Sequence record: NC_031047.1
Reading direction: 5' to 3' (one strand)
Origin: Escherichia phage HY03
DNA: 64,000 bases
Shown: positions 1 to 64,000 of the stretch, piece after piece
How positions within the stretch are numbered: position 1 is the first letter of the stretch
How the letters are laid out: every line of letters begins with the position of its first letter
Position numbers and translations under genes: made by a program
The notes under the pieces: model-generated
The model's database searches: none
Seen by the model: the letters and a program-made list of their open reading frames with translations, nothing else
Told to the model about the DNA's origin: nothing

Positions 1-33
1 TATAATTGGTCGAGGCAGAAGGATTCTAACCTT

Positions 34-64
<31 letters not shown>

Positions 65-86
65 ACAATTGAGCTATGCCCCGTAA

Positions 87-752
87 TTAAAATTTCATTT
101 TTCGACCTTTAAACCATCCTTCTGGAATTGGGTCAGTTTTCTTAATACGTTTAGAAACTTTTTCATCTAATGAATGAATCCACATCATACCAAATTGGGA
201 ATTCTTTTCACCTTGTTGGTGTTTATTTTTGGCGTGAGATTCTTTCATTTTATTAATAGTTTCAGGAGTATGATGCTTATTTAAAAATCTGCTATTATTT
301 AAAAATTTTTCCCTGTATTCAGGAGTTGACCACAAACGTTTAAATACATTTGAACCATGTTTACGATATTTTTCTTGAAGTAAAATATCATTTTTAAAAC
401 GTGACTTAAACGATTTAGCTCCTTTTAAACTAGCGTCTTTCTTCTGGTTTAGCATCCCAGGAATATTTATATGGTCCCATCCACCTTCACCACCTAATTT
501 CAAATTATAAACATCAGGGCGCTTTAAAAACTCTTCAGTCACAATATTCTTTTCTGACTCAAACATAGAGGTTTTATCGTCAAAGAACTCTAATATTTCT
601 TTAGAAAAATTTTCTATACCATACTTATCTTGAGCTCTTTTTAATAATTTACCAGAACCCATATATCCATCATCTAAATTTTCGGTAGAATGCACACCAA
701 TATAAATTTTATTATTAATTTTATTTGTTATTTTATAAGTGTAATGGAACAT
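87..752 (-). CDS. segB: GIY-YIG homing endonuclease (Seg-type)
   Basis: 221 aa; N-terminal GIY-YIG motifs (KIYIGVHST, YMGSGKLL); adjacent to tRNA cluster as segB is in T4; paralogous to ORF 42446..43063. Confidence 0.65.
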   Translation of the reverse strand: MFHYTYKITNKINNKIYIGVHSTENLDDGYMGSGKLLKRAQDKYGIENFSKEILEFFDDKTSMFESEKNIVTEEFLKRPDVYNLKLGGEGGWDHINIPGMLNQKKDASLKGAKSFKSRFKNDILLQEKYRKHGSNVFKRLWSTPEYREKFLNNSRFLNKHHTPETINKMKESHAKNKHQQGEKNSQFGMMWIHSLDEKVSKRIKKTDPIPEGWFKGRKMKF

Positions 753-793
753 AAATATCTCCTATTTCTAAGAGTATTTATGTTCCCAAAATA

Positions 794-865
794 TGGCCCT
801 GGGTGGAATTGAACCACCATCTGGCGATTATGAGTCGCTTGCTTGAACCTTCCAGCTACAGGGCC
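794..865 (-). tRNA. tRNA-Ile/Met (anticodon CAU)
   Basis: Manual cloverleaf fold of reverse complement: acceptor GGCCCTG/CAGGGCC, anticodon loop CTCATAA, T-arm GGTGG-TTCAATT-CCACC; the T4 CAU tRNA at this position is Ile. Confidence 0.75.
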
Positions 866-871
866 TTGATA

Positions 872-944
872 TGCTGATTGACGGAATCGAACCGCCGACG
901 TCCTCATTACAAGTGAGTTGCTCTACCTACTGAGCTAAATCAGC
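872..944 (-). tRNA. tRNA-Thr (anticodon UGU)
   Basis: Manual fold: acceptor GCTGATT/AATCAGC, anticodon loop CTTGTAA, T-loop TTCGATT. Confidence 0.8.
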
Positions 945-951
945 GAAATTA

Positions 952-1038
952 CGGAGGCGATAGGATTTGAACCTATGAGTCGCCGGAGCGACTGCCGGTT
1001 TTCAAGACCGGTGCATTAAACCACTCTGCCACGCCTCC
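952..1038 (-). tRNA. tRNA-Ser (anticodon UGA)
   Basis: Manual fold: acceptor GGAGGCG/CGCCTCC, anticodon stem CCGGT/ACCGG with loop CTTGAAA, long variable arm, T-arm ATAGG-TTCAAAT-CCTAT. Confidence 0.8.
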
Positions 1039-1040
1039 AG

Positions 1041-1114
1041 TCTCCGCGGCAGGATTTGAACCTGCGACATTCTGCTCCCAAAGCAGACGCTCTACCAAAC
1101 TGAGCTACACGGAG
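1041..1114 (-). tRNA. tRNA-Pro (anticodon UGG)
   Basis: Manual fold: anticodon stem TCTGC/GCAGA, loop TTTGGGA, T-arm GCAGG-TTCAAAT-CCTGC. Confidence 0.8.
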
Positions 1115-1126
1115 TAAATTAAATTT

Positions 1127-1198
<72 letters not shown>

Positions 1199-1204
1199 AA
1201 ACTT

Positions 1205-1291
1205 TGGTACGAGAAGTGGGACTCGAACCCACAAGGAAATCATTCCGCAGCATTTTAAGTGCTGTGCCTTTACCAATTTGACCATTCTCGC
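1205..1291 (-). tRNA. tRNA-Leu (anticodon UAA), CCA encoded
   Basis: Manual fold: acceptor GCGAGAA/TTCTCGT, anticodon stem CAGCA/TGCTG with loop CTTAAAA, long variable arm, T-arm GTGGG-TTCGAGT-CCCAC, 3' ACCA. Confidence 0.8.
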
Positions 1292-1297
1292 GTTATA

Positions 1298-1930
1298 TTA
1301 TTTATTACGTGAAAAAGACTGTTCTATCAATTCTGGACACTTTCGTTCTATCCATTTTCTAGCTTTTTGTGGGCTTATACCTATTATTTTAGCAGCTTTA
1401 CTAACCCATCCAAATTTAGAATAATCGATTTTAACTAATTCTTCGTAAATTTCATCAGTTAAAATCTTTTCATTAATATTTACCAGTAAATGATATAATT
1501 TGTTATCATTAGCAATTTTAATGAATCTTTTATAGTTTCCGCCTTTACTTAAACCTAATGAAGTAATTGCAGATGATATAGTAGCCGAATTTAATAATGC
1601 GTTTAAAATTTCTTCATCACTAACATTATAACGCTTTTTATTATTTTTAATATTTTTACCAGCAAAAGTATCAGTTTGCGAATGACAGTTTGGACATAAT
1701 AATCTTAAATTTGATTTAAGATGATTTTTGTTATTTCCATCAATATGGTCTAATTGCAGAACAATATGCTTATTTTGCCATTTTGAAATTTTACAAATTG
1801 CACACTCATATGGAAAAATATTTTCTTTTATTATTTTGTCTTTCAGCTTTCCTGTACTAAAATTTGGATGTTTTCCTTCAAAAATTTCAGCTAATTTAGT
1901 ATCCATAATATGATTCCCAATTATTAACAA
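1298..1930 (-). CDS. HNH homing endonuclease
   Basis: 210 aa; HNH motif CAICK...LQLDHIDGNNKNHLKSNLRLLCPNCH; abuts tRNA-Leu where T4 carries tRNA-Gln. Confidence 0.65.
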   Translation of the reverse strand: MLIIGNHIMDTKLAEIFEGKHPNFSTGKLKDKIIKENIFPYECAICKISKWQNKHIVLQLDHIDGNNKNHLKSNLRLLCPNCHSQTDTFAGKNIKNNKKRYNVSDEEILNALLNSATISSAITSLGLSKGGNYKRFIKIANDNKLYHLLVNINEKILTDEIYEELVKIDYSKFGWVSKAAKIIGISPQKARKWIERKCPELIEQSFSRNK

Positions 1931-2016
1931 AGGCTCTCAAACAAGAACCCTTGATGATAGAGGGTATTAATCAGTGCGATATGAGTTAATAATAACAAAT
2001 AATTCTTAAAGCATAT

Positions 2017-2304
2017 TTACCATTTATGATGATACGTATTTACGATACATTCAAGACCCAAAGGATTCTTGAAAATATCATATTCAAGAGGACCTTTTTC
2101 TGTTTCAATAAAGAAATCAAAATTTACTGTATTAAATTTACGGTCTTCCTTCACTAATTTAACTTGAGAAGATGAACGGTCAACATAAACCTTTTCAACT
2201 TCAAAACATGTTAAAACGCCATAATCATCAATCAAGGCTTTAGCCGCGTCTTGATCATATTTATATCCATTTTCAATGGACGATACTTTAGCATAAAGAA
2301 TCAT
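2017..2304 (-). CDS. hypothetical protein (95 aa)
   Basis: ORF packed between neighbours on the early strand; no recognisable motif. Confidence 0.45.
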   Translation of the reverse strand: MILYAKVSSIENGYKYDQDAAKALIDDYGVLTCFEVEKVYVDRSSSQVKLVKEDRKFNTVNFDFFIETEKGPLEYDIFKNPLGLECIVNTYHHKW

Positions 2305-2307
2305 TAT

Positions 2308-2688
2308 TTACCCTTCATCAACAATAGTATGAGTGTGGGCATTTACAATTTGCCACCAATCAAAGCGATTAGAACCATACATTGGTTTGTTCTCATTTTC
2401 TTTGATAAGGTCACGGAGTTCATCTTCGGTAGCGGCTTTCGCGATTAAATCAGCATATCCACCGCGAGGATAATAATTATCACCTGCAAAAAGTAAAAAG
2501 TTCGGTTTAATATTATTGAACTCTTCAAGAGTAATAACTGTTCCACCAGGTTGAACAATATCTACATATTTATATCCCAATTTTTGGGCAGCATCTACTG
2601 CTTCAAGCAAAGTATCATGAGCCCATCCAATTTGACAACCTGGCTTTTCAGATGGATTAGCCTGATAATCCGCGTACACTTTATACAT
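2308..2688 (-). CDS. hypothetical protein
   Basis: ORF 2308..2727; likely start at internal Met (MYKVYADYQ) which avoids overlap with upstream ORF. Confidence 0.45.
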   Translation of the reverse strand: MYKVYADYQANPSEKPGCQIGWAHDTLLEAVDAAQKLGYKYVDIVQPGGTVITLEEFNNIKPNFLLFAGDNYYPRGGYADLIAKAATEDELRDLIKENENKPMYGSNRFDWWQIVNAHTHTIVDEG

Positions 2689-2689
2689 T

Positions 2690-2875
2690 CTATTCACCTT
2701 TAGAAATTTTATCCATAACGATAGCAATTAAACCAATTAAAAATGCTACTACAAGTGAAAACACATTTTCTGCTGTAGTTAATAATCCGCATATAAATCC
2801 AACAAACATTGAAAAACTAAAAGCGGAAGCAGAAATTGCAATAGCAACATTTCGAATTAATTCACAACGTTTCAT
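2690..2875 (-). CDS. small hydrophobic (membrane) protein, 61 aa
   Basis: 61-aa ORF with one long hydrophobic stretch; early promoter immediately upstream. Confidence 0.4.
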   Translation of the reverse strand: MKRCELIRNVAIAISASAFSFSMFVGFICGLLTTAENVFSLVVAFLIGLIAIVMDKISKGE

Positions 2876-2896
2876 TTTATTCTCCTCAGTAGTTGA

Positions 2897-2947
2897 TAGG
2901 GTAATAGTATCACAACTAAAACCCTATGTAAACAACTTTGTGAAATA
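2897..2947 (-). promoter_or_regulatory. T4 early-type (sigma70) promoter
   Basis: On minus strand: -35 GTTTAC (2928-2933), 18-bp spacer, -10 TACTAT (2904-2909), preceded by conserved AATTTCACAAAGTT element. Confidence 0.55.
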
Positions 2948-2951
2948 TTTA

Positions 2952-3239
2952 TTACAAAAGATTTTTAGCAATAATTTTGAGCTGAGCTACTGAAATATGC
3001 TTGGCTTTAAACAAAGCAGTTTCTTCAGCAGGAGAGATAACGATTGTAGCACCATCCTTTTTAGCAGACCACCCATCGCCTAGGTAAACAGTACCTTTGA
3101 TTTCTTCGCCATCAACCAGACTAATCATTGGTTTACCTTCTCGTCCTTTATTTGCTTTAATAACTTCAGAAGTAAGAGTAGCTTCGGTAATGGTAGAAAC
3201 CGGGGTAGTTGTAGAAGTAAACTCTTTGAAAGTTTTCAT
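2952..3239 (-). CDS. ipI: internal protein I (IPI), capsid-targeted and injected
   Basis: 95 aa; N-terminal capsid targeting sequence MKTFKEF...ITE|A, cleavage leaving 76 aa as for T4 IPI; next to 57B. Confidence 0.75.
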   Translation of the reverse strand: MKTFKEFTSTTTPVSTITEATLTSEVIKANKGREGKPMISLVDGEEIKGTVYLGDGWSAKKDGATIVISPAEETALFKAKHISVAQLKIIAKNLL

Positions 3240-3262
3240 TTTATTTTCCTAATTAATTTTGA

Positions 3263-3311
3263 TGAGATAATAGTATCACTACCTCATCAGCATGTAAACA
3301 ACTTTGTGAAA

Positions 3312-3312
<1 letters not shown>
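3263..3312 (-). promoter_or_regulatory. T4 early-type promoter upstream of ipI
   Basis: On minus strand: -35 GTTTAC (3294-3299), 18-bp spacer, -10 TACTAT (3270-3275), same AATTTCACAAAGTT upstream element. Confidence 0.55.
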
Positions 3313-4008
<696 letters not shown>

Positions 4009-4009
<1 letters not shown>

Positions 4010-4722
4010 TATAGTACCTTTAGTGTATTTTTAATTTTAGAAAAAAGTTCTTCAAGAGAACCATCGTTTGTAATTACTAAATCACCATCACGAATTGGCA
4101 ATCCAGCTTCTGTAATATGAGTATCATTGGATTTTTGACCAGGACGAACTACATGAATTACTGTAGCACCCATCGCCCTAGCCGCATCCATTTCATGATC
4201 TTGACGAGTATCAGGAACGATATAATAATCATAACCTGAGTTAAATTTATCAAGATAATCTAAAGCAAATAATTTTACCCAATACATGCGGTCGAAGTTA
4301 TTAACAATCAAATCCGTACCTAGGGCTTGCATCAGACGACGGACTGACCATTGATCTTCAATATTATTTATAACGTCAGCAATCTTGTTAAATGCTACGA
4401 AATTAACTGCGTCATCAAAAACAAACACACCTTTAATTGGGCTTTTACTATTAAGATAGCAAAATGCTTGTTCCATAATCGTAATTACTTCTAATTTAGT
4501 CAGATTTAAATTAGTTTCACGATCATAGTCAATTCCTTCAAACTCTTTACGAGTTAAACAAGGATAGTCAGTGTTTGCTGCAAATACACCCCATGCATAA
4601 GCCAATGCATCCTTAATAGGACCAGCAAGTTGATATTTAACTGCAGAATAATTATTCATAATAAAATCAGCAGTAGTATCTTTTCCACTACGCTTTACAC
4701 CACTTAAAAAGATTAGTTTCAT
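4009..4722 (-). CDS. 1: dNMP kinase (gene 1)
   Basis: 237 aa; P-loop GVKRSGKDT; T4 gp1-like size and position. Confidence 0.9.
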
Positions 4723-4771
4723 ATGTTTCTCCTCAAATTTAGTTAAGATTATAACACATGAAACTGAAGCA

Positions 4772-5302
4772 TTAAACTTCTGCTATAATTTTTCCATCTT
4801 TTTCTACTTGAAAATACGTATAAGGAATCGTTGCAGTACATACTAAAGCCGGGTCTGAATCTTCTGTGTAGCTAAATTCTACTTCAGATAGGTCAGAAAC
4901 CCAAGGCTTATAAAAATTTATTGACATCACGATTTCAGTTTTGCTATTATCTAAGATGTAAAGCGTAATGTACTCAGGACCTGTTTTTTGGGCAGTATTT
5001 TCACCTGTAAGATAGTTGCTAGTTCCTAGCATCCATTCATACATTCCTATCCACGACTTAAGTTCTTCATCAACTATAAATCTCACGATGAGTGGGTCAT
5101 ACTCAAATGTAACACCTGGACGTTGTGCTCGGCCCAGTCCAAACGGCCCAGTCACGGTATCAGTAACAGGTATTCTAATTCCTGGAATAGGAACTGACTG
5201 AGCATTTAAAGTAAAAGCAGATGTAGTATTACTATGTGGTATTGATACTACAAAGTTAGTTGTATTTGCTTGGTTAAAAATTTGTTGCAGAGCTTGCGAC
5301 AT
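4772..5302 (-). CDS. 3: gp3 tail completion / sheath stabiliser
   Basis: ORF 4772..5383; T4 gp3 is 176 aa, so the start is probably the internal Met (MSQALQQIFNQ). Confidence 0.7.
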   Translation of the reverse strand: MSQALQQIFNQANTTNFVVSIPHSNTTSAFTLNAQSVPIPGIRIPVTDTVTGPFGLGRAQRPGVTFEYDPLIVRFIVDEELKSWIGMYEWMLGTSNYLTGENTAQKTGPEYITLYILDNSKTEIVMSINFYKPWVSDLSEVEFSYTEDSDPALVCTATIPYTYFQVEKDGKIIAEV

Positions 5303-5408
5303 ATATTCCTCATAATGCTTTATAACTGTTGGTGGTATAATGGGTCTAAGTCCCTTCCATTCAATTCCATTTAGAACAAACAATAGAAAAGAATGGAAGA
5401 TAATAGAA

Positions 5409-6083
5409 TTAATTTATTAGACTTCTTAAACGAGCAGAAGTCATAAATGGAAATTTTTCTAAAGTTGGCTTTCGCCAATATCTTGGATGACAAGTTGATT
5501 TAAAATCAAGAACAATTTTCTTTGCTTCATCAATAGTGTTAACTCCAAAGTTATCTAACATTATTTTCTTTTCTTTTTCCCACCGTTTATTAGCTAAAGC
5601 AGATTGAAGCTTTTTGTTTTTAAATGTGTCATTTTTTCTAGAATGAGTTGTTCCTTGTGTCGGACTCCATCCTCTTCCTAAAATAAATCCCTCAGGAATT
5701 ATATCTCCATCATGTAATTTTATACATCTTTTACCATTATTATAATATTTTCGTCCAGTTTGTGTATTTGAAATATTATTTGCATGTTTTCTTTTTAACC
5801 AACCATAAACTTTATTATTTCTCCTAACATATTTAGTTGAAACCGTCATTTTTATGGCTGCATAAGATAATTTTAAAGAATTTGGGTGTATTTTTACTAA
5901 TAGCTGATGTGCAACATAATGCTCTTCTGGAGTTAAATCAACCAAGTTAGAAGCATCATTACTACCGCCTAAACATTTCGGAATAATATGATGTCTTTCT
6001 TTATATCCAGTAAGGGCTCTATTGCGAGCCCTATCAATTAGTGAATTATAAATTTTTTCATAATTCATCGTACATTGCTCCAA
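5409..6083 (-). CDS. HNH homing endonuclease (Mob-type)
   Basis: 224 aa; HNH motif [29 protein letters not shown]; inserted between genes 3 and 2; N-terminal domain paralogous to ORF 44571..45263. Confidence 0.7.
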
Positions 6084-6892
6084 ACTTTGTTTGCAGAGAA
6101 ACGTTTTCCTTTGGAGTAGAAGCTTTGGAGTGGCATCAACACAACGTTCGCCCAGTCTTTCGGGGCGATTTCAACAAGGCTACCCATAATATTACCGGGG
6201 ATATATGCCTTAATCATTTGGTCTGCACCCCTAAATCCTTTCACTTGACTCCAATCAATTTTTAATTTCGTTTTATTAGTAATAGTAGGTGTATTTGAAT
6301 ATTGCTTTAAAAGCTCTTCTAGAAATTGCTGACGAGCTTTAGGTGGAATATAGTGCAAGTTTAATCCATACATTAAATTATGCTTACCTAAACCAAGGTA
6401 AATTATCAAAGGAAATTTATCCCAGTAAGGAAGAGTTTCCTTGTGTTTAGCATCATAAGCAAAAGCATATATTCGTCCCGGCTGCGGGCGAACAACCTTA
6501 TGTCCTTTTACTTGCTTAATAGTTTCAGCAAACCACTTTCTGGTTTTATTATTAATTGCTGCGCCTTCATTACGAATTTTATCGCGCAATGTTTGTCTGA
6601 ATGAATTTATCATAAGCAGTTGTCTTTCTTGCTTATTGAGTTTATTCATTGGTTTTGATTCAAGCTTTTGAATCTTTTCAGCCGTTTTAATTCCTGAAGC
6701 ATATTTTGACATTGCCGAAGTAAACGTAGAGTATTTGATTCCTCTTTCTTCAGCAAATTGCTTTCCTGTCATTCCTTTTGCTTTGGCCTTTTTATATTCA
6801 AGACCTATCTGAATCCATTTCTTTTCGTTTAATGATTGCTTAACCTTTGGAACTTGGGGAGTGCTTTCATTAATTATTTGAAAAATAGCCAT
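6065..6892 (-). CDS. 2: gp2 DNA end-protector protein
   Basis: 275 aa; T4 gp2-like size and position between 3 and 4. Confidence 0.8.
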
Positions 6893-7344
6893 TATGCCCC
6901 CTTAAAGCCAAGAGCTCGTAATCCATCTTCTGTTAGAATTCTAAATTTTATTCCACGCTTTTCAGCTAAAGATTGTGCTGCTTTCCATTTGTCGGTATTA
7001 ACAGAATATGTATAAATTTCATTCATAAATCTTTTCTTCGCTGCGGTTGTTAGATGTGCTGGTTTAACTGGTGGTTGTGTTTCTTTTTTAGGTTTTATTT
7101 CAATAAAAAATTCTTGTCCAGAAGAATCTTTCATCCAAATATCCATGAAGTATCTACGTTTTTTCCCTTCTGCATTACAAAAATAAGGAATTACTGCTGT
7201 TTCACTACCCCATGCAATAATTTCTGGATTTTTATCTAACCATTCAAAAAAGAATTTTTCCCAATTTGATCTATACGTAATTTTTTTAGGGTCACCTCTA
7301 TACTTTGATATATTTTTAGGAACCCATTTTCCAGAATATGCCAT
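6892..7344 (-). CDS. 4: gp4 head completion protein
   Basis: 150 aa; conserved position divergent from gene 53. Confidence 0.8.
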
Positions 7345-7355
7345 TGGATTCTCCT

Positions 7356-7363
7356 TATAAATA
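7356..7363 (+). promoter_or_regulatory. T4 late promoter box TATAAATA
   Basis: Exact TATAAATA about 30 bp upstream of gene 53 start. Confidence 0.5.
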
Positions 7364-7391
7364 GATAATATATTTATAAACAGGAGGGCCC

Positions 7392-7982
7392 ATGCTCTTT
7401 ACATTTTTTGATCCGATTGAATATGCGGCCAAAACGGTGAATAAAAACGCGCCGACTATTCCTATGACAGATATTTTTAGAAACTATAAAGACTATTTTA
7501 AACGCGCTCTTGCGGGATACCGCTTACGTACTTATTATATTAAAGGTTCACCACGCCCGGAAGAATTAGCAAATACTATATATGGAAATCCACAGTTGTA
7601 TTGGGTTTTATTGATGTGTAATGATAATTATGACCCGTATTATGGATGGATTACTTCACAAGAAGCTGCTTATCAAGCATCTATACAAAAATACAAAAAC
7701 GTAGGTGGAGACCAAATAGTATATCATGTAAATGAGAACGGTGAAAAATTTTATAATTTAATATCATACGATGATAATCCATATGTTTGGTATGATAAAG
7801 GTGATAAAGCTAGAAAATATCCTCAATATGAAGGAGCACTTGCTGCTGTTAATACGTATGAAGATGCTGTTCTTGAAAATGAAAAACTTCGTCAAATAAA
7901 AATAATAGCAAAATCAGACATCAATTCATTTATGAACGACCTTATACGTATAATGGAGAAATCTTATGGAAATGATAAGTAA
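7392..7982 (+). CDS. 53: gp53 baseplate wedge protein
   Basis: 196 aa as T4 gp53; precedes gene 5. Confidence 0.85.
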   Translation: MLFTFFDPIEYAAKTVNKNAPTIPMTDIFRNYKDYFKRALAGYRLRTYYIKGSPRPEELANTIYGNPQLYWVLLMCNDNYDPYYGWITSQEAAYQASIQKYKNVGGDQIVYHVNENGEKFYNLISYDDNPYVWYDKGDKARKYPQYEGALAAVNTYEDAVLENEKLRQIKIIAKSDINSFMNDLIRIMEKSYGNDK

Positions 7983-9693
7983 TAACCTTAATTGGTTTGT
8001 TGGTGTTGTTGAAGATAGAATGGACCCATTAAAATTAGGTCGTGTTCGTGTTCGTGTGGTTGGTCTGCATCCGCCTCAAAGAGCACAAGGTGATGTAATG
8101 GGTATTCCAACTGATAAATTACCATGGATGTCAGTTATTCAACCTATAACTTCGGCAGCAATGTCTGGAATTGGAGGCTCCGTTACTGGTCCGGTAGAAG
8201 GAACTAGAGTTTATGGTCATTTTTTAGACAAATGGAAAACTAACGGAATTGTCCTTGGCACGTATGGTGGGATAGTTCGCGAAAAACCTAATAGACTTGA
8301 AGGATTTTCTGACCCAACTGGACAGTATCCTAGACGTCTAGGAAATGATACTAACGTATTAAACCAAGGCGGAGAAGTAGGATATGATTCGTCTTCTAAC
8401 ATTATCCAAGATAGCAATCTAGACACTGCGATAAATCCCGATGATAGACCACTATCAGAGATTCCAACTGATGATAATCCAAATATGTCAATGGCTGAAA
8501 TGCTTCGCCGTGATGAAGGATTAAGACTAAAAGTTTATTGGGATACCGAAGGATATCCGACAATTGGTATTGGTCATCTTATCATGAAGCAGCCAGTTCG
8601 TGATATGACCCAAATTAATAAAGTTTTATCAAAACAAGTTGGTCGTGAAATTACCGGAAATCCAGGTTCCATTACAATGGAAGAAGCGGTAACTTTATTT
8701 GAACGCGATTTGGCTGATATGCAACGTGACATTAAATCACATTCTAAAGTTGGCCCAGTTTGGCAAGCAGTTAATCGTTCTCGTCAAATGGCGTTAGAAA
8801 ATATGGCATTCCAAATGGGCGTTGGTGGCGTAGCTAAATTTAACACAATGTTAACTGCTATGTTAGCCGGAGATTGGGAAAAAGCATATAAAGCCGGTCG
8901 TGATTCATTGTGGTATCAACAAACAAAAGGCCGTGCATCCCGTGTTACCATGATTATTCTTACAGGGAATTTGGAATCATACGGTATTGAAGTTAAAACA
9001 CCAGCTAGGTCTTTGTCAGCAATGGCTGCTACTGTAGCAAAGTCTTCTGACCCGGCTGACCCTCCTATTCCGAATGATTCGAGAATTTTATTCAAAGAAC
9101 CTGTTTCTTCATATAAAGGTGAATATCCGTATGTTCACACAATGGAAACTGAAAGCGGTCATATTCAGGAATTTGATGATACTCCGGGGCAAGAACGATA
9201 CAGATTAGTTCATCCAACTGGAACGTATGAGGAAGTATCACCATCAGGAAGAAGAACGAGAAAAACTGTTGATAATTTGTATGATATAACAAATGCTGAT
9301 GGTAATTTTTTGGTAGCCGGCGATAAAAAGACTAACGTCGGTGGTTCAGAAATTTATTACAACATGGATAATCGTCTTCACCAAATAGATGGAAGCAATA
9401 CGATATTTGTGCGTGGAGATGAAACCAAGACGGTTGAAGGTAATGGAACTATCCTAGTCAAAGGTAATGTTACTATTGTAGTTGAAGGTAATGCTGACAT
9501 TACAGTTAAAGGGGATGCTACCACTTTAGTTGAAGGAAATCAGACTAATACAGTAAATGGAAATCTTTCTTGGAAAGTTGCTGGAACAGTTGATTGGGAC
9601 GTTGGCGGTGATTGGACAGAAAAAATGGCATCTATGAGTTCTATTTCATCTGGTCAATACACAATTGATGGATCGAGGATTGACATTGGCTAA
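7966..9693 (+). CDS. 5: gp5 baseplate hub / tail lysozyme (cell-puncturing device)
   Basis: 575 aa; OB-fold N-terminus, lysozyme domain (MAEMLRRDEGLRLKVYWDTEGYPTIGIGHL), C-terminal VxGxxxxx beta-helix repeats. Confidence 0.95.
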   Translation: MEMISNNLNWFVGVVEDRMDPLKLGRVRVRVVGLHPPQRAQGDVMGIPTDKLPWMSVIQPITSAAMSGIGGSVTGPVEGTRVYGHFLDKWKTNGIVLGTYGGIVREKPNRLEGFSDPTGQYPRRLGNDTNVLNQGGEVGYDSSSNIIQDSNLDTAINPDDRPLSEIPTDDNPNMSMAEMLRRDEGLRLKVYWDTEGYPTIGIGHLIMKQPVRDMTQINKVLSKQVGREITGNPGSITMEEAVTLFERDLADMQRDIKSHSKVGPVWQAVNRSRQMALENMAFQMGVGGVAKFNTMLTAMLAGDWEKAYKAGRDSLWYQQTKGRASRVTMIILTGNLESYGIEVKTPARSLSAMAATVAKSSDPADPPIPNDSRILFKEPVSSYKGEYPYVHTMETESGHIQEFDDTPGQERYRLVHPTGTYEEVSPSGRRTRKTVDNLYDITNADGNFLVAGDKKTNVGGSEIYYNMDNRLHQIDGSNTIFVRGDETKTVEGNGTILVKGNVTIVVEGNADITVKGDATTLVEGNQTNTVNGNLSWKVAGTVDWDVGGDWTEKMASMSSISSGQYTIDGSRIDIG

Positions 9694-10222
9694 TATACTT
9701 CCAATGAGCGCTGATTTAGGAGAATCCATGGAAGGTTCTTCTATCGACGTCACCTTTACCGCTCAATTAGAAACAGGTGAAACGTTAGTATCTATAAATA
9801 TAACTAGTTACGAAGAAACTCCTGGGGTTTTAGTAGAAGAAAATCGCTTATACGGAACGTATGAATCTGTATTTGGATTTGGAAATGACGCATTGAAATA
9901 TCGTTTAGATGATGAATTTAAAACTGCTGCTTCATGGGAAGACCTTCCAACTGATTCTAATACTCAGTTATATCTATGGAAAGCTCCTCAAAACCTCCAG
10001 AAGACATTCACTTATGAAGTAACATTAATATATGACTACCAAGAACAAAGTGAATCTGGAGGTTCTGGCAGTAATTCTAGGTCATCTTCTGATACTACTG
10101 AACCAACGGATCCTCCTGCTCCAATAAGAAAAACTCTTGTTAAAAATTACACAAAAACTATAGTTGGAAATTGGAGCCGTTGGGCTAATAAATTGAGAAG
10201 CTACGTATATGAGAGGCAATAA
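9665..10222 (+). CDS. 5.1: gp5.1-like protein
   Basis: 185-aa ORF between 5 and 5.4; start may be an internal Met. Confidence 0.7.
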
Positions 10223-10515
10223 TGTCAGGATTAAGTTATGATAAGTGTGTTACTGCTGGCCATGAAGCGTGGCCTCCAACAGTTGTGAATGCTACACAAA
10301 GTAAAGTATTCACTGGAGGAATTGCTGTTCTCGTAGCAGGTGATCCAATTACAGAACACACAGAAATTAAAAAGCCATATGAAACACATGGCGGAGTGAC
10401 ACAACCTAGAACTTCTAAGGTATATGTCACTGGAAAGAAAGCTGTTCAAATGGCTGATCCAATATCATGCGGTGATACTGTGGCTCAGGCATCATCTAAA
10501 GTATTCATTAAATAG
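10222..10515 (+). CDS. 5.4: gp5.4 PAAR-repeat spike-tip protein
   Basis: 97 aa; sequence matches T4 gp5.4 from memory. Confidence 0.9.
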
Positions 10516-10523
10516 GATTTAAA

Positions 10524-12506
10524 ATGGCAAATACCCCTGTAAATTATCAATTAACAAGAACAGCAAATGCTATTCCCGAGATATTCGTCGGGGGTACATT
10601 TGCTGAAATAAAACAAAACCTCATTGAATGGCTTAATGGCCAAAATGAATTTTTGGATTATGATTTTGAAGGCTCAAGATTAAACGTTCTGTGCGACCTT
10701 TTGGCTTATAATACATTATACATTCAGCAGTTTGGTAATGCTGCCTTGTACGAAAGCTTTATGCGTACTGCTAATTTGCGTAGTTCAGTAGTTCAAGCTG
10801 CACAAGATAATGGATATTTACCTACTTCAAAATCAGCTGCTCAAACTGAAATTATGCTAACTTGTACAGACGCATTGAATAGAAATTACATTACTATTCC
10901 TCGTGGTACTCGCTTTTTAGCATATGCAAAAGATACTTCCGTTAATCCTTACAACTTTGTATCTACCGAAGATGTTATTGCTATTCGCGATAAAAATAAC
11001 CAATATTTTCCGCGTTTAAAATTAGCCCAGGGACGTATAGTAAGAACTGAAATCATTTATGATAAATTAACACCTATTATCATTTATGACAAAAATATAG
11101 ATAGAAATCAAGTTAAACTATATGTTGATGGAGCAGAATGGATTAACTGGACAAGAAAGTCAATGGTTCATGCTGGTTCTACATCGACAATTTACTACAT
11201 GCGTGAAACTATTGATGGAAATACTGAGTTTTATTTTGGTGAAGGTGAGATTTCTGTTAATGCGGCAGAAGGAGCATTGACTGCTAATTATATTGGAGGT
11301 CTTAAACCTACCCAGAACTCTACGATTGTTATTGAGTACATCAGTACTAACGGTGCAGATGCGAATGGCGCAGTCGGATTTTCATATGCAGATACATTAA
11401 CAAATATAACTGTCATCAATATTAATGAAAATCCAAACGATGACCCAGATTTTGTTGGGGCAGATGGCGGCGGCGATCCAGAAGATATTGAACGTATTCG
11501 CGAATTGGGTACTATTAAACGCGAAACCCAGCAACGCTGCGTAACTGCGACTGACTATGATACATTCGTTTCAGAGAGATTTGGTTCTATTATTCAAGCA
11601 GTTCAGACTTTCACTGATTCTACTAAACCTGGTTATGCATTTATTGCTGCTAAACCTAAATCAGGATTGTATTTAACTACCGTACAGCGTGAAGATATTA
11701 AAAATTATCTCAAAGACTATAATTTAGCTCCTATTACACCGTCAATTATTTCTCCTAATTATCTTTTTATTAAGACTAATTTAAAAGTCACATATGCTTT
11801 AAATAAGCTGCAAGAATCCGAACAGTGGCTCGAAGGTCAAATAATTGATAAAATTGATCGCTATTATACCGAAGATGTAGAAATTTTTAACTCATCTTTC
11901 GCTAAATCTAAGATGTTGACATATGTAGATGATGCAGATCATTCTATCATTGGTTCATCAGCGACAATTCAAATTGTTCGCGAAGTGCAAAACTTCTATA
12001 AAACGCCTGAAGCAGGTATTAAATACAATAATCAAATAAAAGACCGTTCTATGGAATCTAATACGTTTTCATTTAATTCCGGACGAAAGGTTGTAAATCC
12101 TGACACTGGTTTAGAAGAAGATGTATTATATGACGTTCGCATAGTATCAACAGACCGAGATTCTAAAGGAATTGGTAAAGTTATTATTGGTCCATTTGCT
12201 TCTGGCGATGTTACAGAAAATGAAAACATTCAGCCATATACAGGCAACGATTTTAACAAATTAGCAAATTCTGATGGACGCGACAAATACTATGTTATCG
12301 GTGAAATAAATTATCCAGCTGATGTGATTTATTGGAATATCGCTAAAATTAATTTAACATCTGAAAAATTTGAAGTTCAGACTATTGAATTATATTCTGA
12401 TCCAACCGATGATGTTATCTTTACTCGCGATGGTTCACTGATTGTATTTGAAAATGACTTACGTCCACAATACTTAACTATCGATTTGGAGCCTATATCA
12501 CAATGA
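10524..12506 (+). CDS. 6: gp6 baseplate wedge protein
   Basis: 660 aa as T4 gp6; conserved order. Confidence 0.9.
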   Translation: MANTPVNYQLTRTANAIPEIFVGGTFAEIKQNLIEWLNGQNEFLDYDFEGSRLNVLCDLLAYNTLYIQQFGNAALYESFMRTANLRSSVVQAAQDNGYLPTSKSAAQTEIMLTCTDALNRNYITIPRGTRFLAYAKDTSVNPYNFVSTEDVIAIRDKNNQYFPRLKLAQGRIVRTEIIYDKLTPIIIYDKNIDRNQVKLYVDGAEWINWTRKSMVHAGSTSTIYYMRETIDGNTEFYFGEGEISVNAAEGALTANYIGGLKPTQNSTIVIEYISTNGADANGAVGFSYADTLTNITVININENPNDDPDFVGADGGGDPEDIERIRELGTIKRETQQRCVTATDYDTFVSERFGSIIQAVQTFTDSTKPGYAFIAAKPKSGLYLTTVQREDIKNYLKDYNLAPITPSIISPNYLFIKTNLKVTYALNKLQESEQWLEGQIIDKIDRYYTEDVEIFNSSFAKSKMLTYVDDADHSIIGSSATIQIVREVQNFYKTPEAGIKYNNQIKDRSMESNTFSFNSGRKVVNPDTGLEEDVLYDVRIVSTDRDSKGIGKVIIGPFASGDVTENENIQPYTGNDFNKLANSDGRDKYYVIGEINYPADVIYWNIAKINLTSEKFEVQTIELYSDPTDDVIFTRDGSLIVFENDLRPQYLTIDLEPISQ

Positions 12507-15500
12507 CAGTAAAAGCACCTTCAGTCACTAGTCTCAGAATTTCCAAGTTATCCGCAAATCAGGTGCAAGTACGCTGGGATGACGTTGGTGCTAATTTCTA
12601 CTATTTTGTAGAAATCGCTGAGACAAAAACAGACTCGGGGGAAAATCTCCCGAGTGATCAATACCGTTGGATTAACTTAGGATATACTGCAAATAACAGC
12701 TTCTTTTTTGACGATGCTAACCCATTGACATCATACATTATTAGAGTAGCTACAGCTGCGCAAGATTTTGAGCAGTCTGATTGGATTTATACCGAAGAGT
12801 TTGAAACTTTTGCTACAAATGCTTATACATTTCAAAACATGATTGAAATGCAATTAGCTAATAAATTCATTCAGGAAAAATTTACTCTTAATAATTCTAA
12901 CTATGTTAATTTTAATAATGACACTATAATGGCTGCATTGATGAATGAATCGTTCCAATTCAGCCCATCATATGTTGACGTTTCATCAATAAGTAATTTT
13001 ATTATTGGTGAAAATGAATATCATGAAATACAAGGTTCTATTCAGCAAGTATGTAAGGATATTAACCGAGTTTATTTGATGGAATCAGAAGGGATTCTAT
13101 ATCTTTTTGAGCGCTATCAGCCTGTAGTTAAAGTATCCAATGATAAAGGACAAACCTGGAAAGCTGTAAAGCTCTTCAATGACCGTGTAGGATATCCTTT
13201 ATCTAAGACAGTATATTACCAATCTGCAAACACAACATACGTTCTAGGATACGACAAGATTTTCTATGGCCGCAAATCTACTGGTGTTAGATGGTCAGCC
13301 GATGATGTCAGATTTAGTTCTCAGGATATAACATTCGCTAAACTTGGCGACCAATTGCATTTAGGATTTGATGTAGAAATTTTTGCCACTTACGCAACTT
13401 TACCGGCGAATGTATACCGCATTGCAGAAGCTATTACTTGCACCGATGATTACATTTACGTTGTCGCCAGAGACAAAGTTAGATACATAAAAACGAGTAA
13501 TGCACCTATAGATTCTGATCCATTATCTCCAACATATTCGGAAAGGTTTTTTGAACCTGATACTATGACTATAACTGGAAATCCTAAAGCAGTATGCTAT
13601 AAAATGGATTCTATCGGTGATAAAGTTTTTGCTCTTATTATTGGTGAAGTTGAAACATTAAATGCTAATCCTAGAACATCAAAAATAATTGATTCTGCTG
13701 ATAAAGGAATATATGTTTTAAATCATGACACAAAAACATGGAAAAGAGTTTTTGGCAATACTGAAGAAGAAAGAAGACGTATTCAACCAGGGTATGCGAA
13801 TATGTCAACTGACGGTAAATTAGTTTCGCTATCTTCGAGTAATTTTAAATTTTTAAGTGATAATATTGTTAATGACCCTGAAACTGCATCAAAATACCAG
13901 TTAATCGGTGCCGTTAAATATGAATTTCCTCGTGAATGGCTAGCCGATAAGCATTATCATATGATGGCATTTATAGCAGATGAAAAGTCTGATTGGGAAA
14001 CTTTTACGCCTCAGCCGATGAAATACTATGCAGAACCATTCTTTAACTGGTCTAAAAAATCTAACACGCGTTGTTGGATAAACAACTCTGATAGAGCTGT
14101 AGTAGTTTATGCTGATTTAAAATACACTAAAGTTATTGAAAATTTTCCAGAAACATCTCCAGATAGATTAGTTCATGAATACTGGGATGACGGCGATTGC
14201 ACTATAGTAATGCCAAATGTTAAATTCACTGGATTTAAAAAATATGCATCTGGGATGCTTTTCTATAAAGCCTCCGGCGAAATAATTTCTTACTATGATT
14301 TTAACTATCGTGTTAGAGACACTGTCGAAATTATTTGGAAGCCAACTGGGGTATTTTTAAAAGCATTTTTACAAAACCAAGAGCATGAAACTCCTTGGTC
14401 GCCTGAAGAAGAGCGTGGATTAGCTGACCCTGATTTAAGACCATTGATTGGCACAATGATGCCTGATTCTTATTTGTTGCAGGATTCGAATTTTGAAGCA
14501 TTTTGCGAAGCATATATTCAATATCTTTCTGATGGATATGGAACTCAGTATAACAATTTACGAAATTTAATTCGTAACAAATATCCACGAGAAGAGCATG
14601 CATGGGAATATTTGTGGTCAGAGATATATAAAAGAAACATTTATTTAAATGCTGACAAACGTGATGCTGTTACAAGATTTTTCGAATCACGTAGTTACGA
14701 TTTTTATTCTACTAAAGGAATTGAAGCATCATACAAATTTCTTTTTAAAGTTCTTTATAATGAAGAGGTTGAAATTGAAATTGAATCTGGAGCTGGTACT
14801 GAATATGATATAATCGTTCAATCCGATTCTTTGACTGAAGATTTAGTAGGACAAACGATTTATACAGCCACAGGAAGATGTAATGTTACTTATATAGAAA
14901 GAAGCTATTCTAACGGTAAATTACAATGGACCGTAACTATTCATAATCTTTTGGGAAGATTAATTGCCGGTCAAGAAGTTAAAGCAGAAAGACTTCCTAG
15001 TTTTGAAGGCGAAATTATTCGTGGAGTTAAAGGAAAGGATTTGCTTCAAAATAATATAGACTATATTAATAGAAGTCGATCATATTATGTAATGAAAATT
15101 AAATCCAATTTGCCTTCTTCCCGCTGGAAATCTGACGTTATTCGTTTTGTTCATCCAGTAGGATTTGGATTTATAGCAATTACCCTTTTAACGATGTTTA
15201 TTAATGTTGGTTTAACTCTTAAACATACAGAGACTATAATTAATAAATACAAAAACTACAAATGGGATTCTGGATTGCCTACTGAATATGCTGATAGAGT
15301 AGCTAAATTGACTCCGACTGGTGAAATTGAGCATGATTCGGTAACAGGCGAAGCAATTTATGAACCTGGCCCAATGGCTGGCGTAGAATATCCTCTTCCT
15401 GATGACTATAATACTGAAAATAACAATTCAATATTTCAAGGTCAATTGCCGTCTGAACGACGCAAATTAATGAGTCCTCTATTTGACGCATCTGGAACAA

Positions 15501-15601
15501 CGTTTGCGCAATTTAGAGATTTAGTTAATAAACGTCTAAAAGATAATATAGGAAATCCAAGAGACCCTGAAAATCCAACACAGGTTAAAATAGATGAATG
15601 A
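12503..15601 (+). CDS. 7: gp7 baseplate wedge protein
   Basis: 1032 aa as T4 gp7. Confidence 0.9.
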   Translation: MTVKAPSVTSLRISKLSANQVQVRWDDVGANFYYFVEIAETKTDSGENLPSDQYRWINLGYTANNSFFFDDANPLTSYIIRVATAAQDFEQSDWIYTEEFETFATNAYTFQNMIEMQLANKFIQEKFTLNNSNYVNFNNDTIMAALMNESFQFSPSYVDVSSISNFIIGENEYHEIQGSIQQVCKDINRVYLMESEGILYLFERYQPVVKVSNDKGQTWKAVKLFNDRVGYPLSKTVYYQSANTTYVLGYDKIFYGRKSTGVRWSADDVRFSSQDITFAKLGDQLHLGFDVEIFATYATLPANVYRIAEAITCTDDYIYVVARDKVRYIKTSNAPIDSDPLSPTYSERFFEPDTMTITGNPKAVCYKMDSIGDKVFALIIGEVETLNANPRTSKIIDSADKGIYVLNHDTKTWKRVFGNTEEERRRIQPGYANMSTDGKLVSLSSSNFKFLSDNIVNDPETASKYQLIGAVKYEFPREWLADKHYHMMAFIADEKSDWETFTPQPMKYYAEPFFNWSKKSNTRCWINNSDRAVVVYADLKYTKVIENFPETSPDRLVHEYWDDGDCTIVMPNVKFTGFKKYASGMLFYKASGEIISYYDFNYRVRDTVEIIWKPTGVFLKAFLQNQEHETPWSPEEERGLADPDLRPLIGTMMPDSYLLQDSNFEAFCEAYIQYLSDGYGTQYNNLRNLIRNKYPREEHAWEYLWSEIYKRNIYLNADKRDAVTRFFESRSYDFYSTKGIEASYKFLFKVLYNEEVEIEIESGAGTEYDIIVQSDSLTEDLVGQTIYTATGRCNVTYIERSYSNGKLQWTVTIHNLLGRLIAGQEVKAERLPSFEGEIIRGVKGKDLLQNNIDYINRSRSYYVMKIKSNLPSSRWKSDVIRFVHPVGFGFIAITLLTMFINVGLTLKHTETIINKYKNYKWDSGLPTEYADRVAKLTPTGEIEHDSVTGEAIYEPGPMAGVEYPLPDDYNTENNNSIFQGQLPSERRKLMSPLFDASGTTFAQFRDLVNKRLKDNIGNPRDPENPTQVKIDE

Positions 15602-16598
15602 TTCAAGTGTTATCTATCGTGCGATAGTTACTTCAAAATTTAGAACAGAAAAAATGTTGAATTTTTATAATTCAATTGGAAGTGGTCCGGATAAAAACAC
15701 TATCTTTATCACATTTGGAAGATCAGAACCGTGGTCATCAAATGAAAATGAGGTGGGATTTGCCCCACCTTATCCCACCGATTCTGTATTAGGTGTAACT
15801 GACATGTGGACTCATATGATGGGAACCGTGAAGGTTCTTCCATCTATGCTTGATGCAGTTATTCCTCGTCGAGATTGGGGAGATACTAGATATCCGGATC
15901 CATACACATTTAGAATTAACGATATTGTAGTGTGTAACTCAGCTCCTTACAACGCTACCGAATCAGGCGCAGGCTGGTTAGTATATCGTTGTTTAGATGT
16001 TCCTGATACCGGAATGTGCTCAATTGAGTCTTTAACTAATAAGGATGAATGCCTTAAGCTAGGTGGAAAATGGACTCCTTCTGTTAGGTCAATGACTCCT
16101 CCTGAAGGCCGAGGAGACGCGGAAGGAACAATCGAACCTGGAGACGGGTATGTATGGGAATATCTTTTTGAGATTCCGCCTGATGTATCTATAAATAGAT
16201 GCACGAATGAATATATCGTGGTTCCTTGGCCTGAGGAATTAAAAGAAGACCCGACTAGATGGGGATATGAAGATAATCTCACTTGGCAACAAGACGATTT
16301 TGGATTAATTTATCGGGTTAAGGCAAATACTATTCGTTTTAAAGCATACTTAGATTCAGTTTATTTTCCTGAAGCTGCATTGCCAGGAAATAAAGGATTT
16401 AGACAAATATCGATAATCACGAATCCTCTTGAAGCTAAAGTTCATCCAAATGACCCAAACGTTAAAGCTGAAAAGGATTACTATGATCCGGAAGATTTAA
16501 TGAGGCATTCGGGCGAAATGATTTATATGGAAAATAGGCCACCTATTATTATGGCAATGGACCAAACAGAAGAAATCAATATTCTGTTTACATTTTAA
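15594..16598 (+). CDS. 8: gp8 baseplate wedge protein
   Basis: 334 aa as T4 gp8. Confidence 0.9.
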   Translation: MNDSSVIYRAIVTSKFRTEKMLNFYNSIGSGPDKNTIFITFGRSEPWSSNENEVGFAPPYPTDSVLGVTDMWTHMMGTVKVLPSMLDAVIPRRDWGDTRYPDPYTFRINDIVVCNSAPYNATESGAGWLVYRCLDVPDTGMCSIESLTNKDECLKLGGKWTPSVRSMTPPEGRGDAEGTIEPGDGYVWEYLFEIPPDVSINRCTNEYIVVPWPEELKEDPTRWGYEDNLTWQQDDFGLIYRVKANTIRFKAYLDSVYFPEAALPGNKGFRQISIITNPLEAKVHPNDPNVKAEKDYYDPEDLMRHSGEMIYMENRPPIIMAMDQTEEINILFTF

Positions 16599-16603
16599 AT
16601 TAA

Positions 16604-16628
16604 GGGAGCCCATGGGCTCCCTTTTTCT
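16604..16628 (+). terminator. rho-independent terminator after gene 8
   Basis: Perfect hairpin GGGAGCC-CATG-GGCTCCC followed by TTTTTCTTT. Confidence 0.6.
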
Positions 16629-16629
16629 T

Positions 16630-16637
16630 TATAAATA
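16630..16637 (+). promoter_or_regulatory. T4 late promoter box TATAAATA
   Basis: TATAAATA about 25 bp upstream of gene 9. Confidence 0.5.
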
Positions 16638-16661
16638 CTATAAACTCATAAGGAAACCGCT

Positions 16662-17528
16662 ATGTTCATTCAAGAACCAAAGAAATTGATTGATACCGGC
16701 GAAATTGGTAACGCTTCTACTGGTGATATCTTATTCGACGGTGGTAATAAAATTAATAGTGATTTTAATGCAATTTATAACGCGTTTGGCGATCAGCGTA
16801 AAATGGCAGTAGCAAATGGCACTGGTGCTGACGGCCAAATTATCCATGCTACTGGATATTATCAAAAGCATTCTATCATAGAGTACGCAACTCCGGTGAA
16901 AGTTGGTACTAGGCATGATATTGATACCTCTACTGTTGGTGTTAAAGTTATCATTGAAAGAGGAGAACTCGGTGACTGTGTTGAATTCATTAATTCTAAC
17001 GGATCGATATCAGTTACTAATCCTTTAACAATTCAAGCAATTGATTCAATTAAAGGTGTTTCGGGTAATTTGGTAGTAACTAGCCCATATAGTAAAGTTA
17101 CTTTACGTTGTATTTCATCTGATAATTCTACGTCAGTTTGGAATTATTCTATTGAAAGTATGTTTGGCCAAAAAGAATCACCGGCCGAAGGTACATGGAA
17201 TATTTCTACATCTGGGTCAGTTGACATTCCATTGTTTCATCGTACTGAATATAACATGGCTAAATTGTTAGTTACATGCCAATCAGTAGATGGAAGAAAA
17301 ATTAAAACGGCAGAAATAAATATTCTTGTAGATACTGTTAATTCAGCGGTCATTTCTTCTGAATATGCTGTCATGCGAGTTGGGAATGAAACCGAAGAAG
17401 ACGAAATCGCTAATATTGCATTTAGTATTAAAGAAAATTATGTAACGGCGACTATAAGTTCTTCAACTGTCGGTATGAGAGCAGCAGTTAAAGTTATCGC
17501 TACGCAGAAAATCGGGGTGGCTCAATAA
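16662..17528 (+). CDS. 9: gp9 baseplate protein (long tail fibre socket)
   Basis: 288 aa as T4 gp9. Confidence 0.9.
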   Translation: MFIQEPKKLIDTGEIGNASTGDILFDGGNKINSDFNAIYNAFGDQRKMAVANGTGADGQIIHATGYYQKHSIIEYATPVKVGTRHDIDTSTVGVKVIIERGELGDCVEFINSNGSISVTNPLTIQAIDSIKGVSGNLVVTSPYSKVTLRCISSDNSTSVWNYSIESMFGQKESPAEGTWNISTSGSVDIPLFHRTEYNMAKLLVTCQSVDGRKIKTAEINILVDTVNSAVISSEYAVMRVGNETEEDEIANIAFSIKENYVTATISSSTVGMRAAVKVIATQKIGVAQ

Positions 17529-19333
17529 TGAAACAAAATATTAATATCGGTAATGTTGTTGATGATGGTACCGGTGACTACCTGCGTAAAGGTGGTATAA
17601 AAATAAATGAAAACTTTGATGAACTTTATTATGAACTTGGTGATGGAGATGTTCCATATTCAGCCGGTGCCTGGAAAACTTATAATGCTTCATCTGGACA
17701 AACACTAACGGCAGAATGGGGAAAATCATATGCCATTAATACTTCGTCTGGAAGAGTAACTCTACAACTTCCTAAAGGAACTGTTAATGATTACAACAAG
17801 GTAATTAGAGCTAGAGACGTATTCGCTACATGGAACATCAATCCAGTTACTTTAGTAGCTGCTTCCGGAGATACAATTAAAGGGTCGTCATCATCGGTTG
17901 AAATTAATGTTCAATTTAGTGATTTAGAGTTAGTTTATTGCGCTCCAGGACGTTGGGAATATGTCAAAAACAAACAAATTGACAAAATTGTTAGTTCAGA
18001 TATTAGTAATGTAGCTCGCAAAGAATTTTTAGTTGAAGTTCAAGGACAAACTGACTTTTTAGATGTTTTCAATGGAACTAGTTATAATGTTAATAACATA
18101 AGAGTGAAGCATCGTGGTAACGAATTATATTACGGTGATGTATTTAGTGAAAATAGCGACTTTGGCTCTCCAGGGGAAAATGAAGGCGAATTAGTTCCTC
18201 TTGATGGATTTAATATTCGATTAAGACAGCCATGTAATATTGGTGACACCGTTCAAATTGAAACATTTATGGATGGTGTATCACAATGGAGAAGTTCATA
18301 TACAAGACGCCAAATAAAAGTACTAGATTCAAAACTAACATCAAAGACTTCATTAGAAGGAAGTATTTACGTTACTGATTTATCGGCGATGAAATCAATT
18401 CCATTTTCAGCTTTTGGATTAATTCCTGGCGAACCCATTAATCCTAATTCTCTTGAGGTTCGTTTTAATGGAATTTTACAGCAACAGGCTGGAACAGCTG
18501 GGTATCCTCTGTTTTTGTGCGAAGGCGCTAATTCAGATACGCAAGAAGGATGTATATCTCTTGGTGGTGAATGGAAAGAATCGAACACAGATTATTCTAT
18601 AGAATACGAAGATGGAAAACCTGTCAGTCTTTTATTTGATAGAAAATTTGAATCAGGAGATATAATCGTTATAACATGGTTCAATAATGATTTAGGAACT
18701 CTTTTAGAAAAAGATGACATTATTGAATTAACTGATGACCGTTATGTTAGTAAAGGATCATCTACTGAAGTTACTGGTGATGTAGCCTTAACAGATTTTG
18801 ATAAAATCGGTTGGCCAAATGTTGAAAAAGTTGATTCTTATACTAGAACGTATAATTCAATATCATCTATTTTCGACAGCATTTATCCTGTTGGTTCAAT
18901 TTATGAAAATGCTATAAACCCAAATAATCCGGTGACTTATATGGGATTTGGTTCATGGAAATTATTTGGTAAAGGACAAGTTTTAGTAGGATGGAATGAT
19001 GATGTTACAGATCCAAACTTTGCATTAAACAATAATGATTTAGATTCTAGCGGAAATCCTTCACATACCGCCGGTGGAACGGTTGGAACAACATCAGTAA
19101 CGCTTGAAAACGCAAATCTTCCTGCAACTAAAACCGACGAAAGAGTTTTAATTGAAGACGAAAATGGATCGGTTATTATTGGAGGTTGCCAATATGACCC
19201 AGATGAAACTGGTCCTATATATACAAAATATCGTGAAGATTACGCAACAACAAACTCTTCACATACTCCTCCTGCTAATATTAGTAATATTCAACCGTCT
19301 ATTACTGTATACCGTTGGATAAGGATTGCATAA
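17528..19333 (+). CDS. 10: gp10 baseplate wedge protein
   Basis: 601 aa (T4 gp10 about 602). Confidence 0.9.
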
Positions 19334-19992
19334 TGAGTTTACTTAATAATAAAGCGGGAGTTATTTCCCGCTTAGCAGATTTTCTTGGTTTTAGAACTAA
19401 GAAAAATGATATTTCGGTTATGAATAATCAGCCAGTAGGTGCTGTAACAATTTCACAAATAGCAAAAGGGTTTTATGACCCAAATGTAGAATCTGCTATT
19501 AATGATGTTAGAAATATGGCAGAGCAACAGGTTGGAGCTGTATTAGTTAATATAAGTGGCGTATCTCCTACTGGCGTGCAGCAAACAGACTATTGGTCAT
19601 TTGAAGGAACTGTTACTGATACTTCAGCCAAACCAGGTGACCCGGTTATTGTTAACATGTTTGGCATTCCTGTTAAAGCTACTAATGGAATGACTTCAAT
19701 CGAATTTACCAGTGCCGTTAGAACAGCTCTGCAGGAAATGGTTGCAAAATTTATTGCAATTGATTCATTTGAAGACCATCCTACCATAGGAAATAAAATA
19801 CAAGTTAAGTATTTAGATAATCAAGAACATATCTTAGAACAATACTCTGATAAAGGAATTACTTTCAAACAAGAAATAATTTCTCCTTCTAAACCTGGGT
19901 ATGGAACTTGGCAATTATTAGGTGCGCAAACTGTTACGCTAGATAGTCACACACAACCTACAGTATTTTATTATTTTGAGAGAATAGCATGA
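19333..19992 (+). CDS. 11: gp11 baseplate wedge protein
   Basis: ORF 19315..19992; ATGA overlap with gene 10 stop puts the start at 19333, giving 219 aa as in T4. Confidence 0.85.
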
Positions 19993-21539
19993 GTAACAAT
20001 ACATATCAGCACGTATCAAATGAATCAAAATATGTTAAATTCGATCCTACTGGATCGAATTTTCCTGACACTGTCACGACAGTGCAGTCTGCATTATCAA
20101 AAATAAGTAATATCGGCGTAAATGGTATTCCTGATGCAACTATGGAAGTTAAAGGAATAGCAATGATTGCGTCAGAGCAAGAGGTTTTAGATGGAACTAA
20201 TAATTCTAAAATCGTTACACCCGCTACATTAGCAACAAGATTATTGTATCCAAATGCTACTGAAACTAAATATGGTTTAACGCGCTATTCAACAAATGAA
20301 GAAACATTAGAAGGCTCAGATAATAATTCATCAATAACGCCGCAAAAACTGAAATACCATACTGACGATGTGTTCCAAAATAGATATTCGTCTGAGTCAT
20401 CAAATGGAGTTATTAAAATATCATCTACACCTGCGGCTTTGGCTGGTGTAGATGATACTACGGCAATGACTCCATTAAAAACCCAAAAACTTGCAATAAA
20501 ATTAATTTCACAAATAGCTCCTTCAGAAGACACAGCATCAGAATCTGTTAGAGGTGTAGTTCAGTTATCAACTGTCGCTCAAACTCGTCAAGGAACTCTT
20601 CGCGAAGGATATGCAATTTCCCCATATACCTTTATGAATTCCGTTGCAACACAAGAATATAAGGGTGTTATACGTTTAGGAACGCAGTCGGAAATTAACA
20701 GTAATTTGGGAGATGTTGCAGTAACAGGCGAAACATTAAATGGTCGAGGAGCTACTGGTTCTATGCGCGGTGTAGTAAAATTAACGACGCAAGCCGGTAT
20801 TGCCCCCGAGGGTGATGGCTCTGGAGCATTAGCATGGAACGCAGATGTAATTAATACACGCGGTGGACAAACTATTAATGGTTCTTTAAATTTAGACCAT
20901 CTTACAGCAAATGGAATTTGGTCGCGCGGCGGTATGTGGAAAAATGGTGATCAACCTGTTGCCACTGAAAGATATGCGTCTGAAAGGGTTCCAGTTGGAA
21001 CTATTATGATGTTTGCGGGTGATTCTGCACCTCCAGGTTGGATTATGTGCCACGGTGGAACCGTGTCAGGAGATCAATATCCTGATTATAGAAACACAGT
21101 TGGAACAAGATTTGGTGGTGATTGGAATAACCCTGGCATTCCTGATATGCGAGGTCTTTTCGTCAGAGGAGCTGGCACAGGAGGTCATATTTTAAATCAA
21201 CGAGGACAAGATGGTTATGGAAAGGATAGACTTGGCGTAGGATGTGACGGAATGCATGTTGGCGGTGTTCAAGCACAACAAATGTCATACCATAAACATG
21301 CTGGTGGCTGGGGAGAATACCAAAGACATGAAGCTCCATTTGGCGCGTCCGTTTATCAAGGATATCTTGGAACTAGAAAATATGCCGACTGGGATAACGC
21401 TTCATACTTCACTAATGATGGATTTGAATTAGGTGGACCGAGAGATGCCCTTGGTACACTTAATCGTGAAGGATTAATTGGTTATGAAACTAGACCATGG
21501 AATATATCATTAAACTATATTATTAAAATTCATTACTAA
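19989..21539 (+). CDS. 12: gp12 short tail fibre
   Basis: 516 aa (T4 gp12 about 527); conserved position. Confidence 0.85.
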
Positions 21540-21548
21540 GGATTACAA

Positions 21549-23006
21549 ATGATTGAATTAAAAGAGTTACCTTTTGTTGATAGCGTTCCTGGCGAAGGTC
21601 AGGAACGTATTTCATGGATTAAAAATGGTGAAGAAATATTAGGAGCTAGTACTAAGTATGGAAACGATGGGTCAATGAATAGACCAACTGTTTCCGTGTT
21701 TAAAAACGTCGAGGTTCTCGACGAAAATGTAGGAATTCTTAAAACTGCCATTGAAACATCTCAGGAAGATATTAAAACTATTCAAGGCATTTTAGATGTA
21801 TCAGGAGATATAGAAGCGCTATCACAGATCAGCGTTAATAAAAATGATATATCAAGTTTAAAGACGCTCACAAGTGAACATACTGATATATTAAATGGTA
21901 CAAATACTACGGTTGATAATATTCTTTCTGATATTGGTCCATTTAATTCGCAAGCAAATTCAGTTTATAGAACGATTAGAAATGATTTGCTGTGGATTAA
22001 AAGGGAACTAGGACAATATGCTGGACAAGATATTAATGGTCTTCCTGTTGTAGGAAATAGCAGCACGGGGATGAAGCACCGTATCATTAATAATACAGAT
22101 GCTATAACTTCCCAAGGAATACGTCTAAGTGATTTGGAAGAAAAATTTATTGAATCTGATGTAGGTTCGCTTACAATCGAAGTAGGAAATCTTAGACAGG
22201 AATTAGGACAAAGACCGCCTTCATTTAGTGAAAGTATATATTCGCGTGTGCATAATTTAGATCAATCACAAATTAATCTTAATTCCGAAATTAAATCTAT
22301 CAAAACTTCTATTGGATATCCAGGAAATACTTCAATAATCACAGATGTTAACACTAATACACGAGAAATTTCAGCTTTAACTGATGAGCTAAATAAAAGC
22401 GGAGGTGTTAAACAGCGATTAACTGTCATTGAAACATCAATTGGCTCAGATGATATTCCTTCTAGTATTAAAGGTAAAATTAAAGATAATACAACATCTA
22501 TTGAGTTTTTAAATGGAATTGTTGGTGAAAACACTTCATCTGGACTACGAGCAAACGTTTCGTGGTTAAACCAAATTGTTGGAACTGATTCTAGCGGTGG
22601 ACAACCTTCTCCTCCTGGGTCTCTTTTAAATAGAGTTTCAACAGTTGAAACTTCCGTTAATAGACTGAATAATGATGTTCAAAACTTGCAAGTTGAAATT
22701 GGTAATAACAATTCCGGAATTAAAGGACAGGTTGTAACATTAAATAAATTAGTAAATGGAACAAATCCAAATGGTTCAACTGTCGAAGAACGTGGATTAA
22801 CTAATTCAATAAAAGCTAATGAAACTAACATTTCTTCTATTAATCAAGAAATGCGTAGTATTAAAAGTAATGTATCTTCATTACAGGCGGATGTTCAGAC
22901 TTTACAGGAAGCAGGTTATATTCCTGAAGCTCCAAAAGATGGTCAAGCTTACGTTCGTAAAGACGGCGAATGGGTATTACTTTCTACCTTTTTATCACCA
23001 GCATAA
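21549..23006 (+). CDS. wac: fibritin (whisker antigen control)
   Basis: 485 aa; long coiled-coil with C-terminal foldon ([27 protein letters not shown]). Confidence 0.95.
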
Positions 23007-23038
23007 CATGGGGCCGCAAGGCCCCAAAGGATTTTTAA

Positions 23039-24740
<1,702 letters not shown>

Positions 24741-24781
24741 TAAATATTATAAACTAATTAAAGCCCAGATTAGGAGAAATC

Positions 24782-28942
<4,161 letters not shown>

Positions 28943-28970
28943 TATTAAAGCATATTAAAGAGGATTAAAA

Positions 28971-30950
28971 ATGACTTTATTATCTCCGGGCATTGAGCTC
29001 AAAGAAACTACGGTTCAAAGCACCGTGGTTAATAACTCTACTGGTACAGCAGCTTTGGCCGGTAAATTCCAGTGGGGTCCTGCTTTTCAGATTAAACAGG
29101 TTACAAACGAAGTAGATTTAGTTAATACTTTTGGTCAACCTACAGCTGAAACTGCTGACTATTTTATGTCTGCAATGAATTTCTTACAATATGGAAATGA
29201 TTTGCGAGTTGTGCGCGCTGTCGATAGAGATACCGCTAAAAACTCATCTCCGATTGCTGGTAATATTGAATACACAATTTCTACCCCAGGTAGTAACTAC
29301 GCGGTTGGAGATAAAATCACGGTCAAATATGTTTCAGAAGATGTTGAAACAGAAGGTAAAATTACCGAAGTAGATGCTGATGGAAAAATTAAGAAAATTA
29401 ATATTCCTACTGCAAAAATTATTGCTAAAGCTAAAGAAGTTGGCGAATACCCAACATTAGGTTCTAACTGGACTGCAGAAATTTCTTCATCTTCTTCCGG
29501 TTTAGCTGCAGTAATAACTCTTGGAAAAATTATTACTGATTCCGGTATTTTATTAGCTGAAATCGAGAGCGCTGAAACTGCTATGACAGCAGTTGATTTT
29601 CAGGCAAATCTTGAAAAATATGGAATTCCAGGAGTAGTAGCTCTCTATCCAGGCGAATTAGGCGATAAAATTGAAATTGAAATCGTATCTAAAGCTGACT
29701 ATGCGAAAGGCGCTTCTGCATTACTGCCAATTTATCCAGGTGGTGGTACTCGTGCATCTACTGCCAAGGCAGTATTTGGATATGGGCCGCAGACTGACTC
29801 ACAGTACGCTATTATAGTTCGTCGAAATGATGCTATTGTTCAAAGCGTTGTTCTTTCAACTAAGCGTGGTGAAAAAGATATTTACGATAGTAACATCTAT
29901 ATCGATGACTTTTTCGCAAAAGGTGGTTCAGAATATATTTTTGCAACTGCACAAAACTGGCCAGAAGGATTCTCTGGAATTTTAACTCTTTCTGGTGGAT
30001 TATCATCAAATGCTGAAGTTACAGCAGGAGATTTGATGGAAGCTTGGGACTTCTTTGCTGACCGTGAATCTGTTGACGTTCAACTGTTTATTGCGGGTTC
30101 TTGTGCCGGTGAATCTTTAGAAACAGCATCTACTGTCCAAAAACACGTCGTTTCAATTGGAGATGCTCGCCAAGATTGCTTAGTATTGTGCTCACCACCG
30201 CGTGAAACTGTTGTTGGAATTCCTGTAACTCGTGCAGTAGATAATTTAGTTAACTGGAGAACTGCGGCAGGTTCATATACTGATAATAACTTTAATATTA
30301 GTTCAACCTACGCAGCAATTGATGGTAACTACAAATATCAGTATGACAAATATAATGATGTAAATCGTTGGGTTCCATTAGCAGCTGACATTGCTGGTTT
30401 ATGCGCGAGAACTGATAACGTTTCTCAGACTTGGATGTCTCCAGCTGGTTATAATCGTGGTCAGATTCTTAACGTTATTAAACTTGCTATTGAAACTCGC
30501 CAAGCTCAGCGCGACCGTTTATATCAAGAAGCTATCAACCCAGTAACTGGTACAGGTGGTGATGGTTACGTATTGTATGGTGATAAAACAGCTACTTCTG
30601 TTCCTTCTCCATTTGATCGTATTAACGTTCGTCGTCTGTTTAATATGTTGAAAACGAATATCGGACGTAGTTCAAAATATCGTTTGTTCGAATTAAACAA
30701 CGCGTTTACTCGTTCATCATTCCGCACAGAAACTGCCCAGTACTTACAGGGAATTAAAGCTCTCGGTGGAATTTATGAATATCGTGTAGTTTGCGATACA
30801 ACAAATAACACTCCGTCAGTAATTGATAGAAATGAGTTTGTTGCAACATTCTACATCCAACCGGCGCGCAGTATAAATTATATTACTTTGAATTTCGTCG
30901 CAACTGCTACTGGTGCAGACTTCGATGAGTTAACTGGTCTTGCAGGTTAA
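28971..30950 (+). CDS. 18: gp18 contractile tail sheath
   Basis: 659 aa as T4 gp18. Confidence 0.95.
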   Translation: MTLLSPGIELKETTVQSTVVNNSTGTAALAGKFQWGPAFQIKQVTNEVDLVNTFGQPTAETADYFMSAMNFLQYGNDLRVVRAVDRDTAKNSSPIAGNIEYTISTPGSNYAVGDKITVKYVSEDVETEGKITEVDADGKIKKINIPTAKIIAKAKEVGEYPTLGSNWTAEISSSSSGLAAVITLGKIITDSGILLAEIESAETAMTAVDFQANLEKYGIPGVVALYPGELGDKIEIEIVSKADYAKGASALLPIYPGGGTRASTAKAVFGYGPQTDSQYAIIVRRNDAIVQSVVLSTKRGEKDIYDSNIYIDDFFAKGGSEYIFATAQNWPEGFSGILTLSGGLSSNAEVTAGDLMEAWDFFADRESVDVQLFIAGSCAGESLETASTVQKHVVSIGDARQDCLVLCSPPRETVVGIPVTRAVDNLVNWRTAAGSYTDNNFNISSTYAAIDGNYKYQYDKYNDVNRWVPLAADIAGLCARTDNVSQTWMSPAGYNRGQILNVIKLAIETRQAQRDRLYQEAINPVTGTGGDGYVLYGDKTATSVPSPFDRINVRRLFNMLKTNIGRSSKYRLFELNNAFTRSSFRTETAQYLQGIKALGGIYEYRVVCDTTNNTPSVIDRNEFVATFYIQPARSINYITLNFVATATGADFDELTGLAG

Positions 30951-31607
30951 TTGATTATGGGGCTTCGGCCCCTATTCTCGAGGAAACAAGTGATTATTTC
31001 TAAGTTTGTTAAAGTGAAAATTGTACCATCAAATTTTAAACATTATCAATCAAAGGGTTATAAATTAACACCTCTTGGAGCGGTTAAACATGGATTTAGG
31101 TATTATGAAATTGATGTTAAAGTTGAAGACATTAAAGGTAGTACCGCGTATGTAAAATGCCGTTGCGATAAATGTGGAATTGAATATAACCAACGCATTG
31201 GAAGAAACACTGATATTTGTCGTGATTGCCGTCATAAAGATAAAATGCGCAATAATTCATATGGTTCCGCGAATAAAGGAAAAACAGTAGAATGTATGCA
31301 TGGCGTAAATCATCCAAGATGGAACCCAAATAAATCTGAAATGCGTGAATATATTTCATTGGTATATAAAGAAACTCGTAAGCATAAGAAAATTTGGTCA
31401 AAATGGCCAAATGCTGATAAAATAGGAGTGTGCGGTACAAAAGGTGCTTACCAACTTGATCATAAGGTATCTATCAAATACGGTTTTGATAATTTAATTC
31501 CTGCTGAAATAATTGGCGGTATTAATAATTTAGAAATAATCACTTGGGAATCTAACCGAGAAAAGTCAAAAAGAAATAGTGTAGATCTTTGGGATTTACT
31601 AGAATGA
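30951..31607 (+). CDS. HNH homing endonuclease
   Basis: C-terminal HNH motif (YQLDHKVSIKYGFDNLIPAEIIGGINNLEIITWESN) plus Cys-rich region CRCDKCG...CRDCRH; true start probably the GTG near 30991 after GAGG. Confidence 0.65.
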   Translation: MIMGLRPLFSRKQVIISKFVKVKIVPSNFKHYQSKGYKLTPLGAVKHGFRYYEIDVKVEDIKGSTAYVKCRCDKCGIEYNQRIGRNTDICRDCRHKDKMRNNSYGSANKGKTVECMHGVNHPRWNPNKSEMREYISLVYKETRKHKKIWSKWPNADKIGVCGTKGAYQLDHKVSIKYGFDNLIPAEIIGGINNLEIITWESNREKSKRNSVDLWDLLE

Positions 31608-31692
31608 TTCTAAAGGCCTGTTTCGGCAGGCCATATAAATACACTATATCCTTAATTCTTTAATTCTATATGCCCTAGGTTAAACATAGGGA

Positions 31693-31700
31693 TATAAATA
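31693..31700 (+). promoter_or_regulatory. T4 late promoter box TATAAATA
   Basis: TATAAATA upstream of gene 19. Confidence 0.5.
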
Positions 31701-31714
31701 CTACAGAGGCTAAT

Positions 31715-32206
31715 ATGTTTGTAGATGATGTAACACGAGCGTTTGAATCTGGTGATTTTGCTCGACCTAACTTATTCCAAGTAGAAATTTCTTATCTTGG
31801 ACAAAATTTTACATTCCAATGTAAAGCCACTGCTTTACCAGCTGGTATTGTAGAAAAAATTCCAGTCGGATTTATGAACCGTAAAATTAACGTAGCAGGC
31901 GATCGTACATTCGATGACTGGACTGTTACAGTAATGAACGATGAAGCTCATGATGCTCGCCAGAAGTTTGTTGATTGGCAAAGCATTGCTGCTGGTCAAG
32001 GAAACGAAATTACTGGTGGAAAACCTGCAGAGTATAAAAAGAGCGCTATTGTTCGTCAATATGCTCGTGATGCTAAAACAGTAACAAAAGAAATTGAAAT
32101 TAAAGGTCTGTGGCCTACTAACGTGGGTGAACTTCAATTAGATTGGGATTCAAACAATGAAATCCAAACCTTTGAAGTAACTCTTGCTCTCGATTATTGG
32201 GAATAA
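31715..32206 (+). CDS. 19: gp19 tail tube protein
   Basis: 163 aa as T4 gp19. Confidence 0.95.
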   Translation: MFVDDVTRAFESGDFARPNLFQVEISYLGQNFTFQCKATALPAGIVEKIPVGFMNRKINVAGDRTFDDWTVTVMNDEAHDARQKFVDWQSIAAGQGNEITGGKPAEYKKSAIVRQYARDAKTVTKEIEIKGLWPTNVGELQLDWDSNNEIQTFEVTLALDYWE

Positions 32207-32238
32207 AATGAATGGGGAGAAATCCCCATCCTGCTTAA

Positions 32239-33863
<1,625 letters not shown>

Positions 33864-33864
<1 letters not shown>

Positions 33865-34103
33865 TGGAAGGTTTAATTGAAGCTATTAAATCAAACGACC
33901 TCGTAGCCGCTCGTAAATTATTTGCTGAAGCCATGGCTGCAAGAACGACTGATTTAATTAAAGAAGAAAAAATCGCTATCGCTCGTAATTTCTTAATCGA
34001 AGGTGAAGAACCTGATGACGAGGATGATGACGAAGACGAAGATAGTGATGATAAAGACGACAAAAAAGACAAAGACTCTGACGAAGACGAGGATGATGAA
34101 TAA
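33864..34103 (+). CDS. 67: gp67 prohead core protein
   Basis: 79 aa, highly acidic C-terminus ([13 protein letters not shown]); T4 gp67-like. Confidence 0.85.
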
Positions 34104-34528
34104 TGCTTCTGATCCCTGAAACTCATGAATTAGTTCTCGAGAATGTCGAAGCACTTATTCCTGAAGCACAGGGTCGCTTTGACGAATTGTCTTCTGCTTT
34201 AAATAAAGACGATATAAATACAATTGTCGAGAATATGCTTGATGATGAAACTGATTTAGCGGTTGCATTAGCTTCTATTAATGAAAATATGCCGTTAAAT
34301 GAATTTATCGTTAAACATGTTTCTGCCCGTGGTGAAATTACTCGCACTAAAGATCGCAAAACCCGCGAACGTAATGCATTTCAAACTACCGGGTTGTCTA
34401 AAGCAAAACGTAGACAAATTGCTCGTAAAGCTACCAAAACGAAGATTGCCAATCCAGCAGGTCAATCTCGTGCTCAGCGTAAGCGTAAAAAAGCTCTTAA
34501 ACGCCGTAAAGCATTAGGATTAAGCTAA
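34103..34528 (+). CDS. 68: gp68 prohead core protein
   Basis: 141 aa as T4 gp68. Confidence 0.85.
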
Positions 34529-35166
34529 TGAATGAACCCCAATTACTAATTGAAACTTGGGGTCAACCTGGCGAAATTATTGATGGCGTACCAATGCTTG
34601 AATCTCATGATGGAAAAGACTTAGGTTTAAAACCGGGTTTATACATCGAAGGAATATTCATGCAAGCGGAAGTCGTCAATAGAAATAAACGTCTTTATCC
34701 AAAACGTATATTAGAAAAAGCGGTAAAAGACTATATTAATGAGCAAGTTTTAACTAAACAAGCTCTCGGAGAATTAAATCATCCTCCACGCGCTAATGTT
34801 GACCCGATGCAAGCCGCTATCATTATAGAAGATATGTGGTGGAAAGGAAATGACGTATACGGACGAGCTCGTGTTATTGAAGGTGACCACGGTCCTGGAG
34901 ATAAATTAGCAGCTAATATTCGTGCCGGATGGATTCCAGGAGTTTCTTCTCGTGGATTAGGTTCATTGACTGACACAAATAAAGGTTATCGTATCGTAAA
35001 CGAAGGATTCAAATTAACTGTAGGTGTTGATGCAGTATGGGGTCCAAGTGCTCCAGATGCATGGGTAACTCCTAAGGAAATTACAGAATCACAGACGGCG
35101 GAAGCCGATACAAGTGCCGATGACGCCTATATGGCTCTCGCAGAGGCCATGAAAAAAGCGTTATAA
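34528..35166 (+). CDS. 21: gp21 prohead core protease
   Basis: 212 aa as T4 gp21. Confidence 0.9.
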   Translation: MNEPQLLIETWGQPGEIIDGVPMLESHDGKDLGLKPGLYIEGIFMQAEVVNRNKRLYPKRILEKAVKDYINEQVLTKQALGELNHPPRANVDPMQAAIIIEDMWWKGNDVYGRARVIEGDHGPGDKLAANIRAGWIPGVSSRGLGSLTDTNKGYRIVNEGFKLTVGVDAVWGPSAPDAWVTPKEITESQTAEADTSADDAYMALAEAMKKAL

Positions 35167-35169
35167 ATA
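35162..35169 (+). promoter_or_regulatory. T4 late promoter box TATAAATA
   Basis: TATAAATA overlapping gene 21 stop, upstream of gene 22. Confidence 0.5.
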
Positions 35170-35196
35170 TTATTATCTAAACAACAGGACTACAAA

Positions 35197-36006
35197 ATGC
35201 TTAAAGAACAACTGATTGCCGAAGCGCAGAAAATTGATGCTTCCGTTGCTCTTGATAGTATTTTCGAATCAGTTAATATTTCTCCGGAAGCAAAAGAAAC
35301 TTTCGGCACTGTATTCGAAGCTACCGTCAAGCAGCACGCCGTTAAATTAGCTGAATCTCATATCGCTAAAATTGCTGAAAAAGCAGAAGAAGAAGTAGAA
35401 AAAAATAAAGAAGAAGCAGAAGAAAAAGCTGAGAAGAAAATCGCTGAGCAAGCTTCTAAATTCCTTGACCATCTTGCAAAAGAATGGCTCACTGAAAATA
35501 AATTAGCAGTAGATAAAGGTATCAAAGCCGAACTGTTTGAATCCATGCTTGGTGGATTGAAAGAGCTCTTCGTTGAACACAACGTTGTTGTTCCAGAAGA
35601 ATCAGTTGATGTTGTAGCTGAAATGGAAGAAGAACTGCAAGAACATAAAGAAGAATCAGCTCGTCTGTTCGAAGAACTCAATAAGCGTGACGCATATATC
35701 AATTATGTGCAGCGTGAAGTGGCATTGAGCGAAAGTACTAAAGATCTGACTGAGTCTCAAAAAGAAAAAGTCTCTGCTCTGGTCGAAGGTATGGATTATT
35801 CAGATGCATTCTCAAGTAAATTGAGTGCAATCGTAGAAATGGTGAAGAAATCTAATAAAGATGAAAGCACTATTACTGAGAGTATAAATACTCCTGATAC
35901 TGAAGCAGCCGGACTGAATTTCGTCACTGAAGCTGTAGAAGATAAATCTGCACAAGGTGCAGAAGATATTGTAAGTGTATATGCGAAAGTCGCATCTCGT
36001 TTCTAA
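35197..36006 (+). CDS. 22: gp22 prohead scaffold protein
   Basis: 269 aa, Glu/Lys-rich coiled-coil as T4 gp22. Confidence 0.9.
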   Translation: MLKEQLIAEAQKIDASVALDSIFESVNISPEAKETFGTVFEATVKQHAVKLAESHIAKIAEKAEEEVEKNKEEAEEKAEKKIAEQASKFLDHLAKEWLTENKLAVDKGIKAELFESMLGGLKELFVEHNVVVPEESVDVVAEMEEELQEHKEESARLFEELNKRDAYINYVQREVALSESTKDLTESQKEKVSALVEGMDYSDAFSSKLSAIVEMVKKSNKDESTITESINTPDTEAAGLNFVTEAVEDKSAQGAEDIVSVYAKVASRF

Positions 36007-36024
36007 TTTTAAAGGTTAACACAA

Positions 36025-37590
36025 ATGACTATCAAAACTAAAGCTGAACTTTTGAACAAATGGAAGCCATTACTGGAAGGTGAAGGTTTACCGGAAATTG
36101 CTAATAGCAAACAAGCGATTATCGCTAAAATCTTTGAAAACCAGGAAAAAGATTTCCAGACAGCTCCGGAATATAAAGACGAAAAAATTGCTCAGGCATT
36201 CGGTTCTTTCTTAACAGAAGCTGAAATCGGTGGTGACCACGGTTACAATGCTACCAACATCGCCGCAGGTCAGACTTCTGGCGCAGTAACTCAGATTGGC
36301 CCAGCTGTTATGGGTATGGTACGTCGTGCTATTCCTAACCTGATTGCTTTCGATATTTGTGGTGTTCAGCCAATGAACAGCCCGACTGGCCAGGTATTCG
36401 CGCTGCGCGCAGTATATGGTAAAGATCCAATCGCTTCCGGCGCTAAAGAAGCATTCCACCCAATGTATGGTCCAGATGCAATGTTCTCTGGTCAGGGTGC
36501 TGCTAAGAAATTCGCTGCTTTGAAAGCAAGTGATACTCTTGAAGTCGGAACTATTTACACTCACTTCTTCCAGGAAACTGGTACAGTATATCTGCAAGCT
36601 ACAGCAGCTAAACAAATTGATTCAGGCGCATCTGACGCAGACAAATTAGATGCTGAAATTAAGAAACAAATGGAAGCTGGTGTACTGGTAGAAATCGCTG
36701 AAGGTATGGCTACTTCTATCGCTGAACTTCAGGAAGGTTTCAACGGTTCTACCGATAACCCATGGAATGAAATGGGCTTCCGTATCGATAAACAAGTTAT
36801 CGAAGCTAAATCTCGTCAGCTGAAAGCTGCTTACTCTATTGAATTAGCACAAGACCTCCGCGCTGTTCATGGTATGGATGCTGATGCTGAACTGTCTGGT
36901 ATTCTGGCTACAGAAATTATGCTGGAAATCAACCGCGAAGTTGTTGATTGGATTAACTACTCCGCTCAGGTTGGTAAATCTGGTATGACCCTGACTCCGG
37001 GTTCTAAAGCTGGTGTATTTGACTTCCAGGACCCAATCGATATTCGTGGTGCTCGCTGGGCAGGTGAATCCTTTAAAGCTCTGTTGTTCCAGATTGACAA
37101 AGAAGCAGTTGAAATTGCTCGTCAGACTGGTCGCGGCGAAGGTAACTTCATTATCGCTTCCCGTAACGTAGTTAACGTTCTGGCTTCAGTTGATACCGGC
37201 ATTTCTTATGCTGCACAGGGTCTGGCTACCGGCTTTAACACTGATACTACCAAGTCAGTATTTGCTGGTGTTCTGGGTGGTAAATACCGTGTATATATCG
37301 ACCAGTATGCTAAACAGGATTATTTCACTGTAGGTTATAAAGGTCCGAACGAAATGGATGCTGGTATTTACTACGCTCCATATGTAGCTCTGACTCCGCT
37401 GCGTGGTTCCGATCCGAAGAACTTCCAACCGGTAATGGGATTCAAAACTCGTTACGGTATCGGTATCAACCCATTTGCAGAATCCGCTGCTCAGGCTCCG
37501 GCTTCTCGCATCCAGAGCGGTATGCCTTCTATTCTGAATAGCCTTGGTAAAAATGCTTACTTCCGCCGTGTATATGTTAAAGGTATCTAA
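36025..37590 (+). CDS. 23: gp23 major capsid protein
   Basis: 521 aa; high-expression codon usage; T4 gp23 sequence recognised. Confidence 0.95.
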   Translation: MTIKTKAELLNKWKPLLEGEGLPEIANSKQAIIAKIFENQEKDFQTAPEYKDEKIAQAFGSFLTEAEIGGDHGYNATNIAAGQTSGAVTQIGPAVMGMVRRAIPNLIAFDICGVQPMNSPTGQVFALRAVYGKDPIASGAKEAFHPMYGPDAMFSGQGAAKKFAALKASDTLEVGTIYTHFFQETGTVYLQATAAKQIDSGASDADKLDAEIKKQMEAGVLVEIAEGMATSIAELQEGFNGSTDNPWNEMGFRIDKQVIEAKSRQLKAAYSIELAQDLRAVHGMDADAELSGILATEIMLEINREVVDWINYSAQVGKSGMTLTPGSKAGVFDFQDPIDIRGARWAGESFKALLFQIDKEAVEIARQTGRGEGNFIIASRNVVNVLASVDTGISYAAQGLATGFNTDTTKSVFAGVLGGKYRVYIDQYAKQDYFTVGYKGPNEMDAGIYYAPYVALTPLRGSDPKNFQPVMGFKTRYGIGINPFAESAAQAPASRIQSGMPSILNSLGKNAYFRRVYVKGI

Positions 37591-37605
37591 TCTTTGACGA
37601 TTTAA

Positions 37606-37630
37606 GGGACCTTCGGGTCCCTTTAGTTGT
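37606..37630 (+). terminator. rho-independent terminator after gene 23
   Basis: Hairpin GGGACC-TTCG-GGTCCC followed by T-rich run. Confidence 0.6.
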
Positions 37631-37638
37631 TTTTATGG

Positions 37639-37646
37639 TATAAATA
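37639..37646 (+). promoter_or_regulatory. T4 late promoter box TATAAATA
   Basis: TATAAATA upstream of gene 24. Confidence 0.5.
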
Positions 37647-37673
37647 AATCATATAAACCAAAAGGAAAGCGCA

Positions 37674-38957
37674 ATGGCTAAAATCAACGAACTTTTGCGC
37701 GAATCAACCACAACGAATAGCAACTCAATCGGTCGCCCAAATCTCGTTGCTTTGACTCGCGCTACCACTAAATTAATATATTCTGACATTGTAGCAACGC
37801 AAAGAACTAATCAACCTGTTGCTGCTTTTTACGGTATCAAATACCTTAACCCAGACAATGAATTTACATTTAAAACTGGTGCTACTTATGCTGGCGAAGC
37901 TGGATATGTAGACCGAGAACAAATCACAGAATTAACAGAAGAGTCTAAATTAACTCTCAATAAGGGCGATTTATTCAAATATAATAATATCGTTTATAAA
38001 GTATTAGAAGATACACCATTTGCTGATATTGAAGAAAGCGATTTAGAATTAGCTCTTCAGATTGCAATTGTTCTTTTAAAGGTTCGTCTATTTTCTGACG
38101 CAGCGTCAACAAGCAAATTTGAAAGCTCTGATAGTGAAATTGCGGATGCTAGATTCCAGATTAATAAATGGCAAACCGCAGTTAAATCTCGTAAACTTAA
38201 AACTGGTATCACAGTTGAATTAGCACAAGATTTAGAAGCAAATGGATTCGATGCTCCTAATTTCCTGGAAGATTTGCTTGCAACTGAAATGGCGGATGAA
38301 ATCAATAAAGATATTTTACAGTCTTTGATTACAGTATCAAAACGCTATAAAGTTACAGGAATTACTGATACTGGATTCATTGATTTGAGCTATGCATCTG
38401 CACCTGAAGCTGGTCGTTCATTATACCGAATGGTATGTGAAATGGTTTCACATATCCAAAAAGAATCAACTTATACAGCAACGTTCTGTGTTGCTTCAGC
38501 TCGTGCCGCTGCGATTCTTGCTGCATCAGGTTGGTTAAAACATAAACCAGAAGATGATAAATATCTTTCACAAAATGCCTACGGGTTCTTAGCTAATGGT
38601 TTACCGCTTTATTGCGATACTAACAGCCCATTAGATTATGTAATCGTTGGTGTAGTAGAAAATATCGGCGAAAAAGAAATTGTTGGATCAATTTTCTATG
38701 CTCCGTATACAGAAGGTCTTGACTTAGATGACCCTGAACATGTAGGTGCATTTAAAGTTGTAGTTGACCCAGAAAGTTTGCAGCCATCTATCGGTTTATT
38801 AGTTAGATATGCTTTATCAGCAAATCCTTACACTGTAGCAAAAGATGAAAAAGAAGCAAGAATAATTGATGGTGGAGACATGGATAAAATGGCGGGTCGT
38901 TCAGATTTGTCTGTTTTATTAGGTGTTAAGCTACCAAAAATTATCGTTGATGAATAA
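37674..38957 (+). CDS. 24: gp24 capsid vertex protein
   Basis: 427 aa as T4 gp24; gp23 paralogue. Confidence 0.9.
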   Translation: MAKINELLRESTTTNSNSIGRPNLVALTRATTKLIYSDIVATQRTNQPVAAFYGIKYLNPDNEFTFKTGATYAGEAGYVDREQITELTEESKLTLNKGDLFKYNNIVYKVLEDTPFADIEESDLELALQIAIVLLKVRLFSDAASTSKFESSDSEIADARFQINKWQTAVKSRKLKTGITVELAQDLEANGFDAPNFLEDLLATEMADEINKDILQSLITVSKRYKVTGITDTGFIDLSYASAPEAGRSLYRMVCEMVSHIQKESTYTATFCVASARAAAILAASGWLKHKPEDDKYLSQNAYGFLANGLPLYCDTNSPLDYVIVGVVENIGEKEIVGSIFYAPYTEGLDLDDPEHVGAFKVVVDPESLQPSIGLLVRYALSANPYTVAKDEKEARIIDGGDMDKMAGRSDLSVLLGVKLPKIIVDE

Positions 38958-38962
38958 AACAA

Positions 38963-38986
38963 AGGGACCTTTCGGTCCCTTTTTAT
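38963..38986. terminator. bidirectional rho-independent terminator (gene 24 / rnlB convergent)
   Basis: Hairpin AGGGACC-TTTC-GGTCCCT flanked by A-run and T-run. Confidence 0.6.
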
Positions 38987-39990
38987 TTAACTTACCAATT
39001 CAATCCAAGCCGGACGAAGTACATCTTGTACCATTTTAACTAATTCCTTTTTAACCAAAGAAGGATTATCTGCTTGAGTTAGAGTAATACCTTCACGAGA
39101 AGTTTCTTCCAAAATATCTTGAACAGTTAGTCCCATCACCTTTCCAAAATCCTTCGAACCAATTTCACCAATTTTAGAAATAACGTTATTTACTCGGTTC
39201 AGTGTAACGTAGCAAGCTAAAATTCCCACCAATTTGTTATCAGCTTCTGATAGTTCAACTTTAGCTTTAATAGGCTTATCAGACTTTTTCTTTTCACTAA
39301 ATTTGGAATTCTTGCATTTGATGGCTACACGATTTCCATTATGAAGCCAAGAAGGATAACAAGGTTTCAATACATATCCTTCAGCGGTAAATACTTCGCC
39401 TTTGGCTTCAGCTTTCCAAACACATTTGTTAGCGTCAACTAATCCAGCATGGTCTACCGTAAAATTATAATCCTGTACGACAGAATCTAAATCATTTGGC
39501 AATTTAATAAGTTCTTCAAATTTACCACGACCTAAAAGTGGAGCCATTTTAAATTTAAATGTATTACAGAATGATTCCATCATATAATCATCGACATAAG
39601 TCACATCACCACTTTCTGTAGTGACAATAATGTCAAATACATAAAAATCTTTACGCCATAATCGACATTCTTCTGAATGCCAGGTCCAGCGAATTCGCCA
39701 AAGACTTGATAAGATACAACCGCTGAGGTTTCCATAATATCTTGTACTGCTTTAATAGAATCTTCGTAATTCTTTAGAATAATTTCATACCCAAAGAAAT
39801 CTTCAGCAGGAAGAATCGGTCCAGTACGTTTAGCGCAAGTTACTTTATCACGCTCAATAATCAATGAGAAATTTGTGCCGTGAATCTTTTCACGAGCTAC
39901 CCACTCCCCACCAGTCAATCCCAAGCTATAAAGTTTTTCAATAAATTTAGAGTTGTAATGATTTTCAAGACTGCTATACTTTTTAAACAT
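38987..39990 (-). pseudogene. rnlB: RNA ligase 2 (rnlB) interrupted by a frameshift
   Basis: ORFs 39601..39990 (129 aa, ligase nucleophile motif KIHGTN) and 38987..39604 (205 aa) together give 334 aa = T4 Rnl2, but the reading frame shifts around 39640-39660. Confidence 0.6.
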
Positions 39991-39999
39991 AATTAATCC

Positions 40000-40278
40000 T
40001 CAAAATGTAATTTCTAACCAATCACCATCACGCTGATCACTATTGACTTTAAAGCTGAATCCTTCTTTTCTCAGCCAATCACCAATTTCTTCAGTAATCA
40101 ATTTATCACGAGCAATACAATAATAACTAAAATGTGTTTTACCTTGTTCAGCTGCTTTATTAGCAAGTTCCGAAAAATCTTTAATAAAACACTCTAGCTT
40201 AAACTGTTTACTTTTAAGTGCTTTTTCGCGCAATTGATTAGCAAAAGATTCATTTTCATAAAGATCATACTGTTCCAT
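40000..40278 (-). CDS. hypothetical protein (92 aa)
   Basis: ORF between rnlB and hoc; T4 24.2-like position. Confidence 0.5.
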   Translation of the reverse strand: MEQYDLYENESFANQLREKALKSKQFKLECFIKDFSELANKAAEQGKTHFSYYCIARDKLITEEIGDWLRKEGFSFKVNSDQRDGDWLEITF

Positions 40279-40480
40279 TTTTCACCTTTTTATTGATATG
40301 TCTTTTTCTATAGACGACTTTTTCTCGAGTTTCAAATTTATTTTTAGCAGTCATAGCTCGAGCCCATAATACAGCCACTTCTTTTGCCTGTAAGTTTAAT
40401 TCACGAGCAATTTCAATGAATGACTTTCCAGACTCATGAAGAGTAAACACCACAACCTCAGTTCTCATAATCAATCTCAT
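40265..40480 (-). CDS. hypothetical small DNA-binding-like protein (71 aa)
   Basis: Possible helix-turn-helix segment (SFIEIARELNLQAKEVAVLWARA); T4 24.3-like position. Confidence 0.45.
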   Translation of the reverse strand: MRLIMRTEVVVFTLHESGKSFIEIARELNLQAKEVAVLWARAMTAKNKFETREKVVYRKRHINKKVKNGTV

Positions 40481-40547
40481 GTTATCGAGTTGATGCCATT
40501 ATATACATCATTTTCTGAGTATGTTTTGTGTGCTTTCAAAATGAAGA

Positions 40548-40566
40548 AAGGGGCCGAAGCCCCTTA
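40548..40566 (-). terminator. rho-independent terminator after hoc
   Basis: Minus-strand hairpin AAGGGGC-TTCG-GCCCCTT followed by T-rich run. Confidence 0.5.
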
Positions 40567-40575
40567 TGATTATGA

Positions 40576-41706
40576 TTATGGATAGGTATAGATGATACCA
40601 GTTTCTAAAGCAGTTTTATGAATGATGTATCCATTACGCGATTCTTGAACATCAACTTCTGGATATTCTTTCATCATCTTCTGAAGAGTGTAACGATGTA
40701 GGTAATATTTACTATCTGGGTCGTCAGTTTTCCAATCTTTACCTTCTTCGGTCATTTTTTGGATTTCATCCATAACCCACCAACCGCACCAGATATAAGC
40801 TGAAGTACGATGTGGAAGAGGATGAACATAAGGTAGTTCACCTTCTGGTTCTGGAGCAACTTTATCAGTTACCTGAACTTGACCTTCTGCTGTAATAGTT
40901 TTGCTATCGTAATCAGTTGCAGTAACGACAGCAGTAACTTCAATAGTTTGACTTCCAACAGATGAGGTATCGACAGTATATACGTTAGTTGACCCTTCTA
41001 CAGGAGAAGAATCTTTCTTCCATGAGTAAGTAATTTGTGCTTCTTCTGGAGCACCCGTAACATTAGCCGTAAATGTAGCCGAAGCATCTTGCTGAACATT
41101 AATAGAAGGAGGAGTCAATGTAACCTGTGGATTCATTGTCTTCTTATTAACTGTCAATGATACTTCATTAGAAGTAACTTCCTTTTCATTGTAATTTTCA
41201 GCAGTTACTTGGGCTACGCATTTAATTCTTTTTACTCCACTTGTAGTTGGAGTATAGCTAAATGTAGAGTTAGTTTCTCCACCAACTTGTGAATCATCTA
41301 CATACCACTGATACGTAGCCGATGCGCCTGGTGGCTGCGAATCTAAGGCAGCAGTAAATTGAACAGCTGTTCCAATTACTCCAGCGTCAGGGCTATTAGG
41401 AGTTACAGCTAAGGTGGTCGTTTGTGTCTTATTTTGAACTGTGATAGTTGTAGTAGCTTCTGCTGTTTCAGCATCAGTATCTGGAACTGTATTTGTTGCA
41501 ACTACTTTAATAGTCTTTTGTCCAGCAGGTCCTTTTAATACATAATCAAAAGTTGCTTCAGCTCCATCTTGTGGAGCATCATCTACAGTCCAAGCATATG
41601 TAATAGTTCCGCCTCCAGTTTCACCACTGGGTGTAGCAGTAAACTGCTTAGTTTCATCAATAACCCCTGTCGGTGTTTTAGGAGTTATATCAACTGTAAA
41701 AGTCAT
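40576..41706 (-). CDS. hoc: Hoc highly immunogenic outer capsid protein
   Basis: 376 aa; repeated Ig-like domain pattern (TYQWYVDD..., ITYSWKKD...). Confidence 0.85.
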   Translation of the reverse strand: MTFTVDITPKTPTGVIDETKQFTATPSGETGGGTITYAWTVDDAPQDGAEATFDYVLKGPAGQKTIKVVATNTVPDTDAETAEATTTITVQNKTQTTTLAVTPNSPDAGVIGTAVQFTAALDSQPPGASATYQWYVDDSQVGGETNSTFSYTPTTSGVKRIKCVAQVTAENYNEKEVTSNEVSLTVNKKTMNPQVTLTPPSINVQQDASATFTANVTGAPEEAQITYSWKKDSSPVEGSTNVYTVDTSSVGSQTIEVTAVVTATDYDSKTITAEGQVQVTDKVAPEPEGELPYVHPLPHRTSAYIWCGWWVMDEIQKMTEEGKDWKTDDPDSKYYLHRYTLQKMMKEYPEVDVQESRNGYIIHKTALETGIIYTYP

Positions 41707-41715
41707 AAGTTATCC

Positions 41716-42396
41716 TTATTTTAATGTTACGAAAGAAGAGTTGCGTGTTTCACGAATTAAAACTGATCCGTCACGGTTAATGTAATAAATTAAGCTAAAT
41801 AAAGTTTGGTGTGCTGACGCATGTTCAAAACTAGTTGGGTGAGATTTCCAATCTGGGGTTTCAGCAATCCATTGATAAATCCACCAAGGAACAGTGCAGA
41901 ATCCTGGATTTTTTCCAATCAGCTGAAGATTCGGACTAAAGTTTTCCGGAAGAGTAAATACAGACGGCTTTTCAGATTCAATAATCTCAGCTACAGCCTG
42001 TTCGAATTTTTCTTCAACAAAAGGAGTATCTTCAATTAAAACAGTGGTATTTTCAGGAATTTTATCCGTTTCTACTACTTCAATTTTAATGTCAGATTTA
42101 ACCGGAGAATCAATCAGAAGTGCTGCCTCTGGATTGACTTCTTCATCGTCATATTTTAATCCGTCTGCGGCATCAGCAGCATCAATTAAGTCTTTAATAG
42201 ATAACCCATCAGTCTCTGGCATAGGTTCACTAGCGAGCTTCTGGAGAGCTTCTTCAATATCATTAACGATATTATCAAAAGATTTATTCTTTTTGACCTT
42301 TATACCAAACTGTTCAGCATATTCAGCTAATTTAGCTTTAGCTTCTTTATTATCATCAAGAGCCTTCAGCTCTGCAATATAATCTTTATCTATCAT
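41716..42396 (-). CDS. inh: Inh, inhibitor of prohead protease
   Basis: 226 aa; conserved position beside hoc. Confidence 0.75.
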   Translation of the reverse strand: MIDKDYIAELKALDDNKEAKAKLAEYAEQFGIKVKKNKSFDNIVNDIEEALQKLASEPMPETDGLSIKDLIDAADAADGLKYDDEEVNPEAALLIDSPVKSDIKIEVVETDKIPENTTVLIEDTPFVEEKFEQAVAEIIESEKPSVFTLPENFSPNLQLIGKNPGFCTVPWWIYQWIAETPDWKSHPTSFEHASAHQTLFSLIYYINRDGSVLIRETRNSSFVTLK

Positions 42397-42445
42397 AATA
42401 TTTCCTCAGTATAAATATAGATATATTTATTACTCGGAAAATAGT

Positions 42446-43063
42446 ATGTACCACTTTGTATATGAAACAACAAATCTAATAAATGGTAAAAAGTATATAG
42501 GAAAACACTCTACTGATGACTTGAATGATGGTTACCTTGGTTCCGGTAAGGCAATTCAGCAGGCTATAAAGAAATATGGTGAAAACAATTTCTCTAGAAC
42601 AATACTAAAAGAGTTTAAAACTTCCGAAGAAGCGTACATGTATGAAGAAGAAATTATAACTCCTGAACTAATAAAAAGCAAAAATTATTATAATATGAAA
42701 CCTGGTGGAATTGGTGGAATTGTTATGACTACAGAGGTTATAGCAAAGATGAAAGAATCTTCCGCTAAAAGATTTGAAAACTCACCAGGCACGGTATTAG
42801 GTAAAACTTGTTACACCAATGGAACTAAAAATATTTTTATTAAACCTGGAGAACTTGTTCCAGAAGGATTTGTAAAAGGGATGGTTCATCCTAATAGAAA
42901 GTCCAGAAAAGGATGTAAAGTCAAACCGACTACCACAGGAACTTTTTGGGTCAATAATGGCGCAATAAATAAATTAATACAACCAGACGGTATTATTCCC
43001 GACGGATTTATTAAAGGTCGTCTCATGAAAAGAGATTCTAAAGGCAAATTTAGTAAGGCATAA
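42446..43063 (+). CDS. segE: GIY-YIG homing endonuclease SegE
   Basis: 205 aa; GIY-YIG motifs KKYIGKHST, YLGSGKAI; T4 segE position upstream of uvsW. Confidence 0.8.
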   Translation: MYHFVYETTNLINGKKYIGKHSTDDLNDGYLGSGKAIQQAIKKYGENNFSRTILKEFKTSEEAYMYEEEIITPELIKSKNYYNMKPGGIGGIVMTTEVIAKMKESSAKRFENSPGTVLGKTCYTNGTKNIFIKPGELVPEGFVKGMVHPNRKSRKGCKVKPTTTGTFWVNNGAINKLIQPDGIIPDGFIKGRLMKRDSKGKFSKA

Positions 43064-43065
43064 TT

Positions 43066-44574
43066 ATGGATATTAAAGTACATTTTCACGACTTCAGTCA
43101 TGTACGCATCGATTGTGAAGAGAGCACGTTCCACGAATTAAGAGATTTCTTTTCGTTTGAGGCCGATGGATATAGATTTAACCCTCGCTTCAGATATGGC
43201 AACTGGGATGGACGAATCCGTCTTTTAGATTATAATCGTCTTCTTCCATTCGGCTTAGTCGGGCAAATTAAAAAGTTCTGTGATAACTTTGGCTATAAAG
43301 CCTGGATTGACCCACAAATTAACGAAAAAGAAGAATTATCAAGAAAAGATTTTGATGAATGGCTTTCTAAATTAGAAATCTATTCAGGAAATAAAAGAAT
43401 TGAACCACACTGGTATCAAAAAGATGCAGTGTTCGAAGGATTAGTTAATCGTCGTAGAATTCTTAATCTTCCAACATCCGCTGGTAAATCGTTAATTCAA
43501 GCTTTGCTTGCGCGATATTATTTGGAAAATTATGAAGGTAAAATTCTTATCATTGTTCCAACAACTGCTCTAACAACTCAGATGGCTGATGACTTCGTTG
43601 ACTATCGTTTATTCAGTCATGCAATGATAAAGAAAATTGGTGGCGGAGCATCAAAAGATGATAAATATAAAAATGATGCACCAGTCGTTGTTGGTACATG
43701 GCAAACTGTAGTAAAACAACCGAAAGAATGGTTCTCACAGTTTGGAATGATGATGAATGATGAATGCCATCTTGCTACAGGAAAAAGTATTTCATCTATC
43801 ATATCAGGTTTAAATAACTGCATGTTCAAATTTGGTCTATCTGGTTCATTACGTGATGGCAAAGCCAATATCATGCAGTATGTTGGAATGTTTGGTGAAA
43901 TATTTAAGCCAGTAACGACTTCTAAGTTAATGGAAGATGGACAAGTAACTGAGCTAAAAATTAATAGTATTTTTCTTCGCTATCCCGATGAGTTCACTAC
44001 TAAATTAAAGGGAAAAACTTATCAAGAAGAAATAAAAATTATTACGGGGCTTAGTAAAAGAAATAAATGGATCGCTAAATTGGCTATTAAGCTTGCACAA
44101 AAAGATGAAAACGCTTTTGTCATGTTTAAACACGTATCGCACGGTAAAGCTATTTTCGATTTAATTAAAAATGAATACGATAAAGTTTATTACGTATCAG
44201 GGGAAGTTGATACCGAAACCCGCAACGTAATGAAAACCTTAGCTGAAAATGGTAAAGGAATAATTATAGTAGCTAGTTATGGTGTATTTTCTACTGGTAT
44301 TTCAGTTAAAAATCTGCATCACGTTGTTTTAGCGCACGGTGTTAAATCAAAAATCATTGTATTACAAACAATCGGTCGTGTATTACGTAAGCATGGTTCT
44401 AAGACAATAGCAACGGTCTGGGACCTCATTGATGACGCGGGCGTAGTTTCTAAATCAAAAACATCTTCTAAAAAATACTCGCATTTAAACTATCTTTTAA
44501 AACATGGACTTGATCGTATTCAGCGTTATGCTGATGAGAAGTTTAATTATGTGATGAAAGAGGTTAAACTTTGA
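43066..44574 (+). CDS. uvsW: UvsW SF2 DNA helicase
   Basis: 502 aa; helicase motifs (PTSAGKS, DECH); T4 UvsW sequence recognised. Confidence 0.9.
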   Translation: MDIKVHFHDFSHVRIDCEESTFHELRDFFSFEADGYRFNPRFRYGNWDGRIRLLDYNRLLPFGLVGQIKKFCDNFGYKAWIDPQINEKEELSRKDFDEWLSKLEIYSGNKRIEPHWYQKDAVFEGLVNRRRILNLPTSAGKSLIQALLARYYLENYEGKILIIVPTTALTTQMADDFVDYRLFSHAMIKKIGGGASKDDKYKNDAPVVVGTWQTVVKQPKEWFSQFGMMMNDECHLATGKSISSIISGLNNCMFKFGLSGSLRDGKANIMQYVGMFGEIFKPVTTSKLMEDGQVTELKINSIFLRYPDEFTTKLKGKTYQEEIKIITGLSKRNKWIAKLAIKLAQKDENAFVMFKHVSHGKAIFDLIKNEYDKVYYVSGEVDTETRNVMKTLAENGKGIIIVASYGVFSTGISVKNLHHVVLAHGVKSKIIVLQTIGRVLRKHGSKTIATVWDLIDDAGVVSKSKTSSKKYSHLNYLLKHGLDRIQRYADEKFNYVMKEVKL

Positions 44575-45263
44575 ATTATAAATTAATATACGATAATTTA
44601 ATTAATAGAGCCCAGAATCGGGCTCGCCTTAATGGATACACTGAAACTCATCATATAATTCCTAGATGTATGGGCGGTACAGATGATAAGTGTAATTTGG
44701 TAGAACTAACAGCTGAAGAGCATTTTATAGCTCATAAACTTTTAGCTAAAATTCATCCAAACCATTACGGTATAATTAAAGCCGTTATATGTATGGGGAT
44801 GAATTCAAAAACTCATGAAAGACACGTTAATAAATCTTACGCCTGGGAACGTCGTAAAATGGCAGAACTTCAATCAGGTGAAGGTAATCCATTTTACGGA
44901 AAACACCATACGGAAGAACATAAACAATATATGTCAAAACTCATGAAAAATCGTCCAATTACGTGGGGAAGTAAAATTAGTAAAACTAAAAGAATGAACC
45001 CAACAAAATGGACTGAAGAAGCTAAAAGATTGCATTCTATCAATCAATCAGGTAAAAATAATGGCATGTATGGAAGGAAACATTCCGCTAAATCTATTCA
45101 GAAAATTAAAGATAACATGCCAGATAATTCAGGAGCTAATAACCCAGCTGCTAAACCTATAGAAGTAAATGGTGTTAAGTATAAATGCATGAAAGATGCT
45201 TCTAAAGCTACTGGATTATCAATGTACAAACTAAGAATACTTAGAAAAACAGTTAATTTATAA
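44571..45263 (+). CDS. HNH homing endonuclease (Mob-type)
   Basis: 230 aa; HNH motif HHIIPRCMGGTDDKCNLVELTAEEHFIAH; N-terminal 65 aa closely parallel ORF 5409..6083. Confidence 0.7.
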   Translation: MNYKLIYDNLINRAQNRARLNGYTETHHIIPRCMGGTDDKCNLVELTAEEHFIAHKLLAKIHPNHYGIIKAVICMGMNSKTHERHVNKSYAWERRKMAELQSGEGNPFYGKHHTEEHKQYMSKLMKNRPITWGSKISKTKRMNPTKWTEEAKRLHSINQSGKNNGMYGRKHSAKSIQKIKDNMPDNSGANNPAAKPIEVNGVKYKCMKDASKATGLSMYKLRILRKTVNL

Positions 45264-45276
45264 GGGCTTCGGCCCT

Positions 45277-45519
45277 TTGGAGAAAAAGATGTTACTAGAA
45301 TTTAAACAATTTCTTTATGAAGCTTCTATTGATGAATTTATGGGTAAAATTGCCTCTTGCCAAACATTAGAAGGTCTAGAAGAACTTGAAGCTTATTACA
45401 AGAAAAGAGTTAAAGAAACTGAATTAAAAGATACTGATGACATCTCTGTGAGAGATGCTTTGGCAGGAAAAAGAGCTGAATTAGAAGATTCAGACGATGA
45501 AGTAGAAGAAAGCTTTTAA
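45277..45519 (+). CDS. uvsW.1: UvsW.1-like small acidic protein
   Basis: 80 aa; position downstream of uvsW (here separated from it by the HNH gene). Confidence 0.6.
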   Translation: MEKKMLLEFKQFLYEASIDEFMGKIASCQTLEGLEELEAYYKKRVKETELKDTDDISVRDALAGKRAELEDSDDEVEESF

Positions 45520-45574
45520 ATTAAAAAAGGCCCAACCAAAAAGGAAGGGCCAAAACTATAGACTAAAGGTCACA

Positions 45575-45805
45575 CTATAGCAAAAGTTGTGTTTCATTTA
45601 ATTGTTCTTCCGAACTTTCTGAAACTGGTAGTTCTTTAATGTAATTATAGCAAGGCCCAGGATGTACAGGACCTTTGTCTGTTTCAACAACCAATGCAGA
45701 ATCGATTGGAGTTTTACAGACAACACAAATCTTATCTGACATGATTGTCTCCTTTTGAATATAGTAATATTTATAAACCCATTTTAATCCGCATTTCTTG
45801 TACAC
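45575..45805 (-). CDS. hypothetical Cys-containing small protein
   Basis: ORF upstream of uvsY; CVVCKTP...PGPCYNY suggests a zinc-binding motif; start may be internal Met. Confidence 0.45.
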   Translation of the reverse strand: MYKKCGLKWVYKYYYIQKETIMSDKICVVCKTPIDSALVVETDKGPVHPGPCYNYIKELPVSESSEEQLNETQLLL

Positions 45806-45865
45806 GGATTAAGCAAGCTTCCATCTCTGCTAATAGTCGAAATACTTCTTTATAATCTGTCATAT

Positions 45866-46093
45866 TTACCCCATATCTCTCATATGCATATCAATGCCCA
45901 TATCTTTAGAATAAAAATATTCATCAAGATATCCGGCAAATTTTCCTTTAATATAAAGGACATCTTCACCACACGGGTGGTCGGCCAGGATACGAATATC
46001 CTGACGCTTAAGATTATGCTTTTTCATTAAGAATTGAATCTCAGTTTCAAATTCTTCTTCATAATTAAAAGCATCATCAATGCTATATCTCAT
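45866..46093 (-). CDS. hypothetical protein (75 aa)
   Basis: ORF immediately upstream of uvsY. Confidence 0.45.
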   Translation of the reverse strand: MRYSIDDAFNYEEEFETEIQFLMKKHNLKRQDIRILADHPCGEDVLYIKGKFAGYLDEYFYSKDMGIDMHMRDMG

Positions 46094-46506
46094 TATTTTC
46101 CAGCCTCAAATGCCCGCATGTCTTGAATATGCTTAATAGCAAATCCACGTGATTTAATAGCATCAAGAGCTCCGCTACAGAAATCTAATAAAATTCCCCA
46201 ATATTGTAATGAAGTATCAACCTTTAAAACATCCTTATCAGCTGATAGAACTGTCTTCATTTCTGATTTCTCGTAACGATCCATACTAAATTCATCACCA
46301 TCTCCTCGTCCCGAGTAGTAGTCTAATCTAGCTTTAAGAGCAACTTTTTTCTGTGCGTCAATTCTAAGCATTTCCTTTTTAATACTTGAATGCTTATTAA
46401 GCCATTTACTATATAACATCACATTATTAGCTGCTTCATACTGTAATTTAGTCGAATCTATAAACACATCTTTCTTCAATTCTTCTTGAAGATCTTCTAA
46501 TCTCAT
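46093..46506 (-). CDS. uvsY: UvsY recombination mediator
   Basis: 137 aa as T4 UvsY. Confidence 0.9.
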   Translation of the reverse strand: MRLEDLQEELKKDVFIDSTKLQYEAANNVMLYSKWLNKHSSIKKEMLRIDAQKKVALKARLDYYSGRGDGDEFSMDRYEKSEMKTVLSADKDVLKVDTSLQYWGILLDFCSGALDAIKSRGFAIKHIQDMRAFEAGK

Positions 46507-46572
46507 ATTGTTCTCTATTCAATTGTTATTGGATGGACTTAGATTCATTATACCACGTTTTAACGTGAAGCA

Positions 46573-46971
46573 TTATACCCTATTACTCGAAGCCAGTTGC
46601 AGTTTTATCTGCTCAATATCATCAGGGTTATCGATGACCGAAAAGCGTATTTCTACTATCAGAGTATAATCATCATAAACTGGTATCACATTAACTGATA
46701 ATTTATCAATACGTGGCTCATAGTTTCTTACTGCGCTTTCGATATTGCGCTCAACTGTGTCAGCAGTAAGAGGAGTCATATTTTCAAAAAGCTGGTCTGA
46801 TAAATCACATCCAAATTCAGGGTCAAACGGTCTTGAACCTTTTCTTGTTGTAATAATTCCCAAAAGACTGTTTTTAATTGACCTTAATCCAAGTGATCTG
46901 GAAACATCTTTGTTCCAATCCATTTTCATTTCCGGGTCAATATCAGAATAAAGCTTATTAATATTTGCCAT
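46573..46971 (-). CDS. 25: gp25 baseplate wedge / sheath initiator (LysM-like)
   Basis: 132 aa as T4 gp25. Confidence 0.9.
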   Translation of the reverse strand: MANINKLYSDIDPEMKMDWNKDVSRSLGLRSIKNSLLGIITTRKGSRPFDPEFGCDLSDQLFENMTPLTADTVERNIESAVRNYEPRIDKLSVNVIPVYDDYTLIVEIRFSVIDNPDDIEQIKLQLASSNRV

Positions 46972-47597
46972 TATAGTAACTCAAAGAACTCTTTGAGGCC
47001 TCTTATTACATGAGCATGGGTTTTTCCACACTCTGGACATTTAATTGGAACAGCCAAATAGACGGTAGGTTTTAAAAGCATATCTTTTATAGCTACAATA
47101 TCTGACTCTGTGATGATAGAATATAAATCTTCTAGTTCCTTTTCATTTAAGTCTTCAACTGGAATGCTTTCCCCGTTAGCATGAATCGTTTCTATGCATG
47201 ATACTATCATGTGGGCTATATTTTTATCATCAAAAATTTTAGGGTATCGGAATTTAATTTTAATGTCACCCAGTGTATACCAGAGGTCTTCTGGTGCATC
47301 TATTTGTGTATGTAATAGATTTATATGGGTTGGTATTTCAGTTCCACAGGTGCACTTCCAGGAGTTTTCGTGATTAACTTCGCCGAGAGAATGTGCCCAT
47401 AAATGAATCAACAATAGTTCTGATTCTTGGCGGTTTAAATCTTTTGCATTTGTGCAGTCTTTGATTAGCTTTTTAACAATTACTTCTACAGAACCATTAT
47501 TTTTGGCAGTAATAAGTTCTAGATATTCTTTAAGCGTGAATGCGCGACAATTGATTATTTTAGAACCAACTCTCACATCAAATTTGTATTCATACAT
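46971..47597 (-). CDS. 26: gp26 baseplate hub protein
   Basis: 208 aa as T4 gp26. Confidence 0.85.
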
Positions 47598-47622
47598 ATT
47601 TAGCTCCTTTATTTATCATATT

Positions 47623-47630
47623 TATAAATA
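47623..47630 (+). promoter_or_regulatory. T4 late promoter box TATAAATA
   Basis: TATAAATA upstream of gene 51. Confidence 0.45.
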
Positions 47631-47647
47631 GAATAAAAGGAGCATCT

Positions 47648-48397
47648 ATGGCAAACATTATTCGTTGTAAATTACCAGATGGTGTTCATCGTTTTAAACC
47701 ATTTACGGTAGAAGATTATCGAGATTTTTTGTTAGTTCGAAACGATATAGAACATCGGTCACCACAAGAACAAAAAGAAGTAATTGCTGATTTAATTGCT
47801 GATTATTTTGGAGACTATCCGAAGACTTGGCAACCATTTATATTTTTGCAGGTATTTGTAGGGTCGATAGGTAAAACTAAAGTACCGGTCACATTTGTAT
47901 GCCCAAAATGTAAAAAAGAAAAGACAGTTCCATTTGAAATATATCAAAAAGAATTAAAGGAACCTATTTTTGACGTAGCTAATGTTAGAATTAAATTAAA
48001 TTTTCCTTCTGAGTTTTATGAAAATAAAGCAAAGATGATTACTGAAAATATTCATTCTGTTCAAGTAGATGAAATATGGTATGATTGGAAGGAAATTAGT
48101 GAATCAAGTCAAATAGAACTTGTTGACGCCATTGAGATAGAAACATTAGAAAAAATTCTCGATGCAATGAATCCTATTAATTTAACACTGCATATGTCGT
48201 GTTGTAATAAGTATGTAAAAAAATACACTGATATAGTAGATGTGTTTAAGCTATTAGTTAACCCAGATGAAATATTTACTTTTTATCAAATTAATCACAC
48301 ACTTGTAAAAAGTAATTATAGCTTAAATTCAATAATGAAAATGATTCCTGCTGAGCGCGGATTCGTATTAAAACTGATTGAGAAGGATAAACAATAA
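47648..48397 (+). CDS. 51: gp51 baseplate hub assembly protein
   Basis: 249 aa as T4 gp51. Confidence 0.85.
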
Positions 48398-49572
48398 TGA
48401 GTATGTTGCAACGCCCCGGATATCCAAATCTCAGCGTTAAATTATTTGAGAGTTATGACGCTTGGAGTAATAATAGATTTGTTGAATTAGCTGCTACTAT
48501 TACCACATTAACTATGCGGGATTCTCTTTATGGTCGAAATGAAGGAATGCTACAGTTTTATGATTCTAAAAATATCCATACAAAAATGGATGGAAATGAA
48601 ATAATTCAGATTTCTGTAGCTAACGCAAACGATATTAATAATGTTAAAACACGAATTTATGGATGTAAGCATTTTTCTGTATCTGTAGATTCAAAGGGCG
48701 ATAACATCATTGCTATTGAATTGGGAACTATTCATTCCATAGAAAATCTTAAATTTGGCAGACCGTTTTTCTCTGATGCAGGTGAATCTATAAAAGAAAT
48801 GCTTGGTGTCATTTATCAAGACCGCACATTATTAACTCCAGCAATAAATGCTATAAATGCTTATGTTCCTGATATTCCATGGACTAGTACATTTGAAAAT
48901 TATTTGTCCTATGTAAGAGAAGTTGCTCTAGCTGTAGGAAGTGACAAATTTGTATTTGTGTGGCAAGACATCATGGGAGTTAACATGATGGATTATGATA
49001 TGATGATAAATCAAGAACCATATCCAATGATTGTAGGTGAGCCATCTTTAATAGGTCAATTCATCCAAGAATTAAAATATCCATTGGCATATGATTTTGT
49101 TTGGTTGACTAAATCAAACCCGCATAAACGTGATCCAATGAAAAATGCTACTATCTATGCTCATTCGTTTTTAGATTCTTCACTGCCAATGATTACTACA
49201 GGAAAGGGTGAAAACTCTATTGTAGTGTCAAGGTCAGGTGCTTATTCTGAAATGACTTATAGGAATGGATATGAAGAAGCTATTCGTCTTCAAACTATGG
49301 CGCAATATGACGGCTATGCTAAATGTTCTACTGTCGGTAATTTTAACTTGACACCTGGCGTTAAAATTATTTTTAATGATAGTAAAAACCAATTTAAAAC
49401 AGAATTTTACGTTGATGAAGTTATCCACGAATTATCCAATAATAATTCAGTAACTCATCTATATATGTTCACTAATGCAACGAAACTGGAAACAATAGAC
49501 CCAGTTAAGGTTAAAAATGAATTTAAATCTGATACTACCACTGAAGAAAGTAGTTCTTCCAATAAGCAATAA
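48397..49572 (+). CDS. 27: gp27 baseplate hub protein
   Basis: 391 aa as T4 gp27. Confidence 0.9.
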
Positions 49573-50050
49573 AGAAGTTTCTATTCCTAAAATGGGTCTT
49601 AAACACTATAACATTTTAAAAGATGTTAAAGGTCCTGATGAAAATTTAAAACTTTTGATCGATTCTATTTGTCCGAATTTGTCACCGGCAGAAGTTGATT
49701 TCGTTTCTATTCATTTATTGGAATTTAATGGAAAGATTAAATCTCGTAAAGAAATAGATGGTTATACTTATGACATTAATGATGTTTATGTGTGCCAAAG
49801 ATTAGAATTTCAATACCAAGGAAATACATTTTATTTTAGACCTCCTGGAAAATTTGAGCAATTTTTGACAGTAAGCGATATGTTATCTAAATGCTTGCTT
49901 AAGGTCAATGATGAAGTTAAAGAAATTAATTTTCTTGAGATGCCAGCATTTGTATTAAAATGGGCAAATGATATTTCTACAACTTTAGCAATTCCTGGCC
50001 CTAATGGTCCAATAACTGGAATTGGCAATATTATTGGATTATTTGAATGA
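49517..50050 (+). CDS. 28: gp28 baseplate hub distal protein
   Basis: 177 aa as T4 gp28. Confidence 0.85.
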
Positions 50051-51819
50051 AAAAGCCACAAGAAATGCAAACGATGCGTAGAAAAGTTATTTCAGATAAT
50101 AAACCAGTTCAGGAAGCGGCTAAATCCGCTTCTAATACTTTATCTGGACTTAACGATATATCTACGAAATTGGATGATGCTCAAGCTGCTTCTGAATTAA
50201 TTGCTCAAACTGTCGAAGAAAAATCGAATGAAATAATTGGAGCAATTGACAATGTAGAAAGCGCAGTGAGTGATACTACTGCTGGTTCTGAGTTAATTGC
50301 TGAAACTGTTGAAATTGGCAATAATATTAATAAAGAAATCGGCGAATCGCTCGGGAGCAAATTAGATAAATTAACAAGTTTACTAGAGCAAAAAATTCAG
50401 ACAGCTGGAATTCAACAGACTGGAACTAGTTTAGCCACGGTTGAAAGCGCTATTCCTGTTAAAGTTGTTGAGGACGATACAGCTGAATCTGTGGGTCCTT
50501 TATTACCGGCTCCTGAAGCAGTTAATAATGATCCTGATGCTGATTTTTTCCCTACCCCTCAGCCAGTTGAACCCAAACAAGAATCGCCAGAAGAAAAACA
50601 GAAAAAAGAAGCATTTAATTTAAAATTATCTCAAGCTTTAGATAAATTAACAAAGACTGTTGATTTTGGATTTAAAAAATCCATTTCAATTACTGATAAA
50701 ATATCAAGTATGCTATTTAAGTATACTGTCAGTGCTGCTATTGAAGCTGCTAAAATGGTTGCATTAATAATGGCTGTTGTTATTGGAATAGACCTACTGA
50801 TGGTTCATTTTAAATATTGGTCAGATAAATTTTCAAAAGCCTGGGATTTGTTTAGCACTGATTTTAAAACTTTTTCAAGCGAAACCGGAACTTGGGGTCC
50901 TTTATTACAGAGCATCTTTGAATCTATTGATGAAATTAAAAAGTTCTGGGAAGCTGGAGACTGGGGTGGATTGACAGTAGCTATTGTGGAAGGACTTGGA
51001 AGTGTTCTTTATAATTTAGGAGAACTTATTCAACTTGGAATGGCTAAATTATCAGCAGCAATTCTTCGAGTTATTCCTGGTATGAAGGATACCGCTGATG
51101 AAGTAGAAGGAAGAGCATTAGAAAATTTCCAAAATTCTACTGGAGCATCTCTCAATAAAGAAGACCAAGAAAAAGTAGCAAATTATCAAGATAAACGAAT
51201 GAATGACGATCTTGGTCCAATAGCAAAAGGATTAGATAAAATTGCTAATTGGAAAACCCGTGCATCTAACTGGATTCGTGGTGTTGATAATAAAGAAGCA
51301 TTGACAACCGATGAAGAACGCGCAGCAGAAGAAGAAAAATTAAAGCAACTTTCACCAGAAGAAAGAAAAAACGCTTTAATGAAGGCTAATGAAGCTCGTG
51401 CTGCGATGATTCGTTTTGAAAAATATGCCGATTCAGCTGATATGAGTAAAGACTCAACAGTTAAATCAATTGAAGCCGCTCATGAAGACCTTAAAAAACG
51501 GATGAATGACCCGGATTTAAATAATTCACCTGCAGTTAAAAAGGAGCTTGCTTCTAGATTTGCTAAAATTGATGCTACTTATCAAGAGCTTAAGAAAAAT
51601 CAACCTGAGGCCAAACCTGAAACTTCTGCTAAATCGCCAGAAGCAAAACAAGTCCAGGTAATAGAAAAGAACAAAGCGCAACAAGCTCCTGTTCAACAAG
51701 CATCTCCTTCAATCAATAATACTAATAATGTTATTAAGAAAAATACTGTCGTTCATAATATGACACCTGTTACGAGTACAACTGCTCCTGGTGTATTTGG
51801 CGCGACTGGAGTTAATTAA
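50047..51819 (+). CDS. 29: gp29 tail tape-measure / baseplate hub protein
   Basis: 590 aa as T4 gp29. Confidence 0.9.
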   Translation: MKKPQEMQTMRRKVISDNKPVQEAAKSASNTLSGLNDISTKLDDAQAASELIAQTVEEKSNEIIGAIDNVESAVSDTTAGSELIAETVEIGNNINKEIGESLGSKLDKLTSLLEQKIQTAGIQQTGTSLATVESAIPVKVVEDDTAESVGPLLPAPEAVNNDPDADFFPTPQPVEPKQESPEEKQKKEAFNLKLSQALDKLTKTVDFGFKKSISITDKISSMLFKYTVSAAIEAAKMVALIMAVVIGIDLLMVHFKYWSDKFSKAWDLFSTDFKTFSSETGTWGPLLQSIFESIDEIKKFWEAGDWGGLTVAIVEGLGSVLYNLGELIQLGMAKLSAAILRVIPGMKDTADEVEGRALENFQNSTGASLNKEDQEKVANYQDKRMNDDLGPIAKGLDKIANWKTRASNWIRGVDNKEALTTDEERAAEEEKLKQLSPEERKNALMKANEARAAMIRFEKYADSADMSKDSTVKSIEAAHEDLKKRMNDPDLNNSPAVKKELASRFAKIDATYQELKKNQPEAKPETSAKSPEAKQVQVIEKNKAQQAPVQQASPSINNTNNVIKKNTVVHNMTPVTSTTAPGVFGATGVN

Positions 51820-51827
51820 GGAATAAT

Positions 51828-52922
51828 ATGGCAATTGTTAAAGAAATAACTGCTGATTTAATTAAAAAGTCTGGCGAGACAATTTCAGCTGGACAGAGTA
51901 CTAAATCAGAAGTAGGAACTAAAACATACACAGCCCAGTTTCCAACTGGGCGTGCTAGTGGGAATGACACTACAGGGGACTTCCAGGTAACAGATCTATA
52001 TAAGAATGGATTATTATTTACTGCATACAATATGTCATCTAGGGATTCTGGAAGTCTCAGAACGATGAGATCTAACTACTCTTCTTCATCTTCTAGTATT
52101 TTACGTACAGCCAGAAACACTATCAGTAATACAGTATCAAAACTGTCAAATGGATTAATATCAGATAATAATTCAGGAACAATAAGTAAAGCCCCTGTTG
52201 CAAATATTCTTTTACCAAGATCTAAATCTGATGTTGATACATCATCACATAGATTTAATGATGTTCAAGAAAGTCTTATCAGCAGAGGCGGAGGTACTGC
52301 TACTGGTGTGCTAAGTAATATTGCTTCAACTGCAGTATTTGGGGCACTGGAAAGTATAACACAAGGTATAATGGCTGATAATAATGAGCAGATTTATACT
52401 ACAGCCAGAAGTATGTATGGTGGTGCTGAGAATAGAACTAAAGTGTTTACATGGGATTTGACTCCACGTTCAACAGAAGATTTAATGGCTATTATTAATA
52501 TCTATCAGTATTTTAACTATTTTTCTTATGGTGAAACGGGCAAATCTCAATATGCTGCTGAAATAAAGGGGTATTTAGATGATTGGTATCGTTCTACGTT
52601 AATTGAACCTTTATCTCCGGAAGACGCAGCTAAAAATAAAACACTATTTGAGAAAATGACATCGAGTTTAACTAACGTTTTAGTAGTTTCAAACCCGACA
52701 ATTTGGATGGTGAAAAACTTTGGTGCAACATCTAAGTTTGATGGAAAAACTGAAATATTTGGTCCATGCCAAATACAGAGCATCAGATTTGATAAAACAC
52801 CTAATGGTAACTTTAACGGATTAGCTATTGCTCCAAACCTCCCTAGTACATTTACTCTTGAGATTACTATGAGAGAAATTATCACGTTAAACCGTGCTTC
52901 TTTATATGCGGGGACTTTTTAA
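51828..52922 (+). CDS. 48: gp48 baseplate tail-tube junction protein
   Basis: 364 aa as T4 gp48. Confidence 0.9.
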   Translation: MAIVKEITADLIKKSGETISAGQSTKSEVGTKTYTAQFPTGRASGNDTTGDFQVTDLYKNGLLFTAYNMSSRDSGSLRTMRSNYSSSSSSILRTARNTISNTVSKLSNGLISDNNSGTISKAPVANILLPRSKSDVDTSSHRFNDVQESLISRGGGTATGVLSNIASTAVFGALESITQGIMADNNEQIYTTARSMYGGAENRTKVFTWDLTPRSTEDLMAIINIYQYFNYFSYGETGKSQYAAEIKGYLDDWYRSTLIEPLSPEDAAKNKTLFEKMTSSLTNVLVVSNPTIWMVKNFGATSKFDGKTEIFGPCQIQSIRFDKTPNGNFNGLAIAPNLPSTFTLEITMREIITLNRASLYAGTF

Positions 52923-53845
52923 TGTATTCTTTAGAGGAATTTAATAATCAAGCAATAAACGCAGATTTCCAACGTAATAATATGTTTAGCTGCGTTTTTG
53001 CGACAACTCCATCAACTAAAAGCTCTTCGTTGATAAGTTCAATTAGCAACTTTTCTTATAATAACTTGGGCTTAAATTCAGATTGGTTAGGATTGACTCA
53101 AGACGATATTAATCAGGGAATTACTACGCTAATTACTGCTGGCACACAAAAACTGATAAGAAAATCAGGGGTTAGTAAATATCTTATTGGTGCCATGAGT
53201 CAACGTACAGTTCAAAGCTTATTAGGCTCATTTACAGTTGGTACATATTTAATTGACTTCTTTAACATGGCATATAACTCATCTGGATTGATGATATACT
53301 CCGTAAAAATGCCAGAGAATAGATTATCCTATGAAACTGACTGGAACTATAATTCTCCTAATATTCGCATAACCGGAAGAGAATTAGACCCTTTGGTTAT
53401 TTCATTTAGAATGGATTCAGAAGCTTGTAACTATCGTGCAATGCAAGACTGGGTTAACTCCGTTCAAGACCCAGTAACTGGATTACGCGCTTTGCCGCAA
53501 GATGTCGAGGCAGATATTCAGGTTAATCTTCATTCTCGCAATGGATTGCCTCATACTGCGGTGATGTTCACCGGATGCATTCCAATATCAGTGAGCGCTC
53601 CTGAGTTATCATATGATGGAGATAACCAAATAACTACATTTGATGTTACTTTTGCGTATAGAGTGATGCAGGCTGGAGCGGTTGATAGGCAAGCTGCGCT
53701 TGAATGGCTTGAATCTGCTGCTATAAATGGTATTCAAAGCGTTCTCGGAAATAGTGGAGGTGTTACTGGACTATCTAATTCGCTTTCACGACTTAGTAGA
53801 CTAGGAGGAACCTCAGGAAGCATTTCAAATATTAGTATACTATGA
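52922..53845 (+). CDS. 54: gp54 baseplate tail-tube initiator
   Basis: 307-aa ORF (T4 gp54 about 320; start may be non-ATG upstream). Confidence 0.85.
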   Translation: MYSLEEFNNQAINADFQRNNMFSCVFATTPSTKSSSLISSISNFSYNNLGLNSDWLGLTQDDINQGITTLITAGTQKLIRKSGVSKYLIGAMSQRTVQSLLGSFTVGTYLIDFFNMAYNSSGLMIYSVKMPENRLSYETDWNYNSPNIRITGRELDPLVISFRMDSEACNYRAMQDWVNSVQDPVTGLRALPQDVEADIQVNLHSRNGLPHTAVMFTGCIPISVSAPELSYDGDNQITTFDVTFAYRVMQAGAVDRQAALEWLESAAINGIQSVLGNSGGVTGLSNSLSRLSRLGGTSGSISNISIL

Positions 53846-53893
53846 CAGGGATTGTCAATTCGCAGAGTAAAATATTAGGAGCAATATAACAAC

Positions 53894-53920
53894 GGGGACC
53901 TTTCGGTCCCCATATTTTTA
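53894..53920. terminator. bidirectional rho-independent terminator after gene 54
   Basis: Hairpin GGGGACC-TTTC-GGTCCCC followed by T-rich run. Confidence 0.6.
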
Positions 53921-54208
53921 TTTGCGGAATGAAATGAAAGCAGAAACTGAAGCAACTAAACTGTCTTCAATATAAACTTCAATTTTTACCGGAGCTTCTG
54001 ACTCAAATTTACCTGTTACTACACCCTGAAAAATACTTTCAGTCTGTTCTGGCTTTGAAAAATTTTCAGAAGGAAAAATTCCGAACTTTTTATCTGTTCC
54101 AAAAATTTTAATAAATTCATCGTAAACCGCTTCGTTAAAAGCATTATCAGCAGGAATAACGCCTTCAACTACAAGTTCTTGACCTAAAAAGCGTAAAGAA
54201 GATTTCAT
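53918..54208 (-). CDS. hypothetical protein (96 aa)
   Basis: Minus-strand ORF convergent with gene 54. Confidence 0.45.
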   Translation of the reverse strand: MKSSLRFLGQELVVEGVIPADNAFNEAVYDEFIKIFGTDKKFGIFPSENFSKPEQTESIFQGVVTGKFESEAPVKIEVYIEDSLVASVSAFISFRK

Positions 54209-54636
54209 TTTGTGTTCCTCATGTTATGTCAGTAAGACTACTATAACACAACACGAGGGACTTGTAAACTACATTTTGAACTTTTTAGTACGCGTAATAG
54301 GCATGCGTCGATTTTATACTGTTTCATTGTTTGAAGAGCAGTATCAAAAACAGCATTAATGACACCAATTGGATTTCCACCCAAGTTTTTAAGCTTAACT
54401 AATGATAGTTTCTAGTTTCTCATTAACACCTATCATTACGATATGCATCATTTTGTCGCCTGGTTTAACGTTTTATCTGTATCACCGCCAGAGGTGTATG
54501 TACAAAATCTAAATCCAGGAAGCACGCTTTCTTCGCCGGCTTGAATAGCAAAAATTTGTGGTATTTTATGCTTAGGATTTAAGTTAACAACCGGCGCCGA
54601 AGCGCCGTCAAATAATTATGTAATAAGTTCCATGAT

Positions 54637-55281
54637 TTATCCTTGAACGAACTTGTAAGGCATGTTTGCAATATCTATGCAAGACGCAATAATTCCAAGA
54701 GATGATTCTACTTTCTGTTTAACATTTGATGAAACAAATGATGCAAAGTCAACTCTGTCTTCTATTTCAATATCACCTGTCATTGCAACTACTTCACCAG
54801 TTTCCATTAGACGGTCACCGTCATAAATTACTGATTCGGTGAGTTCTTCCGTAGTCATAACTTCAGCTTGAATGAGTTTTGTATTATTAAATGTTGTTCC
54901 GTCATTATTAGAAGCATCAGTTATTTTATTAACTTTGACCATCAATCCACGTGGTAGAATAACTTCAGCTTCTGTTGCTATTCCGAGACTTCCTGGATAT
55001 ACAACATTAACTTTATGAGCTCCATCAATTGCCCATCCTATTTGAACTTTAACGTATTCAGGATTTTCTTTATACGCTCTTATTTCGTTTGGATTAATAG
55101 TTATTCCTTCTTCATTTTTATCAACTGTCAATTCATTACGAGCTTCTGGTTCTAAAAGACCGATACCAGCATGTGTAATTCCAAAACGTCCAAAAATGAT
55201 AGGAGTTAAAGAAGTAGATACAAAATTTCTGAAATAGAACACTTTATTTTTAACTAATGCTTCGTATATAGGAGCAGTCAA
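54637..55281 (-). CDS. ADP-ribosyltransferase-like protein, apparently N-terminally truncated (Alt/Mod-like)
   Basis: 214-aa ORF from a TTG start; STS motif (FVSTSLTP) and E-x-E (TEAEV) about 90 aa later, but no upstream Arg-motif region; in-frame stop 5 codons upstream. Confidence 0.4.
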   Translation of the reverse strand: MTAPIYEALVKNKVFYFRNFVSTSLTPIIFGRFGITHAGIGLLEPEARNELTVDKNEEGITINPNEIRAYKENPEYVKVQIGWAIDGAHKVNVVYPGSLGIATEAEVILPRGLMVKVNKITDASNNDGTTFNNTKLIQAEVMTTEELTESVIYDGDRLMETGEVVAMTGDIEIEDRVDFASFVSSNVKQKVESSLGIIASCIDIANMPYKFVQG

Positions 55282-55282
55282 T

Positions 55283-55633
55283 ATGAAAGGTAATGTTTAT
55301 TTAGTAGTTCATGATTTAACATTCTATTTTAATCATAATGATACTGTTATTTCTGAACGTGTAATTAATTTGCTTTATCAGCATGCAGATTATGTTTATG
55401 TCGAAAACGAATATGGTCATTGGCAATTTCTCAAAAATCGTTCATTTGGTTTAGATGGTTACGAATATTTTGATCGTAAAGACCTTTTAGATACAATTCC
55501 GTTATCTACACAATATCAAAATCATAAGTCTTTACATAAATGCCGGCTAATTCGAAATGCTGAATCCGCGTATGAAGCAATTGATTTATGGCGTAAACGC
55601 CGTGAACAGATTGATGCTTTAAAAGAATATTAA
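55283..55633 (+). CDS. hypothetical protein (116 aa)
   Basis: ORF with Shine-Dalgarno GGAG before ATG; begins at the synteny breakpoint. Confidence 0.5.
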   Translation: MKGNVYLVVHDLTFYFNHNDTVISERVINLLYQHADYVYVENEYGHWQFLKNRSFGLDGYEYFDRKDLLDTIPLSTQYQNHKSLHKCRLIRNAESAYEAIDLWRKRREQIDALKEY

Positions 55634-55639
55634 GAAACC

Positions 55640-55995
55640 GGGTCGCTACCGGTAAGTCGTCGGACTGATGTTCCCTGGAGTATAGTTTCCTCCCACAGTT
55701 TTACTGTGTTCTGGCTCTTTACTATTACAGCAGAAACGGCGCACCGAATTATCGATTCGAGGAAATATCTTTGCCATAAGCCGAGTAGCGTTTTTGACGG
55801 AACGTTCGGATATGGTCGAGATATGGCCTTTTAAAAATATTGAGTAGCGTCAACTACTTAATAACCGGGTTCAAATCCCGGCGTTTCGTACAAACACTTG
55901 CCTTAGCAGGTGGAACCCCGACAAGGTTGCCGCAAGGCTTAGCCCTGACCGAAAGGTTGGGGCTTTTTAGTTTGAATCACTCAGAGAATGCTGTT
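55640..55995 (+). ncRNA. candidate structured small-RNA locus
   Basis: About 400 bp with no ORF of 60 aa or more; tRNA-like T-arm CCGGG-TTCAAAT-CCCGG (55864-55880); terminal hairpin CCCTGACC-GAAA-GGTTGGGG plus T-run (55951-55976). Confidence 0.25.
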
Positions 55996-56043
55996 ACGGA
56001 TAATAAATAATTAATAACCAATAAATTATTTCAAGGATTTTAA

Positions 56044-56607
56044 ATGAAAACCTATGCCGAATTTTTAACTGAAGCAGCAAAATTACCATCTGAAGCAGAT
56101 CTTACTAAAGTATTCTTCCACTTGGACCCAAAAGACCGGGGCGATTTTCTTAAGTGGAAAGCTAAAGCTATTGAAATGTATAACATCGATAACAGTTCTT
56201 TTACGATGAGCCAAGAAAATAGTTTCAATAAAGCATTTTTCAAAATTTCTAAGAAATTGGCATCTGGCGCTCAGGTTTCTAAATCTGCATTAGCTACTCC
56301 TGAACGTGCACCTGTTAAAATTTCTAAGAATATGTTTGACACTAAAAAATATGTCAATGCTTTGAATAAAGCTCTTGATGCATTGGATGATGCAAAGAAG
56401 GCAGCCCGCGATCTTCAAGACGTGTATACCGATTTTGATCGTAAAACTAAAGGTTCTATTTCAAATAGCGAACGCAATAGTGTAAGTGTTTATTCTGATA
56501 GCCTTGATGTTCTTGGCGATGCATATACTGAAATTAAAAATCGTATTAACACCGCATCTAAGCTAAAAGCTGCTGCAGAAGCTATAATAACTAAACTAGG
56601 TAAATAA
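56044..56607 (+). CDS. internal-protein-like capsid-targeted protein
   Basis: 187 aa; N-terminal MKTYAEFLTE|A matches the T4 capsid targeting sequence cleaved by gp21. Confidence 0.6.
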   Translation: MKTYAEFLTEAAKLPSEADLTKVFFHLDPKDRGDFLKWKAKAIEMYNIDNSSFTMSQENSFNKAFFKISKKLASGAQVSKSALATPERAPVKISKNMFDTKKYVNALNKALDALDDAKKAARDLQDVYTDFDRKTKGSISNSERNSVSVYSDSLDVLGDAYTEIKNRINTASKLKAAAEAIITKLGK

Positions 56608-56615
56608 TTTTAAAT

Positions 56616-56640
56616 CCCTATCTAAATGATAGGGCTTTTT
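56616..56640 (+). terminator. rho-independent terminator
   Basis: Hairpin CCCTATC-TAAATG-ATAGGG followed by CTTTTT. Confidence 0.55.
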
Positions 56641-56762
56641 GGTATCTAGGCCTTTCCGGGCCTCTCTAGGCATCATTTAGTTTATATCCTTTATAATATA
56701 TTATCCTACCTTTTAATTGCCCCTCCCCGCCCTAAAATTCCCTAAAAATTTTTCACAAAACT

Positions 56763-56792
56763 GTTTACATCCCTGTTCTTCTATGGTACTAT
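56763..56792 (+). promoter_or_regulatory. T4 early-type promoter
   Basis: -35 GTTTAC, 18-bp spacer, -10 TACTAT, upstream of ORF 56836. Confidence 0.55.
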
Positions 56793-56835
56793 ATCAATAT
56801 CAACTACTGATACAGAAAACAACTTGGAGAATAAA

Positions 56836-57099
56836 ATGGATAATTACGGTGAACTGTTCAACTTCTTTATGAAATGTGTTTCAGAAGATTTCGGTCGTAC
56901 AGTGAATGATATTAAAGTTATCGGTCCTGATCATCCGATGTTTGAAACTTACGCAGTAATGGGTAATGAAGATGGTCAGTGGTATACTGTAAAGGTTGTG
57001 ATTAACATGTTCACTGCTGAAGGTTATGTTAAACTGTCTTCTAAAGTTTACCATGATAACGATGAAATCGCAGAAGAATATTTCAATAATATGAAATAA
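56836..57099 (+). CDS. hypothetical protein
   Basis: ORF 56824..57099; ATG at 56836 preceded by GGAGA. Confidence 0.5.
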   Translation: MDNYGELFNFFMKCVSEDFGRTVNDIKVIGPDHPMFETYAVMGNEDGQWYTVKVVINMFTAEGYVKLSSKVYHDNDEIAEEYFNNMK

Positions 57100-57167
57100 T
57101 TGTGTACAAACACCAAGGACGGTGTTATTATAGACTTATCAAAACAAATACAGAAACGGAGAAATAA

Positions 57168-57332
57168 ATGACTACTTTAATTATTTGGTTTGACGAAAAT
57201 GAAGAAACATACTGCGTGAACATTGGCGAAAGCCCAATGCCAGAATTTGAATCTTCGGATAAAAACTCGGTTGTATCTTGGGCTGAAGGTTATAAAGCAG
57301 CAAAAGGCGATGTTGAAATAGTTTACAAATAA
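57168..57332 (+). CDS. small hypothetical protein (54 aa)
   Basis: Below the 60-aa cutoff of the ORF track; ATG preceded by ACGGAGAAATAA; fills an otherwise empty 270-bp gap. Confidence 0.4.
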   Translation: MTTLIIWFDENEETYCVNIGESPMPEFESSDKNSVVSWAEGYKAAKGDVEIVYK

Positions 57333-57375
57333 TACTCTTATGGATTTTAAATCTTAATTAACCTAAGGAAATACT

Positions 57376-57969
57376 ATGAACACACTGAAGAAAATTGTTG
57401 AGTTTATTCGCACTAAACTTGGTTCTGCTATGGCTAAAAATTTATCCGTTGAAGAACAGTATACTGCTGCGGCAGCAAAACTACTTGATAAGATTAAAGA
57501 TCTAAAAACTGCTTCTGTTAAATCTATTAATGAAGAAAAGCGTATTCGTGAACTTATTGTCGAAAAGAATAAGCAGGCCGAATCAAAAGAGCGTGAAATT
57601 CGCAAGCTTCTTTCTGAAGGTCAAGATGTAACAATGCATGCTAAACTTGGTTTGCTATATCGTCGAACAGCTGAACAGTTGACTACTAAAGCTGATGGTT
57701 ATGCTGAAATGCGAATTGAAATCGCCAAGAAAGTAGTTGAGTTAGATGATGCTCGCCAAGAACTTGCAGTTAAATTGGAATATATCCGTGAAACTCGTGC
57801 AGCAAATGCCCTTGGAATTAGTACTGCTGATGATGTAGTTGAAATTGCAGCGCTGACTAAGGTTGATATTGAAGATACTCTTGCTCGAGTTGAAACCTTT
57901 AATGGTAATATTTCTGGGGTTGAAACTACCTCTGCCGATGTTCAGGAATACATTAATTCTCTGAAATAA
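57376..57969 (+). CDS. hypothetical coiled-coil protein (197 aa)
   Basis: Lys/Glu-rich helical sequence; hairpin GGGGCTTAGGCCCC downstream. Confidence 0.5.
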
Positions 57970-58010
57970 TGATAAGGGGCTTAGGCCCCTATTACTTGGA
58001 GTAAATAGGA

Positions 58011-58619
58011 ATGAAAATGCAAAGTGATTTCAATTCAATGTTTGAAGAGTTCCAAAGACAGGTTGATGTTCCAGACCAATTGCTAAATGCTCTTAAACGC
58101 ATGGCAGAAGGACGTAATTATTATTGGGGTTCTTCATATGAAACAGACGAAAGCCTTTCTGGAAGATTTTCCAGAGGTAAAAAGTCTTTAATACGTCCTG
58201 GAATACTTATTAACAGTATTGAATCAATTTATTCATTGACATGCGATTTTGATGTTGAATTTACTGATTTCATTTCTCCTGAATGGACAGTTTGTTATTT
58301 AAACGACGATTTTGATTATCTCGGTGTTTATAGTTTAAGTGACGCATGGTTTAAACGTAACTTACAAAAGTCAAATTTATTCTATATTGATACTACAGTA
58401 AAATTTCAGGGAAAGAAATATTTCTTTACTCTTATAGTTGATTCTGAAACGAAGCATGAAAATAAACGTATTCTTAGTAAAAGAAATATCTTGAATATTG
58501 TTGATGATCTTTTTGATAAATTAGTGGAAAATCCTAATTTTGAAAGTGATTTATTACTAGAAAAATTTGTTAAGGAATGTAGAGAATATGTCAAAACCAT
58601 CACTATACCTTCCAAGTAA
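58011..58619 (+). CDS. hypothetical protein (202 aa)
   Basis: First of four consecutive ORFs sharing a C-terminal F-x-x-E-C-R-K/E motif. Confidence 0.5.
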   Translation: MKMQSDFNSMFEEFQRQVDVPDQLLNALKRMAEGRNYYWGSSYETDESLSGRFSRGKKSLIRPGILINSIESIYSLTCDFDVEFTDFISPEWTVCYLNDDFDYLGVYSLSDAWFKRNLQKSNLFYIDTTVKFQGKKYFFTLIVDSETKHENKRILSKRNILNIVDDLFDKLVENPNFESDLLLEKFVKECREYVKTITIPSK

Positions 58620-58980
58620 ACCGTTGAAGTATGAATTAAAGCGTCAGATAATTTCTACTGATGTATTAATAGGTCCTGTTATACTTATATCATTTGTAAT
58701 TCTATTGATTATTGGAGGTGTTTTAGATGTTATGACTGATATTGATTCTGGCGAAATACTTGTGTTAATGCTAATTCTTCCATTAATAGTTCCATTTTTA
58801 TTAGTACCTATAAATTGGGTAGGATACTGGTATCAAGGAAGGCATTATCGTAAACGTGTACGTGATTGGAAAGCACAGTGTAAAAAGATTAAAAAGGAAC
58901 ACCAGCTTAAACTTGCTGCGTATGAATTTGATGAAATTATGAAATTTGTTAAGGAATCACGATGCAAAAGCCAAAACTAA
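58588..58980 (+). CDS. small membrane protein (two predicted TM helices)
   Basis: ORF 58567..58980; probable start MSKPSLY with RBS; hydrophobic stretches VILISFVILLIIGGVL and ILVLMLILPLIVPFLLVPI. Confidence 0.5.
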   Translation: MSKPSLYLPSKPLKYELKRQIISTDVLIGPVILISFVILLIIGGVLDVMTDIDSGEILVLMLILPLIVPFLLVPINWVGYWYQGRHYRKRVRDWKAQCKKIKKEHQLKLAAYEFDEIMKFVKESRCKSQN

Positions 58981-59324
58981 ATAAAGTCAAATATTCGCTT
59001 CCTGAGTCATTTTTAATTTTTGCTGTGGCGTTGGCTGCAGCTCTTGCAGGTAGTATTTTTGGATTGTTAATTGACTGTCTTATTTTAAACATCGACGACA
59101 CAGTAAATATAACAGAAGTTTGGAGTGAGCTTTGTTATACTAAAATTATTTCATTGTTTTCATTCTTTGGTACAATGTTATATTTTCATTATGATAATTT
59201 TAAAATAAATTGGCAAAGAAAAAAGGATTACAAAATACAATTAAAAGAATATAACAACTACGTGTCTTATATTGAAAAAGAATCAATGGAAGAGTTTGTG
59301 AGTGATTGTAGGAAAATCAAATGA
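58962..59324 (+). CDS. small membrane protein
   Basis: 120 aa; hydrophobic N-terminal segments; C-terminal ...EEFVSDCRKIK. Confidence 0.5.
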   Translation: MQKPKLNKVKYSLPESFLIFAVALAAALAGSIFGLLIDCLILNIDDTVNITEVWSELCYTKIISLFSFFGTMLYFHYDNFKINWQRKKDYKIQLKEYNNYVSYIEKESMEEFVSDCRKIK

Positions 59325-59809
59325 TTTTAAAAACTCGCTGGTATGATTTAGATGATGGGGATGATGGCATTTCAGTTGATAGAGTTGATTGGAATGGTTG
59401 TTCCGAAGATACAAAGAAACGATTAATTAGGGAGTTTAGAATGGGATATCAAGCAGCTAAACCATTTACTGTAACAGATGATAAATTCGTGTGTATTCAA
59501 AATGGTCGCGCTAAGTTAACGAATGCCGATTGGTTCACAGATAAGAAGGTTATTCTGTGGTATATCATTAGTCTTCCTATATCATCGTTCGTATTTTACT
59601 TTTTTATAAAAAATCCAATGGACAGAATAGGAGATTGGGTTCTTTTAACTATACTTGTTAATATTTTTACAGCAGCAGTATTATCAGGAATATGGCGTAT
59701 GTTCATTGAAATGCCATGGCGTTTACGCAGACAGCAAAAGATTTTTGATGAAAAGAAATATGCTCAAAATTTAAATAACTTTATCACTGAATGCAGGAAA
59801 TTAAAATGA
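59321..59809 (+). CDS. small membrane protein
   Basis: 162 aa; two hydrophobic segments; C-terminal ...NFITECRKLK. Confidence 0.5.
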   Translation: MILKTRWYDLDDGDDGISVDRVDWNGCSEDTKKRLIREFRMGYQAAKPFTVTDDKFVCIQNGRAKLTNADWFTDKKVILWYIISLPISSFVFYFFIKNPMDRIGDWVLLTILVNIFTAAVLSGIWRMFIEMPWRLRRQQKIFDEKKYAQNLNNFITECRKLK

Positions 59810-60246
59810 AAACATTATCAGCTGGTATTATCTTCATGACAGAAGATAAAGATTTATTTATGGGTCGGGTTACTGGTTCTCGTAAGCCTGGAATGATGGC
59901 ACATCGCTGGGATATTCCAAAGGGACGTGTAGAAAGTTCTGATTTGAATGCACTGGAAGCTGCAAAAAGAGAATGCTTAGAAGAGACCGGTTTTAGCAAT
60001 TATAATCCAGACCTTCTAGAAGACCTAGGTGTATTTAAATATTCTAGTAATAAAGACTTACAGTTATTTTATTATACGATTCCAGTAGAGCATGAGATGT
60101 TTAGAAATTGCCATTGTGAGTCTTATTTTGAAAATAAAGATGGTGTTATGATTCCAGAGATGGACGCTTTTGCTCTTATTCCTCGTACTCAGTGGCAATA
60201 TGTGATGGGTCCTTCACTTTACCGAATAATGAACAACCTCTTTTAA
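59791..60246 (+). CDS. nudE: Nudix hydrolase NudE (e.1)
   Basis: 151 aa; Nudix box GRVESSDLNALEAAKRECLEETGF; directly upstream of lysozyme gene. Confidence 0.8.
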   Translation: MQEIKMKTLSAGIIFMTEDKDLFMGRVTGSRKPGMMAHRWDIPKGRVESSDLNALEAAKRECLEETGFSNYNPDLLEDLGVFKYSSNKDLQLFYYTIPVEHEMFRNCHCESYFENKDGVMIPEMDAFALIPRTQWQYVMGPSLYRIMNNLF

Positions 60247-60777
<531 letters not shown>

Positions 60778-60781
60778 AGCT

Positions 60782-60811
60782 GTTTACTTTCTCTTAGAAT
60801 TGTGATAGTAT
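60782..60811 (+). promoter_or_regulatory. T4 early-type promoter
   Basis: -35 GTTTAC, 18-bp spacer, -10 TAGTAT, upstream of ORF 60871. Confidence 0.5.
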
Positions 60812-60870
60812 ATTCACAGTTACTTGAATAGACAATTACCAATTAAAATATTTACATTTAAAGGAAACAC

Positions 60871-61344
60871 ATGAAAACATATCAAGAATTTATTACTGAA
60901 GCAGCTATTAATTCTCAAATTATTGCTGAATCTTTTACTGATCTTTTGAAATTTAAAAAAGGACAGAAAATCACTGCTGTATTGGATGATGGTACAGAAG
61001 TTGAGATGGATGTACAGGGATATAATTATGCAGTAGATGGAAAACTGTATAATAAATCTCATGCTAAATTTGATTCATTTGACGACTTTGTTAATACAGT
61101 TGAAGATGAAAAAACTCGTCGATCCATTGCAACTGGTGATGCTAAGGTTCTTATGGCACATGGTCATGAACGCATTCGCGCTAAACAGAATAAAATGGGT
61201 GAAGATAATTTTGCATTAGTTGGTTATCAATCTGGTAAGCAAACTTATGGCTATCAGCGTACTGCTACCATGTATAATAAAAATGGTAAAATCGCTTTCG
61301 TGAATAGTAAAGGTTCTATTCAGTACGTTAAATCGTTCAAATAA
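60871..61344 (+). CDS. internal protein (ipII/ipIII position) with capsid targeting sequence
   Basis: 157 aa; N-terminal MKTYQEFITE|A is the T4 internal-protein targeting signal; lies beside gene e. Confidence 0.65.
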   Translation: MKTYQEFITEAAINSQIIAESFTDLLKFKKGQKITAVLDDGTEVEMDVQGYNYAVDGKLYNKSHAKFDSFDDFVNTVEDEKTRRSIATGDAKVLMAHGHERIRAKQNKMGEDNFALVGYQSGKQTYGYQRTATMYNKNGKIAFVNSKGSIQYVKSFK

Positions 61345-61485
61345 TATGGGAACAACCTGGACCTCATGATTCTGTGAGGGATTCCCGCCAACCTGTAATA
61401 AGGTCGAGCCCAAGTGCGGTAATGGGTAAATACAGAAATGGACAATTCATGCGCCATGGAATGGCCCAAACCTAGAGAGAACAAA

Positions 61486-62025
61486 ATGAGAACATTTTTA
61501 ACTGGTCCTTATCTATCCCTGATGAATGCTTTTACACACCATTCTGATGCTAGAGTAGAAGAAATTTGTAAAAACGATTATATCCCGCCATTTGAAGACT
61601 TACTTAAGCAGTATTGCACACTTCGACTAGATGGTGGACGTCAATCCGGTAAATCAACTGCAGTAACTAATTTTGCCGCTAATTGGTTGTATGACGGTGG
61701 AACAGTTATTGTTCTTTCTAATACTTCAGCTTACGCTAAAATTTCTGCAAATAGCATCAAAAAGGAATTTTTGCGTTATTCTAATGATGATATACGTTTT
61801 CGTTTATTTACTGATTCTGTGCGCAGTTTTATCGGTAATAAAGGAAGCAAGTTCAGAGGTTTAAAGCTTTCGCGAATTTTGTATATAATTGATGAGCCTG
61901 TCAAATCTCCTGATATGGATAAGATTTATAGTGTCCATATTGACACTGTACACTGCTGCTGTAATATTAAATGTTGTATTGGTGGTATTACTCGTCCACA
62001 GTTTTTCGTAATCGGAATGCAATGA
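61486..62025 (+). CDS. hypothetical P-loop NTPase-like protein
   Basis: ORF 61438..62025; Walker A-like GGRQSGKST and Walker B-like ILYIIDEP; start probably MRTFLT. Confidence 0.45.
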   Translation: MRTFLTGPYLSLMNAFTHHSDARVEEICKNDYIPPFEDLLKQYCTLRLDGGRQSGKSTAVTNFAANWLYDGGTVIVLSNTSAYAKISANSIKKEFLRYSNDDIRFRLFTDSVRSFIGNKGSKFRGLKLSRILYIIDEPVKSPDMDKIYSVHIDTVHCCCNIKCCIGGITRPQFFVIGMQ

Positions 62026-62351
62026 TGACAGACACTCAGCTTTTCGAATATCTTTATTTTTCGCCAAAAACTATTAAAAATAAATTAGTGAATCATTTTG
62101 AAATTTTGGCAAATAACAACGTCTTGAGCGAATTTTATCCTAAGCAATACAAATTACAAAAAGGCGTATTCAAAGGATGCAGAGTTTTGTGTACTGCTCC
62201 TAATGCACGGCTAATGAATAAAATTCCATATTTTACCATGGAATTTATTGATGGGCCTTTTAAAGGACTAATCACCCAAAGTTTAATGGCATATGATTCT
62301 GAGCCATTTTTAATTAAAGAACAATCTTGGATAAATTTATTTTCTAATTGA
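62022..62351 (+). CDS. hypothetical protein
   Basis: ORF 61971..62351; likely start at ATGATG overlapping the upstream stop (ATGA). Confidence 0.45.
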
Positions 62352-62358
62352 GGTTTAT

Positions 62359-62721
62359 ATGAAAGCATATCAAATTCTTGAAGGCACACATAAAGGTACT
62401 ATTTATTTTGAAGATGGTATTCAAGCACGAATTATCGTTTCTAAAACCTTTAAAGAGGACTCTTTTGTAGACCCAGAAATTTTCTACGGTTTGCATGCCC
62501 GTGAAATTGAAATTGAGCAACAGCCTACAGTTAAAATTGAAGGTGGTCAACACCTGAACGTTAACGTTCTGCGTCGTGAAACTCTGGAAGATGCAGTTAA
62601 GCATCCGGAAAAATATCCGCAGCTGACCATCCGTGTATCCGGTTATGCAGTTCGCTTTAACTCTCTGACTCCGGAACAGCAGCGCGACGTTATCGCTCGT
62701 ACCTTCACCGAGAGTTTGTAA
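62359..62721 (+). CDS. autonomous glycyl-radical cofactor (GrcA/YfiD-like)
   Basis: 120 aa; C-terminal ~60 aa [60 protein letters not shown] matches E. coli GrcA with RVSGY glycyl-radical motif; host-like codon usage in the 3' half. Confidence 0.75.
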
Positions 62722-62942
62722 TGGCAAAGATAATTATTGAAGGTTCTGAAGATGTGCTAAATGCTTTCGCCGAATGGTTTAGTAATTCAGGCGAACAGCA
62801 ATTTAACGAAGCATGGAACATGGGTGATATTGATGGAATTTATCCCACGACAGAAATTTCTGTTCAAGGATATGGAATTCATGAGCCTATTCGTTTAGTT
62901 GAATATGATTTAGGTACTGGTGAGGAAGTAAAATATGATTGA
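62721..62942 (+). CDS. hypothetical small acidic protein (73 aa)
   Basis: Tightly packed early ORF. Confidence 0.45.
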   Translation: MAKIIIEGSEDVLNAFAEWFSNSGEQQFNEAWNMGDIDGIYPTTEISVQGYGIHEPIRLVEYDLGTGEEVKYD

Positions 62943-63201
62943 AGATATTAAGGGTTATAAGCCACATACTGAAGAGAAAATCGGTAAAGTGAATGCTATT
63001 AAAGACGCTGAAGTTCGTTTAGGACTTATCTTTGATGCTTTATACGATGAATTCTGGGAAGCACTAGATAATTGTGAAGACTGTGAATTCGCGAAGAATT
63101 ATGCTGAAAGCCTCGATCAGTTAACTATTGCTAAAACGAAACTCAAAGAAGCCAGTATGTGGGCTTGCCGTGCTGTGTTCCAACCAGAGGAAAAATACTA
63201 A
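62935..63201 (+). CDS. hypothetical small protein (88 aa)
   Basis: Tightly packed early ORF, two ORFs upstream of regB (vs.4-like position). Confidence 0.45.
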
Positions 63202-63479
63202 TGGCTCAATTAAGCGCAGGGTTTGGTTATGAGTATTATACTGCCCCTCGTCGTGTATCTGTTGCTCCTAAGAAAATTCAAAGTCTTGATGACTTCCAGG
63301 AAGTAGTTCGTAACGCTTTCCAGGACTATGCACGTTATCTTAAAGAAGATTCACAGGACTGTCTCGAAGAAGATGAAATTGCTTACTATGAGCAGCGTCT
63401 TGAACAGCTCAAAAATCTACATGAGGTTCGTGCAGAAGTTTCAAAGTCTATGAATAAATTGGTCAGATTTAAAGAATAA
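63159..63479 (+). CDS. hypothetical small protein (106 aa)
   Basis: Early ORF adjacent to regB. Confidence 0.45.
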
Positions 63480-63481
63480 CT

Positions 63482-63511
63482 GTTTACTTTTCCTCTTGAC
63501 TGTGGTATAAT
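63482..63511 (+). promoter_or_regulatory. T4 early-type promoter upstream of regB
   Basis: -35 GTTTAC, 18-bp spacer, -10 TATAAT, then GAGGAG RBS. Confidence 0.6.
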
Positions 63512-63538
63512 TTTTCTATCAGTTAAGAGGAGAATAAC

Positions 63539-64000
63539 ATGACTATCAACACAGAAGTTTTTATTCGTCGAAATAAGCTCCGTCGTCACTTTGAGTCGGA
63601 GTTTCGTCAAATTAACAATGAGATTCGTGAGGCATCAAAAGCAGCAGGGGTCTCATCGTTTCATCTAAAATATTCTCAACATCTTCTTGATCGCGCAATT
63701 CAACGGGAGATTGATGAGACATACGTTTTTGAATTATTCCATAAAATAAAAGACCATGTTTTAGAAGTTAATGAATTCCTGAGTATGCCTCCGCGTCCTG
63801 ACATTGACGAGGATTTTATTGATGGGGTTGAATATCGTCCTGGACGTTTAGAAATCACAGATGGAAATCTTTGGCTTGGATTTACAGTTTGTAAACCTAA
63901 CGAGAAGTTCAAAAACCCGTCACTTCAATGTAGGATGGCAATTATCAACAGTCGTCGTTTACCAGGAAAGGCTTCTAAAGCAGTAATTAAAACTCAATGA
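63539..64000 (+). CDS. regB: RegB endoribonuclease
   Basis: 153 aa as T4 RegB (MTINTEVFIRRNKLRR...); identification from memory. Confidence 0.6.
   Translation: MTINTEVFIRRNKLRRHFESEFRQINNEIREASKAAGVSSFHLKYSQHLLDRAIQREIDETYVFELFHKIKDHVLEVNEFLSMPPRPDIDEDFIDGVEYRPGRLEITDGNLWLGFTVCKPNEKFKNPSLQCRMAIINSRRLPGKASKAVIKTQ

What the first reader, a model, noticed from the sequence alone, without database searches (positions are those of the whole stretch)
55634..56043. About 400 bp non-coding stretch with tRNA-like and terminator structures
No ORF of 60 aa or more on either strand; contains a canonical tRNA T-arm (CCGGG-TTCAAAT-CCCGG) that I could not extend into a standard cloverleaf, and a strong terminal hairpin with GAAA tetraloop and T-run. 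T4 carries a tRNA-Arg and two small stable RNAs (RNA C and D) near the e.8 end of its tRNA region, so this may be their counterpart or degenerate tRNA remnants.
Basis: partly seen in the sequence, partly recalled or inferred. Interest (0 to 1): 0.45.

Follow-up and report, generated by a model that had tools for sequence, protein, structure and literature searches.

The report
Phage T4 stable RNAs D and C
This non-coding stretch holds a T4-like phage's copies of two long-known small stable RNAs (rnaD and the tRNA-like rnaC) plus the terminator of the tRNA operon, so it is ordinary, although the function of these RNAs is still unknown.

Summary
Window 55630-55971 is the ortholog of phage T4 rnaD (species 2 RNA), rnaC (species 1 RNA), a trailer and the intrinsic terminator that ends the tRNA operon. 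It is 89.8% identical to T4 over 344 aligned columns and 100% identical to phage G4498. rnaC (55752-55890) matches T4 at 136 of 139 bases. rnaD (about 55630-55745) keeps T4's ends but has a different central about 50 nt.

ARAGORN and Rfam find nothing here because rnaC is only partly tRNA-like and Rfam has no matching family. A covariance model built only from rnaC of other phage genera hits 55753-55890 at 140 bits (E about 5e-36), the only significant hit in the window.

In 28 distinct homologs the rnaC fold is supported by compensatory changes in 28 of 53 pairs. The fold is an acceptor-like stem with a tandem U.U, a long hairpin, a second hairpin and a T arm. In addition, the 6-nt loops of the two hairpins (UUGACG and CGUCAA) are exact complements in all 28 and change together in two lineages, which points to a kissing-loop contact.

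The function remains unknown in the papers read. Identity: already known. Separately, the window carries a probable mis-oriented contig join at 55279/55280.

The parts
55630..55745 (+). rnaD (species 2 RNA) ortholog, about 116 nt. The 5' end is placed by alignment to T4 and overlaps the TAA stop (55631-55633) of the upstream 116-aa ORF. The true ends in this phage are unknown.
   Evidence: Alignment to T4 T4s002 gives 97 identical of 124 columns. The first about 48 nt and last about 25 nt are nearly identical, and the central part is diverged.
55637..55653 (+). rnaD 5' hairpin ACCGG-GUCGCUA-CCGGU
   Evidence: Predicted. The closing pair covaries: A-U in 7, G-C in 3 and G-U in 1 of 11 distinct sequences.
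55656..55744 (+). rnaD long irregular hairpin. The closing stem is 55656-55662 with 55737-55744, and the apical domain (about 55677-55722) is hypervariable between phage lineages.
   Evidence: RNAalifold on 11 sequences gives 33 pairs, 10 with compensatory change, and an invariant closing stem. Three unrelated apical sequence types are seen.
55746..55751 (+). 6-nt spacer between rnaD and rnaC (GAATTA)
   Evidence: Alignment to T4, which has AAATTA.
55752..55890 (+). rnaC (species 1 RNA) ortholog, 139 nt, tRNA-like
   Evidence: 136 of 139 identical to T4 T4s001. Model R1, built without any Tequatrovirus sequence, hits 55753-55890 at 140.1 bits, E 4.9e-36.
55753..55759 (+). rnaC P1 5' strand (CGAUUCG). 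It pairs with 55882-55888 (CGUUUCG) to form a 7-position acceptor-like stem with a tandem U.U in the middle.
   Evidence: Third pair is G-C in 17 and A-U in 11 of 28. Positions 4-5 are U.U in 27 of 28 and Watson-Crick (U-A, C-G) in fHe-Yen9-01.
55760..55829 (+). rnaC P2, a long hairpin of about 25 pairs with internal loops and a 3-nt bulge (GUA) below the apical stem
   Evidence: 15 of its 22 variable-region pairs show compensatory change. Three unrelated stem sequence types keep the same length and shape.
55794..55799 (+). P2 apical loop UUGACG, proposed kissing partner of 55848-55853
   Evidence: Exact reverse complement of the P3 loop in 28 of 28 sequences. It covaries with that loop in two lineages.
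55830..55837 (+). A/U-rich single-stranded linker between P2 and P3 (UUUAAAAA)
   Evidence: Unpaired in the consensus structure, with several invariant A residues.
55838..55863 (+). rnaC P3 hairpin (10 pairs, 6-nt loop)
   Evidence: 8 of 10 pairs show compensatory change.
55848..55853 (+). P3 loop CGUCAA, proposed kissing partner of 55794-55799
   Evidence: Two of 5 pairs covary (G-C 13, U-A 13, A-U 1, U-G 1 at the middle pair).
55882..55890 (+). P1 3' strand CGUUUCG, discriminator-like U (55889) and A (55890); genomic continuation CAAAC
   Evidence: Klebsiella-phage homologs encode U-CCA at this place.
55900..55938 (+). 3' trailer hairpin between rnaC and the terminator
   Evidence: Predicted fold of 55898-55975, z = -2.6. 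Conserved in T4-group phages.
55941..55969 (+). Intrinsic terminator of the tRNA/rnaD/rnaC transcription unit (10-bp stem, GAAA loop, U5)
   Evidence: Homologous to the T4 hairpin after rnaC. G29 annotates a terminator at the same place.
55970..56043 (+). A/T-rich leader of the next gene (187-aa ORF, 56044-56607), with AAGGA ribosome-binding site at 56033-56037
   Evidence: The ORF belongs to phrog_2280, function unknown.

Best explanation
The stretch encodes this phage's rnaD (species 2) and rnaC (species 1) small stable RNAs, followed by a trailer hairpin and the rho-independent terminator that ends the tRNA operon.

Biogenesis (taken from T4 literature and inferred here): in the normal genome arrangement, seen in G4498, the tRNA-cluster transcript reads through tRNA-Arg, a 116-aa ORF, rnaD and rnaC and stops at 55941-55969. 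rnaC has an acceptor-like stem stacked on a canonical T arm, so RNase P should cut at its 5' end. That cut also frees the 3' side of rnaD. Exonucleases, and possibly the CCA-adding enzyme, would finish the 3' ends.

Structure (shown here by covariation): rnaC is a four-helix RNA. P1 is the acceptor-like stem with a conserved tandem U.U. P2 is a long hairpin at the position of a D arm. P3 is a 10-bp hairpin. P4 is the T arm. The 6-nt loops of P2 and P3 pair with each other. This would either lock the RNA into a compact closed shape or join two molecules.

Function: not known. My best guess, at low confidence (about 0.25), is a nuclease-resistant tRNA mimic that occupies or diverts a host or phage tRNA-binding factor and so affects success on particular hosts.
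For: Identity:
- 89.8% identity to T4's rnaD-rnaC-terminator stretch and 100% to G4498.
- rnaC is 136 of 139 identical to T4.
- RB27, GiZh and T4 records annotate rnaC/rnaD at the homologous place.
- Same neighbours as in G4498: ORF116 upstream, ORF187 and the e.8 region downstream.

Structure:
- RNAalifold gives 46 pairs, 25 with compensatory change.
- On 28 sequences, 28 of 53 pairs have changes on both sides against 16.2 +/- 1.9 in shuffles and 5-10 in slid controls; 91.9% of cells are paired against about 40% when slid.
- The model built from other genera hits the window at 140 bits and finds one copy per phage locus and no significant match in 21 unrelated metagenome loci fetched by the same pattern.

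Kissing loops:
- All 6 loop pairs are formed in 28 of 28 sequences.
- The loops read UUGACG/CGUCAA in most, UUGAUG/CAUCAA in fHe-Yen9-01 and UUGGCG/CGCCAA in Klebsiella phages, with no one-sided change.
- The loop is kept even where the P2 stem sequence is replaced.

Expression and biogenesis in T4:
- Northern detection of RNAC/RNAD, function unknown (PMC9697503).
- An about 1.75-kb primary transcript that terminates after species I RNA (PMC2330249).

Host relevance: a convergent SNP in rnaD arose in a T4-like phage evolved on ECOR34 (PMC12685909).
Against: - No expression data exist for this phage.
- In the window as given, the tRNA cluster is 55 kb away on the other strand. If that arrangement is real, the RNAs would need another promoter, and promoter-like matches here are at chance level (10 found, 7.8 expected).
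- rnaD folds no better than shuffled sequence (z -0.3 to -0.8), and its conserved stems do not vary, so its structure is weakly supported.
- The kissing contact rests on two independent compensatory events only, and whether it is intra- or intermolecular is not determined.
- The T loop is non-canonical in some lineages (UGCAUUC, UGCAUGC), so full tRNA mimicry is not universal.
- The proposed function has no direct support. rnaC has no sequence match in 5,426 E. coli genomes, so it does not copy a host RNA by sequence.
Confidence: 0.93

Rival explanations
1. The stretch holds decaying tRNA pseudogenes (remnants of former tRNA genes) that are transcribed with the operon but have no function of their own.
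For: rnaC has a tRNA-type T arm and acceptor stem and sits in tRNA arrays, directly flanked by tRNA genes in PG7, Melville and CW742. Annotation pipelines sometimes call its 3' part a tRNA (tRNA-Lys in G29, tRNA-Met in PG7). A degenerate tRNA-like element lies upstream of rnaC in Kc304. An origin from tRNA genes is plausible.
Against: Pseudogenes would drift. Instead rnaC keeps one fold, one length (137-140 nt) and invariant loops across Tequatro-, Karam-, Winkler-, Moon-, Teguna-, Gelderland- and Kanagawavirus, with many compensatory changes. In T4 the RNAs accumulate as stable species (PMC9697503).
Confidence: 0.03
2. The stretch encodes small proteins, as annotated in G4498 (two hypothetical CDSs of 42 and 56 aa) and several other records.
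For: Short ORFs of 42 aa (GTG start) and 56 aa (TTG start) exist on the + strand, and similar ones exist in T4 and RB27. G4498 annotates them.
Against: They have non-ATG starts and are below 60 aa. They persist in T4 and RB27 only because the DNA is about 98% identical. In genera where rnaC is flanked directly by tRNA genes, the same frames would have to begin inside tRNA genes. Variation is of the paired-compensatory RNA type rather than codon-like. The region is an experimentally known RNA gene in T4 (PMC9697503).
Confidence: 0.02
3. The stretch is a cis-acting leader or attenuator that controls the downstream 187-aa ORF and the e.8 region, not a source of free RNAs.
For: It lies directly upstream of ORF187 and ends in a strong terminator, the layout of a transcription attenuator.
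Against: In T4 no ORF187 exists and the same RNAs and terminator are present. In other genera rnaC is followed by tRNA genes, not by an ORF. No riboswitch or leader family matches.
Confidence: 0.02

Closest known systems
Phage T4 rnaC (species 1 RNA, T4s001)
   Same: 136 of 139 bases are identical. The length is the same, it sits last in the tRNA transcription unit before the terminator, and the predicted fold is the same.
   Different: There are three substitutions, one of them in the T loop (A for G). This lineage has an extra ORF upstream of rnaD and another downstream of the terminator.
Phage T4 rnaD (species 2 RNA, T4s002)
   Same: It has the same 5' hairpin, the same closing stem and conserved flanks, and the same 6-nt spacing to rnaC.
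   Different: The central about 50 nt (apical part of the long hairpin) is a different sequence. This allele is shared with G4498, G29 and other records. Here rnaD follows a protein gene rather than tRNA-Arg.
Transfer RNA (Rfam RF00005)
   Same: A 7-position acceptor stem is directly joined to a 5-bp T stem with a UUCAAAU loop and followed by an unpaired 3' tail. It sits in a tRNA gene array.
   Different: There is no D arm, anticodon arm or anticodon. A 70-nt hairpin and a second hairpin take their place, and there is a tandem U.U in the acceptor stem. ARAGORN and the Rfam tRNA model do not detect it.
tRNA-mimicking non-coding RNAs such as bacterial Y-RNA-like YrlA and viral tRNA-like structures (comparison from my own knowledge)
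   Same: A structured RNA that copies part of the tRNA shape and would be handled by tRNA-processing enzymes.
   Different: There is no sequence or model match (Rfam at E up to 10). In YrlA the ends form a protein-binding stem rather than the acceptor stem, and plant-virus tRNA-like structures are 3' ends of genomes.
Loop-loop kissing complexes with fully complementary 6-7-nt loops, such as TAR-TAR* and ColE1 RNA I/RNA II (comparison from my own knowledge)
   Same: Two hairpin loops with perfect 6-nt complementarity.
   Different: Here both loops lie in one 139-nt RNA, and the contact is inferred from covariation only.

Membership tests
T4 rnaC (species 1 RNA) | Sequence homology to T4 T4s001 over its full length | tested here: met
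   136 of 139 identical. 749 phage records match.
T4 rnaC (species 1 RNA) | Conserved fold: acceptor-like stem, long hairpin, second hairpin and T arm | tested here: met
   The window sequence fits the consensus. The model from other genera scores 140 bits.
T4 rnaC (species 1 RNA) | Last gene of the tRNA transcription unit, just before its terminator and the e.8 region | tested here: inconclusive
   The terminator and the e.8-side neighbours are as in T4 and G4498. In the window, however, the tRNA cluster is separated by the junction at 55279/55280.
T4 rnaC (species 1 RNA) | Accumulates as a stable RNA of about 140 nt in infected cells | not testable with these tools
   Shown for T4 only (PMC9697503).
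T4 rnaD (species 2 RNA) | Sequence homology to T4 T4s002 | tested here: met
   97 of 124 alignment columns are identical. The ends are nearly identical and the centre is replaced.
T4 rnaD (species 2 RNA) | Lies immediately upstream of rnaC with a short spacer | tested here: met
   6-nt spacer as in T4.
T4 rnaD (species 2 RNA) | Stable transcript of about 120 nt | not testable with these tools
   Shown for T4 only (PMC9697503).
tRNA | Complete cloverleaf with D arm, anticodon arm and anticodon | tested here: not met
   No ARAGORN call and no RF00005 match even at E up to 10.
tRNA | Acceptor stem stacked on a T arm with a 7-nt T loop | tested here: met
   55753-55759 pairs with 55882-55888, next to the T arm at 55865-55881. 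Both stems are supported by covariation.
tmRNA | tRNA-like domain plus a tag-peptide reading frame | tested here: not met
   ARAGORN reports no tmRNA and Rfam has no match.
Intrinsic (rho-independent) terminator | G+C-rich hairpin followed by a U run | tested here: met
   55941-55964 (10 pairs, 6 G-C) followed by TTTTT.
Hammerhead ribozyme (considered because rnaD has CUGAUG ... GAAA around a variable hairpin) | Conserved core CUGANGA / GAAA with three helices and a cleavage site | tested here: not met
   No hammerhead family matches at E up to 10. By my reading of the sequence, the base after CUGAUG is U here and G in T4, where the core needs A. The consensus fold does not give the three-helix junction.

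The most novel reading that the evidence does not exclude
rnaC, whose function has been unknown since the 1970s, may have a tertiary contact I did not find described: the apical loop of its long hairpin (UUGACG) and the loop of its second hairpin (CGUCAA) form a 6-bp kissing helix. This would either close the RNA into a compact two-rod shape or assemble it into dimers or larger complexes. For the closed shape, the lower part of P2 (about 19 bp) is about as long as the P2 tip, the kiss and P3 together (about 22 bp). That shape, joined to a tRNA-type acceptor/T-arm end with a conserved tandem U.U, would be the functional unit. It could be a stable decoy or adaptor for a tRNA-binding host factor that matters on some hosts.
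Probability: 0.4. Interest if true: 0.5.

Novelty: already known. Interest (0 to 1): 0.25.

Why it matters
As a genome feature this is routine. It is the rnaD/rnaC locus present in hundreds of T4-like phages, and here it is 100% identical to a deposited genome.

It has some practical value. Many deposited records leave the locus unannotated or mis-annotate it as hypothetical proteins or odd tRNAs, and Rfam has no matching family. The alignment and model made here could therefore fix annotation.

It also has some scientific value. The function of these abundant RNAs is a 50-year-old open question. The covariation-supported fold and the loop-loop contact give precise mutants to test, namely single against compensatory double loop changes.

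Tried and rejected
- **tRNA or tmRNA gene:** ARAGORN and Rfam are negative.
- **Any curated RNA family:** only chance-level Rfam matches at E 0.8-10.
- **Alternative 94-nt class-II tRNA cloverleaf for the 3' part of rnaC:** this is what some records annotate as tRNA-Lys(ttt) or tRNA-Met. Its acceptor would be CGGAACG with CGUUUCG. I rejected it because, by my reading of the alignments, that pairing becomes A-C in most non-T4 genera, whereas the 5'-end pairing stays Watson-Crick. The strands it needs covary with the long hairpin instead. The 'anticodon' CUUUUAA is not conserved.
- **Copy of a host RNA:** no blastn match of rnaC in 5,426 E. coli genomes.
- **Hammerhead-like core in rnaD:** rejected (see membership test).
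- **Pairing between the rnaD loop (CGCUAC) and GUAGCG in rnaC:** this is only a 6-mer, it shows no covariation, and a match of that size is likely by chance. Not pursued.
- **Wider family hunt:** one viral-contig scan was wasted on a wrong gap length. The metagenome scan gave 24 loci, of which only 3 were real rnaC, all of known types. I therefore found no relatives outside T4-like phages of enterobacteria.
- **rnaD outside the T4 group:** not detected by blastn.

Full report
**What is in the sequence**

The stretch 55634-56043 lies between a 116-aa ORF (55283-55633) and a 187-aa ORF (56044-56607). It holds no ORF above 56 aa on either strand. The T arm CCGGG-TTCAAAT-CCCGG is at 55865-55881, and the hairpin with a GAAA loop and a T run is at 55941-55969. 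ARAGORN finds seven tRNA genes in the window, all at 7-1291 on the minus strand, and none here. Rfam gives nothing here at gathering thresholds and only chance-level matches at E up to 10.

**Identity**

A blastn search of the 410 bases finds 809 phage records. Almost all are T4-like phages of Escherichia, Shigella, Yersinia, Salmonella and Enterobacter. One of them, G4498, is 100% identical. Records that annotate the homologous place call it rnaC and rnaD (RB27, GiZh, T4).

- T4's own stretch from the start of rnaD to its terminator aligns to window 55633-55971 at 89.8%.
- rnaC (55752-55890) is identical to T4 at 136 of 139 positions.
- rnaD (about 55630-55745) shares T4's first about 48 and last about 25 nt, but its centre is a different sequence. 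That allele is shared with G4498, G29 and other phages.
- The neighbours match the G4498 arrangement: tRNA-Arg, ORF116, rnaD, rnaC, terminator, ORF187, e.8.
- The two flanking ORFs belong to phage families of unknown function.

**rnaC is a structured, only partly tRNA-like RNA**

rnaC folds far better than shuffled sequence (z = -4.8). I collected homologs from GenBank phages, IMG/VR and metagenomes. They come from Tequatrovirus, Karamvirus, Winklervirus, Moonvirus, Tegunavirus, Gelderlandvirus, Kanagawavirus and Klebsiella phages. In the genera other than Tequatrovirus, rnaC stands alone among tRNA genes and no rnaD is detected.

RNAalifold on 22 distinct sequences gives 46 pairs, 25 of them with compensatory changes. 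On 28 sequences, 28 of 53 pairs change on both sides. Shuffles give 16.2 +/- 1.9 and slid controls give 5-10. In the real structure 91.9% of cells are paired, against about 40% when slid.

The fold has four helices:

- **P1:** an acceptor-like stem between the RNA's 5' end and the strand just after the T arm. Its third pair switches between A-U and G-C. A tandem U.U is present in 27 of 28 sequences and becomes U-A/C-G in fHe-Yen9-01.
- **P2:** a hairpin of about 70 nt at the place of a D arm.
- **P3:** a 10-bp hairpin that follows an A/U-rich linker.
- **P4:** the T arm.

A covariance model built only from the 18 non-Tequatrovirus sequences hits window 55753-55890 at 140 bits, E about 5e-36, and nothing else significant in the 64 kb. 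It finds one copy in each phage locus, and no significant match in the 21 unrelated loci that the metagenome pattern scan had pulled in.

**A loop-loop contact**

The 6-nt apical loop of P2 (UUGACG, 55794-55799) is the exact reverse complement of the 6-nt loop of P3 (CGUCAA, 55848-55853). This holds in all 28 sequences. It holds even in Gelderlandvirus, Kanagawavirus, Klebsiella phages and one Moonvirus (NM4.3), where the P2 stems are different sequences of the same length and shape. The loops vary in only two lineages, and both times on both sides: UUGAUG/CAUCAA in fHe-Yen9-01 and UUGGCG/CGCCAA in Klebsiella phages. There are no one-sided changes.

I infer a kissing-loop helix. It could be intramolecular. 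By my estimate the lower part of P2 (about 19 bp) is about as long as the P2 tip, the kiss and P3 together (about 22 bp), and a conserved 3-4-nt bulge could act as the hinge. It could instead be intermolecular. I found no description of this contact in the searchable literature, but the original papers from the 1970s are not in that library.

**rnaD**

Eleven distinct sequences share three features:

- a 5' hairpin whose closing pair covaries (A-U, G-C, G-U);
- an invariant closing stem;
- a long irregular hairpin whose tip is replaced between lineages, with three sequence types seen.

Its fold energy is not better than that of shuffled sequence, so this structure is weakly supported.

**How it works**

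For T4 the literature describes one primary transcript of about 1.75 kb that runs through the tRNA cluster and ends after species I RNA (PMC2330249). It also reports accumulation of RNAC and RNAD, detected by Northern blot, with unknown function (PMC9697503, PMC3014915). A 2025 study found the same SNP in rnaD in all lines of a T4-like phage evolved on host ECOR34 (PMC12685909). That hints at a host-specific role.

From the acceptor/T-arm module I infer RNase P cleavage at the rnaC 5' end, then 3' trimming. This agrees with what I recall of the older T4 literature, which I could not read here. Klebsiella-phage homologs encode U-CCA after the acceptor strand, which fits a tRNA-type 3' end.

The function is not shown. 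rnaC does not resemble any E. coli sequence. My working guess, a stable tRNA mimic that engages a tRNA-binding factor, is speculation.

**Rivals**

- Decaying tRNA pseudogenes are contradicted by the conserved, covarying fold.
- The small ORFs annotated in some records are contradicted by the RNA-type pattern of variation and by the tRNA genes that flank rnaC in other genera.
- A leader for the downstream ORF is contradicted by T4, which lacks that ORF, and by other genera, where tRNA genes follow rnaC.

**Verdict**

What this analysis adds is a covariation-supported structure with a probable kissing loop, and a model usable for annotation.

Noticed in passing
window 55279/55280 and window position 1: The window is not collinear with any known T4-like genome. 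Positions 1-55279 run from tRNA-Arg (minus strand) to a C-terminal 214-aa fragment of the Alt ADP-ribosyltransferase, which matches positions 480-674 of a 674-position family profile. From 55280 the sequence continues with ORF116, rnaD and rnaC in the opposite orientation. In G4498 the two ends (window 1 and window 55280) lie about 9 nt apart, and none of 50,697 phage records spans the junction. The simplest reading is two contigs joined in the wrong relative orientation; a true 55-kb inversion is not excluded.
   Followed up: partly
window 1298-1930 (minus strand): A 210-aa ORF with an HNH-endonuclease-like motif (DHIDGNNKNH ... CPNCH) sits where T4 and G4498 carry tRNA-Gln. ARAGORN finds no tRNA-Gln in the window.
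   Followed up: no
window 87-752 (minus strand): A 221-aa ORF that I read as a SegB-like GIY-YIG homing endonuclease (not searched against protein families here) lies between tRNA-Arg and the CAU-anticodon tRNA, at the position of segB in T4. G4498 has tRNA-Tyr and tRNA-Asn there instead.
   Followed up: no
window 56044-56634: The 187-aa ORF (phrog_2280, function unknown) is an insertion between the rnaC terminator and the e.8 promoter region, and it carries its own terminator at 56616-56634. T4 sequence downstream of its terminator resumes at 56616-56835. RB27 has a different, shorter ORF at this spot.
   Followed up: partly
L005 (Kosakonia phage Kc304), about 2430-2505: A degenerate tRNA-like element lies directly upstream of rnaC. 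It has acceptor GGGAGUU/AGCUCCC, an odd T loop AUCGUUA and an ACCA end. It is not annotated in the record and is not called by ARAGORN.
   Followed up: partly
public records G29 (L022 648-741), PG7 (L004 2554-2648), G9062, G4498 (L001 6073-6377): The 3' part of rnaC is annotated as tRNA-Lys(ttt), as a 95-nt tRNA-Met or as tRNA-OTHER, and the locus as hypothetical proteins. Most records leave it unannotated. Rfam 15 has no family that matches it.
   Followed up: yes
window 55865-55881: The rnaC T arm contains GGTTCAAATCC, which fits the SegB recognition element GGTTCRANTCC reported in PMC2330249. rnaC may therefore be a potential SegB cleavage site.
   Followed up: no

What the first reader, a model, noticed from the sequence alone, without database searches (positions are those of the whole stretch)
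56044..56607. Capsid-targeted internal-protein-like gene at an unexpected position
The 187-aa ORF starts MKTYAEFLTE|AAK, the capsid targeting sequence shared by T4 internal proteins, which are packaged in the head and injected with the DNA. It sits several genes away from the lysozyme-adjacent ip locus, downstream of the putative small-RNA region. Internal proteins are hypervariable and at least IPI is an anti-restriction factor, so a new one is a candidate injected anti-defence protein.
Basis: partly seen in the sequence, partly recalled or inferred. Interest (0 to 1): 0.55.

Follow-up and report, generated by a model that had tools for sequence, protein, structure and literature searches.

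The report
Unannotated T4-type internal head protein gene
This gene of a T4-like phage very probably encodes a protein that is packed inside the phage head and injected with the DNA; it belongs to a widespread but unannotated family that T4 lacks, and a published transposon screen recovered almost no insertions in its counterpart in a sister phage.

Summary
ORF 56044..56607 (+) encodes 187 aa starting MKTYAEFLTE|AA. It keeps every residue of the T4 capsid targeting sequence (CTS) shown to matter: Y4 and F7 for targeting, L8 and E10 for cleavage by gp21.

The position is not unexpected. The gene is a 672-bp cassette of late-type promoter, ORF and terminator, placed between the rnaC terminator and e.8. 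The same syntenic site is occupied in most T-even relatives and is empty in T4.

- **Family:** PHROG 2280, function unknown. There are 163 phage records of this type and 512 of a paralog, all annotated "hypothetical".
- **Distant homologs:** at 17-27% identity they keep the CTS-like N-terminus, and several carry a canonical TATAAATA late promoter.
- **Mature protein:** 19.6 kDa, pI 9.5, Lys-rich, Cys-free and all-helical, with no known fold.
- **Not hypervariable:** dN/dS among orthologs is 0.03-0.13.
- **Unexpected:** in a published transposon screen the Bas37 ortholog took 1 insertion at 48 TA sites ("Essential"), while its neighbours were saturated.

Packaging, processing and any anti-defence role remain untested. 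Verdict: a new member of the known internal-protein kind, at a third ip locus.

The parts
55941..55969 (+). Intrinsic terminator that closes the tRNA/rnaD/rnaC unit. The stem is 55941-55964, followed by a T-run. Its tail GGGCTTTTT (55960-55968) is the left copy of the 9-bp direct repeat bounding the cassette.
   Evidence: Terminator scan. Alignment with T4 shows that homology breaks right after GGGGCTTTTT.
55969..56640 (+). A 672-bp cassette of promoter, ORF and terminator that is absent from T4. T4 reads GGGGCTTTTT|GGTATCTAAGCC; the window reads GGGGCTTTTT|AGTTTGAA...ORF...AGGGCTTTTT|GGTATCTAGGCC.
56002..56009 (+). Late-promoter-like octamer AATAAATA, 7 of 8 matches to the T4 late consensus TATAAATA, ending 34 nt before the ATG. 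It is GATAAATA in RB14 and Bas46 and AATAAATA in Bas37.
   Evidence: Homologs in JS98, KMB17, fHe-Yen9-01, fD1 g140 and Bas37_0244 have an exact TATAAATA 31-43 nt before their ATG, just after a terminator. No sigma-70-type promoter was found on this strand.
56033..56037 (+). Shine-Dalgarno sequence AAGGA, 6 nt before the ATG.
   Evidence: Sequence.
56044..56607 (+). ORF of 187 aa, identical to the hypothetical protein HY03_0071 of phage HY03. It is an ortholog of RB14ncORF136c, bas37_0243 and bas46_0240, and a member of PHROG 2280.
   Evidence: dN/dS is 0.03-0.13.
56044..56073 (+). Predicted CTS propeptide MKTYAEFLTE. The predicted gp21 cleavage is after E10, between 56073 and 56074, giving a mature N-terminus AAKLPSEADL...
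   Evidence: Compared with IPII, IPIII and Ip4. F7 and E10 are nearly invariant across the family at 17-27% identity. The critical residues 4, 7, 8 and 10 are taken from PMC9026906.
56074..56268 (+). N-terminal three-helix domain, residues 11-75. This is the part conserved across the family.
   Evidence: AF2 model, pLDDT about 75-86. Family alignment.
56269..56337 (+). Disordered basic linker, residues 76-98. In homologs it expands to a long Pro/Ala/Lys-rich tract.
   Evidence: pLDDT below 50 for residues 79-89. Alignment.
56338..56604 (+). C-terminal helical bundle, residues 99-187 (helices 101-135, 141-153 and 158-186). The module is replaced by an unrelated C-terminus in some family members.
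   Evidence: AF2 pLDDT about 85-94. Alignment.
56616..56640 (+). The gene's own intrinsic terminator: stem 56616-56634, then CTTTTT. Its tail GGGCTTTTT (56632-56640) is the right copy of the direct repeat.
   Evidence: Annotated as a terminator in G4498.
34528..35166 (+). gp21 prohead protease, the enzyme predicted to remove the CTS.
   Evidence: PHROG 207, head maturation protease, E = 8e-76.
35197..36006 (+). gp22 scaffolding core protein. CTS-bearing proteins associate with the scaffolding core.
   Evidence: PHROG 237, E = 2e-93. The role is taken from PMC9026906.

Best explanation
The gene encodes a T4-type internal head protein of a previously unannotated family, at a third ip locus.

**Proposed course of events**
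1. It is transcribed late, from its own degenerate late promoter, as an autonomous cassette.
2. The 10-residue N-terminal CTS directs the protein into the gp22 scaffolding core of the prohead.
3. The gp21 protease cuts after L8-T9-E10.
4. This releases a 177-aa, 19.6-kDa, basic, Lys-rich helical protein that stays with the packaged DNA and is ejected into the next host.

**Likely role.** By precedent, its most likely job there is to neutralise a host nuclease-type defence at the moment of DNA entry. A contribution to head assembly or DNA condensation is the main alternative.

**Shown here:** the CTS anatomy and its conservation, the cassette structure, synteny, purifying selection, and the physicochemical likeness to known IPs.

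**Inferred:** late transcription, packaging, cleavage, injection and target.
For: 1. Residues 4 (Y), 7 (F), 8 (L) and 10 (E), the CTS positions shown by mutagenesis to govern targeting and processing (PMC9026906), are all retained.
2. Homologs at 17-27% identity from Dhakavirus, Karamvirus, Winklervirus, Tegunavirus and Jiaodavirus keep M-x-x-[FY]-x-[EQD]-[FI]-[LI]-x-E. F7 and E10 are among the few nearly invariant columns.
3. Those homologs carry an exact late promoter TATAAATA 31-43 nt upstream of the ATG. The target has A/GATAAATA at the same distance, and terminators flank the gene on both sides.
4. gp21 and gp22 are encoded in the same window.
5. The mature protein is 177 aa, pI 9.48, with 25 Lys and no Cys. 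IPIII is 183 aa, pI 9.65, with 25 Lys and no Cys.
6. The paralog fD1 g140 belongs to the same PHROG (E = 4e-60), sits at the same locus and has a CTS (MKSYTQFLNE). It was scored as particle-associated in virion LC-MS/MS (PMC8309999 Table S3).
7. There are weak N-terminal matches to internal virion protein PHROGs.
8. No match was found to any known non-packaged family or fold.
9. All four functionally characterised CTS proteins are type IV restriction inhibitors (PMC12373910; 10.1101/2025.11.20.689424).
Against: - I found no virion proteomics, N-terminal sequencing or injection data for this protein or a close ortholog.
- The fD1 proteome flagged 137 of 277 phage proteins, including DenV, NudE and lysozyme, so its specificity is low.
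- The promoter octamer deviates from consensus at its first base.
- The gene is under strong purifying selection (dN/dS 0.03-0.13), unlike the diversifying picture usual for arms-race IPs.
- Its Bas37 ortholog tolerated only 1 insertion at 48 TA sites. T4 ipI, ipII and ipIII, and the Bas37 ipI-locus genes, are freely disrupted.
- No depletion of [LI]-x-E sites is seen in the mature parts across the family: 14 observed against 14.4 expected.
- Beyond the CTS there is no similarity to Ip1-3.
Confidence: 0.55

Rival explanations
1. The protein is packaged through its CTS, but its role is morphogenetic or structural rather than anti-defence. It would be a scaffold-core accessory or DNA-condensing protein that carrier phages have come to depend on. 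IPIII is a precedent: its loss halves the rate of head assembly.
For: - The Bas37 ortholog is insertion-intolerant even on a K-12 background from which McrBC-sensitive mutants were recovered.
- Selection is strongly purifying.
- The protein is Lys-rich and basic, and homologs have a histone-H1-like Pro/Ala/Lys linker.
- IPIII has a documented assembly phenotype and co-purifies with gp22 (PMC9026906).
Against: - T4 and other phages lack the gene altogether and assemble normally.
- The RB69 record carries a frameshifted copy.
- The C-terminal module is swapped between family members. This fits target switching better than a fixed structural fit.
Confidence: 0.22
2. The protein is not packaged. 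The CTS-like N-terminus is an evolutionary relic or recombination scar, and the protein acts in the cytoplasm late in infection, for example as an assembly chaperone or a regulator.
For: - There is no direct virion evidence.
- The CTS-coding DNA is shared between ip genes (29/36 identity with Ip4), so it could have been acquired by recombination.
- The essential-like phenotype is atypical for IPs.
Against: - The CTS positions critical for targeting and cleavage are among the best-conserved columns over a family that has otherwise diverged to about 20% identity. A relic would not be expected to show this.
- The gene has a late-promoter context.
- The paralog was detected in virions.
Confidence: 0.12
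3. The lack of insertions in bas37_0243 does not reflect a need for the protein. It would instead come from a cis-acting DNA or RNA element inside the cassette, toxicity of truncated or mistimed fragments, or a technical or stock artefact. The gene itself would then be an ordinary dispensable accessory ip gene.
For: - The preprint does not discuss the gene.
- The gene is absent from T4.
- It is naturally frameshifted or truncated in the RB69, G29, OE5505 and HZ_ZJUN4 records.
Against: - The call (1 of 48 TA sites) looks like that of bona fide essential genes in a very saturated library.
- Both flanking genes are hit at 85-100% of their sites.
- A few reads do map to the gene, so it is present in the stock.
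Confidence: 0.11

Closest known systems
T4 internal proteins IPII and IPIII (ipII, ipIII), and Ip4 of T2/RB14-type phages
   Same: They share a 10-residue N-terminal CTS ending in [LI]-x-E|A. All are small, basic, Lys-rich, Cys-free proteins encoded by non-core genes in the e/tRNA region of T-even genomes. The mature size and pI are almost the same as those of IPIII.
   Different: There is no sequence similarity beyond the CTS. The locus differs, lying between rnaC and e.8. The PHROG differs too: 2280, against 7857, 5341 and 3155. The fold is all-helical with two domains. The gene is strongly conserved rather than variable, and its Bas37 ortholog is not freely disruptable.
T4 IPI (Ip1) and Bas37_0260, injected inhibitors of type IV restriction (GmrSD, McrBC)
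   Same: Both are CTS-bearing products of polymorphic cassettes in T-even phages. They are the mechanistic precedent for what an injected IP does.
   Different: They are encoded at the ipI locus between 57B and tRNA.4. They are non-essential on permissive hosts. No homology to them was found, and no target is known for the present protein. It was not among ip4-10 tested in PMC12373910.
PHROG 2280 paralog (fD1 g140, RB32ORF133c, bas37_0244, bas46_0241)
   Same: It has the same PHROG, the same locus, a CTS-like start (MKSYTQFLNE|A), a late promoter directly after a terminator, and a related C-terminal helical module. It sits in tandem with the target's ortholog in Bas37 and Bas46.
   Different: Its N-terminal domain differs and it is 157 aa long. 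It is present in 512 records against 163. It is non-essential in Bas37, with 29 of 34 TA sites hit. It is absent from this window.

Membership tests
T4-type internal proteins (CTS-bearing IPs) | N-terminal capsid targeting sequence, with the targeting determinants at residues 4 and 7 | tested here: met
   Y4 and F7 are identical to IPII and IPIII. F7 is nearly invariant and residue 4 is Y or F across the family. The determinants are taken from PMC9026906.
T4-type internal proteins (CTS-bearing IPs) | gp21 processing site L/I-x-E followed by a small residue, at positions 8-10 | tested here: met
   The site is L8-T9-E10|A11. E10 is nearly invariant or invariant in the family.
T4-type internal proteins (CTS-bearing IPs) | The same genome encodes the gp21 prohead protease and the gp22 scaffolding core | tested here: met
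   Window 34528..35166 matches PHROG 207 (E = 8e-76) and 35197..36006 matches PHROG 237 (E = 2e-93).
T4-type internal proteins (CTS-bearing IPs) | Expression at the time of prohead assembly (late transcription) | tested here: inconclusive
   The octamer AATAAATA matches 7 of 8 positions, 34 nt before the ATG. Distant homologs have an exact TATAAATA at the equivalent place. No transcript data are available.
T4-type internal proteins (CTS-bearing IPs) | Small, basic, Lys-rich mature protein | tested here: met
   The mature protein is 177 aa, pI 9.48, with 25 Lys and no Cys. Known IPs have pI 9.0-9.65.
T4-type internal proteins (CTS-bearing IPs) | Physically present in the mature head in processed form | not testable with these tools
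   The only evidence concerns a paralog, fD1 g140, flagged as particle-associated in a low-specificity virion proteome.
T4-type internal proteins (CTS-bearing IPs) | Ejected into the host with the DNA | not testable with these tools
   No data are available.
Known IP sequence families (Ip1, Ip2, Ip3, Ip4; PHROGs 4363, 7857, 5341, 3155) | Sequence homology of the mature region | tested here: not met
   BLASTP with the CTS removed against IPII gives E = 2.2. IPIII matches only residues 1-12. The PHROG assignments differ.
PHROG 2280 (function unknown) | Full-length profile match | tested here: met
   E = 3.1e-53, residues 1-181 against profile positions 1-178 of 178.
Injected anti-restriction proteins (inhibitors of type IV restriction enzymes) | Demonstrated inhibition of a defined defence system | not testable with these tools
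   The protein was not among ip4-10 tested in PMC12373910. It has no PADLOC, Pfam or NCBIfam match.

The most novel reading that the evidence does not exclude
The protein is the first T-even internal (injected) protein that its phage cannot do without on ordinary E. coli K-12. Either it disarms a conserved K-12 factor other than EcoKI, McrA, McrBC or Mrr, to which T4 is naturally immune, or it has become an obligatory head-core component in carrier phages. On this reading, the rnaC-e.8 site is a third, family-wide ip locus that T4-centred work has missed.
Probability: 0.25. Interest if true: 0.8.

Novelty: new member of a known kind. Interest (0 to 1): 0.55.

Why it matters
All four CTS-bearing internal proteins characterised so far are injected inhibitors of modification-dependent restriction enzymes. 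Each new one is therefore a lead to a host defence and its counter-measure.

This family is carried by most T-even relatives: 163 records of this type and 512 of its paralog. It is absent from T4, so it escaped the classical genetics, and it is annotated "hypothetical" everywhere.

Its tight conservation and the near-absence of transposon insertions in Bas37 suggest that it does something more basic than the dispensable, fast-changing IPs known so far. The question is directly testable with existing phages (Bas37, RB14) and existing data.

Tried and rejected
**Searches that found nothing**
- Pfam: nothing above cut-off; cytochrome b562 scored 17.6 bits against a cut-off of 30.
- NCBIfam and PADLOC: no meaningful hit.
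- PDB by profile: best E = 0.055.
- Foldseek against BFVD found only family members.
- Foldseek against PDB had no hit with E below 2, only generic helical bundles.
- Rfam on 54000-57500 gave nothing relevant.

**Homology beyond the CTS.** Apparent similarity to IPII (FHDLPDKDR against FHLDPKDR) disappears once the CTS is removed (E = 2.2). I rejected it.

**Protease-site depletion.** I tested whether mature regions avoid [LI]-x-E sites, as a sign of protease exposure. Across 13 family members there were 14 sites against 14.4 expected, so this gave no signal.

**Homolog searches.**
- The 5.8-billion-protein search with the window protein found only near-identical sequences and two chimeras.
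- Distant homologs came only from the exhaustive HMMER search and from a second search seeded with P0016.

**Literature.**
- No paper mentions RB69ORF148c/149c, RB14ncORF136c, Shfl2p135 or the N-terminal peptide.
- The fPS-65/fPS-90 paper has no proteomics.
- The Repoila 1994, JS98 and fHe-Yen9-01 primary papers are not held.
- The target is not in the accessory-gene lists of Silas et al.; only a truncated paralog is listed.

**Antidote idea.** I considered that the target is the antidote of its tandem paralog. I rejected it because many more records carry the paralog than the target (512 against 163), including fD1, which has only the paralog, while this window carries the target alone.

Full report
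**What is there**

The window is a T4-like (Tequatrovirus) genome segment. ORF 56044..56607 (+) is ATG-initiated, 187 aa, and starts MKTYAEFLTEAAKLPSE.
- Against the T4 IPII/IPIII capsid targeting sequence MKTYQEFIAE, 7 of 10 residues are identical and position 8 is L instead of I.
- Against the window's own lysozyme-adjacent Ip4-like protein (60871..61344, MKTYQEFITE|AA), 8 of 10 residues are identical. Their first 36 coding bases are 29/36 identical.
- A six-frame scan of the whole window finds only three ORFs of 90 aa or more that start MK[TS][YF]. They are this one, the Ip4-like gene, and T4-type ipI at 2952..3239.

**How the N-terminus compares with the experimentally defined CTS**

According to the review of Black's work (PMC9026906):
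- the first 10 residues of IPIII suffice for encapsidation;
- targeting depends mainly on residues 4 and 7;
- processing depends on residues 8 and 10;
- gp21 cuts after L/I-x-E.

The target has Y4, F7, L8 and E10, followed by Ala. The substitutions are at positions 5 and 9, which were not singled out as critical. The window also encodes the gp21 protease (34528..35166) and the gp22 scaffold (35197..36006).

**The locus**

In RB14 and G4498 the order is tRNA-Arg, then rnaD/rnaC, then this gene, then e.8 through e, then Ip4. The window has the same order from 55283 onward.

T4 has a 285-bp gap between rnaC and e.8, with no ORF. Alignments show the indel exactly:
- T4 reads ...GGTTGGGGCTTTTT|GGTATCTAAGCC...
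- The window reads ...GGTTGGGGCTTTTT|AGTTTGAATC...ORF...GATAGGGCTTTTT|GGTATCTAGGCC...

The gene therefore sits in a 672-bp cassette (55969..56640). It is bounded by the 9-bp repeat GGGCTTTTT, which is the tail of the rnaC terminator on the left and the tail of the gene's own terminator on the right. Both terminators are found by the scan, at 55941-55964 and 56616-56634.

There is no sigma-70-type promoter on the coding strand upstream. The only promoter-like element is AATAAATA at 56002-56009, 34 nt before the ATG. This is one mismatch from the T4 late consensus TATAAATA. A good Shine-Dalgarno sequence, AAGGA, lies at 56033-56037.

**The family**

*Close orthologs.* Copies 95% identical or more occur in 163 of 50,697 phage records, with one more at 86%. 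They include Tequatrovirus and Mosigvirus phages, and every one is annotated "hypothetical protein". The exact protein is HY03_0071 of Escherichia phage HY03.

*Profile match.* The protein matches PHROG 2280 (function unknown) over its full length, E = 3e-53.

*Distant homologs.* The word-indexed search of 5.8 billion proteins found only near-identical sequences and chimeras. The exhaustive HMMER search found a 29%-identical protein, P0016. A second search and tblastn extended the family to these phages:

| Phage | Genus |
|---|---|
| JS98, IME08 | Dhakavirus |
| PG7, KMB17 | Karamvirus |
| CHI14 | Winklervirus |
| fHe-Yen9-01 | Tegunavirus |
| Klebsiella phage 15882-6-3 | Jiaodavirus |

In JS98 and CHI14 the gene sits downstream of the tRNA cluster and upstream of e.8/e.6-type genes. 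KMB17 and fHe-Yen9-01 show a matching neighbourhood.

*N-termini.* They read MKTYNEFLNE|S, MITFNEFLNE|S, MLNFKQFIAE|S, MLQYNEFLKE|S and MLKFKEFISE|A. Many have a second I-T-E|A site a few residues later, as in the 19-residue IPI propeptide.

*Conservation.* In a 13-sequence alignment, at 17-27% identity to the target for all but one close ortholog, F7 and E10 are among the seven nearly invariant columns.

*Promoters.* JS98, KMB17 and fHe-Yen9-01 have an exact TATAAATA 31-33 nt before the ATG, immediately after a terminator. This is the same place as the target's A/GATAAATA.

*Architecture.* The family is modular:
- a CTS;
- a conserved helical N-domain of about 60 aa;
- a disordered basic linker, expanded to a long Pro/Ala/Lys tract in homologs;
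- a C-terminal helical bundle, which some members replace with an unrelated C-terminus.

**A paralog at the same site**

Phage fD1 has a different 157-aa gene, g140, at this locus. It starts MKSYTQFLNE|A and has an exact late promoter.
- It is also PHROG 2280, E = 4e-60.
- It occurs in 512 phage records.
- Bas37 and Bas46 carry both genes in tandem. This window carries only the target.

The rnaC-e.8 site is thus a third ip-type locus, occupied in most T-even relatives and empty in T4.

**The protein**

- After removal of 10 residues it is 177 aa, 19.6 kDa, pI 9.48, with 25 Lys and no Cys. IPIII is 183 aa, pI 9.65, with 25 Lys and no Cys.
- AF2 with a 12-sequence alignment gives pLDDT 78. The model has a disordered CTS, a three-helix N-domain (residues 13-75), a disordered linker, and a confident three-helix C-domain (residues 100-186, pLDDT about 90).
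- No solved or predicted structure outside the family resembles it.
- No Pfam, NCBIfam, PADLOC or PDB-sequence match is meaningful.
- Without the CTS there is no similarity to IPII or IPIII.

**Selection**

Pairwise dN/dS among six orthologs is 0.03-0.13, at dS about 0.10-0.19. This gene is strongly conserved, not hypervariable. Variation at the locus arises by presence or absence and by module exchange.

A few records carry disrupted copies. RB69 has a 1-nt deletion at nt 368, and G29, OE5505 and HZ_ZJUN4 are also affected. Sequencing error cannot be excluded for these.

**Experimental data from elsewhere**

1. *Virion proteomics.* LC-MS/MS of fD1 virions scored the paralog g140 as particle-associated (PMC8309999, Table S3). 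That study flagged 137 of 277 phage proteins, including DenV, NudE and lysozyme, so the evidence is weak.
2. *Function of known IPs.* T4 Ip1, Ip2 and Ip3 each inhibit a different GmrSD type IV restriction enzyme. ip4-10 were tested without result, and the target was not among them (PMC12373910). A further CTS protein, Bas37_0260, inhibits McrBC (10.1101/2025.11.20.689424).
3. *Transposon screen.* The same preprint's Extended Data Table 7 lists bas37_0243 with 48 TA sites, 1 hit, saturation 0.02, consensus call "Essential". I verified by translation that bas37_0243 is the target's ortholog.
   - The flanking genes bas37_0242, 0244 and 0245 are hit at 85-100% of their sites.
   - Mean read counts for the gene stay at about 0.2 in the competition dataset inspected.
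   - The pattern matches that of bona fide essential genes in this saturated library.
   - The authors do not comment on the gene.
   - T4 ipI, ipII and ipIII, and the Bas37 ipI-locus genes, are freely disrupted.
   - The library retains insertions in the anti-McrBC gene, so the requirement is not explained by McrBC.

This third result is the most surprising fact about the gene. It does not fit a simple picture of a dispensable anti-restriction accessory.

**Interpretation**

The most likely reading (0.55) is a late-expressed protein that is targeted by its CTS, processed by gp21, packaged in the head and injected. It would be a new family of the known internal-protein kind.

Its cellular role is inferred only by precedent: neutralising a nuclease-type defence at DNA entry. 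An assembly or DNA-condensation role is the main alternative (0.22). That alternative is favoured by the Bas37 result, the purifying selection and the basic linker. It is disfavoured by the gene's absence from T4 and by C-terminal module swapping.

Less likely readings are that the protein is not packaged at all (0.12), or that the insertion gap in Bas37 reflects a cis element, fragment toxicity or an artefact (0.11).

**What did not help**

- [LI]-x-E sites are not depleted in the mature regions: 14 observed, 14.4 expected.
- No proteomics on an exact ortholog could be found.
- Several primary papers are not held.

**Verdict**

Novelty: new member of a known kind. Interest is moderate. It is raised by the family's breadth, its absence from T4 and from annotation, and the unremarked essential-like signal in Bas37.

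Noticed in passing
window 55281/55282, and window 1-83: There is a breakpoint at about 55281. A C-terminal fragment of alt (54637..55281, minus strand, matching profile positions 480-674 of 674) abuts the 116-aa ORF that normally lies next to tRNA-Arg. tRNA-Arg itself sits at window 7..83. So 55282-64000 is inverted and displaced relative to every T4-like record, and none of 50,697 phage records spans the junction. Because the window's first bases coincide with the other breakpoint, this looks like two contigs joined in the wrong orientation in the source record (probably phage HY03). A real inversion is not excluded.
   Followed up: partly
window 57376..57969 (e.6 ortholog): In the HIDEN-SEQ tables the Bas37 ortholog bas37_0240 is non-essential on K-12. 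In the first competition dataset, which I inferred to be K-12 against the uropathogenic strain CFT073, it is depleted about 100-fold (log2FC -6.49, q = 0). This suggests that e.6 is a conditionally required factor, possibly an anti-defence factor. The preprint's main text does not mention it.
   Followed up: partly
window about 55640..55960: Homologs of the T4 stable RNAs rnaD (species 2) and rnaC (species 1) are present and nearly identical to T4 over most of their length. Rfam 15 has no family that detects them.
   Followed up: partly
window 55283..55633: A 116-aa ORF (PHROG 3355, function unknown) lies between tRNA-Arg and rnaD. It is present in G4498 and Bas37, and same-sized ORFs sit at that position in Bas46 and RB69. 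It is absent from T4 and RB14. This is another presence/absence cassette in the same hyperplastic stretch.
   Followed up: no
P0010 and P0011 (metagenome/assembly proteins); L013 (phage F26): Natural chimeras exist. P0010 fuses an unrelated N-terminus to residues 112-176 of the target. P0011 fuses residues 97-122 to a C-terminal region that looks like NudE, which would imply a deletion from this gene to nudE. Phage F26 has an extra partial copy about 230 bp downstream of the intact gene. The cassette is recombinationally active.
   Followed up: no
window 60871..61344 and 2952..3239: The phage carries two further CTS genes. One is an Ip4-type protein next to lysozyme e (PHROG 3155). The other is a T4-type IPI (95 aa, differing from T4 IPI at two residues). 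It has no IPII or IPIII homolog within the window.
   Followed up: partly
L008 1877..2431 (JS98 orf136), upstream of the JS98 family member: In JS98 the slot upstream of the family member is taken by a 184-aa protein. It has a hydrophobic N-terminus (MKLLKYLSWILLVPLDFISMVLAVILAPF...) and its own exact late promoter. It has no CTS, so not every cassette at this locus encodes an IP-like protein.
   Followed up: no

What the first reader, a model, noticed from the sequence alone, without database searches (positions are those of the whole stretch)
58011..59809. Tandem family of four small proteins sharing a C-terminal F-x-x-E-C-R-K tail
Four consecutive ORFs end with near-identical motifs (...FVKECREYVK..., ...FVKESRCKSQN, ...FVSDCRKIK, ...FITECRKLK), and three of them have two hydrophobic membrane-spanning-like segments. 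A locally duplicated membrane-protein family next to nudE and lysozyme could relate to superinfection exclusion, lysis timing or envelope remodelling.
Basis: seen in the sequence. Interest (0 to 1): 0.45.

Follow-up and report, generated by a model that had tools for sequence, protein, structure and literature searches.

The report
Shared C-terminal tail on T4 e.2–e.5 proteins
Four back-to-back early genes of a T4-like phage (e.5, e.4, e.3, e.2) end in the same short peptide, which is kept by selection on the protein across T-even phage genera and is probably a common docking helix, although its partner and the genes' function are unknown.

Summary
The window is a Tequatrovirus (T4-like) genome, and the four ORFs are T4 genes e.5, e.4, e.3 and e.2, upstream of nudE and e.

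- **Statistics:** the tails are as quoted. They share a 9-residue block far beyond composition (z = 9.5; 0 of 1000 shuffles).
- **Uniqueness:** across a genome's worth of sequence, F-[IVL]-x-x-C-[RK] occurs four times. Three are these tails.
- **Conservation:** in six other groups of T-even relatives, the soluble e.5-position protein and the 1–3 two-TM proteins after it carry φ-x-x-F-[IV]-x-x-C-R. F, C and R are three of only five invariant columns in e.5-type proteins.
- **Level of selection:** Cys uses TGT and TGC equally and Arg uses all six codons. Selection therefore acts on the protein, not on the embedded Shine-Dalgarno.
- **Relationships:** e.4 and e.3 are paralogues. e.2 shares the two-TM architecture and the tail. 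e.5 is soluble and shares only the tail.
- **Copy number:** it changes by recombination between the repeats.

Best reading: a cytoplasmic C-terminal docking or assembly helix shared by one gene module. This part is inferred. I found no evidence for a role in lysis or superinfection exclusion.

The parts
58011..58619 (+). e.5: soluble 202-aa early protein, first gene of the module
   Evidence: ORF. T4 e.5. phrog_2607 E=1e-108. No TM segment. Precomputed PF26876 on homologues. Low-confidence alpha/beta AF2 model with a C-terminal helix at 181-196.
58566..58583 (+). e.5 tail core F186-V-K-E-C190-R191
   Evidence: Read. F186, C190 and R191 are three of only five invariant columns among 16 e.5-position proteins from all sampled groups.
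58588..58980 (+). e.4: 130-aa protein with two TM segments (31-49, 57-75), N-in/C-in
   Evidence: phrog_2604 E=3e-71. Precomputed PF26873 on homologues. AF2 model: TM1 helix 24-49, then TM2 continuing as one long helix 54-128 (low confidence).
58867..58884 (+). e.4 internal tail-like copy W94-K-A-Q-C98-K99
   Evidence: MAFFT aligns the e.3 and e.2 tails to this site. BLASTP aligns e.4 82-102 with e.2 142-162. The equivalent EWEQKC is present in Gapriver-type e.4.
58945..58962 (+). e.4 tail core F120-V-K-E-S-R125, with Cys shifted by two residues (RC)
58962..59324 (+). e.3: 120-aa membrane protein (TM1 19-37; a weaker second hydrophobic stretch at about 57-78 that did not reach the KD cut-off)
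   Evidence: phrog_2330 E=4e-59, plus a full-length hit to e.4's phrog_2604 at E=0.002. hhalign e4-e3 P=8e-6.
59295..59312 (+). e.3 tail core F112-V-S-D-C-R117
59321..59809 (+). e.2: 162-aa protein with a 77-aa N-terminal soluble part, two TM segments (78-96, 106-124) and the tail. This copy is intact, unlike T4's.
   Evidence: phrog_2203 'membrane protein' E=1e-77. The T4 copy carries a -1 and a +1 frameshift. hhalign e3-e2 P=5e-5, tail only. A natural in-register e.4/e.2 chimera exists, P0143.
59780..59797 (+). e.2 tail core F154-I-T-E-C-R159
58588..58619 (+). e.5/e.4 overlap of 32 nt. The e.5 tail end (YVKTITIPSK*) and the e.4 N-terminus (MSKPSLYLPSK) are read from the same DNA in two frames.
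   Evidence: This junction is homologous at DNA level to the e.4/e.3 junction (TTTGTTAAGGAAT...ATG.AAA.CCA..CTA; read).
58962..58980 (+). e.4/e.3 overlap of 19 nt (RCKSQN* over MQKPKL)
59321..59324 (+). e.3/e.2 ATGA stop-start overlap. The AGGA of the Arg-Lys codons lies 7 nt upstream of the ATG.
59806..59809 (+). e.2/nudE ATGA stop-start overlap. An alternative nudE ATG lies at 59791.
57376..57969 (+). e.6: conserved 197-aa protein that precedes the module in every group sampled (context, function unknown)
57972..57992 (+). G+C-rich hairpin between e.6 and e.5. This is the only intergenic gap next to the module.

Best explanation
SHOWN. The region is a conserved early gene module of T-even phages. 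It consists of one soluble e.5-type protein followed by one to three overlapping, presumably translationally coupled genes for small inner-membrane hairpin proteins. In this window there are three: e.4, e.3 and e.2. The hairpin genes arose by tandem duplication. This is clear for e.4 and e.3, and probable for the C-terminal half of e.2. Every member, soluble or membrane-bound, ends in an amphipathic helix with the core phi-x-x-F-[I/V]-x-x-C-R. Purifying selection on the amino-acid sequence maintains it. Because the 2-TM proteins are N-in/C-in, all the tails face the cytoplasm. The repeated tail and junction DNA also acts as a substrate for unequal recombination that removes or fuses copies.

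INFERRED. The tail is a common protein-protein interaction helix. Either it zips the members of the module together, tethering soluble e.5 to the membrane hairpins, or it docks them all on one shared phage or host partner at the inner membrane early in infection. The biological role of the module is unknown. It is dispensable in the laboratory, which fits an accessory, host-dependent function.
For: Motif is real and confined to this cluster:
-.

Selection acts on the protein:
- Among 51 distinct tail DNAs from seven groups of phages, Phe is TTT 41 / TTC 8 and Cys is TGC 21 / TGT 20. Arg uses all six codons (AGA 16, AGG 12, CGT 11, CGC 5, CGA 2, CGG 1).
- In 16 e.5-position proteins that otherwise share few conserved positions (alignment), the only invariant columns are M1, N98, F186, C190 and R191.
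- The motif persists where it is not in the next gene's ribosome-binding region. In Dhaka- and Gapriver-type e.5 the Cys codon lies about 28 nt before the next ATG. L010 8852-9157 (NFIKECRGK) and L025 7845-8153 (LFIAKCRAK) are each followed by a gap.

Common architecture of 17 two-TM members:
- M..KP N-terminus, TM1, short loop, TM2, basic stretch, helix, tail.

Topology:
- K/R-rich N- and C-terminal parts and a short acidic loop.

Helical tail:
- AF2 places e.5 181-196 and e.4 54-128 in helices.
- Hydrophobic residues fall at -3, 0, +1 and +4.

Conserved synteny:
- e.6, then a soluble tail protein, then overlapping 2-TM tail proteins, in every group.

Paralogy:
-.

Recombination at the repeats:
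- L006 lacks e.2, and the deletion ends lie inside the e.3 and e.2 tail codons (TGCAGGAAA), leaving a hybrid tail FVIDCRKLK.
- P0143 is an in-register e.4(1-31)/e.2(88-162) chimera.

Expression:
- In T4, the transcripts of e.2 to e.6 are classed as early, and all four proteins were detected by mass spectrometry (PMC9697503, supplementary files 4 and 6).
Against: - No partner is known and no interaction was computed.
- Both AF2 models are of low confidence (pLDDT 59 and 62).
- The Cys is replaced by V, M, A or S in several 2-TM members (FIKNVRRK, FLKEMRK, FIESARKK, FVKESRC), so no Cys-specific chemistry is required in them.
- In the short soluble paralogues the tail may simply be the last helix of a small domain rather than a free docking peptide.
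- In Tequatrovirus the K-E or R-K codons of the motif also carry the Shine-Dalgarno of the next gene, so part of the local DNA conservation has a second cause.
- T4 tolerates a frameshifted e.2.
Confidence: 0.45

Rival explanations
1. By-product of gene junctions. The tail is only what the upstream reading frame happens to encode while crossing a copied translation-initiation cassette (Shine-Dalgarno plus start) of the next gene. The peptide itself has no function.
For: - In the window every tail lies 5-30 nt before the next ATG.
- AAGGA (Lys-Glu codons) or AGGA (Arg-Lys codons) sits 6-9 nt upstream of the e.3, e.2 and nudE starts.
- In L025 the x-x codons are AGG AGC, that is AGGAG, 9 nt before the next start.
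- The e.5/e.4 and e.4/e.3 junctions are homologous DNA.
Against: - The conserved residues F, C and R are not Shine-Dalgarno bases. Their third codon positions vary freely, and Arg switches between the AGR and CGN codon families.
- The motif is invariant in e.5-type proteins whose Cys codon lies about 28 nt from the next ATG. It also occurs on genes followed by an intergenic gap.
Confidence: 0.12
2. Recombination linker. The repeated tail-coding DNA exists because it promotes in-frame gain, loss and shuffling of genes in this hyperplastic region, as a coding counterpart of the PeSL cassettes.
For: - The e.2 deletion in L006 has its ends in the tail repeats.
- Copy number varies from 1 to 3 among groups.
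- e.2 was found in 532 phage records, against 648 for e.4 and 630 for e.3.
- PeSL-mediated shuffling in such regions is documented (PMC2839356, PMC4122927).
Against: - The shared DNA is only about 9-14 nt, and synonymous sites are not conserved. The DNA itself is therefore not what selection keeps.
- The other natural rearrangement found (P0143) has its junction in TM1, not in the tail.
- Deletion between short direct repeats is an expected side effect of any repeat.
Confidence: 0.08
3. First reader's functional guess. The membrane proteins act in superinfection exclusion, lysis timing or envelope remodelling. This concerns the role of the module and is compatible with the docking-helix reading.
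For: - They are small inner-membrane proteins made early.
- They lie next to nudE and e in Tequatrovirus.
- From established knowledge, known T4 exclusion and lysis-control proteins (Imm, Sp, RI, RIII) are also small envelope proteins.
Against: - No similarity to any such family.
- Adjacency to e and nudE is not conserved outside Tequatrovirus and L025.
- e.2 is inactivated in T4. No lysis phenotype is ascribed to it in the papers I could search.
Confidence: 0.15
4. Chance resemblance of Lys/Glu-rich C-termini.
For: Pairwise BLASTP scores are weak (E = 0.007 to 2.3).
Against: - Shuffle test z = 9.5, 0 of 1000.
- The motif is unique to this cluster in a genome's worth of ORFs.
- It is conserved across phage groups.
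Confidence: 0.01
5. The tail is a prohead-protease (gp21) site or a capsid-targeting-like signal. It contains [I/V]-x-E and resembles the MKTYQEF-I-x-E N-terminal targeting sequence of the internal proteins.
For: - F-I-T-E in e.2 against E-F-I-T-E in the internal-protein genes at 60871 and 56044.
- From established knowledge, gp21 cleaves after [L/I]-x-E.
Against: - Glu at +3 is present in only 24 of 51 tails.
- The signal is C-terminal, not N-terminal.
- Three of the carriers are integral membrane proteins.
- Cleavage would remove only 3-16 residues.
Confidence: 0.03

Closest known systems
T4 genes e.2, e.3, e.4 and e.5 (NP_049738-NP_049741). PHROGs 2203, 2330, 2604 and 2607. Pfam PF26896, PF26873 and PF26876 appear as precomputed labels on e.2-, e.4- and e.5-type homologues.
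   Same: These are the same genes, at 85-99% protein identity and in the same order and overlaps.
   Different: - The databases hold them as four separate families of unknown function.
- I found neither the shared tail nor the e.4/e.3/e.2 relationship recorded in any annotation or paper I could search.
- The window's e.2 is intact (162 aa), whereas the T4 reference e.2 is cut to 102 aa by a frameshift.
Capsid targeting sequence (CTS) of T4 internal proteins IPI, IPII and IPIII
   Same: A roughly 10-residue terminal peptide is shared by otherwise unrelated proteins encoded near one another, and it sends them to one destination. It even contains F-I-x-E. This is a 'works like' comparison only.
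   Different: - The CTS is N-terminal, acts late, targets the prohead core and is removed by gp21.
- The tail here is C-terminal, sits on early soluble and membrane proteins, and its Glu is not conserved.
PeSL promoter/stem-loop cassettes of T4-type hyperplastic regions (PMC2839356, PMC4122927)
   Same: Short sequences repeated at gene boundaries in a hyperplastic region, associated with insertions and deletions. L006 lost e.2 by recombination between two tail repeats.
   Different: - PeSLs are intergenic regulatory DNA conserved as DNA.
- Here the repeat is coding, is conserved as protein, and the genes overlap with no intergenic space.
Small T4 envelope proteins Imm, Sp, RI and RIII
   Same: Small early proteins of the cell envelope. 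Imm also has two TM segments (established knowledge).
   Different: No sequence or profile similarity. No phenotype is known for e.2 to e.5.

Membership tests
   hhalign on orthologue-only profiles: P = 8.2e-6, 84% probability, 39 columns. e.3 matches phrog_2604 over 14-126 of 130 at E = 0.002. Iterated HMM searches merge the two families.
Tandem paralogue family e.4/e.3/e.2 | e.2 is homologous beyond the tail | tested here: inconclusive
   hhalign e3-e2 gives P = 5e-5 but over only 12 tail columns, and e4-e2 gives P = 0.14. The e.3-seeded iteration does recruit e.2 (E about 1e-20 after inclusion). e.2 has the same TM1/TM2/basic/helix/tail layout, and an in-register natural chimera exists (P0143).
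Tandem paralogue family e.4/e.3/e.2 | e.5 belongs to the same family | tested here: not met
   e.5 has no TM segment. e5-e4 hhalign finds only a 12-column chance match, and e5-e2 matches 10 tail columns. e.5 has its own orthologue series in all groups.
Shared C-terminal motif phi-x-x-F-[IV]-x-x-C-R | Present at the C-terminus of all four window proteins, beyond chance | tested here: met
   e.4 has Ser at the Cys position, with a Cys two residues later.
Shared C-terminal motif phi-x-x-F-[IV]-x-x-C-R | Conserved at the amino-acid level rather than the nucleotide level | tested here: met
   Codon table of 51 distinct tails. Invariant F, C and R in the e.5 series.
PeSL cassette | Intergenic early promoter (-35/-10) plus stem-loop at the gene boundary | tested here: not met
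   The genes overlap by 4-32 nt. The promoter-like count equals the shuffle expectation, 22 against 21. The only hairpin lies between e.6 and e.5.
T4 capsid targeting sequence / gp21 substrate | N-terminal MKTYQEFI-x-E with cleavage after Glu | tested here: not met
   The motif is C-terminal, and Glu at +3 occurs in only 24 of 51 tails. True CTS genes are at 56044 and 60871.
Imm / Sp / holin-antiholin (superinfection exclusion or lysis control) | Profile match to the family | tested here: not met
   No such hits in Pfam, PHROGs, NCBIfam or PADLOC.
Imm / Sp / holin-antiholin | Exclusion or lysis phenotype | not testable with these tools
   Needs phage genetics.
Sulfurtransferase (label carried by some NCBI records for e.3 and e.4 homologues) | Rhodanese or sulfurtransferase domain | tested here: not met
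   The labels are seen. No such domain appears in Pfam or NCBIfam.

The most novel reading that the evidence does not exclude
The F-[I/V]-x-x-C-R tail is a previously unrecognised address label used throughout the T-even phages. It would be a C-terminal, early-phase counterpart of the N-terminal capsid-targeting sequence. It would recruit a changeable repertoire of soluble and membrane accessory proteins (e.5-type, e.4/e.3/e.2-type, and the 94-109-aa tail proteins of other groups) to a single receptor at the cytoplasmic face of the inner membrane. New accessory genes could then be plugged into the same machinery simply by acquiring the tail.
Probability: 0.2. Interest if true: 0.7.

Novelty: new variant of a known kind. 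Interest (0 to 1): 0.42.

Why it matters
About half of T4's genes have no known function, and the hyperplastic regions are where host-specific accessory functions are thought to lie. Three results here make this cluster experimentally approachable:
- Four "unrelated hypothetical proteins" form one module.
- The most conserved feature of the module is a short cytoplasmic C-terminal helix.
- That helix is under protein-level selection in every T-even group sampled.

The tail peptide can be used as bait to find the partner. Three point mutations (F, C, R) give clean tests. Natural variants with 1-3 copies give a ready comparison set. If the tail is a general recruitment signal, it would explain how such regions can swap genes while keeping them functional.

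Tried and rejected
- **Pairwise BLASTP of the four proteins:** too weak to decide, so I replaced it with profile comparisons and a shuffle test.
- **Pfam, NCBIfam and PADLOC scans:** only sub-threshold noise. PHROGs gave family identities, all of unknown function.
- **Sequence search of solved structures with the e.6 and e.5 profiles:** nothing below E = 0.3.
- **AF2 model of e.4:** a helical hairpin at low confidence. I did not use it for a fold search.
- **Exhaustive HMM search of 1.84 billion representative proteins with a combined e.4/e.3/e.2 profile:** only 7 representatives, all close relatives. The family could not be widened.
- **Literature searches by gene name:** nothing on these genes. 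Only omics tables and the PeSL papers were useful.
- **Considered and rejected:** a gp21 or CTS-like signal, the 'sulfurtransferase' label, the chance explanation, and a purely nucleotide-level (Shine-Dalgarno) explanation. Reasons are given under the rival explanations.
- **Considered from memory only, not pursued:** a C-terminal degron, a membrane-targeting amphipathic helix and an FtsZ-tail mimic. The acidic residues, the absence of the key Pro, and the variable distance to the C-terminus do not fit, and none could be tested here.
Full report
**1. Identity of the region**

The 2-kb stretch is 96-97% identical to many Tequatrovirus genomes. Against the T4 record, which runs in the opposite orientation, the ORFs are e.6, e.5, e.4, e.3, e.2, nudE and e.

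| Gene | Window coordinates | Length |
|---|---|---|
| e.6 | 57376-57969 | 197 aa |
| e.5 | 58011-58619 | 202 aa |
| e.4 | 58588-58980 | 130 aa |
| e.3 | 58962-59324 | 120 aa |
| e.2 | 59321-59809 | 162 aa |
| nudE | 59806-60246 | 146 aa from this ATG |
| e | 60283-60777 | 164 aa |

The genes from e.5 to nudE overlap by 32, 19, 4 and 4 nt. The only gap is 41 nt between e.6 and e.5, and it holds a G+C-rich hairpin. PHROGs places the four proteins in four separate families of unknown function. Homologues carry three separate precomputed Pfam labels: PF26876 on e.5-type, PF26873 on e.4-type and PF26896 on an e.2-derived segment.

**2.

- The best common 9-residue block is LEKFVKECR / IMKFVKESR / MEEFVSDCR / LNNFITECR. 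It scores 155, against 56 +/- 10.5 for composition-preserving shuffles. None of 1000 shuffles reached it.
- In all ATG-ORFs of the window on both strands, [FWLIM][IVL]..C[RK] occurs three times, all at these C-termini.
- Adding the rest of T4 gives 802 ORFs and 76,352 residues. The strict motif then occurs four times: these three tails and one internal site in gp30.3.
- Hydropathy gives two strong TM segments in e.4 and two in e.2. e.3 has one strong segment, and its second hydrophobic stretch did not reach the cut-off. e.5 has none.
- The parts flanking the TM pairs are rich in Lys and Arg and the connecting loops are short. The hairpins are therefore N-in/C-in, and the tails face the cytoplasm.

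**3. The motif is widespread in T-even relatives and is kept as protein**

I used e.6 as an anchor to fetch 21 loci from IMG/VR and took four more from GenBank phages. Together they cover Tequatrovirus, Mosigvirus, Dhakavirus, Gaprivervirus and three more distant groups whose e.6 is 60-65% identical.

- **Synteny.** In every group the order is e.6, then a soluble e.5-position protein, then one to three overlapping 2-TM genes. All of these end in phi-x-x-F-[I/V]-x-x-C-R or a close variant.
- **Extra carriers.** Further tail-bearing proteins occur nearby in other groups. These are 94-109-aa soluble proteins ending SFIKYCRGKHVS, AFIKQCRRNQNVS, LFIAKCRAK or LFLEYCRSDVQL, and a 101-aa 2-TM protein ending NFIKECRGK. 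The 94-95-aa proteins match the C-terminal half of the e.5 profile.
- **Invariant columns.** In an alignment of 16 e.5-position proteins from all groups, the only invariant columns are M1, N98, F186, C190 and R191.
- **Codon usage.** Across 51 distinct tail DNAs, Phe is TTT 41 / TTC 8 and Cys is TGC 21 / TGT 20. Arg uses all six codons. Position -3 is L, I, M or V in 36 of 51. Free third positions, together with AGR/CGN switching at Arg, show that selection acts on the peptide.

**4. Relation to the ribosome-binding sites**

In the window, the Lys-Glu codons (AAGGAA) or the Arg-Lys codons (AGGAAA) of the motif supply the Shine-Dalgarno of e.3, e.2 and nudE at 6-7 nt spacing. In L025, AGG AGC (Arg-Ser) supplies an AGGAG. 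Some motif positions therefore do double duty.

This cannot explain the conserved F, C and R. It also cannot explain tails whose Cys codon lies about 28 nt from the next start (Dhaka- and Gapriver-type e.5), or tails followed by a gap (L010 8852-9157; L025 7845-8153).

**5. Relationships among the four proteins**

- **e.4 and e.3** are paralogues. hhalign gives P = 8e-6 over 39 columns. e.3 hits e.4's PHROG over its full length. Iterated HMM searches merge the two families. Both share the M-x-K-P N-terminus and the overall layout.
- **The junctions** e.5/e.4 and e.4/e.3 are homologous DNA (TTTGTTAAGGAAT...ATG.AAA.CCA..CTA). The same DNA encodes the upstream tail end in one frame and the downstream M-x-K-P-x-L N-terminus in another. 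The duplicated unit therefore included the junction.
- **e.4** also has an internal tail-like copy (DWKAQCKKIK) about 25 residues before its terminal one.
- **e.2** has an extra 77-residue N-terminal part. Its C-terminal half has the family layout. Profile similarity to e.3 is significant only over the tail (P = 5e-5), although iteration does recruit e.2.
- **e.5** is soluble and unrelated apart from the tail.
- **Breadth.** An exhaustive profile search of 1.84 billion representative proteins found only seven, all close relatives. No relatives were detectable beyond close T-even phages.

**6. The cluster is in flux**

- L006 lacks e.2. The deletion ends lie inside the e.3 and e.2 tail codons (shared TGCAGGAAA), which leaves an in-frame hybrid tail FVIDCRKLK joined to nudE.
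- Phage UFV05 encodes a 106-aa in-register chimera of e.4(1-31) and e.2(88-162) (P0143).
- Mosigvirus L010 lacks e.3.
- L006 has a frameshifted e.5.
- T4 itself has a -1 frameshift in an A-run of e.2 and a +1 frameshift 78 nt later. A resequenced T4 record also matches e.2 in two pieces.
- By tblastn, e.4, e.3 and e.2 were found in 648, 630 and 532 phage records respectively.

**7. Expression**

In T4, the transcripts of e.2 to e.6 and nudE are classed as early. All four proteins were detected by mass spectrometry: e.4 and e.5 in the early protein class, e.2 in the middle class and e.3 in the late class (PMC9697503, supplementary files 4 and 6).

**8. Structure**

The AF2 models are of low confidence. 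For e.5 (pLDDT 59) the model is an alpha/beta body with the tail in a terminal helix at 181-196. For e.4 (pLDDT 62) it shows TM1, then TM2 continuing as one long helix to residue 128. Fold and sequence searches against solved and predicted structures gave nothing usable.

**9. Interpretation**

What is shown:
- A conserved early module with a shared cytoplasmic C-terminal helix under protein-level selection.
- Tandem duplication of the 2-TM genes.
- Recombination between the repeats.

What is inferred:
- The helix is a common interaction surface. Its hydrophobic face is formed by positions -3, 0, +1 and +4, and it carries a conserved Arg. It would either assemble the members with one another or dock them on one partner.
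- I give the whole statement a confidence of 0.45. The descriptive part is about 0.9 and the mechanism about 0.35.

The rivals (junction by-product, recombination linker, gp21/CTS-like signal, chance) are each contradicted by specific results given above. Its main argument, the neighbourhood of nudE and lysozyme, fails outside Tequatrovirus and L025.

**10. Novelty**

The genes are known T4 ORFs. I found neither the shared tail nor the family relationship in any annotation or searchable paper. The nearest concepts are the N-terminal capsid-targeting sequence shared by unrelated internal proteins, and the PeSL boundary cassettes of hyperplastic regions. The tail differs from both. I rate it a new variant of a known kind, of moderate interest.

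Noticed in passing
L001 (T4 NC_000866, record 67490-67960), compared with window 59321-59809: The T4 reference e.2 is annotated as 102 aa because of a 1-nt deletion in an A-run (window 59607-59613). A compensating 1-nt insertion follows 78 nt later, and after it the frame again reads ...NNFITECRKLK. A resequenced T4 record (KJ477684) and Salmonella phage SG1 also match e.2 in two pieces, so the frameshift looks real rather than a sequencing error.
   Followed up: partly
L003 3731-4524; L004 3186-4225; L011 6862-8112; L019 6710-8334; L021 6567-8139: In Mosig-, Dhaka- and Gapriver-type phages and more distant groups, the module is followed by a second tandem family of 65-105-aa proteins. All end in W-[VI]-S-S-S-x-x-C or a close variant (GAWVSSSALC, GGWVSSSSEC, FWFTSSMSC, WYPSSC, GWQSSSYQC), with the Cys as the last residue. 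No ORF with this ending was found in the window.
   Followed up: partly
window 56044-56607 and 60871-61344: Two ORFs start with the internal-protein capsid targeting sequence (MKTYAEFLTEAA, MKTYQEFITEAA). They flank the e.8-to-e region, and their F-I/L-T-E core resembles the tail motif. I judged this a coincidence.
   Followed up: partly
P0143 (Escherichia phage vB_EcoM-UFV05, 106 aa): A natural in-register chimera of e.4 residues 1-31 and e.2 residues 88-162, which implies loss of e.3 and of the e.2 N-terminal part.
   Followed up: partly
L006 5636-6251 (IMGVR_UViG_2974787500_000001): e.5 is split by a frameshift into 145-aa and 92-aa ORFs in a phage that has also lost e.2.
   Followed up: no
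GenBank and NCBI labels of homologues: Homologues of e.2 to e.4 carry unsupported product names in some records: 'sulfurtransferase', 'host specificity protein', 'DNA primase' and 'major capsid protein'. No domain search supports any of them.
   Followed up: yes
window 57376-57969 (e.6): e.6 is far better conserved (60-98% identity across all sampled groups) than the module that always follows it. It had no significant Pfam or PDB sequence match, and its function and any link to the tail proteins are open.
   Followed up: partly
window 59791-59809: nudE has two possible in-frame starts: ATG at 59791, as in the T4 annotation (151 aa), and ATG at 59806, as in close relatives (146 aa). Both overlap the e.2 tail.
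   Followed up: no

Follow-up and report, generated by a model that had tools for sequence, protein, structure and literature searches.

Downstream of its lysozyme gene, phage T4 carries genes in the order e, ipIII, ipII, denV and vs.8 (NC_000866), and the corresponding locus of Escherichia phage HY03 raises the question of what has taken the place of the T4 internal protein genes and what its product might do in the infected cell. We analysed a 64,000-nucleotide stretch of this phage (NC_031047.1; hereafter, the window), for which an earlier note had described a single capsid-targeted internal protein beside lysozyme. The open reading frame (ORF) listing confirmed this ORF, its MKTYQEFITE↓A start (the arrow marks the predicted cut) and its position next to e; nudE stands before e, giving the order nudE, e, ip4. 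Coordinates of all features are collected in Table 1.

The ORF almost certainly encodes Ip4. Its product matches Pfam DUF7412 (PF24183) at 319.4 bits (5.7e-96; curated cut-off, 27 bits), with residues 1–157 aligned to profile positions 1–158, and PHROG 3155, “internal virion protein”, at 6e-102. A tblastn search of 50,697 phage records found Ip4 in 469, of which 289 carry it at 99% identity or above, including teqskov, many Shigella phages and T2, RB3, RB18 and RB33, the last four with a homologue identical to the window protein. The full-length homologues in these 469 records (60–100% identity) and the Pfam score of 319 against a cut-off of 27 argue that the ORF is not a chance one. The homologue is annotated “Ip4, similar to T2, RB70 Ip4” in RB14 and Ip4 or ipIV in AR1, ime09 and Kha5h, and the BFVD structure library holds UniProt Q38388, “Ip4 [Enterobacteria phage K3]”, with 99% identity to the window protein; the old-style UniProt accession indicates that Ip4 was named long ago. 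The proteins of K3, T2, RB14, AR1 and ime09 are the same protein (99–100% over 157 aa) in the same position between e and vs.8, and the window shows no difference of substance from the known Ip4 phages, although some Tequatrovirus relatives, such as Yersinia phage phiD1, keep denV next to ip4 whereas the window does not. According to Silas et al. 2025, who cite Repoila et al. 1994, at least ten Ip proteins have been reported. As a gene, ip4 is known, named, ordinary and catalogued, with nothing new about it; the interpretation in the earlier note is supported and is not new.

Table 1 Coordinates and description of features in the window.
Feature	Position	Strand	Description
tRNA-Arg	7..83	opposite to the genes right of junction 55280/55281	Window start
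ORF in or beside the tRNA cluster	87..752	-	
ORF in or beside the tRNA cluster	1298..1930	-	
Internal protein I (IPI), T4-type	2952..3239	-	95 aa; Pfam IPI_T4 5.4e-52, residues 20–95; propeptide ends ITE↓A
Truncated alt	54637..55281	-	C-terminal 214 residues only; left of the junction
ORF with capsid-targeting sequence	56044..56607	+	187 aa; MKTYAEFLTE↓A; basic, mature pI ~9.5; PHROG 2280 “unknown function”
Two exact T4 late-promoter motifs TATAAATA	60249..60269 (starts 60249, 60262)	+	Pattern search; upstream of e
Lysozyme gene e	60283..60777	+	T4-type; conserved neighbour to the left of the ip cassette; related records name it e or lysozyme
e–ip4 intergenic leader	60778..60870	+	Nearly identical to the T4 e–ipIII intergenic; T4 ipII leader matched over the final ~25 nt
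ip4 CDS	60871..61344	+	ATG, 157 codons and stop in the ORF listing; protein starts MKTYQEFITEAAINSQ
Capsid-targeting sequence (propeptide) MKTYQEFITE	60871..60900	+	Codons 1–10; 9/10 residues as in the T4 IPII/IPIII N-terminus MKTYQEFIAE
Possible second gp21 site	60922..60930	+	Putative, from motif search; IAE (codons 18–20), then S21
Spacer after ip4	61345..61485	+	Homologous to the T4 sequence directly after the denV stop; marks the right cassette junction

We compared Ip4 with the T4 proteins that it replaces, the sizes of which the earlier note had given correctly (IPIII, 193 aa; IPII, 100 aa; NC_000866). BLASTP aligned T4 IPIII over residues 1–13 only, with 10 of the 13 identical, and T4 IPII weakly, with 31% identity over 77 gapped N-terminal columns (31 bits) driven by the capsid-targeting sequence (CTS); tblastn of T4 IPIII on the window matched only the two CTS sites. 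The protein therefore differs from both, as had been proposed, with no close full-length identity to either. Homology of mature Ip4 to IPII or IPIII was rejected because the alignment is confined to the CTS.

The nucleotide alignment with T4 located the edges of the replaced segment. The two sequences are near-identical over the end of e, the whole intergenic region and ~35 nucleotides at the start of the coding sequence (ATGAAAACATATCAAGAATTTATT.C.GAAGC), so that the left junction falls inside the CTS-coding sequence, beyond which similarity is lost. It returns directly behind the ip4 stop codon, where the matching T4 sequence is that downstream of the denV stop codon. These positions indicate that the ip4 cargo takes the place of the T4 ipIII cargo, the whole of ipII and denV. 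The suggestion that plasticity of the ip locus had put this gene in place of ipIII and ipII thus proved sound, ip4 lying exactly where T4 has ipIII-ipII-denV, and tblastn found IPIII, IPII or denV nowhere else in the window. A module of leader and CTS-coding DNA is common to ip4, T4 ipIII and T4 ipII, and is looser in the ip genes of other genera. It could plausibly serve as a portable homology arm for cassette exchange, and ip4 would have reached the locus in this way, with the ~60-nt leader and CTS module as the left arm and the sequence upstream of vs.8 as the right arm. denV is absent between ip4 and vs.8 in the window (T4 comparison region, 2254..2913 of the excerpt).

The N-terminus bears the signals expected of a packaged protein. 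The CTS-coding DNA of ip4 is nearly identical to the 5′ ends of T4 ipII and ipIII, and residues 8–11 form a motif of the type recognised by the prohead protease gp21, I-x-E followed by a small residue (ITE↓A). Both elements on which the earlier note had based a capsid-targeted internal protein are thus present. The IPI encoded in the window has the same ITE↓A motif ahead of its mature region. From what is known of gp21 in T4, Ip4 would be cleaved after Glu10. Possibly it is cleaved after Glu20 as well; Glu20 is nearly invariant in alignments of the family, and a distant member, P0016, has two LNE↓S motifs. Residues 1–20 have low pLDDT in both structural models of Ip4, as expected for a flexible propeptide. 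The predicted mature protein comprises 147 aa (cut at 10) or 137 aa (cut at 20), with a computed mass of ~15.5–16.5 kDa and a pI of 9.1–9.3, and is thus basic like IPII and IPIII. On a rival explanation, which we consider unlikely, Ip4 would be mainly a structural, DNA-associated head protein, serving the condensed genome as a basic counter-ion or packing aid and having no specific host target. Distant homologues with only 34–36% identity and diverged DNA still start with CTS-like sequences (MNFEQFLNE↓S and MNFKDFLNE↓S). That the CTS and the I/L-x-E motif are kept in the protein despite the diverged DNA argues for selection on the targeting signal itself, and Ip4 is very probably packaged and injected.

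The sequence around ip4 offers signals for expression both early and late in infection. An AAGGA Shine–Dalgarno sequence lies at 60861–60865, 6–10 nt upstream of ip4, and two elements in the leader, GTTTAC (60782–60787) and TGaTAGTAT (60803–60811), resemble the T4 early promoter consensus; the site was absent from the output of a generic sigma-70 scan. An early-promoter-like sequence directly upstream of the gene would fit an explanation in which Ip4 is never packaged and acts only as an early cytoplasmic protein, its CTS-like N-terminus being a relic of recombination. Also in line with a relic is the outcome of our search of the literature, in which queries for Ip4 and DUF7412 returned nothing relevant and no virion proteomics or injection data on Ip4 were found. 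We nevertheless regard the relic explanation as extremely improbable, since the CTS and I/L-x-E motif persist in homologues of 34–36% identity and the late promoters upstream of e permit late expression. A scan of the + strand between e and ip4 found no terminator-like site. Late read-through transcription from the e promoters into ip4 is possible, and expression of ip4 both early and late is plausible.

The distribution of ip4 shows a gene that is frequent in phages and narrow as a family. It is commoner in the phage collection than IPIII (469 versus 261 records) and lies immediately 3′ of e in the window, in T2 and RB14, in Klebsiella Jiaodavirus KEN37 and in Salmonella Gelderlandvirus NP4. 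Other Tevenvirinae genera have tandem ip arrays behind e, headed by ip4. In KEN37 (2501..3631 of the excerpt), e is followed in tandem by two genes, one ip4-like and one ipIII-like, the product of the latter being 87% identical to T4 IPIII; this arrangement indicates that Ip4 and IPIII are not strictly alternatives. In NP4, e and ip4 are followed by the gene for an unrelated 87-aa CTS protein (MKTYEEFINE↓S) that has no Pfam family (2501..3324 of the excerpt). Among 5.8 billion proteins, the Ip4 family forms 14 clusters at 90% identity, and an exhaustive profile search of 1.8 billion representatives recovered only three distant relatives (34–36% identity) and some fragments. One of these relatives, P0015, sits on a 2.8-kb contig with uninformative context.

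An AlphaFold model of Ip4, confident when distant homologues were added to the alignment, has a mean pLDDT of 83.8 and a pTM of 0.78, with values over 90 for most of residues 21–157 and disorder in the first 20 residues. The modelled fold is a small β-barrel (strands in residues 33–54 and 113–156) into which three helices (residues 70–103) are inserted. A sequence search of solved structures had a designed protein as its best match (E = 6e-4) and no stretch that passed. The distant members have lost His64 and His99 and therefore lack a conserved catalytic constellation, and Ip4 is accordingly read as a binding protein and not an enzyme.

These features suggest a route by which Ip4 could act at the start of infection. 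The MKTYQEFITE sequence would direct the precursor into the scaffold core of the prohead, where gp21 would cut off the propeptide behind Glu10 and possibly make a second cut behind Glu20; the mature product, a basic protein, would then stay with the packaged DNA and enter the cell with it. Inside the cell, Ip4 would most likely inhibit a first-line host defence stoichiometrically and not as an enzyme, and the leading candidate target is a subtype of GmrSD type IV restriction enzymes, by analogy with T4 Ip1, Ip2 and Ip3. Taken as a whole, the account of a packaged, gp21-cut and injected anti-defence protein is, on balance, the probable one. By analogy with those proteins, we lean slightly towards an anti-defence role, and a GmrSD-type target in particular is a tentative proposal that we hold with less than even confidence. 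Enzymes of the GmrSD family cut glucosyl-hmC DNA. Each of T4 Ip1, Ip2 and Ip3 inhibits a single GmrSD type IV system, different for each of them, without cross-protection (PMC12373910), and IPIII is active in the cytoplasm without its CTS (PMC9391042).

The likeness of Ip4 to each of these proteins has clear bounds. T4 IPIII (Ip3), the inhibitor of the two-gene GmrSD of ECOR17, is encoded, like Ip4, directly 3′ of e behind a near-identical promoter, leader and CTS; its mature form is likewise basic and its delivery route presumably the same. The two nevertheless differ in size and are unlike beyond residues 1–13, and are not strict alleles. T4 IPII (Ip2), which inhibits GmrSD/BrxU of ECOR21, has the cassette array, leader and CTS in common with Ip4, while its sequence likeness is the weak N-terminal match described above. 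T4 IPI*, a small non-enzymatic inhibitor of the GmrSD of CT596, is packaged, cut by gp21 at ITE↓A and injected, but its locus adjoins the tRNA cluster, its propeptide has 19 residues and its sequence is unrelated; Ip4 gave no match to Pfam IPI_T4, and no relation to IPI* in sequence or fold was found. Given this absence of sequence or fold similarity, the analogy of function with IPI*, IPII and IPIII is drawn only from the delivery route and the locus.

Published restriction data narrow the range of targets. T2, which has Ip4 and no Ip3, is restricted by GmrSD-ECOR17 and remains sensitive to GmrSD-ECOR21 (PMC12373910); as its Ip4 is identical to that of the window, neither system is a target of Ip4. 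In the same work (section 10, Supplementary Fig. 9), none of ip4-10 reproducibly inhibited any of five further active GmrSD variants, the “ip4” of that paper being equated with the window protein by name and by its K3/T2 origin. The lack of a hit for ip4-10 across eight GmrSD systems would be explained if Ip4 were an injected inhibitor outside type IV restriction, with a target such as a nuclease of another kind, a sensor of abortive infection or a host enzyme encountered in the first minute of infection. The co-occurrence of Ip4 and IPIII in Klebsiella phages, which makes them non-redundant, and the unrelatedness of the Ip4 fold to IPI* point the same way. Yet all three characterised proteins delivered by this route inhibit GmrSD enzymes, of which only a small part of the diversity (15 groups) was sampled, and we judge a target outside type IV restriction improbable.

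More broadly, we see an even chance that Ip4 is injected to inhibit a host defence to which no internal protein has so far been linked, and that its fold resembles no solved structure; that defence could be a GmrSD subtype yet to be tried or first-response immunity of another class. If this is the case, the conservation of Ip4 beside e across several Tevenvirinae genera would imply that the target is widespread in Enterobacteria. Among the proteins that therapeutic and model T-even phages inject, Ip4 would be one of the most common, with a target that escaped the one published screen. Identifying this target, a real question that the field already recognises, would extend the map of host-range determinants for Tequatrovirus and the related Klebsiella and Salmonella phages, and the exact cassette junctions and confident structural model are small practical aids to the search.

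Ip4 is not the only internal protein of this phage. The description of a “single” internal protein holds for the interval from e to vs.8 and fails for the window, which also encodes IPI and a 187-aa CTS-bearing ORF. With IPI and Ip4 both encoded, the phage carries at least Ip1 and Ip4. The 187-aa ORF, which had no Pfam family above threshold, is present in 163 phage records and is a “hypothetical protein” or without annotation in all the rows listed; its RB14 homologue is named ncORF136c, not an Ip. Judged by its sequence, it is probably an internal protein missed by annotation.

The relatively G+C-rich spacer after ip4 was considered as a structured RNA or intron remnant, and this was rejected because it had no Rfam match and a fold z-score of +0.5. 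It is instead conserved sequence upstream of vs.8, which T4 annotates as coding. The first ~40 codons of the T4-annotated vs.8 N-terminus (MRDSRQPVIRSS...) are broken in the window by a stop and an 8-nt gap, and a 33-aa ORF in the spacer (61374..61475) ends at the stop. The ATG at 61486 (MRTFLTG) is probably where the conserved vs.8 reading frame starts, and the N-terminal extension annotated in T4 appears doubtful.

The window also contains a junction, at 55280/55281, that is spanned by 0 of 758 matching phage records. The sequence left of this point is collinear with T6 106–123 kb and breaks off inside alt. On the right lie genes that normally adjoin tRNA-Arg, which in the window stands at the opposite end, and 10 nt (AGTGAGGAAA) are missing between the tRNA-Arg end and the junction end. 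The junction is either a ~55-kb inversion or an artefact of the record or assembly, with the record start at the breakpoint. The tRNA cluster comprises seven tRNAs, without the Tyr and Asn genes that RB14 and G4498 have. Inspection by eye suggests a GIY-YIG (SegB-like) endonuclease for one of the two ORFs in or beside this cluster and an HNH endonuclease for the other.

Follow-up and report, generated by a model that had tools for sequence, protein, structure and literature searches.

The closest described systems are phage sponges, short proteins that sequester an immune nucleotide. The T4 protein Vs.4, also named Acb2 (anti-CBASS 2), is a hexamer that holds three molecules of 3′,3′-cGAMP with a Kd of ~30 nM; the ligand is stacked by Y8 and F82 and contacted by H11, K23 and R79, and L29, A66, A73 and A77 lie at the interface (Jenson et al., 2023, Nature, PMC10097602). 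Knockout of T4 vs.4 lowers the titre ~50-fold on a CBASS system carrying an inactive, mutant Cap2 (Jenson et al., 2023). A second study obtained a Kd of ~84 nM for 3′,3′-cGAMP, and found that T4-Acb2 takes up cyclic dinucleotides, whereas cA3 and cAAG are not bound (Cao et al., 2023, PMC10312549). T4 Acb2 also binds 2′,3′-c-di-AMP (~62 nM) and thereby triggers Panoptes (Sullivan et al., 2025, PMC12657218). The Acb2 of Pseudomonas phage PaMx33 (PDB 8H2J, 8H2X and 8IXZ; Huiting, 2023; Cao, 2023) has, in contrast to the T4 type, a second pocket for cyclic trinucleotides, marked by R67/T74 and a kinked helix (PMC10312549).

For the neighbouring T4 gene, vs.3, the relevant work is that of Chen et al. 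(2026, Nat Commun, PMC13243611; all further statements in this paragraph are from that paper). Type IV Thoeris is a TIR plus caspase-like system, and a mating of T4 with T6 mapped vs.3 as the gene that defeats it. Deletion of vs.3 makes T4 sensitive to type IV Thoeris and complementation rescues it; the product, TadIV-1, sequesters N7-cADPR without degrading it, with a KD of ~216 nM. Besides knockout and complementation, the assignment of T4 Vs.3 as TadIV-1 draws on SPR, mutagenesis and a crystal structure. The crystallised protein, the UPEC07 homologue, forms a dimer whose protomers have two helices each, and its N-terminal 32 residues are invisible in the crystal. That flexible region is required: short homologues of ~70 amino acids are inactive, all long homologues tested are active, and R17, R18 and K24 matter for binding in the T4 protein. 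T2 encodes a functional TadIV-1 homologue and yet is sensitive to type IV Thoeris, so that the presence of vs.3 does not guarantee the phenotype.

The window analysed here is a stretch of 64,000 nucleotides from Escherichia phage HY03 (NC_031047.1). Megablast of its e to regB region (60,200-64,000) identifies a T4/T2-like phage (Tequatrovirus), with 98.9% identity to Escherichia phage ELT1 and ~97% to SG1, RB27 and T2; 482 of the 906 records matching the region do so at a query coverage of at least 80%. The gene order vs.8, vs.7, vs.6, vs.5, vs.4, vs.3, regB, as annotated in T2 (LC348380) and T4 (NC_000866), recurs on the plus strand of the window, and its last part reads as follows.

62359-62721, + strand: vs.6, GrcA-like glycyl-radical cofactor, 120 aa (PF01228, E 2.5e-18)
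62721-62942, + strand: vs.5 orthologue, 73 aa, ATG start (phrog_1986, E 6e-43)
62935-63201, + strand: vs.4 (acb2), cyclic-dinucleotide sponge (anti-CBASS 2), 88 aa, ATG start (identity with PDB 7UQ2; PF24729)
63201-63479, + strand: vs.3 (tadIV-1), N7-cADPR sponge (anti type IV Thoeris), 92 aa (T4 Vs.3; PDB 9WIW)
63483-63511, + strand: promoter-like site of sigma-70/T4-early type, by consensus match only
63539-64000, + strand: regB endoribonuclease (PF10715, E 5.9e-69)

The original prediction had placed three small overlapping ORFs between a GrcA-like gene and regB, and these are present where it located them, with both neighbours confirmed by Pfam. The window's RegB is one residue apart from that of T4, and Vs.6 also matches TIGR04365 (E 1.2e-45), although under the curated cut-off. 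We conclude, with a probability of about 0.93, that the small genes adjoining regB are the T-even genes vs.5, vs.4 and vs.3, that vs.4 encodes Acb2 and that vs.3 encodes TadIV-1. The biology of the latter two is already published, for an identical protein in the case of Vs.4 and a near-identical one in the case of Vs.3.

The three ORFs can first be distinguished from chance reading frames. Compared with phage MN01 (Gaprivervirus), pN and pS are 0.27 and 0.75 for vs.5, 0.22 and 0.56 for vs.4, and 0.17 and 0.70 for vs.3, at 55-75% amino acid identity and with synonymous change near saturation. Because pN lies far under pS, a chance origin is ruled out for all three. Homologues were found by tblastn in 986 phage records for vs.5, 1230 for vs.4 and 651 for vs.3. 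Judged by this pattern of substitution and recurrence, all three are real, conserved genes.

For the 88-aa ORF, the original prediction had guessed the vs.4 (Acb2) position from gene order and had left similarity to the T4 protein to be checked; that check bears the guess out. The product is identical to the crystallised T4 Vs.4 (PDB 7UQ2) at 88/88 residues (E 1.9e-57), and the DNA differs from that of T4 at synonymous sites only. It matches the Pfam family PF24729 (Acb2_Tad1_hairpin) at 71.4 bits against a cut-off of 27 (E 7.1e-20), over all 58 of the 58 profile positions, and falls in phrog_717 (E 2.3e-32), the PHROG by which Vs.4 homologues were defined (Jenson et al., 2023, PMC10097602). 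The residues kept are Y8, H11, T12, K23, L29, F33, L60, A66, A73, S74, A77, R79 and F82, which include the cyclic-dinucleotide contacts (Y8, H11, K23, R79, F82 and S74 in T4 numbering) and the hexamer interface (L29, F33, A66, A73 and A77); the residues identified by screening in T4 Vs.4 are likewise all present. T4 Vs.4 and the window's Vs.4 therefore share every residue, the slot two genes upstream of regB and the same neighbours, with no difference at the protein level. The likeness to PaMx33 Acb2 is more distant: Pfam family, fold and a Tyr/Lys cyclic-dinucleotide pocket are common to both, but identity is ~24% and the direct match (to 8H2J/8IXZ) is weak, at E about 0.03. The second, cyclic-trinucleotide pocket of PaMx33 (R67/T74), a feature of a subgroup and not one that defines the family, is absent from the window's Vs.4, which has D61 at the position equivalent to R67; D61 and T68 are both as in T4, whose protein does not bind cA3. 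By identity with the tested T4 protein, the window's Vs.4 is predicted to bind 3′,3′-cGAMP and to protect from CBASS.

For the ORF next to regB, the original prediction was right that a gene is present, but it missed that this is a second published sponge. Vs.3 of the window and of T4 agree at 90 of 92 residues, the substitutions being T64E and I88V; both are of the long form, flexible N-terminal loop included, both have R17, R18 and K24, and both occupy the slot adjacent to regB. The match to UPEC07 TadIV-1 (PDB 9WIW) extends over residues 1-92 (E 7.6e-38), and a profile of 24 Vs.3 homologues aligns with 9WIW over the full length (E 7e-60); the protein belongs to phrog_2037 (E 4e-40). Besides the basic residues for N7-cADPR binding, R17, R18 and K24, it keeps K25, K48, E49 and H74, and as a long form (>80 aa) it includes the N-terminal 28 residues. 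UPEC07 TadIV-1 (101 aa) has an N-terminal loop nine residues longer than those of the window's Vs.3 and T4. Of the two substitutions, I88V is conservative, and the caveat raised by T64E is eased in that the crystallised UPEC07 homologue has the same glutamate there. 9WIW, the one TadIV-1 structure to have been solved, carries the PDB label ‘Endoribonuclease’, an annotation apparently carried over from the adjacent regB.

An AlphaFold2 model of the Vs.3 monomer, made before the published architecture was known to us, has disordered residues 1-28 (pLDDT 36-40) followed by antiparallel helices at 29-53 and 57-91, with moderate block-mean pLDDT values of ~63-77. As modelled, this architecture matches the published description of TadIV-1/9WIW. 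A Foldseek search of the PDB with the model gave no match (best E 4.3), a monomer with a floppy N-terminus being a poor query, and 9WIW was recovered through sequence search only. That Vs.3 and Vs.4, both helical hairpins, are diverged paralogues was also considered, and was rejected at an hhalign probability of 0.6%. From its resemblance to the T4 protein, the window's Vs.3 is predicted to sequester N7-cADPR and to rescue the phage from type IV Thoeris.

The original prediction listed the third ORF at 106 aa (63159-63479, from a GTG), an over-extension of a gene that runs from 63201 to 63479 and encodes 92 aa. If GTG 63159 were the true start, vs.3 would overlap vs.4 by 43 nt and TadIV-1 would carry a 14-residue N-terminal extension; the frame is indeed open from that codon, and one database protein (P0048, 118 aa) has a similar extension. 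Against this, 23 of the 24 aligned Vs.3 homologues begin at MAQ, the short form is the one annotated in T4, T2 and ELT1 (279 nt) and in MN01, and the T4 TadIV-1 that was tested has 92 aa (PMC13243611). Moreover, GAGGA stands 9 nt upstream of ATG 63201, and this ATG overlaps the vs.4 stop as TAATG, which is typical of coupling in T4. The GTG start is thus highly improbable, and on the alignment and the start context vs.3 almost certainly begins at ATG 63201, giving 92 aa.

The junctions between these genes are tight. The overlaps of vs.6 with vs.5 and of vs.4 with vs.3 are 1 nt each (TAATG), and that of vs.5 with vs.4 is 8 nt (ATGATTGA). This arrangement suggests that start/stop overlaps may couple the translation of vs.6, vs.5, vs.4 and vs.3. 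The vs.5-vs.4-vs.3 group forms the 3′ end of a gene run from vs.8 to vs.3 and would be bounded by the regB promoter: the spacer between vs.3 and regB alone holds TTTACT-17-TATAAT with a TG extension, a T4-early-type promoter-like site, and the regB Shine–Dalgarno sequence is GGAG at 63529. Immediately upstream of the cassette there is no convincing promoter, a consensus scan returning 15 sites against 14.1 ± 3.7 expected, that is, chance frequency. Chen et al. drove Vs.3-Vs.8 from ‘the promoter of vs.8’ (PMC13243611), and this expression design fits with a single upstream transcription unit. Structured RNA was sought across 60-64 kb, with no Rfam match at E values up to 1, and the GC-rich sequence that precedes vs.8 is no more stably folded than its shuffles (z = 0.70).

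Taken with the published biochemistry, a scheme for the cassette can be proposed in which two of the three genes would encode small homo-oligomeric sponges that sequester a second messenger without degrading it. The Vs.4/Acb2 hexamer would bind three cyclic dinucleotides, one per dimer interface; its ligands would be 3′,3′-cGAMP (~30-80 nM), other cyclic dinucleotides and 2′,3′-c-di-AMP, and as a T4-type protein it would bind no cyclic trinucleotides. Sequestration would leave CBASS effectors such as CapV inactive, and Acb2 would at the same time expose the phage to the Panoptes decoy-nucleotide system. Vs.3/TadIV-1 would act as a dimer of two-helix hairpins whose flexible basic N-terminal loop binds N7-cADPR (~216 nM), a capture that would stop activation of the type IV Thoeris caspase-like effector. 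Sequestin (T4 Y16O), Tad1, Tad2, Acb4 and Lockin follow the same strategy, a short homo-oligomeric phage protein sequestering an immune nucleotide. Sequestin and the other sponges have unrelated sequences and are encoded elsewhere in the genome, and they give no match to Vs.5, Vs.4 or Vs.3 beyond the Acb2/Tad1 hairpin family to which Vs.4 belongs.

The arrangement varies among more distant phages. In MN01 the order is vs.5-vs.4-vs.3-regB, with GrcA absent; in Moon, a gene for a Vs.5 relative immediately precedes vs.4; and in the Slopekvirus Matisse a terminator comes after GrcA-vs.4, with neither vs.5 nor vs.3 present. From these layouts it follows that, of the three genes, vs.4 is retained most widely, and that they are separable modules.

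This leaves Vs.5, an acidic protein of 73 aa (pI 4.05) assigned to phrog_1986, a PHROG without an annotated function. It differs by one residue from Vs.5 of the resequenced T4T and of ‘T4 wild’, and its conserved motifs are F..WFSNSGEQ.F.E and a C-terminal LVEYD..T.EE. The AlphaFold2 monomer is of low confidence (pLDDT 61), with a strand-helix-strand layout. A sequence profile search of the PDB returned noise only (E > 0.4), Foldseek found nothing under E 3 in the PDB and only uncharacterised sequence relatives in BFVD, Moon gp129 among them, and there was no match in NCBIfam and none of significance in Pfam. A search of 1.84 billion representatives with the Vs.5 profile yielded ~9 small phage proteins; long, multi-stretch matches to FG-GAP and Cna_B repeat proteins were set aside as spurious. 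Kinship with the UvsW N-terminal domain (PF21241) was also considered and rejected: it appeared for one of ten family members at E 0.056 and 14.3 bits against a cut-off of 25.3, and alignment with the window's own UvsW N-terminus gave an hhalign probability of 11.6%. Within the reach of these searches, Vs.5 is without a detectable relative of known function or fold.

Two accounts of Vs.5 can be weighed. The company it keeps raises the idea of a third counter-defence protein, which could be a sponge or could directly inhibit some further signalling or other defence system; its translation would be joined to that of Acb2 and TadIV-1 in an anti-immunity cassette, a reading put forward because of genomic association only. 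The vs.5 stop overlaps the acb2 start by the 8 nt described above, in Gaprivervirus (MN01) and Moonvirus (Moon gp129), both distant genera, the gene immediately before vs.4 encodes a relative of Vs.5, and the purifying selection on vs.5 can be counted in its favour. The protein is also small, acidic and phage-restricted, and the known sponges are short homo-oligomers. However, Vs.5 resembles no known sponge or anti-defence family, the low-confidence model offers no pocket that can be assessed, and Matisse keeps vs.6-vs.4 without vs.5, which means that Vs.5 is unneeded for Acb2 function. When Vs.3-Vs.8 were tested singly against type IV Thoeris, only Vs.3 was active, and Vs.5 alone did not inhibit the system (Chen et al., PMC13243611). 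We regard a counter-defence role as doubtful.

The alternative for Vs.5 is an ordinary accessory protein of early infection, non-essential and unrelated to immunity, either a modifier of host physiology or a partner of the GrcA-like Vs.6. Most small early genes of T4 are not anti-defence genes, and most T4 early ORFs of the size of Vs.5 are without a defence role, a background that counts against the counter-defence account and for this one. No search returned an anti-defence signal for Vs.5, and the start of vs.5 overlaps the stop of vs.6 in TAATG. As to a partnership with Vs.6, the Vs.5 relatives of MN01 and Moon have no adjacent GrcA gene, and Matisse has GrcA without Vs.5, a separate occurrence that leaves a dedicated partnership unsupported. 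On balance our best guess is that Vs.5 is probably such an accessory protein.

The T4 reference NC_000866 has a 1-nt deletion in vs.5, an error that produces a frameshifted product of 58 aa, whereas T4T and ‘T4 wild’ carry an intact vs.5 of 73 aa. The 45-aa ‘vs.5’ annotated in T2 (LC348380) is read from an incorrect frame, and its match is to the part of the NC_000866 Vs.5 that follows the frameshift, its out-of-frame tail. Three T2 records have in common a 2-nt deletion in vs.4 that brings a stop at codon 8, with loss of Y8. T2 stays restricted by E. coli CBASS with an inactive Cap2, and the premature stop fits with this restriction. Lost coupling into vs.3 might be the reason why T2 is sensitive to type IV Thoeris despite its functional TadIV-1.

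Elsewhere in the window, synteny with other phages breaks near position 55,281. The stretch 1-55,281 covers gene 57/1 to 54 in the T4-forward orientation and ends inside alt, while 55,283-64,000 run from a post-tRNA gene through e to regB in the reverse orientation; the tRNA cluster is absent from the window. None of 761 matching phage records spans the junction, where microhomology with the parental sequences amounts to only 1-2 nt. A search for the exact junction string in viral, genome and metagenome collections found only a chance 20-mer in an unrelated MAG. The break is either a real inversion or an assembly join.

In conclusion, the window belongs to a phage with a T2-like layout that carries intact copies of both sponges, and the value of the finding lies mainly in correct annotation: most of the public records, which number ~1,200 for vs.4 and ~650 for vs.3, give these genes as ‘hypothetical protein’. 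Going by its protein sequences, the phage should escape weak cGAMP-CBASS as well as type IV Thoeris, and sensitivity to Panoptes is expected. What novelty is left concerns Vs.5, a conserved orphan encoded directly upstream of two validated sponge genes and a reasonable candidate for anti-defence screening.

The window contains a break in synteny, with a junction at 55,270-55,290 (surroundings 43,000-64,000) that separates a block in T4-forward order from one in T4-reverse order. The features concerned are:

up to 55,281, T4-forward: block 1, with uvsW, uvsY, 25, 26, 51, 27, 28, 29, 48, 54 and alt (C-terminal 214 codons)
44,571-45,263: 230-aa ORF, immediately 3′ of uvsW and overlapping the uvsW stop
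from 55,283, T4-reverse: block 2, with the 116-aa gene that normally follows tRNA-Arg, e.x, nudE, e, ipIV, vs.8 to vs.3 and regB
60,871-61,344 (region 60,283-61,440): IpIV-type internal virion protein, single copy (DUF7412, phrog_3155)

The junction at 55,281 truncates alt and deprives the 116-aa gene of its Shine-Dalgarno sequence, and microhomology there is limited to 1-2 nt. The usual neighbour of the second block is the gene 57/1 region, which here lies at the window start. None of the 761 matching phage records spans the junction, and its exact sequence had no match in viral, genome or metagenome collections. The break looks like one breakpoint of an inversion of ~55 kb, or else like an assembly or concatenation join. 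ARAGORN detected no tRNA genes between 44,000 and 64,000, whereas in relatives such as genome G4498 a cluster of 10 tRNAs ends 18 nt upstream of the 116-aa gene (55,283 here); this cluster either lies past the 55,281 junction or has been lost.

Within the first block, the 230-aa ORF carries an H-N-H-like motif (ETHHIIPR...) at its N-terminus and is therefore probably a homing endonuclease insertion. In the second block, the interval between e and vs.8 holds a single IpIV-type gene where T4 has ipIII, ipII and denV. This is the layout of T2, RB27 and ELT1, and thus there is no denV (endonuclease V) at that locus. The 5′ end of the vs.8 reading frame (61,374-62,025) is also unlike that of T4: an ORF of 33 aa (61374-61475) ends after agreeing with T4 Vs.8 at 32 of the first 33 positions, and the phrog_1488 alignment of the main ORF (61438-62025, 195 aa) begins only at residue 19. 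The product, which has weak P-loop/AAA and terminase-N similarity, is likely to start at ATG 61486 and to comprise 179 aa, as annotated in ELT1.

The 58-aa vs.5 of the T4 reference NC_000866 (5382-5558) is a frameshifted form of the 73-aa gene found here (62721-62942), in which 1 nt has been lost following codon 17 of the reading frame. Since the 73-aa frame is intact in the resequenced T4T (HM137666) and in 'T4 wild' (KJ477684), the frameshift is probably an old sequencing error. The T2 record LC348380 has a 'vs.5' annotation of 45 aa in the wrong frame; it matches the out-of-frame tail of NC_000866 Vs.5 and corresponds to the window's alternative-frame ORF at 62761-62898.

In three T2 records, vs.4 has a 2-nt deletion at the equivalent of 62953-62956. 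The gene then reads ATG ATT GAA GAT ATT AAG GGA TAA, stopping at codon 8, and the annotated T2 vs.4 is rescued by a TTG start that leaves out Y8. On this sequence evidence functional Acb2 is probably missing from T2, which fits the observation that E. coli CBASS restricts T2 even when Cap2 is inactive (Jenson et al., 2023; PMC10097602). For TadIV-1 of T2, 'insufficient expression' has been proposed (Chen et al., 2026; PMC13243611), and loss of vs.4 to vs.3 translational coupling (TAATG) could explain it.

The sole solved structure of TadIV-1/Vs.3, PDB 9WIW, bears the name 'Endoribonuclease', and at least one phage record (MK373787, hit H105) has 'putative endoribonuclease' as one of the features listed where Vs.3 matches. 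The label appears to have been transferred from the adjoining regB, and would misdirect any annotation of Vs.3 by name.

Follow-up and report, generated by a model that had tools for sequence, protein, structure and literature searches.

The closest described relatives of the gene studied here are E. coli grcA (yfiD) and the T4 gene for the protein Y06I. YfiD is reported to take a glycyl radical from the activase of pyruvate formate-lyase (PFL) and to reconstitute PFL that has been cleaved by oxygen (PMC8683613). Residues 1-60 of YfiD, which are disordered, are needed for activation and for binding to cleaved PFL; residues 61-127 are structured, and this domain inserts into the active site (PMC8683613). 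T4 Y06I is reported to act in the same way, taking the radical from PFL activase and restoring O2-cleaved PFL (Wagner et al. 2001, as cited in PMC8683613). In a comparative study of 2006, the phage gene, vs.6, is entered just as a conserved ORF that contains a Gly_radical domain (PMC1524935). Neither the gene nor its function is new, and the product is routinely annotated as GrcA. In our literature search we found no paper on nucleotide identity between vs.6 and grcA, on gene conversion at this locus or on the parallel case in Klebsiella phages that is described below; an earlier description is possible. The pattern of gene conversion and host tracking is possibly an undescribed detail of this known gene.

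We analysed a window of 64 kb (the whole stretch of DNA, positions 1-64000) from a Tequatrovirus-type T4-like phage. Its nearest relatives are JEP6, RB32 and RB33. We found that vs.6 in this window is a mosaic: the 5' half is of the phage lineage and most of the 3' half is identical in nucleotide sequence to E. coli grcA. The features of the locus are as follows.

62349-62351: TGA stop codon of vs.7, overlapped by the GAGG of vs.6
62350..62353, + strand: SD-like GAGG, 5 nt before the vs.6 ATG, read from the sequence
62359..62721, + strand: vs.6 ORF, 120 aa, orthologue of T4 Y06I, a GrcA-type autonomous glycyl-radical cofactor
62359..62535, + strand: 5' half of vs.6 (codons 1-59), phage-lineage and AT-rich, a diverged homologue of the GrcA N-terminal half
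62537..62705, + strand: host-identical core, 169 nt equal to nt 200-368 of E. coli grcA, encoding the structured glycyl-radical domain
62641..62643, + strand: GGT codon of Gly95 in the RVSGY motif, the predicted radical site, corresponding to GrcA Gly102 by homology with GrcA and PFL Gly734 (PMC8683613)
62706..62721, + strand: tail of vs.6 (last five codons and stop), differing from E. coli grcA at 5 synonymous, phage-type sites
62721..62942, + strand: vs.5, whose ATG overlaps the vs.6 stop (TAATG); from here on E. coli has no homology

The gene stands in the conserved order nudE, e, Ip4, vs.8, vs.7, vs.6, vs.5, vs.4, vs.3, regB. Its DNA is 99.4-99.7% identical to RB32 vs.6 and to the gene labelled "autonomous glycyl radical cofactor" in many further records. 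Position in the cluster, together with 99.4% nucleotide identity to RB32, places it in the T4 vs.6 orthologous group (Straboviridae). Colinearity of the window with JEP6 holds over 61424-64000 and, short gaps excepted, over 55280-64000 as well. The genes vs.7, vs.6 and vs.5 are tightly packed, as would be expected if vs.8-vs.7-vs.6-vs.5 formed one polycistronic unit, which is how RB32 is annotated. Two elements in the tail of vs.6 serve the start of vs.5: the GAG at 62710-62712 and the TAATG overlap. A scan for promoters and terminators around vs.6 gave nothing better than shuffled sequence. We took an antisense ORF at 62344-62727 to be a by-product of the stop-free coding strand. The intergenic region between Ip4 and vs.8 (61330-61480) has a G+C content of 0.47, and the whole window has 0.36; we found no tRNA in this region and no evident function for it.

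An earlier note on this DNA had named Y06I as the T4 homologue, and the T4 gene is indeed documented. It lies between vs.7 and vs.5, encodes 120 aa, is 97.8% identical in nucleotide sequence to vs.6 of the window and has the E. coli-identical core. The two proteins differ at one residue, which is P in T4 strain 147 and Q54 in the window. T4 keeps 2 phage-type synonymous sites in the tail, whereas the window keeps 5 in the last five codons. That is, the host-type tract ends 9 nt earlier in the window than in T4.

The protein encoded by vs.6 has the domain expected of GrcA. Pfam PF01228 (Gly_radical) matched residues 60-101 with 67 bits (E 2.5e-18; gathering threshold 22.2 bits). The top solved structure was E. 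coli GrcA (6OWR, E 9e-42) and the second was pyruvate formate-lyase, residues 697-759 (E 5e-26). The last ~60 residues had been said to match GrcA, including RVSGY. We found that 60 of 60 are identical to GrcA 68-127, with RVSGY included and with Gly95 in the place of GrcA Gly102. After GrcA, this domain is nearest to PflB. With its 120 aa, vs.6 encodes a small stand-alone protein that has a mimic of the PFL C-terminus and the RVSGY glycine, as GrcA/YfiD proteins do. The full protein scored 154.9 bits with the NCBIfam GrcA equivalog model TIGR04365, below the cut-off of 170 bits; the alignment joined vs.6 residues 20-120 to profile positions 25-126, and the score falls short because the N-terminal half has diverged. 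Similarity to NrdD was absent from the NCBIfam and structure-database searches of the vs.6 protein at the thresholds used.

The vs.6 protein and E. coli GrcA are both stand-alone proteins of ~14 kDa that share the C-terminal 60 residues, the 169 nt of DNA and, by homology, the N-terminal half. In contrast to the identical C-terminal part, the N-terminal half of the phage protein is ~29% identical to that of the host and is 7 residues shorter. The surroundings also differ: vs.6 lies in a cluster of phage early genes and E. coli grcA lies between ung and eamB.

We compared the window with 5,426 complete E. coli genomes. The core of vs.6 was the sole megablast match of the 64 kb. Positions 62537-62721 are 97.3% identical to nt 200-384 of E. 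coli grcA in all of these genomes, and positions 62537-62705 match the majority E. coli allele at 169 of 169 nt. This allele is matched at 99% or better in 5,156 of 5,432 E. coli records. There are five differences from grcA, all of them synonymous and all in the last five codons (62706, 62709, 62712, 62715 and 62716). Nucleotide similarity to grcA collapses 5' of 62537. Identity to the host gene is thus much higher in the 3' part than in the rest of the ORF, as the earlier note had expected of a host-derived module. The start of the module, which had been placed at about 62530, is in that region; the position was 7 nt off, and the true edge is 62536/62537.

The composition of the gene changes at the same place. 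Codons 1-59 have a GC3 of 0.22 and the core block one of 0.44; the other genes of the window average 0.229 +/- 0.062. The GC3 of the block was reached by 9 of 3,061 57-codon windows, and the best eight of those 9 are in capsid gene 23 and in a probably spurious antisense ORF. All five leucine codons of the block are CTG (7% elsewhere), and all three proline codons are CCG (14% elsewhere). These values agree with the claim that E. coli-style codons are used in the 3' half, compared with the AT-rich 5' half and neighbouring genes.

Synonymous sites in the core distinguish E. coli from its relatives. Neither the window nor T4 has a synonymous difference from E. coli in this segment (0/42.8 sites). 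In the same segment, another Escherichia species differs from E. coli by 2 synonymous changes, Citrobacter by 14, K. pneumoniae by 18 (and 3 non-synonymous) and Salmonella by ~25 (and ~3.5 non-synonymous). In the phages RB16 and leE, the identical 60 residues are encoded by DNA that departs from E. coli at ~28 synonymous positions (pS 0.66, dS ~1.6). Among hosts, the two halves of grcA have comparable dS, indicating that the E. coli gene is native and that the phage is the recipient. Judging from these sequence comparisons, the 3' half of vs.6 is host-derived, from E. coli grcA, as had been proposed.

The earlier note had described this module as spliced onto a phage leader. Our results do not agree with that part of the proposal. 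With an HMM made from 67 distinct bacterial GrcA N-terminal halves, the N-terminal half of vs.6 scored 17.4 bits; none of 2,000 composition-matched shuffles reached this score, and the maximum was 10.5. An hhalign comparison of phage and bacterial N-half profiles gave a probability of 95.5% (E 1.6e-8) over 59 columns, end to end, with 29% identity. GrcA alignments made with BLASTP and HMMER run back to vs.6 residue 22. With the NCBIfam GrcA model, the C-terminal half alone scored 133.2 bits, so that the N-terminal half adds ~22 bits to the score of the full protein. An NCBIfam scan with the N-terminal half alone gave no match; the homology was shown by the dedicated HMM with its shuffles and by hhalign. 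The supposed leader is a homologue of the N-terminal half of GrcA.

Phage records with a match to vs.6 numbered ~750 by megablast and 1,505 when distant matches were counted. The two-part architecture is also found in more distant phages and extends across many T4-like genera: RB16 and Cronobacter phage leE (both Pseudotevenvirus), the Slopekvirus phiKp_13, RB49, Aeromonas phage 44RR, T5-like phages (Epseptimavirus) and the Serratia jumbo phage BF. These share the strongly conserved radical domain with the vs.6 proteins described above. In RB16, leE and phiKp_13, the 3' block and E. coli grcA disagree at 29-34 of 183 nt, mostly at synonymous sites (dS vs E. coli ~1.5-1.6 for RB16 and phiKp_13). 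In the remaining distant phages, 128-136 of 183 nt are identical to E. coli grcA. We looked for a near-identical donor of the blocks of RB16, leE, phiKp_13, RB49, the T5-like phages and BF among 80 listed grcA genes (enterobacterial and Pasteurellaceae, from a genome listing that left out K. pneumoniae and other Escherichia species) and found none; the best matches were 135-154 of 183 nt. The diverged blocks of RB16, leE and phiKp_13 indicate no recent patch from the hosts sampled. Together with the homology of the N-terminal half, the old blocks of the distant phages indicate that the whole of vs.6 is an old phage copy of grcA that predates the patch. The domain has dN ~0 even where the phage DNA has diverged, and dN of the N-terminal half is 0.2-0.4 between phage genera. 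For a test of host tracking in 44RR, the Aeromonas locus that matched turned out to be the end of pflB and not grcA. The homologue of vs.6 in Klebsiella phage CPRSA has a length of 365 nt, compared with 363, and is annotated as two ORFs. The split is due to a frameshift close to where the conserved block begins, either a pseudogene or a sequencing error.

Replacement of the block does not appear to be limited to phages of E. coli. In the Klebsiella phages Shark and RCIP0102, the block is 94.8% identical to K. pneumoniae grcA, taken from chromosome-like records in a plasmid collection, and 86.9% identical to E. coli grcA. In the core, dS to K. pneumoniae is 0.18 and dS to E. coli is 0.56, and the left edge is as in the E. 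coli phages. These two phages have ~15 Klebsiella-specific synonymous variants and the signature LLDAVEH in common with K. pneumoniae. The match to the Klebsiella donor is just 94.8%, so either the event is older or the true donor is unsampled. Among the Klebsiella records, CP125156.1, NZ_CP093490.1 and LR134122.1 are chromosome-sized or chromosome-derived and are filed as plasmids, and the record of K. aerogenes NCTC10006 has a grcA copy with a frameshift.

We also compared the window with the Mosigvirus phiC120. Identity is 68% in the flanking genes, 89% in the 5' half of vs.6, 98.8% in the core and 75% in the tail. Between Tequatrovirus and Mosigvirus, dS falls from 0.48 in the 5' half to 0.048 in the core (Fisher p = 0.001). 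We considered whether the core variants of Mosigvirus are alternative E. coli alleles; the best match in 5,426 genomes was 98.2%. These variants are absent from E. coli and therefore look like mutations that arose after transfer rather than signs of different donors. The core of Nami (Tequatrovirus ecnp1) differs from E. coli grcA at 11 of 169 nt and is about as diverged as its flanks, indicating that homogenisation is not universal; in this it stands apart from the other Tequatroviruses. The Nami core has the amino-acid changes N66H and I90S; an unsampled donor, lost homogenisation or sequence errors may be the cause.

The two edges of the block behave differently. The left edge was identical in all 11 E. 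coli-phage sequences that were aligned in detail, and the match to grcA begins at nt 200 in ~640 phage records (nt 205 in EcNP1). This uniformity could reflect one founding event that spread by recombination between phages. The left edge is the end of nucleotide homology, with a possible anchor of ~10 uninformative bases. With so short an anchor, the founding event may have needed microhomology and not classical homologous recombination. In contrast, at the right edge, six positions of the tail (62706-62718) show at least six mixtures of host-type and phage-type bases across E. coli phages (we compared the haplotypes of the window, T4, OES_C-2, sb2, RB51/JE01 and Mosigvirus). The mixed sites differ between phages, which indicates that the host-type tract has different right ends. 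These nucleotide patterns suggest that the block of vs.6 has been replaced more than once.

T4-like phages recombine freely with one another. In addition, T4 can copy short stretches of homologous resident DNA into its genome through its recombination system, a process known as marker rescue or patch recombination. By analogy, a similar process could explain the mosaic. The starting point would be an old, full-length phage copy of grcA, which is still recognisable in the diverged N-terminal half. During infection, chromosomal E. coli grcA would have overwritten the conserved 3' block by homologous recombination, that is, by patch gene conversion. The exchange would begin in a block of ~80-85% similarity and extend to the limits of homology. 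Once 169 nt were perfectly identical, further exchange with the host would be easier, and the block could become locked to the host allele. The last codons would often remain phage-type because homology runs out there; the GAG and the TAATG for vs.5 also lie in this stretch. The proposed mechanism resembles marker rescue in that short segments of resident DNA are copied into the phage. It differs in that the donor is the host chromosome, the homology is initially imperfect and there is non-homologous sequence on both sides.

Several other histories could produce a gene of this kind. The block might have been captured once, in the ancestor of Tequatrovirus and Mosigvirus, and then have moved by recombination between phages only, with the host gene not involved again. 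The left edge common to all E. coli-phage records sampled, the absence of the Mosigvirus core variants from E. coli and the ease of recombination among T4-like phages are as this history would have them. However, the cores of T4 and the window have zero differences from the majority E. coli allele next to flanking phage DNA that is 3-32% diverged, the tails occur in at least six combinations of host and phage type, and a separate, host-specific replacement is found in Klebsiella phages. We consider a single capture unlikely. It is more difficult still to accept a de novo fusion of a host C-terminal glycyl-radical module to an unrelated phage leader. The junction at 62536/62537 is sharp, with no nucleotide similarity upstream, and is near the disordered/structured boundary of YfiD; the missing NCBIfam match for the N-terminal half alone would also be expected of an unrelated leader. 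In contrast, the similarity of that half to bacterial GrcA N-terminal halves is significant over its whole length, its inclusion raises the score of the GrcA model, and distant phages join the same N-terminal half to old, diverged C-terminal blocks, so that the architecture is older than the patch. Based on these results, such a fusion is quite improbable.

The near-identity to grcA might instead come from selection on codons or nucleotides (convergence), or from strict vertical conservation. The gene is highly expressed and codon-biased in the host, and the domain is under very strong purifying selection, as seen in its dN. However, RB16 and leE use different codons for these 60 residues. At the pS of RB16, the chance of 0 differences at ~43 synonymous sites is ~1e-20, and codon selection cannot account for the 169-nt identity; in addition, the rest of the phage uses AT-rich codons. 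We give this explanation almost no weight. The same holds for a transfer from phage to E. coli, and for host contamination or an assembly artefact, for which we found nothing specific in favour. E. coli grcA is similarly diverged from that of Citrobacter, Salmonella and Klebsiella in both halves, its block falls inside the enterobacterial series and the codon usage of the block is E. coli-like. An artefact would have to account for a block that is in frame and is present in ~640 independent phage genomes, T4 included. Patch gene conversion from the host is the explanation that we prefer. It may also be, and we put this forward tentatively, as something short of an even chance, that vs.6 is a hot spot of recombination between phage and host. 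In that case the radical module would be overwritten repeatedly by the grcA of the current host (E. coli for Tequatrovirus and Mosigvirus, Klebsiella for JD18-like phages), and the N-terminal half and last codons would stay phage-specific.

The function of vs.6 can be proposed by analogy with T4 Y06I and YfiD. Oxygen would cleave PflB at its radical glycine. The C-terminal domain of the ~14-kDa vs.6 protein would imitate the PFL C-terminus, the host activase PflA would put a new glycyl radical on Gly95, and the protein would dock into cleaved PflB and restore activity. The benefit to the phage may be that the supply of acetyl-CoA, ATP and formate continues under microaerobic conditions, as in the gut, after host expression has been shut off. 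The boundary of the patch (vs.6 residue 60; GrcA residue 66/67) is close to the boundary between the disordered and structured parts of YfiD. The domain that would have to fit PflB and PflA of the host keeps the host's protein sequence, even in phages with diverged DNA. The notion of a GrcA-type spare part, already present in the earlier note, is consistent with a C-terminal domain identical to that of GrcA. Taking function and mosaic origin jointly, vs.6 is probably a GrcA-type spare part encoded by an old phage gene that was patched by host DNA.

It is also conceivable, but rather unlikely, that the protein has a different or additional target: it could repair a further glycyl-radical enzyme, TdcE or the anaerobic ribonucleotide reductase NrdD of the phage, or it could titrate PflA. 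A role in nucleotide metabolism was the subject of speculation in the 2006 comparative paper (PMC1524935). The N-terminal half evolves fast and is unlike that of the host, and the corresponding part of YfiD binds PFL; divergence here could shift the preference for a partner. E. coli tdcE aligns to the phage 3' block with 77.7% nucleotide identity (with Klebsiella phage Shark as the query). Against another target, the C-terminal domain is identical to GrcA and otherwise nearest to PflB, T4 Y06I is reported to reconstitute cleaved PFL (in the work of Wagner et al. as cited above), and similarity to NrdD was absent from all searches at the thresholds used. PFL is the target that these results favour.

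If host DNA patched the gene as proposed, vs.6 would be a clean natural case of gene conversion from the host chromosome to a lytic phage that degrades host DNA. Sharp edges, a right end that varies between lineages and a parallel replacement of Klebsiella type mark this case. The gene would separate a part in which an exact match to the host is required, the radical domain, from a part that is free to diverge, the disordered N-terminal half with its role in binding. The block is a possible marker of host history. If the radical module is in fact overwritten repeatedly, the block would be a molecular record of recent hosts, and the locus would be a natural instance of a virus gene and its cellular counterpart evolving in concert.

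Elsewhere in the window we noted two further features:

7-1291, - strand: T4-type tRNA cluster of seven (Arg-tct, Met/Ile-cat, Thr, Ser, Pro, Gly, Leu)
5409-6083, - strand: 224-aa ORF with an HNH-like motif

At 55279/55280 the window loses colinearity with its relatives. The part from 1 to ~55279 comprises tRNA-Arg, the tRNA cluster, late genes as far as gp54 and an alt-like ORF that is truncated (54637-55281, - strand). The part from 55280 to 64000 restarts 9 nt from the same point of the genome, beside tRNA-Arg, and runs in the opposite direction. The junction was spanned by 0 of 753 related phage records. It is either an artefact of the assembly or record or a real inversion of ~55 kb; the neighbourhood of vs.6 is unaffected. 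As for the 224-aa ORF, a segment of ~5412-6079 is absent at this place in JEP6. This ORF is probably a mobile homing-endonuclease insertion adjoining the gene for the DNA end protector.
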